A stretch of DNA of 64,000 nucleotides, taken from the NCBI GenBank assembly GCA_964016885.1, contig OZ024747.1, positions 30,318,001-30,382,000 of the forward strand, read 5' to 3'. The stretch's first letter is position 1; each line of letters opens with the position of its first letter. The DNA is from Eledone cirrhosa (taxonomy: Eukaryota). Below, piece after piece: positions 1 to 64,000 of this stretch. The position numbers and the translations under genes are program-made. The notes beneath the pieces were generated by a model. It did not search any database and had not been told where the DNA came from. It worked only from the letters and a program-made list of their open reading frames with translations.

Positions 1-14286: not shown

Positions 14287-15597
14287 ATATACATATATAT
14301 ATACACACATATACATACATTGTGGATTTTTCAAAAGAGATTGTTGTTGGCTCAATGTCTCTTGGTAGTTTGAAATTTCAGCCAATCAGCACTAACATGC
14401 CCCAGATTGCGTTAACTTTTGATAATGAAATACAGTCAACTAATTAATGAAAAATTTTCTGGGATTTACTGAATTATACACTATTTCATTACTACTATAG
14501 TAACTTAGCATATGGAAGATTTTAAAGTAAATAAGAGCCCTTAAAATATTTGGTTTTGTTTCAAAGGACCAGATTCGGTTTTGACCAGATTGCTATCAAA
14601 AGGGTTTTGTTATGATTAGAGAATATTTTCATGTATTTCTACTATCATTATTCATATTATTAGTATACTTATTATTAGGAGTAGGAGAAGCATTGCACAT
14701 TGTAGTATAATGGTAAAGAGAATATCACTTTAATTCTTTAGATAGAAATAAGTATTTCATTTATATCATATATGTTCTTGGAATAAACATCAATTCAGCA
14801 GCATCCCATTTTGCTATTCTCCATCCTATAAATAGACATACCCATAAATATATATACGTTATTTAATTTAAATTATATTGAATCAAGTTTAAATGTGAAA
14901 TAAATTCAGTGACTCATTTTACATACGTTTTACCTATTGCAAGTATATACCTCAGATGTATTTTCTCTGCTCAACTGCTGACTTTAAAAACATGTTGACC
15001 TTTAAATCCTTTTGTTATATCATAATAAAGTTGATATCCTGGCTTGTCTAAGTTGTTAATATCTATCTATCTACACACACACACATATATATATCTATGT
15101 AAAACTATATATATATATAAACATGTATATATGATTTAATTTAGGTGAATAATCAACATTTTTATGGAGTTCAAATGAATTTACTTATTTTTACGATTGT
15201 TTCGATTCATTGAAATGTAATTGTAAACATCTGTAACAATTTGCAGATTGATTAATCAATTAATTAAATCGACAAACATGGCAATAACATTTCAAAAATA
15301 AAGCTACGAAAAGCATTATTATTTAGCCTCATGTAATATGATTTTAAGCTACAATGAAATAGAATATGTAAAGATGTGAGACCACATGCTGTAATTACTG
15401 TTCACGTATTCAAATACACGTATAATGTACTTACAGAATCTTGACACACAATGAGATGTTCATTTGAATCTGTAACGTGTTTTTTCAAATAATGCATAGA
15501 AGCTAAATACCGTTTATGGCGGTGCACGGTTATTTAGGTGGTATATGAAAAGACGTCCGAATCTTCAACTTTCGATATTTAATCACAAACTCAGCCA

Positions 15598-15689
15598 ATA
15601 AGTTTATCAACACCGTTATTGATGGTTTCCAACTAACTTCAGATTGTAAGTTAATTGGAGACCATCAATCATGGTGTTAATAAATTTAT
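15598..15689. repeat. Imperfect ~92-nt inverted repeat (hairpin)
   Basis: ataagtttatcaacaccgttattgatggtttccaactaactt pairs with aagttaattggagaccatcaatcatggtgttaataaatttat. Loop is 8 nt. Confidence 0.85.
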
Positions 15690-16094
15690 CTCTGTCTATG
15701 TGTATAAAAAATATCCTGTGCACATCTACATATAGTTAAAGAAATTTAGTGAACATAATTCTAATACTACTGTTATAGGACTCAGTTATCAATTGTTATC
15801 AAAATGTTAAGAAAATAGGTGGGCTCAAGTGATGCTGTAAAGATTCTAAAATAATTTGAAATTGTATATTAAATAGGGTCACATTTATAATAGTAAAGAG
15901 AATAGGAATGCCTGTGCGGGCATGTAGAAAATATTTCAGATTTCCTATTCAAATAATTTAGATCAGACTTAGTTATTAGGAGACACTCTGATAAAAAAAA
16001 AAGGCTACATTTTAGTTACTGGGCTCATATGTCTCTGGTTTTTAAAACAGACCAACTGAGTATTATACCCACTTCTATTGATCTCTTATATATG

Positions 16095-16165
<71 letters not shown>

Positions 16166-16447
16166 TTATATATATATATATATATGTATATTTATATATA
16201 TATATGTATGTATACATATACACACACACATGTATACATATATATATACATATACATATATATACAAACATGTATGCAAGTGTACATCTGTACATACATA
16301 TATATTTATACACATATACATATGCATCCGTATATATATATATATATATATATAACGAAGGAAGTGTGGTAAGGAACCAGGTGGACCATAACGCACCAGA
16401 GTACTCAATACTTAGGGTAGTCGTGTGGGTAATAGGAAATTGTTCAA

Positions 16448-16548
16448 GACCCCGATAGCAGAGCTCTAGCCATTTTGACGGCTATTTCTAGACCAAAATA
16501 TGGTCCAGATATAGCCGTCAAAATGGCATGAGCTCTGCCGTCAGGGTC
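16448..16548. repeat. 101-nt inverted repeat (48-bp stem, 5-nt loop)
   Basis: GACCCCGATAGCAGAGCTCTAGCCATTTTGACGGCTATTTCTAGACCA versus reverse complement GACCCTGACGGCAGAGCTCATGCCATTTTGACGGCTATATCTGGACCA (7 differences). Confidence 0.9.
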
Positions 16549-16625
16549 ATCATCATCATCATCATCATCACCGTTTTACGCCCGTTCTTCCACGCTAGCA
16601 TGGGTTAGACGGTCTTGAACAATTT

Positions 16626-16666
<41 letters not shown>

Positions 16667-19146
16667 GGAGAGAGAGAGAGAGAAAGAGAGAGAGATACAG
16701 ATAGATAGATAGAGAGATACAATTGAAAAATATTTTCCTTTATCTAGACATAAATTTCTAGTATTTTTATGAAAGAGAATTAAGTAAATATGAATTTCAT
16801 ACCTTTTCTTCTAAAATTAAGAGCACACTGAGGTATTTGGTGATTACCACTTCTGTGGAATTTGTTACTCAAATCATGACTATTCTTACCATTTCACAAT
16901 ACGGAACTGAAGATGAGTGTAGTATAGATTGTAGTATATTGCTATCAAACATGGCAGTATTTCACCTGCTTTATGAATTGTTTATATAAAGTAGCAGTGC
17001 AATTTAATAGATGATGATAGAATCTAGAATATAAATTAACAAGCAATGGATTTTGAAAAGAAATGTCATAACCTTTAACATATTAATATGATAATATGTG
17101 GTCGAAAACATGATAATATTATTTGATTTCACTGAGATAGAATAGTATGACTTTAAGAATATAAAAAATGGAAATGTGAGTCTTAATTTCCTATCAGTTT
17201 TCCTTTAGAACATTCCAGATTAGAAGAGAGAGAGAAAAATTAAAAGAAAAGAAGAAATTAGGTGAGAACAAATGATATATATTTTCCTTCTTTAGAAACT
17301 AAAAGAAATTTTTTCAAATAATATATTTGAATTCAACATCATGGCTACACTTTGATTAAGAAAAACATTTAAAGGCAAATCTAAAGAATATATTCTCCAC
17401 TGATTTGCTGATTATGTAACTGAAGCTGTTCAGTTGAAAAAAATATAAACATCTAATGAATAAGTTGTTAATTAGTCAATCCCAAGCAGTTTAGTGAAGA
17501 GCATACAAATGGCATACTTAGTCTACATTTTATTTAACTGAAGTAAATGTGATCAGAAGAATTAAAGGAAGATTAATCTTATAGTATTTACTTTCTCCCC
17601 CCCCCCCCCCCCCGAAAAAAAGCCAACACTAATAAGTGAGATGCTGTTCATATCTTTCCCAAGAGCCATAGTGTGTGATATAAATCTAAAGAAGTATGAC
17701 TGGGAATTGAAAACTGATTGTGATCCCAGCTCTAAGATAAACTTGTCTTCTCATGTTCAATGCTTACCAGAAGTAGTATACTAATAAATTATTTAAAAGT
17801 GTATATTTGTTACAATAAACTATTTATTAACACATTGTTTAAAAATCTATATTTATTATGATGGGTATAATAATTTTTTATTTATACAATTAAAACCCAT
17901 CTATATATATTTCTTTACATCTATTCCAATTATTTTCATAAGAAACCTGTATGAAAGTGAATTCCTTTTAGAACTGTCATTATTTTAAATGATTAATAAA
18001 CTGTCTTGGCTATGACCCTTCAATTGATATATGTAAAGAAACATTGAAATTATTATTGCTGACAATTATATACCCAGCAACAGTGCTAGCTGAAAGACAT
18101 TATATACATCTAGTACGAAACTTCAATTTATTTTATTAGTTAGTCTTTTCTTTTCTTTTTTTTTTTTTTACTTAATTATGGAAAACAGTTGGACTCAAAT
18201 ATAAGACCCCTGTTTTTCAAGAATTATTTTGCTTAATCCTCTTTTTGAAATTAAAAGAATAATGGACAGGAATTAATTAAAATTTCAGATTTTTGCCAAT
18301 GTTTTTGGAATCTAAAATCAGTTCCATTTTAAAATCAGCAGTAAATAAAAAGTATTTAATTTTTTCACTTTACCTTCTTATAAAGTTTGTTTTTTGGTTT
18401 TTATTATTTATTTATATATTTTTTTTTGTTGAAAGAAATTTCTGAGATTAAAGTTTTAATTAATTTTTAGGTTTATGGAATTTCTATTTTGAGACATTAA
18501 AATAATGATGGATTTATTTGAGACCTGTTTAAAAAAAAAAAAAAAAAAAAAAAAATGTGGATTTTTATTAGCTCAATCATAGGTATATACTATACGAAGA
18601 CATAGCAAAACCTTTCCAAAGTTGCCATGAAATGTGAAGATTTTAGAAATATTTTGGTTTCCAGTCAAAATTCTGAGATAATGATTGAGATGGAATTTGA
18701 TATTGTTTAATAGATTTTGTTGAAATCTATGGGTATATTCAGTGGCCTGTCCTTTAGGTACATAGAGCACTTAATAATAAGGTCACTGAGTGTAAAAAAT
18801 ATTGAAAAATACAAGAGCCACTCTTGTTAGCAAGCTAATACATGGGATGTGTGTATATGTGTATGTGTGTGTGTGTGTGTGTATTGGGAGAGATGCATGA
18901 GCAAATGGTACTTCTATTAATGTGTATGCAGATATACATACAAAAGATGCAGATGAATGTGTGTACATACATGTATGTATAACCTACATATTCAGGACAT
19001 GTTGATATAGATAATTATGTATGTTCATATATATACCAGTACACGTTTGTATTTACAATTTATATTTGCATATTGGTGCATATATATGCTTACATGTATT
19101 TTGAGTGACAAAGAATACATTTGCTACATATATATGTACATATACA

Positions 19147-19196
<50 letters not shown>

Positions 19197-19731
19197 TCTC
19201 ACACACATACATGCACGTTTAAGTACACATACAAACACATGTACACATGTAGAGTATATACTACATGCGTAAATTTATATCATTCATCATGGAAACATAA
19301 TATCACATTGAACCCACATAAACCTGTATGTATATGTAAGCATATACAAAGGCAGCCAAATGCACATCAACACATACTCTACTACATATATCTATCAGCA
19401 GCAGTCACCATATTTTCACATGGAGAGAAATAATCATCTCTTAATCTGCAATAGTCTTTTTTCTTCTCTACACTATTTTAAAATTGGTTAAACATTTCTC
19501 TTCAAATTTCACTTTATAATATATTTCCTTCAATATATTATAATTGTTTACTTTTCATCTTAATAATTTGCCTTTAAACATTTAATAATTGTTTAACAGC
19601 TTTCCTTAACATATTACCATTTTTATATATTTTTCCTTTAATATTTAACATTAACATTCAACATATCAACATAAAGTATAAATACACTTTCTTTCTCTCT
19701 CCTTAACTGTTAACAAATTTACACTGCTTCA

Positions 19732-19764
<33 letters not shown>

Positions 19765-22700
19765 GCTTAACATTTGACAAATCAACATAGTTTATTATTA
19801 TTTAAACACCACCAATATCAACAAAATTGTTGATAGACCTGCAAGTTTGTTTAGTTATAACTGCAGCAGAAAAAATATTTCTGTAAGTTGATATACATAT
19901 TCTGTGAGATATCGTCATCATCGTTTGTATGACTTACTGTCTTTACTTAATCATAGTATTTGTATTTATTTCATGACATTTTCAAACTTCTGACTTCATC
20001 ATTAGGTTGCCAGGTTACCTAGAGAGGGATTCAGGCATATTGGTCTGGTCATCCTTGTTGGGCCTGGTGTAGATTCCATGCTGTGTCAATTCATGGCCAA
20101 ATAATCTACATCAGTTTCTCAACAGGACATTATTGTTTTCAGGGACTGGGTTTATACAAATGGAAGACTATGTCTTCGACATAAATGAAGGGCAAGTCAA
20201 TTTATTCCCTTTGTAATTCTCATTTAAAAACTTGCATCAGTGAGTTGATCAAATTACCAGTGTTTAGTAAATTATTGGTCATTTGTAATATATATATATG
20301 TATTACTTTTATTTCTTTTTCATTGTAAACAAATTCATTTCTAACTTATGCATCCACATTTCCATGCCAGCATGGGTCAGATGAATTTGAAACTTTTGGG
20401 TTGAATATTTGCTTCATTTTTGGAGCAGATATCTTCACAGCTGGGTACATTTTACTAATATCAATCACAGAACAATGAAATAGGTTGCCATTCATATTCG
20501 AGTTATTTGGCTGAGGCAAAAAGTATAACATAACAGGCCAGAGACAATGTAATACTTGTGACAGAGTGAGAACTTGCAAGTTGTCCACCATTTTAATTAC
20601 TTAACCACTGCATTAACAATGAAGAAGGAGAAATATGCCAACAGGAGAAATGATAAAATACATTTACATTTACATGTAAACAACTCAAAACTTCAATTTC
20701 ACCATTCATAGCATGTATAGCTAAAATGTAAAAAAAAAAAAATATATATATATATATATACAAGGAATTGAAATTTATTGAGATCTGGGTCGGTAGATAT
20801 AATGTATATTTATATGGTATAGTCTCTCTTATGAGAGGTCTAGAGGCTAAATGAGTCAAAAGGGTGAAAGAATATGAGATTTGCTCAAATTTAAATTTAA
20901 AACAACTGCTTACTTTGAAATGAATCTTTCAGATGACATGGGTGTTTGTACATAAAATGCATGTTTAAATCGATAGAGGCAAGCATGATAGAAATGATTA
21001 TTTGGTGAGAACAAGTTTGGAGCCTCTGACTATGTAGTTTAAATACTGTCTACAGATACTTAGCATTTTATTCCTCCACAATTAACAACAGAATACCATT
21101 TTGTTTTCAATGTTACAAAATAGTTCAACTAAAAGAGATCAATAGATTTAATGTAATAAACAGACTGCATGTTTGATGTTGCAGTTTGGTGGTTCATGTG
21201 CCATTTTGTCTTTGAGTTCAAACACAGCCAGATATATTTCAGATAATATACATGGAAATAACTGTTTATCATCTGGGTGAAAAATGTTTAGCCAAGAGCC
21301 TTATATTCAAATGTATTTCATTGTAAATGCAGCCTATTAGTATATTGCTCATATACACCAACCATACACACATACTCTGAAGGAAATTCAAGAAAAGAGG
21401 ATTTGGAATAATTCGAAAACCTTCCTTCACAAACACTTTGTCATTACAAGCAGTTTACTTTGTTTTTTTTCTCCTCCACTACAATGGTTTTTACTCCTTA
21501 CTTAATTATAATTATCAACCAGAATCTAGACTGAAGATTTCATCTAATCCCATATCTGAAACAAACTAGATAAATCACCCAGTCATCTGAGGGGGTGCGT
21601 AAAAACGTTGTGGAACAATAGTAATATTCCTCTTTTAAAGATCAACAAATATAATTTTATATACAAAATGCAACAAAAAAGGGTGGATTAATATATGAAC
21701 ATTAAGATGAGGATTCAACGTGTGGCTTTTCTACCCAACAACAAGTAATGTCTTGACTTATGGAAAAGCAATTTTATTTACAGCCTACATTTAAGTTAAT
21801 GTAACACAGCACCTAAATCATAAACAGATGAATTATGACAGATATAATCATGGCCGTTAAACGAAGATGATGATGATGATGATGATGATAATGGTACCAG
21901 GCATATTACTTATCTGCAAAAATTAAGATTTTTAGAAGTGAAGTAAATTAACAGATATTTTTATAAAGTTTGATGTTCGATGTCGATATAAAGTCTTTGG
22001 CCCACACCCTGACTTATTTTATCCCTTACAAAATAATAATAAAAAAAGATAAGAGGGTATTTACTTCACTTTAATCAATTCTAGGTTAGTGCTCTCTGAG
22101 GTCAGATTACTTTAGACAAAATGAATAACTAGATATATACATCTGGTCGGTAAGTTATATTGGAAACTGCATATTTTAATATATTATAGGAATAGGTATA
22201 CTATTACTTATTTGGATAGACAAAGATGTTTATGAATAAAATAAACAGTTAGATGTTGATATTAACTCTCATTTGCCACATTCTCATTTATGTTACTGTT
22301 TACAATCAGAATATACTAGAAACTGTCTACTTTATCAATAAATTGTAGCTCACTTATCTCAGTAATACAAATGTTACAGTGCTTTACTTTAATAAGGACA
22401 ACTACGATATTCTTTATTCTAGAAAATGACATCTAATCTATGAATCTATTGAAAAGAATGTCCAGTAAACAATGTTGTGTTGTGTTAAGCGAATAAATTA
22501 ATGCCAATTGCTTCTAAATCTCTGACAATGTTGAGCTAAGATCACATTTCTTGGTACATATCCTCCCTACCCTTCTCTCTCTATTTTGCAGGATATTTTA
22601 TCAAATAACAATATTTATGTTCCAGCATGGCCCATATCAAAATGGTTCCAATGATTTCAGAAACAATAATCTTTTAGATATAGTCAACATCACAACAGGA

Positions 22701-23459
22701 TATTTTTCATATTACTTATACAATACTGTCTTATTTTTCAAAGTCATAAATACGCACATCACTCAATCCTTTCTCCTTTTTAATTCACAATAGCGAATCC
22801 CTGCAGGACAGAATACAGTCGCTCACTTAAACTTTCCAACAAATACTAACCAAACTGCAACAATTCAAACTAATTAAACCTTATTTTGCCAAGTGATATT
22901 TTTAGTCCAAAGGATAATTTGAGTCATATTATCTATAGCACCATACAATTGGCAATAACAAATTCCTATAAATAAATGTGATTATTACTTATGACACTCT
23001 ACTCTCTGTTATGTTTAGAATTGTCAATTCTGATTGAGAAGACTTATAGGGTCAAAAGTAATCCAATCATGGATACCTATCCTATTTAGAGATATTGTAC
23101 ATCTAGAACTACATTATCTCCAATGTACTCTTCTCGCTTTTTAAAAACAGGCTAGGATGTCATCTGAGGAAGATCTGATTGCTATTTCTAGCTTCCTCAC
23201 TGCTTAAACATGTAATAATCTTACAGTGAAAATATAATTATTTCTTAACTAATCAACATCTCACATCTAGTTTACCTTGGAGCAGTTTAATACATATTGG
23301 CTTCTTCTATGTAACTTAAATGAAAACAAAAACAATAAAAACTATAATCTTGATAATAAAATAGCAATAACAACAATAAAAAAATAATCATCACCCCCTG
23401 CCAAAAAGTTGGTATTCATAACGAGTCATCATGTTGTACCTGCTTAATTTTTACATGTT

Positions 23460-25807
23460 AATAATTGTTTCTACTTTTGGCACAAGGCCATCAATTACCC
23501 AGTACATTACTGGTACTTTATTTTATCGACCCCATAAGGATGAAAGGCAAAGTTAACCTCGATGGGATTTGAACTCAGACCGTAAAGAGACGTAACTATG
23601 CTAGAAAGCATGGCGTCCAACCCAATTCACCGTCCTGCATGTTAATAATAATACATGTTAATAATAATAATAATAATTGTTTCTACTTTTTGGCACAAAG
23701 CCAGCAATTATCCCAGTGTATTACTGGTACCTTATTTTATCAACCCCGTAAGGATGAAAGGGAAAGTTAACCGTAGCAGGATTTGAACTCAGACCGTAAA
23801 GGGCCGTAACTCTATGCTGCAAATCATGGCCTCTGACTCTCTACCGATACTACCAATCCACCGCCCTTATATCAGTAATAATAGTAATAATGGTTTCTGA
23901 TTTAGGTACAAAGCCAACTATGTTAGGTGAAGGGAAAGTCAATTAAATGAACCCTAGTGCATTACAGGTACTCTATTTTATCAACCATATAAGGAAGAAA
24001 AGCAAAGCTAATCTCAGTAGGACTGGAAATCAGAATGTAAAGGGACATAATTCTATGTTGCAAAGCATTACCAATACCCCAACCCATTGCCCTACTACTA
24101 ATAATTGTTTCTACTTTTGGCACAAAGCCAGCAATTAACCAGTGCATTACTGGTACTTTATTTTATCGAACCCGTAAGGATGAAAGGAACTCTATGCTGC
24201 AAAGCATGGCATCCGACCTTCTACCGATACTGCCAATCCACCACCCTAATACTACTAATAAGGAATAATAATTGTTGCTACTATGGGCAGAAATTTCTTG
24301 AGAAGGAGTTTCTACACTAAGATTATTAAATACATCTATCTCAATAATCTGTTAAATAATATTTTCAAATTCTATGATTGGAAGGCATATTCATAGAAAT
24401 TTAAATCTAAAGGTGTAATCTGAGTTTTTCGAATATTAATAATTACATTCGATTCGTTTGCAATTATGCAAACAAGCCTCAATTTTATAGCCATGTCAGT
24501 AGAATGAACCCTTCATTCTTGCTCTTGTGTTGGTATGTGAACAGATCACATGCCAACACAAGAGCAAGAATGAAGGGTTCATTCTACTTACATGGCTATA
24601 AAATTGAGGCTTGTTTGCATAATTGCAAACGAATCGAATGTTATTATTAATATTCGAAAAACTCAGATTACATTTATTGTATTCAGCCATGTAGAGCAAC
24701 AATTTTTTTAAAAATTTAAATCTAAAGGAATGCCTTCATATTCTCATCCTACACACACGCACACACACAAGTCTTAGATTTAGTCTTTATTGTTGTCAAT
24801 AGTACAACTTAAAAGAATACGAAGATGTTGCTGATAATAATGGTACTAATTTTGGTACAAGGCCAACAATTTTGGAGGAGGGGAAAGTTGATTAAATTGA
24901 CTCCAGTGCATAACTGGTACTTTACTTTATTGATGCTGCAAGGATCAAAGGCAAAGCTAACTTTCGCAGGATTTGAACTCAGAATTAAATCTCTGACACC
25001 TTAAAATTCTGCCAATAATGATTCCTTATATTGGTATTGGTACAAATTCAAAGAATTGTAGTGGTAGAAGATATAATAAACTGAATTGATTCCAGTAGAA
25101 GCCTGATACTTATTTTATGTAACCCAGGGTGGCAGGTATGAAAGGCAAAGTTGGCTCCAGCAGGATTTGAACTCTAGATGTAGAAAGATGACATTCAATA
25201 CTGTATGACATTTTGTACACCACTCTGTCATATCTGACAGACATTTCACTACTTTTTACAACAACAAAAACAATAATAATAATTGTTTCTACTATTGGCA
25301 CAAGGCCAGCAATTACCCAGTACATTACTGGTACTTTATTTTATCGACCCCGTAAGGATGAAAGGCAAAGTTAACCTAATAATGGTTTCTGATTTAGGCA
25401 CTATGCCAACAAATTTGCGGGATGGAGAAAGTCGTTTAAATTGACGCCAGTGCATTATTGGTGCTTTATTTGATCGACCTTGTAAGGATGAAAGGTAAAG
25501 CTAGCCTTGGTGGGATTTGAACTCAGAATGTAAAGGGCCGTAACGCTATGCCATAAAGCATGTTGTCCGACGCTTTACTGATACTGCCAATACACCCTTA
25601 ATAATAATAATAATAATAATTGTTTCTACTTTTGGCACAAGGCCAGCAATTGCCCAGTACATTATTGGTACTTTATTTTATCGACCCCATAAGGATGAAA
25701 GGCAAAGTTAACCTTGGCGGGATTTGAACTCAGATCGTAAAGGGACGTAACTCTTTGCGTCAAAGCATGGCGTCTGACTCTCTACTGATACTGCCAATCC
25801 ACCGCCG

Positions 25808-25847
<40 letters not shown>

Positions 25848-26020
25848 CAATATTTAACATAGGCACATTTCCCGAAATTTTGGAGCAAGGATCAATCTCG
25901 GTAGTTATGTTACTTCATTTTATTGATCCAGAAATGATAAGATGCAAAGCTGACTTTGATGGGATTTGAACTCAGAATGCAAAGAGCCAGAAAAAATACT
26001 GCAAGACATTTTGTCAGACA
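23460..26020 (-). mobile_element. Cluster of about 10 same-orientation SINE family 1 copies separated by (AAT)n tails
   Basis: Recurring ttgtttctacttttggcacaaggcc or ggtttctgatttaggtac starts near 23464, 23676, 23890, 24103, 24840, 25040, 25281, 25382, 25619 and 25855. Confidence 0.88.
24414..24672. repeat. Near-perfect ~260-bp palindrome inside an insertion flanked by 17-bp direct repeats
   Basis: Arms tgtaatctgagtttttcgaat...gtgttggtatgtga and tcacatgccaacac...attcgaaaaactcagattaca. aaatttaaatctaaagg occurs at 24397-24413 and 24712-24728. Confidence 0.93.
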
Positions 26021-27702
26021 AAATAATGAATTCTCTTTCCACACATATATATAGTCGTACTCTACTATCCCAAGTATCGAGTACTCTGTTAGTTGGGCCC
26101 CAACTCTTCCTAATATATATATATATATTGACAGTGCTTGTCAAATATCTTTTTCTGTTTCACATACATTTTTCCATGGGTAGAAAGATCTCATTGCTGC
26201 AAAAATTTTTATTTTTTAATGCTTGATACATTTCCCCCATTTCTGCAAAATATTCAGCCTTGAATTAGAAATAAAATCTGAAGTCTGTCAGACAAGCCAA
26301 CTGAAAGAAGCAGAAATATGTATCTTGTTTAGAGATGCATAATATTGCTTGTAGTAAGGTTTAGTCTAATGACTATGTCAGTAGTTCATAATTCAGCTCC
26401 TTATTTTCAACAGTTATTCTGTTCAGATCAGAATTGCTTATATGAAATCTTTCTAATACTTCATCTTCTTCTTGTAGGAATTCACTGCTGTAAACACTTT
26501 CCTGTTTGAAACGCGTCAGATTGCTTGACAACTAAGCTTGAATCTTTGAATAATGTTAAGTGGAAACAATTTAATAGTGTCTCTATGTTCTTAATGAGGG
26601 AAATATGGATAGGGATGATAATTAGAGAAATGAGGGTGATGCTGGTCATTATGTTAATGATTAGAATGGCATCAGTAATTATTAAAGTGTTTTGTCTGTC
26701 ATTTGTTTTTAAGCTTTTGATGACTGTAAAAATAAAAATTAAATTCAGTTTAATATCATTAACAACAACCACTCTAGAACCCACGCAAAAAAGGTTTGTA
26801 ACCGATTCAGATATTTGAATGTTGATTCCTTGCTCTACATACATGCTCCTCCCATTTCAAATTACTAATGTCTGACTAATATTTATGCATGGTTTTCTAC
26901 AAAAAATCAGCTAAGATCACAGATCACAGACTTTAAACATGCTAAGACTCTGTAATGAAAGATGAAAATCCTTGTGAACAATTAGGATATTCATTTTAAT
27001 CTTCGGATTTTCCTACATCAACGCAAGTTGATGATATAATACAGATGAATCATGAAATTTGGACAAGAAACAAATAATCAAACAGCAGCTTGTTGATCCA
27101 GAGTGTCCAAAGAATCTTAAACAAGCATAGTGTTTGTAATGATCTAGTCCTTCCATGGTCACCAAGTAAACAAAAAATAATAAAAGAAAATCTGTTGAAG
27201 AGGAAAGTATTTTATGATATTTCAGGACCACTAGTGATATGAAGGATATGTATAATGCAAGGTGTTTCTCATCTTGTTACACAAGATATCTAAAGTATTT
27301 CAAAGTGGTTAGAAGTGTTCTGAGTTTTAGCGATCACACGACTATGACTTCTAATCAGACTATTAATTTAAAAAACACAAATATATGCAATCTCTTTCTT
27401 CTAATTATAAAATTGTATGGAAACAGAAATGAGCTATCAGTTAGTCTTCATTGGGTACCTAGTGTTGTTCTTTCTTTGTTTATCTCAACGATCGCTCACT
27501 CAACTCTTGAGTAGATGATGGAGAATGACATCAGATTTATAGAAGTGTTAATTATATTTCTTTCAATCCGCTTCTTCAATGATGAAAGGAGACTGGAGAA
27601 TAGAGATGGCAACTGAAACAAGGCATGGAAATGATGACGAGAATGAATTTTAAACATCTGTGTCATTTTAATATTTTCAGTTGGATTTTGTGACATTCAT
27701 TG

Positions 27703-27704
<2 letters not shown>

Positions 27705-27754
<50 letters not shown>

Positions 27755-28180
27755 TAATAATAATGGTTTTTGATTTAGGTACAAGGCCAACAATTTTGGG
27801 GGAAGAGGGAAGTCAATTAAATCGACCCTAGTGCGTTACTTGAACTTTATTTTATCGACCCTGTAAGGATGAAAGGCAAAGTTAACCTCGGCGGGATTGA
27901 ACTCAGACCGTAAAGGGACATAACTATGCTGGAAAGCATGGCGTCCAACCGTCTACTGATACTGCCAATTCAATGATTTCTAATATAAGGACAAGGACAG
28001 AAATTTAAGGGAGGGGACAGTCGATTATTTCAATCCCAGTACCTGACTAGTACTTATTGTATTGATTCAAGAAGGATGAAAGACAAAGTCTACCTAAGTG
28101 GGATTTGAACTAAATATGTAAAGAGACAGAAAAAAACCCACAATGCATTTCGTCTGATGCTCTAATCATTCTCCCAATCA
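27705..28180 (-). mobile_element. (AAT)n tract plus two tandem SINE family 1 copies
   Basis: Matches to the SINE consensus near 27763-27970 and 27975-28180. Confidence 0.82.
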
Positions 28181-41252: not shown

Positions 41253-43499
41253 CTGTAAAGAAGAGAAATAGAAATGTATAGAGTTATGAAAATAGAAGTC
41301 TGTTTTAAAAATATTTATTTCAATTTTTTTTTTATTGTTTAGTCAATGAGAGATATGTTAATCAGGTACTGAATTAATATCCCCATGGAAAGAGGTGAAG
41401 AGGACATTCAAAGATGAACTGGCAGCAGAAAATTGAGAGAGACCTGAAACCCAGAAACAAAAGTTGAAATGATACATTGATAGATGCAACTGATTTTGGT
41501 CATTGGGGCACTTTGGCTGCTCCATGTGCCTCAAGATGTGGGAGCTTCTAAGTTTAAGTAAGTCAGGGAGAGAAAAGCAGTGCTCATAATCCTTTTCAAT
41601 ATCCCTAAAACTTATGGGCGTGAAGGAGGGAATAAGATATCTTCATACCAGAGACCTGCCTGAATGCTTGCAACAAATGGCCAAGTATTGATGTTAAACT
41701 GGACAATGGATTAACCCAAGCTGACCATAATGGAATTTGAACTCAGAACACAAAGATCCAGAACAAATATCACAAAACAACTCAGTCAACACTCTAGCAA
41801 TTCTGCTAATTCCCTGTCCTGAATTGGTCCTTTATTTTAGCACCTCTTCTCCCATCCTAAAAAATGTTGAGAGATTAAGTTGACTGAGGTGGGATTTGAA
41901 TTCAGAATGCAAAGAGCCAGAAGAAATACTACAAACATTTGGCCTAATTCTCTAAAAACTCTGCCAATTCACCACCTATGCATTTTATTCTGTTGACGTT
42001 GTTTATCCCCAAATCAGCCTTCATTGAATAGAGATATAATCAAAAGCATTCCAGTCATGACCATTCTGTTTTCACTTCTTTTTGAGGCATAGTTTACCAC
42101 AAACTATGTTATTCTATGTTTCCGTCCCCTTTTAACTTAGTAGGATTTTATCTGAGTTTCATTTCACTGGTATTTCTAAGAGCTGGTACCTTCAGATAGA
42201 TACCCACAGATTTTGTTATTGGGCAAACAAGATTTGAAAAGAATTACATAAAATTTAAGTTTTCATTTCAAGAGAGAAAAGAACAGAACCCCCCCATCAA
42301 AGCATAAAAAAAAAGTTACATTTAAAACTTAACTGGGTATTTTCTTTTGCAATATTTTTGGGAGTTTTTTTCTTGCATATTTTTTTCCTTGCAAGACATT
42401 TTAATGAAACTAAATAACTGCTGCTGAGCAAAGCACTTTGAGTTTACCAACAAACAAGAATCTTTATATAGAAGAAACAGGTAATTTTTTCAACCAAATC
42501 ACTGTTCATCACTATCACTACAACAAGAACATCAATAAGGAAAATGGTTAATGTAGTTTTATTAAAAATAAACAGATAAATAAGAAATGATGTCTTTCTA
42601 GGAAACAACAGTTTTTCAACAAAACACTCACTTCTCTAAACAGTCTTCTACCAAAGAATTTCTCATAAAAACAATGCATTTAAGTTTAAATGCTTTGAAT
42701 TAGATAACATGAAGGAAATAATAACAGCAAAAATTCTATATAAATATACGGAGAATTAAATAAAGATATTAAAAAAAAAAAAATAGATGAGAATTTTATT
42801 CTCCTTGAAAAGATTCGTTAGAATTTTCAAAGTAATTCTGTCAATAAAATTTTGAAGAAACCTCATAAAAAGAAATACAAAGATGGTCAGTAGACAGATA
42901 GACAGACTCACCAAAAATATAAACACACATTCTTAAGATTAGTGTTTACAAGCAGAAAAGATGATTCCAGTTGTGGCATATAAAATACATGCACACATAC
43001 ACACACACACATATCGGCAATATTTTGTTAGTGTTCTTCAAGTTTAGATTTGCTACAGAAGAATTGGCACCATAAAATAAACAAAGACTAGTGCAGAGAA
43101 TAATTTTATCTAAATTACAAACCAACATTGGTAAAATATCTTCTGGACTACATGTTTTTTTGTGCCTGTATATATAGTTGCAGCATAGATATATTGTTAA
43201 GAATTTCATTACAAAAGCATACAGACAAGTGATTAGAATGTCTCAGGAAAGAAATGCAGGACAGATTTTATGGGTAAAGGCAACTAACTGTCAGGAGACG
43301 GGATGGCTGGATAACATTCATAACCTTGGTTGGTCTTAGGGATCCAGGTTGATTAATTGGAGATGGTTGCTTCTGATAGAAACCTCTGCAAGGTATGTCT
43401 GAGGAATCTGCCCCTATGACTCTAAGCCAATTGATAGTCCTGCACATATATATGTGCGTGTGTGTTATCGTAAGTGGTGAAAAAATTAAGTGCAGAAAA

Positions 43500-43750
43500 G
43501 TAGAGGCATGTGGTCTGGTGGTAAGGGTGTTGGACTTAGAATCCTTATATCATGGGTTTGATTCCTGGCCTGGGTTTTGTGTTACGTTCTTGAGCAAAAC
43601 ACTTCATTTCACATATCTCCAGTATACTCAGCTGAAAATGAGCACTAGTTGTAGCTGGGGTTTAACCCTGCAATGGACTGGTATCCTGTCCAGCTGGGAG
43701 TATTGTATTCTCAATTACTTCATGCCATGGAAACTGGAATTAGTTTCTAG
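43500..43750 (+). mobile_element. Degenerate tRNA-derived SINE (family 2-like head and body)
   Basis: gtggtctggtggtaaggg...gggtttgattcc...ttgagcaaaacacttcatttcaca...ctcagctgaaaatgag, similar to 7496-7622. Confidence 0.65.
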
Positions 43751-44873
43751 GTTCTAGTCAGACTTAGGAAAGAGACATCTAGAAATATACTGGGGATGCA
43801 GGTATAGTGAACCAGCAACCAGACATTTAAAAGAAAAGTATTTAGATCTGGCAATTACCGGAAATCTTGTGTAATTTGATGCTTCAACCTGATTATACAT
43901 ACACCTGCATAGTTTAATAGAATAGTTTTATAGAAAATGAAGCTGGAAAAAAAAATAATAGAGAACAGCTGGAATATTAGAAATTATGAATGACAATACT
44001 GAAAATGAAATTTTTATGAGGAATGAAATAACAAAACAAAAAGTGGAAAAAATAATCAGAACACAAACATCTCTGGTTAAATGTAATGATAGGAAGCAAA
44101 AACAAAAAAATGTAGATATAAAATGAAGTTGATTGTTTTTTAATGCATCTAGAAAATGGAAAAAACATTAGTTTGTTTTCATTAAAATATGTTAAATATT
44201 TAATTATTGTATTTGGCTATATAAATTAAACTTAGTGGATGTTTGTTGGTTGTTAGATGATCACTTTTCTTATTAATTAAATCATTGGCTAGCTTCAATA
44301 TTTCTATTCATTCTCAATATACGTTTGAAATGTACAAATAAAATTTGAAATATGTGCGTCCATGTTTTCCATGCTTCGACTTATTTATTTATTTTATTTA
44401 ATCTGTAGCAAGCAATAGGGCTACTTTATCATGGTGGAGTAATTTGATCATGCTTAGGGTTGGTGGTGTAGGAATACTAAGAACGACTTCCGCCCAGCAG
44501 TCAATTTTGCGCCTAATTATCAATTCTCCTGCAGTTACGTTTGGGATCTTCTACCGAGCAGTACCGTGTAACTTCCTTCCTGATTTTCTTGATCTTGCCC
44601 TCTAAAGCTGAGGGTAATCTCGACATATAACTCTGCAGAGAATTACATTTATCATTCAACTTGATTATATGATATGTTTGCAGCTCTTCACTCGCCTTGT
44701 ACTTGTATTAATATGAAGAAGAAAATAAATCTTTATTATGTTTTGAAATATTTTCTTATACACCAATGCCAGATTAAACATTTTACCAAAAGATGGTGAC
44801 TTGAATAGACCTGTTTTTTCTCAAAGAAATTCTTTTCCTCTATCTTTCTATTTCTTCTTAATTTTTCATTCTA

Positions 44874-44909
44874 TTTTCTGATGAAAGACTTGCGTCTGAA
44901 ACGTCAAGA
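44874..44909 (+). ncRNA. Minimal hammerhead ribozyme motif
   Basis: uuuu CUGAUGA a AGAC-uugc-GUCU GAAA CG UC aaga. Intact core and stem II, GUC cleavage triplet, short stem I. Confidence 0.55.
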
Positions 44910-46714
44910 CTCTTTTCCTACTGCATCAAGCATAAAACTAATATATTTCTTAATTGTACTGTGTTGTTTGCTTTATTTATGTTTTGCTTTTTGCATATAT
45001 GTATATATATATATGGTTTAAAAGTAAAGGTGAAAAAGCACAGAAGTATATTTAAAGATTATTTTTTCTTTAATTTGACAGAATGAATAATTTTATAATA
45101 GCTGCATTAAATATTTATGACTCTGTAGCTCATTTAGAATCTTATGCGATGAAAGCCTACTACAAAAACTATAGCTCTCACCATATCTCAGAATATATCA
45201 GAATTATCTCACCATATCTCAGAATTATCTCATCAAAACTGCAGGGAGTTCTAAGAATGTTATTGGCCCTACCATAAAGAGGTATATGCCAGTATACATA
45301 TATCATTTAAAGTCTACTTTCCCTGGTAGCAAAGGTTGGATAGGTCTACATAGACCAAGTTAATACTGACCTCCCAAATGGCTGAGGGGTGTGTATCCCA
45401 CTTATGGTCAAATGAATGTAAAGAGCAATCAACACAATGCGGAAGTTATTCTTAACACATCTGAAGTGATAGACATGTTTGTTTATGTTTCAAGTGAAAC
45501 CAGTGGTAATGCATGGATAAGTGAAACTGTTAACACATATACATACACATACATATATATATACAAACACATACATATACACACACGCATACATATACAC
45601 ACATACATATACACAACCACACACACACATACATATACACACATACATACATATACACAACCACACACACACATATATATATATTAAAATAACAGATTAA
45701 AGTTTAAGCAAAGAATCGCTGCTTTCACCCTTATAGGGTTCTTATATATTTGATATATATTTATCCTTATCGAGCCCTCTTTGGATTTTAGTCTTCGCAT
45801 TTATTATTATTACTATATAAATACATATATATTCGTTGGTTTAAGGATATCCCTGATGTATAAACCTATAATGTTCATAGGTCTGGTTTTATTGATTGAT
45901 TGATTAAAATATATCAATAGAATTTTTTAGCAGATGCCAAATATAATTATTTAATTTAGATTAACTCAGAGGCATATAACTAAATAGAAATGTCAGCTTT
46001 TGTTTATTGCAGGATAATTTTCAGTTATGCTTGCTTAACACACTGAAATCTTCACTGTATTCTTCAATTACTTAATCTATAATGCTTAATCTACATGTCA
46101 GTCAAATAAATTTATGTTGACAAGGGTGGTGCCCTACTTTCCAGGCAAGTTTCAATATTTTATCTCTAGTTAGTTAAGTCAAATTTTCTTGGAAGGAAGA
46201 AACTATTCTTCTAAGGAAGACATATAAACATAATAAAAAAAAAAATGAAAATAAAATTGTAATATAAAAATGCTTATTTCACTGCAATCCTGTAAATAGT
46301 TTTCATTCTGATAATCAGCACTGAACACAAATGGCAATTATTTAAGAATATCATGAAAGTATCTAGCTGAAAATACTACAAATTTAAAGCTTAGAAGTTC
46401 ATCTAAAACAGCTCTTTCTTATGATATCCATGTTACAACTGCATGGAATACTTCTATTAAAGTTCCATTAGGCCATTTTGGTTATTCTATATACAAATTC
46501 ATTAATCTACATAAACACACACATCAAGATAGAGGGGGAGAGAGAGAGAGAGGAAGGGATAGAGAGATAAGTGATATTCTTCAGTCAGTTTCTGCAATAG
46601 TTATTGTATGTTGTCAACACCTTCAGCATTACATTCTTAATTATCTTAGCTCTAGTCAGTGTTAAAATATTTTGTCACCAAACTTCTCCTTATTCTCTCA
46701 ATAAATAAACCTTA

Positions 46715-49612
46715 TTTAGTAAGAAAAAAAAGATGAGGAAACAAAAGGAAAGAAAGAAGAAAAAAGAACAAGAAAGGGAGGAATGGCAAGAGCTCTGGTG
46801 TTGTAGAAGAGAGGAGAGGGGGATTGGGAATAGGGCAAGGGGGAAGGAGTGCTGCGCCCCGAGGACAAGACGTCAAAAGCATTCCTCTGGATGATAGCCA
46901 GTGACACCCACTGCAACGGCCACCCAACCTCGCGGGGCTACCTCCTCAGACGGGCTGCTGACGCTACGATCTTGTGGAGGAGCTCAGCAGTGTGGAGTCC
47001 CAGTACGCCTGACGTCTCGACAGCGACTGGTGCGAAGAGGAAGCGGCCGGACAAACCCCATTATTTGTTTATTTTACATTCTTCTAAACCCATGCTAGCG
47101 TAGAAGATAGATGTTAAACGATGATGATGATGATGATTCTTCTGCGAGGCATGCTGTGATGGTTTGTGGCCGAAGCAACTAAGCTGTAGGTGGAGAACAT
47201 GTCACAGCAGCTGGCATTCCAGATGAGGAATCTACCTCCTTCGAATGCGAAGAGGGTGATTTCGTTGGGGTGCTTGCCATCTCTGCGGTCTATATATTCA
47301 ATATATGAGATGGAAAGCCAGCTATATCCAAGCTTCTTCTCAATATGTTGGTGAGAGCAGTGTGTCAGGGTAACCAGCCTGCGTTCTGGCGGCAAGACAA
47401 AGGGTGCAGGCCGAACTTGTCAACAACCACCTCGCAGTGGCATTTATGTGGTTCACATATGCGGAGGCCAAGGCATTGAGCTACTCTGATGCGAGTGCAC
47501 TCATCATCAAGTAGGTACTGGTTGATGAGGAGGGCACTGAATTGAGCAATGTGCTACTTTTGGGCTGAGAAGCAGAACGGAGGCAGGCAAGGCGGTGTTG
47601 GACCAAGCCAGACTTGATCTGCCTGAAAGAGGACCTGCAATTGATGTCATCTCAGTTATGTTGGATTGTGATATACTGGAGGATAGAGAGGCCTTTGCCT
47701 ATCCTGTAGGCCAGAGCCTGTGCCATCTTGGGGGCCAGGTCAGGTTCGGCTGTCTGGCTGAGAACCTCACTGACGAGAGCGCAACAAGAGGAGAGAGAGG
47801 AGAGGTAGGCAGGTAAAGCTAGCTCTGAAGCTGATCAGAGGCCGAGGCCACCGAACATCGCTGGAAGTGTCGCCTGTTGTCAGCCTGCATTGTTGAAACT
47901 GACATAGCAGATGAGTTCCGCACAACGTCAAATGGTGGCATCAAATTCCCTGAGAAGAACTGCGTGGGGTGGCAAGGTGCACCGCACAGCGTGAATGTGA
48001 GTTTGGGCAGGGCAAAACAGTTCTTCAAGAGGAAGAGAACGGGGTGAGCATCAATGAGACGCAGCCTTTTTGCTAATTAGTACAAATCCGTGTGCTTGGT
48101 CTCCAGACATTCTCTTATGGATTTCGGGAGAATGGGGGAGCTGAGAATGCATGCGGAGTCCTTGGAGGTCGGCTGAGCACTGGCCAGGAAGGGGTGGGAG
48201 CAGAGTACACATTGCGGATTTGGCCTCTCCGTAGCTGATGTTGGTCACCTCAGACTTGGTTGGGTTGCTCTCAAGTCGCAGGAGCTTCAGAGCTGGAAGG
48301 ATATGTCGAAGGTCCACCCAGGGTCGCGTCATCAAGATACCAGATGCTAAGGGGTGACTGAACCGACTGGGCTACCTCGTCGACTGCTAGTGTGAATAGG
48401 AGCGAGCTGAGTGGATCCCCTTGCTGAAAACCTATGGCGGAAGTAATCCCATTGTCGGCAACCATGAGTGAGCTGAGTATTCCGTATGAAAGGTGAACGA
48501 GGGGGTAGATAGAAGGGGCTCGTCTGAGACATGTCTCTAGGAGTGATCCCGTCTAACGCTGTTGAAGGCGTTAGTCATTTCCAGCTTTACGAGGAGGTGA
48601 GGTGACGAGAGAGGTCTGGCCGCATGAGCTGCAACCTCACAACTGCACTTGATTCCCACTCCAAGTTGAACAGGGCTTAGCGCCTCACTCAGGTTGTCTT
48701 TGATTGACTTGCAAGTTATCTTGGCTGCAAGTCGTAGGAAGACGTTACCCACCGCAATGGGGCAGATGCCTCCATCATTCTTCCTCAGGTCAGTCAAGCT
48801 GGTTGAGAAGAAAAGATCGTGGGTATGACTGGGCAAATTGGCATGGAGGAGTCAGTTGGTGACGGCTGTCAATGACTGGAGTAGTTGAGCCCCTGCTTCT
48901 GCTACTTGAGACAAGGTGAGGTCTCAGAGGTGACCGGGGAGCAAACCGTCTACTCCACCACTGTTGCTATCAGGAAAAGATCTTAGGGAGGCTACCACAT
49001 CCTCGTTGGATGCTGCCGGGGAAAGATTGCTGGCCAGAGCTGGAGAAGCCCTGATGTCAGCAGGAGGGTCCAGGTGTTTGAGGTGGGGCACTGACAAAAC
49101 ATCCGGTGTTGGTGGGAGAACTGCGTTGCTTGAGGCCAGCATATGAACAGCTGCCGAGACATCACCCTCAATTAGTTTGAGGTTGACTCTGTCCCGGAAA
49201 CATTTCGTGCTGACATGGGTGGACTGGGGTCATTGCGTTGGCACAGAGTGTTGTTAGGCTCGCAGGTGAAGGCTCGCATTTCCCTTGAGCCTTGAAGCCA
49301 GGGAGGGACCAGATCTGTCTCTCACTGTCGGTTTCCCCACCAACGGGATCCCGAGTACAAGAGTAACAAAACTGAACAGTCTGGTCCAGTCCCGTGGATC
49401 ATCCAAGTCAAGCACTCGGTCGATTAAAGAATGCTAGTGCTTGATCCACGGAAGTGCAGGCAGACCTGGATATCCTGGTGATGACTCTCCGTGACTCCTG
49501 GAGGTGGAAGATCACCACCAGACACCCATCCGAGTTGAGTGGGTTCAGGTCCCAATTGGGTCAGGCACGCGTGACCACCTGTGGTGTTGGGGTAGATAGG
49601 CATGATGGGCAG
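46715..49612 (-). mobile_element. Degenerate CRE-clade non-LTR retrotransposon (RT plus restriction-like endonuclease), interrupted by a SINE tail near 47085-47140
   Basis: SGGVDGLLPGHL; LRKNDGGICPIAVGNVFLRLAAK; QLGVG..CEVAAHAAR; LEMTNAFNSVRR; GFQQGDPLSSLLF; WYLDDATLGG; DGKHPNEITLFAFEGGRFLIWNASC (cf. DGKRPDG..W..G..L.WD); C-terminal QWVSLAIIQRNA. Confidence 0.82.
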
Positions 49613-50100
49613 TGCCAACTTTGCTGTTCATCCTTACAGGTTTGATAAAATAGTAAAAGTACCAGTAATGCACTCGAGGCAATATAATCAACTTTTCCCA
49701 TCCCTCAAATTGCAGGCCTTGTGCCTATATCAGAAATTATTATTCTTATTATTATTATTGCTTAGTCAGAGAAGAAAAGGCAGGACCCAGATCATTTACA
49801 ACTGGTAAAGGTGCCTAACTTAACAGACTATGTCTACTAAAAACCATCTATAATCTCCATATTTTTTTAAAATTTTATAAGCTGTGGGGAAGGGGAGAGT
49901 GTGACGGACTCTACACCTTAGTCATAGTGGAGTTTCCGCTGTTATAGGCCCAAGGCCAGCAATCTGAGGGGAGGGTAAAGTCGATTAAATCGCCCCCCCC
50001 CCCCCACTGCGTTACTGGTACTTTTACTATTTCGTCAACCCTATATAAACGGGATGAACGGCAAAGCTAACCTCAGTGGGATTTGAACTCAGAACATAAA
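49613..50100. mobile_element. Two degenerate SINE family 1 copies (+ at ~49613-49755, - at ~49945-50100)
   Basis: ctttgctgttcatccttacaggtttgataaaat..ggccttgtgcc and ggatgaacggcaaagctaacctcagtgggatttgaactcaga. Confidence 0.7.
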
Positions 50101-51458
50101 GGGTCATCTATACTGTGAAGCAGAATAATGATGTTGATGAAGATAATGACTATGATGACAATAAATATATACTGAACTATTTATCTAAACTTGTCTTTCT
50201 ATATTTCAATAGCCTTAAAATCTAACTAAAATTCACTCAAAAAATGTTCTTATTAGAGAGATTTCTACTGCTTTTACAGCTATTCTATGATGAAGCAGAC
50301 TTTAAATTGATTTTTATCATTATCATCTCAGATATTAAATATTTGATGTTAAGAAGATTCTAGACATTGATTGGGAACATGTCTGAATGGATAGGAATAC
50401 TTTATTATGGTTGAATGTTTGAAAAGCATTGTAATAATTGTGGAAGCGTAATTTAGTAACGAAAAATAAAACTACAATCTCATCATTCAAATACTTCATA
50501 TCATCATCATCATCACCATCACCATTATCATCAACTTCATTGTTTTAATGTCTGCTTTCCCTGCTAGTAAGGGTTGGATGCGTATACATAGATCAGTATT
50601 GAAGTAGAGCCACTGATCTCAAAGGCCAGGGATCTGTGTCTTACTTATGTACAGTCTCACATTCCACTGAGTGCTCAGGAGAGGTTGTCATGCCTTTCAC
50701 TCAACTGAGCGTCCTTCTAACCCTCTGCGTATATATATCATCATCACCGTTTTACCTTCATTTTTTCATGCTAGCATGGGTTAGACTTAAATACCGCTGT
50801 TATGGCCTGGTGAACTATAATGAACAGAAGTGGGCTGAGAACTGAACCCTGATGAACTACTACCTGCACCTTGAATTTGCTGGTGATAGATTAACAAAAT
50901 TTAATAAGTGGGAAGGAGGAGGTTTGGAATAAAAGCAAGGGTGTTAGAAAAAATCTGAAAAATTAATAAGTGTAGGGTGATGATTATTTGAGACCCAAGA
51001 GTATGTTCCATTTTTGGCATGGTTTCTATGGCTGGACCAACCACTTTTATTGACATGCAGTAGGAATGGTGCTGGAACTTTATGGTTCCAAAACAAAGTT
51101 CTTAACAACATTGCCATAGTTGGTTTATATTTCCAGAAACATTATTCACAGGAAAAAAAAGAAATCAGAATACAATACAATTTTTTTTGACAAAGTAAAA
51201 GCAGTAAAATAATTTAAATACTACAAAAAAAAAATGTAGTAATAATATCAATAAAAAGAAATTCATCAATGCATGACAGAAATATCTATTTTTCTATTTT
51301 GGTTATACTTTCAATGAATACGATTAAAATGATACTAGTTTATCAGATTCCTGCATAATCTGGAAGCTGCTCTTATGATGCTTTAAAAAAGTTAGAGATG
51401 ATAGAAGAATAATGCATGAATGTTCCAGTGTACATACTGGAGGTTTTAGAAAAGATGC

Positions 51459-51665
51459 AGTCACATAGAGATATAGGTAGATAGATAGGTAGATAGGTAG
51501 GTAGTCACATAGATAGATATATAGATATGTAGGTAGGCAGTCACATAGAGAGATAGATAGGTAGGTAGATAGATAGGTAGGCAGATACGCAGTCACATAG
51601 ATAGGTAGATAAGTAGGTAGATAGATATATAGATAGGTAGTCACATAGATAGGTATATAGATATA
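51459..51665. repeat. Composite (GATA/GGTA)n minisatellite with a recurring AGTCACATAG unit (5 copies)
   Basis: agtcacatag near 51459, 51503, 51539, 51591 and 51639, separated by GATA/GGTA runs. Confidence 0.9.
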
Positions 51666-51868
51666 TTTCTTTATTTACCATAAAGGCATAAAAAGAAGGG
51701 ACAAATACAAAGGGGGAGTTTACATATAATCGAGTAAAAAGGGTGTAACATGAAAATAATCGAAAATAACCTCAAAAGGGAGGGGACGTGATGGGGGTTG
51801 CACACACCCCCGAAGAAGTGTGCAATCCTTTGCCCGGGGAGCACACGGAGAAGGTGCTCCCCTCTCCT

Positions 51869-54800
51869 TTACTTCTTTACCCACAGGATGGTATACAGAG
51901 AAGGCCCACTTACACGAGCCATTCTCGCCACTATCACCCACCTTTCATAAAACTGCCTGTGGCCAAGCACCTCTCTCTCCATTCTTATCCTTCTTCCGAA
52001 GTGATATCGGAAGAAGTAGACCAGACTATGGCCAGAGAGGAAGTTGCCTGACCTCAGACCTTTCAATCGTGTCCACCAAACAACCTCTTTCAACATGGCT
52101 ATTACGCACAGAAAAACCGCCTTTGCTTCCTTTGTGAAGAGGGGAGGCGGTTTGATTGTCATCACGGACTCGGCGGTCAATTTAATCGGCTTCACCCGCG
52201 ACAGCAGTCGTTCGGCGTAGCACACAGATCAGCCACGCCCGGACATTGCACCAATGCGTGCGCAACGGTTTCTTCGTGACGCACGCATCTAGGGCAAATC
52301 TTTTTTGAGGGATCCCTGCCCGGGCGCCCGTGTCTGTAGAGCCTCTCTCAAACGGGTAGAGCCCCCCGGTAGCACTGCCAGGCCAGTGACTTCTGGAAGT
52401 TGTCCATTGGTCCCGGGCCGAAAGTCCTACCGAACAGGCTGGCCAGTTCATCTTCTTCCATGTCCAGCGACTCTCCAAGGGTGTCATCGCCCCTGCTAGC
52501 CACCAGCCCTCTATAGAATGATGAGGTGGATTCTCCACCGATGGCCTGGCCCGCTTGCCAGAGAGCCCTGAGCGCCTGAGCACACTCAGTGTGCCAGTCT
52601 CCCAGTTTTCCGGATCTTTGCTTGACCCAGGACTGTAGCTCGGTGAGCGAGATGAGTCTCGGAAAGGCTTGTTTCACGAACGGAGCCCACATCGGTTGAC
52701 CAGTGAGGAATACCTGTAGGTGCCGTAGCCTTAATGCGTGCCTACGCATCATCAACCACGGCATCCCCAGCCCTCCTTTCGAAGGTTGTTGGCAGCAGAT
52801 GGATCTTCTCACCATAGGAGGGCGCTTCTTCCAAAGAAATTGGAAGAGCATGCGTTCCATGGTGGTGAGTGTTTCCTTAGGGCAAGGCACGACAGTCAGG
52901 CGGTAGTAAGTGACGGACGCTATGTAAATGTTCGCCACCTCCGCCCGGCCTTTTAGGGACAGCTTACACTTGGCCCATTTCTGGGTTAGTGCAAACACCT
53001 TGTTCGTAACCTCGTTCCAGTTCTTTTCCACCTGGAGGTCCGGTCCAAACCAGACCCCAAGCAACTTTACCGGGCCCTCCGTCCAGTGTCCGACGACACC
53101 GTCAGGAGGCATCGGTCTGCCTCTCCACGTTCCGAGTTGCAGCCCGATGGATTTTTCCCGGTTCAGTTTCGCTCCTGACAACCTTTCGTACTCCTCCAGT
53201 AAGGTACCGATCGCCTCGATCTCCGAGTCGGTCGATACCATTACTGTTACGTCATCGGCGTAGGCCGACACCGCTTTGCTCAATCCTGGTTCCAGGGGGA
53301 TACCCTGCAACAACTCCAACTTCCTCAGTAAAGGCTCGAGAGTCAATACGTACAGAAGGGAGGAGAGAGGGCACCCCTGTCGAATGGATCGTGTGATTTC
53401 GAATGGCTTCGAAAGGTAGCCGTTCACCTTGATCCTAGAACAGATGTGGTTGCTATGTAAGGCAGTGATCCAGCCTCTGAAAACAGGACCGAACCCAGCC
53501 GCCGCTAGCACCGCATCCAGGTAACCATGGTCGACCCTATCGAAGGCCTTAGACTGATCCAAGTTGATCAGGGCCCCACCGAAGCCGGGTTTGTTGCCAA
53601 CCCTCTCTATGATGTATCGCATGAGGTGGAGGTTATCGTGAATGGACCTGGATGGGATAGCACATGTCTGCGCATCTCCCACCAGGCCACCCACGACAAG
53701 CGCCAACCTCTTTGCTAACACCTTGGCCAAAATCTTTAACTCTGTGTTTAGCAGGGTTATGGGCCAAAAATTATTTATACTATCTCCCTTGTTCTCGTCC
53801 TTCCTCACCAGCGTGACTATGCCCTTGGCTACAGAACAAGGAATTCTCCCGTTCTGCTGCCAATTGCAATAGACCGCTTCGAGGAGTTCGGAGAAGAAGA
53901 CCGGCATTGCTAAATAAAGTTCGTAAGGTATACCATCGAGACCTGGAGATTTGCGTCTGCTGCATTGGCTCAGCGCATCTCCGATTTCATCAGCCGAGAT
54001 TGGTCCCTCGCAGGACTCTACCTCTTCGCTCGAGAGACGCGGCAGGCCGTCGAGGTATGGACCGAAATCCACGCCCCCGCCCGGACCCTCGCCTCCCCGG
54101 AACAATCGGGCAAAGTGCCTTTGAAAGGCCTCGCACATCTGCTTAGGCTCCCGGATCACCCGTCCATCTTCGTCTTGCAACGACCGGATGGTGGATCGAT
54201 TTCCACTCTTAGCTTCTGTCACGCGGGCCCAGCCAACGGCTTTGGCCCCCTCATTACCTAGAGCACGTATTTTACTTCGAATGACGCAGCCTTCGTGCTT
54301 TGCATCGAAAAACTGGTTCAAGGCCGTCCTCGATGCCAGCACTCTGGCCACATCTTCGCTCTTGATTGCCTCTTCTAATTTACCTGTTAATTCTTTCTCG
54401 TTTCTATTCCTATCGGCAGCTAACATCTTGCTATAACTTATTGATTCTGTTCTAATCTCTCTTTTGAGAGATGCCCACCATCGGTTGTTGACGATTGCAC
54501 CCGTCAACCTCTCCTTAACTAATCTGCTAATCCGGTTTCTGTAAGTCTCTTTTGCCGGTAAAGACAAATTAAGTTTCCAGTAACCGGGACCCTGTTTATG
54601 TGTTTTCTCGAGATTGACTACGCAGGTCACTAATTTGTGATCCGTGTAGCCAACCGTGCGCATTTCTGGACAGCTTAATATGTCCCTATCCTTACTTCTA
54701 ACTAAGAATCTATCTAAGTACGATCTAGATTGACCACTGTGGTTTCTCCAAGTCCAGGTAGGCACAGTTGGAAAATCTAGTCGATATCTATCGACCAAGT

Positions 54801-55317
54801 TAAAACGGTCGAGTAACCCCTTGAGGCTGTTACACCCCCCTCTATTAGGACATGCTCCTGCATAGTCCCAACGTGCATCTAGGATGTCATTCCAATCCCC
54901 CGCTAGAAGCAGGGAACGCGATGTTCCCAGAAAAGTCTCCAAACGCTGGAAGAAGTCGGGCCGTTCAGCTCCGAAAGGGGAGTAGACGGCAACCAGTCTC
55001 AAGGCCGCACTTTCACTACTGCCAACGTCTAGCACCAACAAACGACCCTCCGGGTCCGAGTGCACAACCTGTACGGCAAGACCCAGGTGTTTTTGCAGCA
55101 GTACGACAACCCCACCCCCACCTCCAGGTTGACAGAGAGATGCATGCACCTCAAAGTCATCGAAGGTGGGGGCCAGCTGCCGCACGACGCTGATTCGAGT
55201 CTCACAGATAACCATTACATTTATACTACATGACCTGAGGTCATTTAGAAGCTTTGCTTGCTTCCAAGTTGAGCCCAGGCCACGTGCATTCAAACATCCT
55301 ACTCTTAACACATCCAT
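51869..55317 (-). CDS. Tx1-like ORF2: APE endonuclease, reverse transcriptase, CCHC finger. 989 codons are open, followed by one nonsense codon (52348-52350) and a 1-nt deletion near 52224
   Basis: EN motifs CLNARGL, ICETR, AVYSP, AGDWN, SYLDRF, TDH. RT motifs KSPGLDG, PITLLN..KILAK, LDQSKAFDRV, IRQGCPLS, AYADD. Beyond the stop: CPRCVRHEETVAHALVQC. Confidence 0.93.
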
Positions 55318-55350
55318 GTGGGCGGCAGAGCCAAAGGAGAGTGTAGAGAC

Positions 55351-57254
55351 CTACCTTTCCGCTTCCCGGGGTTCGGGTTGCACGACTTCCATGGGGTCGG
55401 GGGTGTTGGGTGAAGGGGTGTCTCGTGGTGGTGTGGGGTCGTCAGTGTGTGGTGGGGTTGGGGTGTTTGGAGTTGTGTTGGGGAGGGGAAGGGGAGGGGG
55501 AAAGCTTTTTAGTAGGACGCGGTTTATGGGTTTGACAGAGGGTGGTCCTACGTCCTCCTTAAAATCCTTTTTTAGTTTTTGGTAGAGGTTCATTGGGATC
55601 TTTATTAATTTTAAATGTGGGTAGTTTTCTGAAGAAACAAAGTTTACACCTTCGGTTTGTACCAAAGGATTATTGTATATGAGTTCATTTAATTTATTAT
55701 TGTTTCTGTTGATGTAAGTATAGTGTAATGTCTTTTTTTCGGATGGTGTGAGTGTTTCGAAGAGGGGAGGGGCAGGTTTGGTTTTGTTTGTTGCTGGAGG
55801 GGTGTTTTCTGTTTTGTTGGATTGTGTTGAGATTTGGGTGGGGGTTGTTTGGTCTTGTGTGTTTTGCACATGTTTTCTTTTTTTCCTTTTAATCTGTCTG
55901 AAGGACTCCGTTTCTTCCTCCGAATTCGTTGGGTTATCTTCAGTGTTGGAGGGAAGAGGTATGTTTGCTGGTAATGTTTCCGTGTTGGTTTTCTTTGTGG
56001 GGGAGATGGATGTCACTATGTTAGACTGTGTTGTGTGTTGTGTCTGCGGTGGTTGTGTTGTTTTATTGAGTGAGAGGTTGGGTGGGCCTGTATTTTGTTT
56101 TGGGGTAATGTGTTGTGACTGTTTGTGTTGTGGTGGTGGTGTGGTTTTACTGAGGGACGGGTTGGGTGGGACTGAGTTTTGTTGTTTGTTTATCTGTTGT
56201 GGTGGTGGTGGTGGAGCTGATGTTGGTAGCAGGGTTTTCTTTTTGTTGAGTTGGGGACAAGCGGCCTTCAGGTGCCCTCTGCCTGCACAGATATGGCAGG
56301 ACAGCCTTCTCCCCTCCACGCTAATGTTTATATACCCGTGGTCCTCTAATAGGATTCTGTCGGGTATTTGGGCGATGCGTTCAGGCTTCATTTGCACTAC
56401 CAGCTCTATACCTGTTCCACTGAACGCATTGCCTGTGGTTTTCCCAATGGAAATCACGTTGTCATTCACTGGATCGATGAAGCCAGCTATGAGCCAGCAG
56501 TAGTCCACATCTGGCATCATTGCATCCAGCCATATGCGTTGAGTTCTTTTACCCATATAAGATGGATAAAAGGTAAAATTTTTCGAACGAATCGGTGACA
56601 AAGCACATTTTTTTGCCGCCGATTCGTTCTTCATGATAATTGCTAGGCTTCCATACAGTCTGTCTTTTCTTATGAAAGTGGTTTCATTAAGTACTTCTGT
56701 GAGTACTGTTTTGATATCTGCTTGAGAAGGCTGTTCAGGTTTTTTTGTACTGTTGTTGATGGTCCGAAACTTGACCGTTCGGCTTTCAATGTCTTTGGTG
56801 AATTCTTGAGGCATTTTTACCGATAAAATACCATTCTCTCCTTCACTTATGTATTGTTTGGCGTCTGTGATTCTTCGTGCCACATCTGAAATATTTTCCG
56901 GTATATAAGTCAAAGATTTCTTTGTTTTCTGTGCAAATGAAATCTTGTCGTCTGCTTTGCTTTCTGTTATGGTGTTATTTTCAAATGTTATTTTTGTGTT
57001 TGTTGTGTCTTTGTTTGTGTTATTAGTATTGTCATGCAATTTTTCAAATTTTTTTTTTTTTTCGTTGTTGGAATCCATGTCCAGATTTGTGTTTTCGTCA
57101 TTTTTTTTCTCCACAGATTCGTCTGTTTTTATTTTAATTTTTCCTTCCTTCTCTATGACGTTAGTTGGGAAGGAAGGGGGGGACTAAAGCGTGCGAGCTT
57201 ACAACTCTTACCGCTGTCCCCTCCACCACTATTTTCGTTCGCTGCGTTTAACAT
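55351..57254 (-). CDS. Tx1-like ORF1 (nucleic-acid-binding, CCHC zinc knuckle, Pro/Thr/Asn-rich linker, conserved C-terminal domain)
   Basis: 587-aa ORF 55351-57114 with CHICAGRGHLKAAC. The probable ATG at 57254 would join it via a 1-nt indel in the G7 run near 57176-57182. Homologous remnants occur at 815-1450 and 61883-62980. Confidence 0.85.
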
Positions 57255-57519
57255 TTCTGTTAGACGATTGAAATCTTTTTGCCACAAAATTTTTTAAAAC
57301 AGGTTTTTCACCTCTAGGAGGGGTAAAGATGAGCTGACCCACTGCCTGACAGTTCAGACGGGGGGTCAAGCTACACAATTGTATCAAAATTAAATTTGAA
57401 CTCACAAAATTTCCGCAATAAATTTGAACAAAACTTCTGCGCGAAGTGAATTACATCCACACTGTAGAACAGACGACAGCTAGATTGATAGGTATATTGA
57501 TAGGTAGGTAGATAGATAA

Positions 57520-58170
57520 ATTTCTTTATTAGCCACAAGGGCACAAAAGAAGGGGACAAATACATATGGGGAGTTTACATACAGGTATATGAAAATAAAA
57601 CTAGTAATAAAACAACAAATAACAATTGAAATCCCCAATAGGGGGGGGGGTTACACAGGGGTTGTACACACCTCGAAAAAAATGTACAACCCTCATCTTC
57701 AGGAGCACCAAGAGTGAGTACTCCTTTCCTCTTTTTCCTCAACCTACAGGCTTATATAGAGAGAAGGCCCAACCACTCGGGCCATCTTTGCCACATTCAC
57801 CCACCTTTCATAAAATTTGCTGGGGTACAGCACCTCTCTCTCCATCCTGATTCTTCTTCCAAAATGATATTTGAAAAAACAAATCAGTTGTTCGCCGGAG
57901 AGAAAGGTATCTGACCTCACCCCTTTTAACCTCGTCCACCATATAACCTCTTTCACCATAACCATAACACATAGGAAAACCGCCTCTCCTTCGTTTTTAA
58001 AGGAGGGTGGCGGTTTGATAATGACAATGGACTTGGTGGTCAACTGGATTGGTCCCACCCGCGACAATAGTCGTTCTACATAGCCCCACAGGTCGGTAAC
58101 GCCCGGGCAGTGTACAAATGAGTGCGCAAGAGTTTCGTCTTCGCGCATGCATCTTGGACAGATCTTTTTC
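57520..58170 (-). mobile_element. 5'-truncated 3' fragment of family B Tx1-like LINE
   Basis: ORF 57744-58148 (REDETLAHSFVHC...WWTRLKG) is the ORF2 C-terminus. Same 3'UTR, with TA/GATA flanks. Confidence 0.9.
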
Positions 58171-58203
58171 GAATATATATATATATATAGGTAGGTAGAT
58201 ATA

Positions 58204-61200
58204 TTTCTTTATTTGCCACAAGGGCGCAAAAGATGGGGACAAATACAATTGGGGAGTTTACATACATGGCGTGTAAAAATGTATAACAAAAATAATGAAT
58301 AAAACAAACGAAATCCCCAATAGCGGGAAGGCGTTACACACCCCCCAAAAAATGTACAACCCTCATCTCCAGGAGTATGAAGAGCGAGCACTCCTCTCCT
58401 CTCTTCCTCTTCTTCCTCGACCTACAGGCTTATATAAAAAGAAGGCCCAAGCACTCGGGCCATCCTTACCACATTCACCCACCCTTCGTAAAATTTGCTG
58501 GGGTGCAGCACCTCACTCTCCACTCTGATTCTTCTTCTAAAATTATATTTGAAGAAGCGAGCCAGTTGTTCGCCGGAGAGAAAGGTGTCTGACCTCAGCC
58601 CTTTCAGTCTCGTCCACCATATAGCCTCTTTCACCATAGCCATTACACAGAGGAAAACCGCATCTCCTTTGTTTTTGAAAGAAGGTGGCGGTTTGATTGC
58701 AATAATGGACTCGGTGCTCATCCGGATTTGTCCCACCCATGACAGTAGTCATTCTGCATAACTCCACAGGTCGGTAACACCCGAGCAGTGTACGAATGCA
58801 TGCAGGATGGTTTCCTCGTCCCGCACGCATCTCAGACAGATCTTTTTCGAGGGATCCCTGCTCTGTAGAGCTTTTCTCGAACGGGTAGAGCTCCTCGGTA
58901 GCACTACCAGCTCAGGGACTTTTGGAAGTTGTCCATCGGTCCCGGGCAGAAGGTCCTACCGAACAGACTGGCCAGTTCATCTTCCTATACGCCTAGAATT
59001 TCTCCGAGAGCGTTGTCGCAATTGCTGCGCACCAACCCTCTATAGAATGACGAAGTGGAGTCTCCACTGACTGCCGAGTCCGTTTGCCAGAGGACTGTTA
59101 ACGCCTGAGCACATTCAATGTGCCAGTCGCCCATTTTCATCGGTCTTTGCTTGACCCAGACTGCAGCTCGGTCAGCGAGACGAGTCACGGGAAGGCTCGC
59201 CTCATGAAAGGGGCCCACACCGGTTGTTCGGTGAGGAATACATGGAGGTGGTGCAGCCTGAGTGCGTGTTTGTGCATCGTCAGCCACAGCATCTCCAGCC
59301 CTCCGTTTGAAGGGTGTTGACAGCAGATGGATCTTCTCACCAAAGAAGCCCGCTCCTTCCAAAAGAATTGGAAGAGCGCGCGCTCCATTTTGGTGAGCGT
59401 TTTACTTGGACAAGGCACGACGGTCAAGCGGTAGTAGATGATGGATGCTATGAAAGCGTTCGCCAACTCGGCTCGACCTTTCAAGGATAGTTTGCACTCG
59501 GCCCATTTGTGGGCGAGTGCAAACACCTTGGCCGTCACTTCGTTCCAGTTTTTCTCCACCTGGAGGTCCGGTCCGAACCAGAACCCGAGGAGCTTCACTG
59601 GTCCTTCCATCCAGCGTCCGATGACACTGTCGGAAGGTATCAGAATGCCTCTCCACCATCCGAGTTGCAAACCGACGGACTTGTACCAGTTCAGCTTCAC
59701 TCCTGTGAACCTTTTGTATTCCTTCAGTAAGGTGCCGACCTCCCCGATTTGTGAGGTGCTCGACACCATTACTGTCACATCGTCAGCATAAGCCGACACC
59801 ACTTTTCGCAATCCCGGTTCCAACAGGATGCCCTGCAGTAGCTCCAACTTCCGCAGTAGTGGCTCGAGAGTCAGTACGTACAGAAGGGAGGAGAGAGGGC
59901 ATCCCTGTCTGATAGATCGCATGATTTGGAACAGCTCCAAGAGGTAGCCATTCACCTTGACCCATGAGCAGATGTTGCTGCTGTGCATGGCAGCAATCCA
60001 GCCCCTGAACACAGGTCCAAAGCCTGCCGCCGCCAGCACCGCATCCATGTAACGATGGTTGACCCTATCGAATGACTTAGACAGATCCAAATTTATCAGT
60101 GCTCCACTGAAGCCGGGTTCACACCCTACCCTCTCTACGATATATCACATGAGGTGGAGGTTGTTGTGTATGGACCTGATTGGGATTGTGCATGTCTGCG
60201 CTTCTCCCACCAGGTTTTCGACGACAAGCACCAGCCTCTTTGCTAACACCTTAGCCAAAATCTGTAACTCTGTGTTTAGCAGAGTTATGGGCCTGAAGTT
60301 ATTAATGTCGTCCCCCTTGTTCTCGTCCTTCCTGACCAGCATGACTATGCCCTTGGTCACAGAACTGGGAATTCTCCCGTTCTGTGCCAGTTGCAGTAGA
60401 CCGCTTCGAGGAGACCGGAGAACAAGTCTGGCATTGCTACGTAGAATTCATAGGGTAGACCGTCGAGACCTGGTGATTTGCATTTGATGCATTGGCTCAG
60501 CGCGTCCCCTATCTCAGCAGCCGAAATCAGCCTTTTGCAGAACTTCGCCTCCCCGTCCAAGAGTCGCAGCAGACCGTCGAGGTATGGACCAAAATCCATA
60601 GCCCCTCCCGGCGCGCCATACTGCCCCGAATAGTTGTGCAAAGTGCCACTGAAAGGCCGCACACATTTGCTCCGGCTTAAGTATCACACGTCCGTCTTGG
60701 TCCTTCAAAGACCGAATCGTGGACTTGTTGCCACTTTTCGCCTCTGTCACTTGGGCCCAGCTAAAGCTTGGGCCTCATTTTCCAGAGCACGTGTTTTACT
60801 CCTGACAACGCAGCCTATGTGCTTTGCGTCGAAGAACTGGTTCAGGGCCGTTCTTGTCACTAGCACGTTAGCTACGCTGCCACTCCTATTCGCCTCTTCT
60901 ACTTTAACTACTAGTTCCTTTTCAGTCTTATTCCTATCTAATGCTAGTTCTTTACTAAAGCCTATCGATTCTAATCTAATTGCTCTCTTAAGAGAGCACC
61001 ACCATCTGTTGTTGACAATTGCCCCCGTCAACTGCTGCTTAACTAAAGTGCTAATCCGACTACTGTATGCTTTACGTGTCAGTAACGACACGTTTAGCTT
61101 CCAATAGCCTGGTCCCTGCCTATGGGTTCTATCAAGGTTGACTATGCAGGTCACTAGTTTGTGATCTGAATAGGCAACCATGAACATGTGTGGACAGCTT

Positions 61201-62982
61201 AATATGTCCCTATCCCTATCTCTAATTAGAAACTTATCTAAGTACGATTTAGATGTCCTGCTGCGGTTCGTCCACGTCCACAGTGGCGCAGTTGGGAAAT
61301 TTAGTCGGTATCTATCGGCCAGTTGAAATCGGCCGATTAACTATTTGAGGCTGTTACACCCCCCCTCTATCGGGACATGCTCCCACATAATTCCAACGTG
61401 CATCTAGGATTCTATTCCAGTCCCCCACTAAAAGCAAGGAGTGGGACGTTCCCAGAAAAGTCTCCAGACGTTTGAAGAAGTCTGGCCGCGATGTCCCAGA
61501 TGGGGCATATACGGCCACCAGTCTGAAGGCTCCACCTTCACTACTGCTGACAGCTAGGACCACTAGTTGACCCTCCGGCTCCAGATGTATTGTCTGTGTT
61601 ATGAGGTCCAGGTGTTGCCGCAGCAAAACGGCAACCCCGCCCCCACCTTCTGGCTGACAGAGAGATGCGTAGATCTCAAAATCGTCGAAGATGGGGTCTG
61701 TTGCCGCTCGCTGTGGATTCTGGACTCGCAAATGACTGCCACATCCATACTGTGCGACCTGAGGTTGTTTAAGAGTTTTCCCTATTTCCAGGGCATCTCC
61801 AGGCTGCGCACATTCACACATCCGACTCTTATATTGGCCATGCTGGTGAGGAAGAGTTAGAAAAGAAGAGGAAAGAATTCACTTACCTCCTTGCTTCCTG
61901 GAGACCAGGTTGCACAATGTCCATGGGGGTGTTGGAGGGGTTGTTTGGTAGCGTGATTTCTGGCAGGGTAGGGACGGAGATGTTTGGTGGGGAGTGGGTG
62001 TCAGGTGGGGTTGTGGTGTCTGGGGTGGGGGTAGGGAAACATTTCAAAAGGACGCAGTTATAGGGTTTCACGCAGTAATTACCCACATCCTTAGGAAAGT
62101 TTTCTTTTAAAGATTTGTATGTGTCCATGGGGACCCTAATCATTTTTAAATTAGGTCTTTCCAGACAGTATGAAAAAGTTTTCCCTTTGGTCTTCACTGA
62201 AGGGTTGTTGGAGATAACCTCCATTAGAGTTTTGTTTTCAGTATTTATATATGTGTATGTGTAATGTTCTTGTGTTGTGTTGGTTTTTGTTTGTTGTGCT
62301 TGCATGTGTTTTCTTTTTGTTGTAGGTGTTTGTGTTTAGAGTGTTGTCGTTGTTTTGTTTTCAGGAGGGGGCGTTTTTATTTGTGATGTTTGTGTTGTTT
62401 GTGTTGGTGGTTGTGTGTTTGTTGGCTTTTTGTTCGTGTTATGTCTTTTTTTCTTTCTTTTGGTGCAGTGATGATGAGGGGCCTCGTCCGTTGTGGCGTC
62501 TGTGTGATCGGGGAGGGGTACATTTTGGGGAGCTGTTATGCGTGTGGGTGTTTTGGGAGTTGTTTTAGGTGGGGAGGGGTTGGGTGGGACTGTTTTGGTT
62601 ATTTTTGTGTGTTGTTGTTGTTGTTGTGGTGGTGGTGGTGGTGATGGTTGTGCTGCTGTTTCAGGTGTTTGCAGCAGTGCTTTCTTTTTCAGGGTAGTTA
62701 ATTGAGGACAGGAAGCCCTCAGGTGACCACTGCTTAAACAGTGGTAACATGAAGGCCTCCTACCCTCAACAGAAATGTTTATAACCTAGACTCTGTCCAG
62801 AGGCACACGTTGTGGTATTTTAGCTATTCGTTCTGGCCTCATTTGGACCAGAACTTCCAGGCTAGTACCATTAAATATGCTCCTGGAGGACTTTCCTATT
62901 GAAATGAATGTGTCTTCATCAAAGTTGATGAAGCCACATAAAATCCACCAAATATTTACGTTTGGTTGGATGCACAGCACTC
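58204..62982 (-). mobile_element. Degenerate 5'-truncated family B Tx1-like LINE (copy 4)
   Basis: RT ORF 59185-60090 (IRQGCPLS, AYADD), EN fragments at 60747-61841, ORF1 C-terminus 61883-62305, and knuckle CYHCLSSGHLRASC near 62710-62750. It ends in a TAGA repeat. Confidence 0.92.
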
Positions 62983-63229
62983 TAGATAGGTAGATATATA
63001 TATATATAGGTAGGCAGATAGATAGATAGGTAGATAGATAGGTAGATATATAGATCGTAGATAGATACATAGAGAGATAAATACATAGATACAGGCATAT
63101 CTACACACACATGCCCATATATATCACGTAAATACATACATAGATAGATAATACATACATACAGACAAAAAAAAACACACACCACGCTGTAATGTGGCCA
63201 TGTAGGTAACATGGTAAAAAGTTCCCAGT

Positions 63230-63402
63230 CCACACTGTAAATGTGGTTGGTGTTAGGAAGGGCATCCAACCGTAGAAAACCTGCCAGATAGTCCTATACG
63301 AGCGAGACACAGTCACCCGACCAATCTTGCCTCAATTGGGACAACTCCCGTCTAACCCATGCTAGCGTGGAAAATAGATGTTAAACGATGATGATGATGA
63401 TG
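63230..63402 (+). mobile_element. SINE family 2 3' half
   Basis: gttaggaagggcatccaaccgtagaaaacc...ctaacccatgctagcgtggaaaatagatgttaaacgatgatgatg. Confidence 0.8.
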
Positions 63403-63743
63403 CCCACATATATCACATAAATGTATGCATTCAGAATCACATCATACGTTTACACACACAGTATATACATAAACAGGTAAACAGTAATATATGCACACTA
63501 CTTTATATGAGCCAGGTAAGGAATCTTTGTAGTCATACAACTTGTTAGAAATTGCAACCAGTTCTCCCTCAAAATACACTCATCCGTTTTGTAAATGATG
63601 TATATATAGGATAATGTAGTCACAAATACTCAATGTTTGAGAGAAGGATAAGATGGTCATGGCAGGAAAGCCATCAATCATATATCTACTCAGTCAAAAC
63701 TGACGTGAAGATTAAACAACAACTTTATATATATATGTATATA

Positions 63744-63990
63744 TCATCATCATCATTTTACGTCCGCTTTTCCCTGCTTGCAAGGGTGGGACGGGTCTTA
63801 TTTAGCACAGTCTTCCTTCAACTGGCATTTCCTGGCACTTCTTCACCCATCGGTCATCCTCCATGCGCATCATATGTCCATACCACTGCAGTCTCCTCTT
63901 TCGCACACTACATTCTATCTCTCTCAGACACAGTTTCACTCTCAGACACATCCATGCTGGGTCGTTCATGCACATTGACATTGCACATGG
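63744..63990 (-). mobile_element. RTE-clade LINE 3' fragment with (GAT)n tail
   Basis: Minus-strand translation includes RRLQWYGHMMRMEDDRWVKKC. The tail is cccttgcaagcagggaaaagcggacgtaaaatgatgatg. Confidence 0.78.
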
Positions 63991-64000
63991 GCTTAATAAA

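Follow-up and report, generated by a model that had tools for sequence, protein, structure and literature searches.

The window, the whole 64,000-nucleotide stretch of Eledone cirrhosa DNA analysed here (contig OZ024747.1, positions 30,318,001 to 30,382,000), carries four copies of an L1/Tx1-type LINE, a non-LTR retrotransposon, that keep the junction between ORF1 and ORF2. Membership of Tx1 is likely. A first, sequence-only reading of the window had grouped the four copies in two families; they are in fact four subfamilies in two clades, copy 1 being S3, copy 2 S4, copy 3 S1 and copy 4 S2 (the labels S1 to S18 were coined in this analysis). The following features were located.

57255..57486, minus strand: 5' UTR of copy 3, beginning after a (TATC/TACC)n microsatellite
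55351..57254, minus strand: ORF1 of copy 3, putatively of CCHC-knuckle type, open at 55351-57183, with a frameshift near the start in this copy
55349..55357, minus strand: 5' splice-site-like motif over the ORF1 stop of copy 3 (S1), phase 2
55318..55350, minus strand: pyrimidine-rich spacer of copy 3, 33 nt, possible 3' arm of a weak hairpin over the donor (z -0.04)
55304..55317, minus strand: ORF2 ATG of copy 3 (55317-55315) and the AG of codon 5, the acceptor of the sequence-only reading
51881..55317, minus strand: ORF2 of copy 3 (AP endonuclease, RT and zf-RVT), interrupted by a premature stop at 52348-52350 and predicted to be a retained intron
51860..51903, minus strand: position of the ORF2 stop of copy 3, candidate distal acceptor; TGG here, TAG in family members, followed by a purine-rich tract
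51665..51880, minus strand: 3' UTR of copy 3, with AATAAA (51670-51675) at its end, then a (TATC/TACC)n microsatellite
57515..58172, minus strand: related copy lacking its 5' part, placed head-to-tail between copies 4 and 3, with its ORF2 stop, a candidate acceptor, at 57744-57746
61881..61889, minus strand: donor motif on the ORF1 stop of copy 4 (S2), phase 2
61828..61880, minus strand: spacer of copy 4, ORF2 ATG (61841-61839) and codon-5 AG
58390..58447, minus strand: ORF2 stop TAG of copy 4 (58424-58422), candidate distal acceptor, flanked by pyrimidine-rich sequence upstream and purine-rich sequence downstream
5355..5363, minus strand: donor motif of copy 2 (S4)
5294..5354, minus strand: spacer of copy 2, with a strong out-of-frame acceptor-like CTAG (5313-5316), ATG (5307-5305) and codon-5 AG
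2064..2066, minus strand: ORF2 stop TAG in the copy 2 region
813..821, minus strand: donor motif of copy 1 (S3)
766..812, minus strand: spacer of copy 1, ATG (779-777) and codon-5 AG

Elsewhere in the window there is a repeat of about 190 nt, SINE- or MITE-like, dispersed and locally tandem in both orientations (11311-11498 and 23459-29175). AT-rich low-complexity tracts (17-19% GC) with long self-inverted matches occupy 12000-14000 and 31900-36100, and the stop-free frames within them are probably artefacts. An assembly gap lies at 30857-31056.

Both intact copies examined with Pfam contain PF03372 and PF00078 above cut-off, and PF13966 scored 36.1 and 27.0 bits in them (cut-off 27.5). In the intact relatives ORF2 encodes 1,145 and 1,139 aa and carries zf-RVT at the C terminus; the best match among solved structures is human L1 ORF2p (E 8e-51). 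In ORF1 the CCHC spacing is visible by eye; the Pfam zf-CCHC match is weak (E 0.32), and Atlas places the protein at 0.92 to zf-CCHC clusters. The host genome searched comprises 3.0 Gb. S1 and S5 are young, intact, high-copy subfamilies: all 30 fetched relatives of copy 3 have identical junction letters, and S5 has at least 140 near-identical matches and an intact ORF2 frame of 1,150 codons. In the copies inspected by eye, without a control count, the element ends adjoin (TATC)n or (ATT)n. Full-length young copies form head-to-tail arrays with a spacing of 5.8 kb and up to 10 units among the matches listed (G000 C1:423365206-423418069, C4:157083597-157095630 and C1:348919618-348931306). The ends and arrays together fit the microsatellite-targeting Tx1 elements described in the available text of PMC4494074. 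The target classes seem to track the subfamily tree, with (TATC/TACC)n in S1, S2, S8, S9, S11 and S12 and (ATT)n in S3, S5 and S14, as read from loci L231-L250 and window positions 51480-51665 and 57487-57515. The 3' ends finish just past AATAAA, and no poly(A) tail was seen there.

At the junctions, the GT of the donor-like motif lies at 818, 5360, 55354 and 61886 in copies 1 to 4, all on the minus strand, exactly where it had been read before. The window letters also confirmed the spacers of 35, 49, 33 and 41 nt between stop and ATG, and a codon-5 AG ending at 766, 5294, 55304 and 61828, which delimits intervals of 53, 67, 51 and 59 nt. Excision of these intervals, as proposed in the sequence-only reading, is in frame in all four copies. 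Phase 2 of the donor is confirmed in copy 3 by an open ORF1 frame of 610 codons and backed in copies 1, 2 and 4 by 464, 254 and 149 open codons in the best relatives of their families. ORF1 and ORF2 of copy 3 already share one frame through a spacer without a stop (55318-55353), an arrangement found in S1 alone; read-through of the S1 stop could yield an ORF1-ORF2 fusion without splicing. A conserved in-frame Met in good start context (MEV, MEI or MDI) occurs about 13 codons before the ORF1 stop in S1, S2, S5-S9 and S11-S13 (window 55356-55392, minus strand, and homologous loci).

Junctions were gathered genome-wide, and 20 natural representatives of about 18 subfamilies were picked by hand (S3/S3b and S9/S9b being near-duplicate pairs). 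The window junctions served as seeds for finding S1-S4; most others were found by pattern or protein searches matching the ORF2 start only. The best GT within 75 nt before the ATG was scored against a 9-letter U1-type consensus. The match was 7 or 8 of 9 letters in 18 of the 20 representatives and 6 of 9 in two, counts that are not independent trials because the subfamilies share ancestry. Among mock stops, TAA and TAG triplets inside nine ORF2 bodies, 9 of 695 had a site of at least 7/9 in the same register. The motif seen in the four window copies is thus real and conserved across subfamilies. In all five whole elements scored, the junction donor ranks first or second among 260-308 GT sites (second of 306 in a full-length S1 copy). 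Of 30 loci chosen on their ORF2 start only, 28 have a GT where ORF1 ends; the two exceptions are one spacer loss and one point change. Four-fold sites of ORF2 are 42-69% identical between most subfamily pairs, which makes retention of the donor by descent alone unlikely, and 75-92% identical in the four closest pairs.

One clade kept the donor through a switch from phase 2 (Arg-stop) to phase 1 (Gly-Lys-stop). It consists of S5, whose ORF1 is open for 400-500 codons in that frame, and of S6, S7 and S13, assigned to phase 1 by homology of the ORF1 tail. In the subfamily tree, built from 17 of the 20 rows (S16-S18 are too short, and S13 and S15 are long-branched because of a broken ORF2), the phase-1 subfamilies form one clade and the switch is a single event. 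The donor is absent from three distant L1-like junctions from metagenome contigs (L304, L305 and L309), so it is specific to the clade of these elements. The donor-like motif is very probably under selection. An unselected relic of an ancestral Arg codon and stop is an improbable origin for it. The common ancestor of all subfamilies, the single phase switch and the lack of the motif in the distant L1-like elements are what a relic would leave, but the non-coding +5/+6 letters and the synonymous positions are kept where about half of the four-fold sites have changed, and the motif persists where Arg-stop is no longer spelled. Even in the absence of splicing, a frame-independent U1-type site fixed on the ORF1 stop would need explaining. 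In L231, L234, L236, L237, L238, L239 and L248 another donor-like GTAAG, followed by a T-rich tract, lies about 30-40 nt from the 5' end; it could be a sign of an intron in the 5' UTR or of a U1 site near the promoter, and it is absent at the corresponding place in the window (57440-57486).

The other end of ORF2 resembles an acceptor. In most subfamilies the ORF2 stop has a pyrimidine-rich stretch, CTG, TAG, often a G and a purine-rich run, and AATAAA follows after about 220 nt. In 9 of the 20 representatives, all AGs beyond the donor were scored by a heuristic that rewards upstream pyrimidines, a pyrimidine at -3, a G at +1 and no AG just upstream, and that was written after the site had been seen. 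By this post-hoc measure the AG of the ORF2 stop ranks 1 of 258, 1 of 269, 2 of 270, 3 of 260 and 3 of 254 in five of the nine subfamilies, and 12 of 244, 14 of 263 and 15 of 267 in three. In S3, the family of copy 1, the ORF2 stop is TAA and the next AG comes 7 nt on. The 30 nt downstream of the stop AG are the most purine-rich of all AG flanks in three of the nine subfamilies. In eight subfamilies, the predicted join of the donor to the ORF2 stop would meet the next stop after 0, 0, 1, 1, 2, 27, 32 and 86 codons. A second acceptor-like site near ORF2 +415, which follows a conserved Leu codon, ranks similarly in several subfamilies.

These two sites suggest, with a probability of about 0.4, that the donor on the ORF1 stop pairs with the acceptor-like ORF2 stop, that ORF2 is a retained intron and that its removal gives an ORF1-only mRNA. 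The size predicted for this intron, itself a tentative assignment, is 3.2-3.5 kb, with 3,475 nt in S1 and 3,457 nt in S5. Unspliced RNA would serve as the genome, and ORF2 would be translated from it at the ORF2 AUG, probably through reinitiation of the kind proposed for L1. A fraction of the RNA would be spliced from the donor to the ORF2 stop, 3.2-3.5 kb away, raising the ORF1:ORF2 ratio. The spliced RNA would lack reverse transcriptase, and cis preference would prevent its copying, so that the intron is never lost. A stop in the last exon avoids nonsense-mediated decay, and the position of the donor on a stop codon would put the new stop there. Donor strength may be lowered by a weak hairpin involving the pyrimidine spacer.

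Several observations favour the retained intron: the donor is kept whatever the reading frame, and either donor phase is compatible with this splice; ORF2 has its own ATG; the context of its stop is acceptor-like; and in five of eight subfamilies the frame that the donor sets runs into a stop after 0-2 codons. Against it, the acceptor heuristic is post hoc, the ranks in three subfamilies are 12, 14 and 15, and S3 has TAA. The pyrimidine run before the ORF2 stop encodes protein (P-S-L) and thus may be a by-product of coding. Three of the eight subfamilies would add 27, 32 or 86 codons to ORF1, the site at ORF2 +415 ranks as high in several subfamilies, the hairpin failed its control, and the three distant L1-like junctions have no donor.

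Since the spliced RNA would encode no RT, the retained-intron reading predicts no retrocopies. No retrocopy of ORF1 plus 3' UTR was found among 40 candidates from a pattern with a changed +5 letter or among 13 further candidates; the first patterns were blind to such copies, as the downstream exon often begins with GT. Their absence is expected under cis preference, yet lends the reading no support. Assembled contigs from four runs of unrecorded type, aligned over 54300-57400, gave six joints among those listed, none of them starting at the donor, and one contig of a related subfamily bridges the junction unspliced. As such contigs drop rare variants, their depth does not rank parts and the ORF2 stop lies outside this interval, the result was weighed neither for nor against splicing. 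Mutually exclusive ORF1 and ORF2 exons, with a 5' UTR donor joined to an AG before the ATG, were rejected: many subfamilies have no such AG, and the ORF1 end is kept in 30 of 30 loci picked on the ORF2 start.

The sequence-only reading had proposed a conserved intron of 51-67 nt, from the donor to the AG of codon 5, that would fuse ORF1 to ORF2. Its broader idea, a selected donor through which splicing may set the ORF1:ORF2 ratio, holds up; the short intron and the fusion do not, and are now a very improbable account of the junction. Each of the four window copies would be joined in frame by the excision, AGR is the fifth codon in 31/31, 29/29, 23/23 and 19/26 unbiased copies of the window families, and an alternative in-frame AG close to the ATG exists in some subfamilies (S13 and part of S9 among them). 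A minor isoform in some subfamilies is possible. However, the codon-5 AG is not conserved across subfamilies. The phase-1 donor of S5, S6, S7 and S13 does not share a frame with the AG equivalent to that of codon 5, and this clade includes the young, intact S5. An in-frame AG does occur in this clade two letters further on, preceded by G, and a G before the AG makes a rare acceptor. Codon 5 of S9 is CGA in 20 of 23 copies that were not selected on that codon (one sub-lineage has an in-frame AG in codon 3); in S8 it is CAA in 3/3 unbiased and 10/11 biased copies, with no in-frame AG within 100 nt. Findings of this kind had been named by the proposal itself as contrary to it. S12 would require an intron of 42 nt, and in copy 2 and its relatives an out-of-frame CTAG stands 5 nt before the ATG (5313), upstream of the codon-5 AG. 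The codon-5 AG is not above chance, AGR making up 50-55% of Arg codons in two intact ORF2s. The AAA found at codon 5 in 7 of 26 S2 copies was discarded as evidence, since it forms no clade (5 changes against 6.3 when shuffled). All 20 representatives keep the ORF2 ATG, most of them in a YYAAC- or CCAGC-like context, a sign that translation of ORF2 begins at its own AUG.

If the fusion were made from spliced RNA, cis copying of that RNA should remove the intron from the element. Processed copies were sought in S1, S2 and S5-S7. Patterns of the exon ends followed by non-GT letters gave 0 matches in S1 and S2, against 626 unspliced copies with a slightly wider GT pattern (93 of the first 100 matches listed being S1), and all 13 candidates in S5-S7 were point changes or small indels. 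The spacer-less loci L126, L206, L211 and L385 were rejected as processed copies; they are imprecise deletions, not GT-AG excisions. No fused ORF1-ORF2 protein was found among 693 candidates, a weak negative because the database seems to be without close relatives (3 matches, at most 40% identity). For human L1, the available text of PMC5860796 gives about 1.8% spliced copies and describes cis preference, a rate that need not hold for the element here. L279 and L281, which lie at two chromosomal places, share an identical internal deletion that runs from just past the donor into ORF2; they may be copies of one deletion derivative. L183, L197, L214, L215 and L229 start in or just before the spacer, directly upstream of the ORF2 ATG, which could be a truncation hotspot or only an effect of locus selection.

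Two other accounts do without the distal splice. A U1 snRNP site that blocks premature 3' ends, aids full-length transcription or export, or splices elsewhere (for example to ORF2 +415) is a rather unlikely explanation. It would account for a donor far better conserved than any acceptor and for the additional GTAAG, donor-like and with a T-rich tail, that several subfamilies have about 35 nt from their 5' end, and the U1 site of Evade represses premature termination according to the available part of PMC5580714. However, poly(A) signals in ORF2 are few (0, 1, 0, 1 and 0 internal AATAAA in five elements), and the acceptor-like ORF2 stop would be left unexplained. Less probable again is a termination-reinitiation signal, in which a stop in a hairpin, a pyrimidine tract and a good AUG context do the work and the likeness to a donor is incidental. 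Reinitiation has been proposed for L1 and SART1 (PMC5972666, available text), the ATG is kept in all 20 representatives, and folding predicts a hairpin across the donor in every one of them, with a negative z in 17. The pyrimidine tract can pair with the purine-rich ORF1 end in 20 of 20 folds with mixed z, three being -3 or lower and three above 0. Cognate arms pair better than permuted ones (450 of 20,000 permutations were as low), but the advantage of -0.61 kcal/mol falls inside the range of 18 control windows (-0.96 to +1.36), and on this ground a donor-masking hairpin was set aside as no more than a lead. The four window copies have z of -0.04 to -1.19, and the +3 to +6 letters are conserved although they lie mostly in the predicted loop, a pattern more in keeping with U1 pairing.

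The ORF1 protein of LINEs is needed in much larger amounts than the ORF2 protein. For the two-ORF elements covered in the available text of PMC5972666, ORF2 output is ascribed to termination-reinitiation. If ORF2 is indeed a retained intron, a splice-controlled ORF1-only mRNA would be a second solution, so far known from LTR elements; it would place LINE activity under tissue-specific splicing control and show how an element copied through RNA can keep an intron. Our literature search, in which subscription papers and Repbase reports were thinly covered, found no report of a donor at a LINE ORF1 stop or of ORF2 as an intron, and 'splic' and 'intron' do not occur in the available text of an octopus repeat annotation (PMC13282606).

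Among known systems, human LINE-1 is similar in having two ORFs, a spacer and an APE-RT ORF2, with reinitiation proposed (PMC5972666, in the part available). Splice sites and spliced retrocopies exist in human L1, whereas none of the latter were found here; the spliced copies, found as retrocopies, use a 5' UTR donor, and a donor on the ORF1 stop is not described in the available text of PMC5860796. Kibi and Koshi, microsatellite-targeting Tx1 elements, share the domain order and the insertion beside simple repeats, but target (TC)n or (TTC)n rather than (TATC)n or (ATT)n (PMC4494074, available text). The closest mechanistic likeness is to copia of Drosophila and Evade of Arabidopsis (Ty1/Copia), in which, as far as the available text of PMC5580714 describes, a retained intron is spliced out to leave an RNA for the structural protein only, the unspliced RNA being the genome; in copia the intron comprises all of pol, and in Evade the U1 site is coupled to the production of gag RNA. 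The U1 site of both lies at the end of the structural gene, and a U1-type donor is likewise present here at the end of ORF1. However, copia and Evade are single-ORF LTR elements in which splicing creates the stop, while the elements here are two-ORF non-LTR elements in which the stop pre-exists under the donor and splicing is predicted. By analogy, they would work like gag splicing in copia and Evade without belonging to that group. A LINE clade may thus, and we put this forward tentatively, have converged on the copia strategy, with the whole of ORF2 as a retained spliceosomal intron bounded by two stop codons, host splicing setting the ORF1:ORF2 ratio and cis preference guarding the intron.
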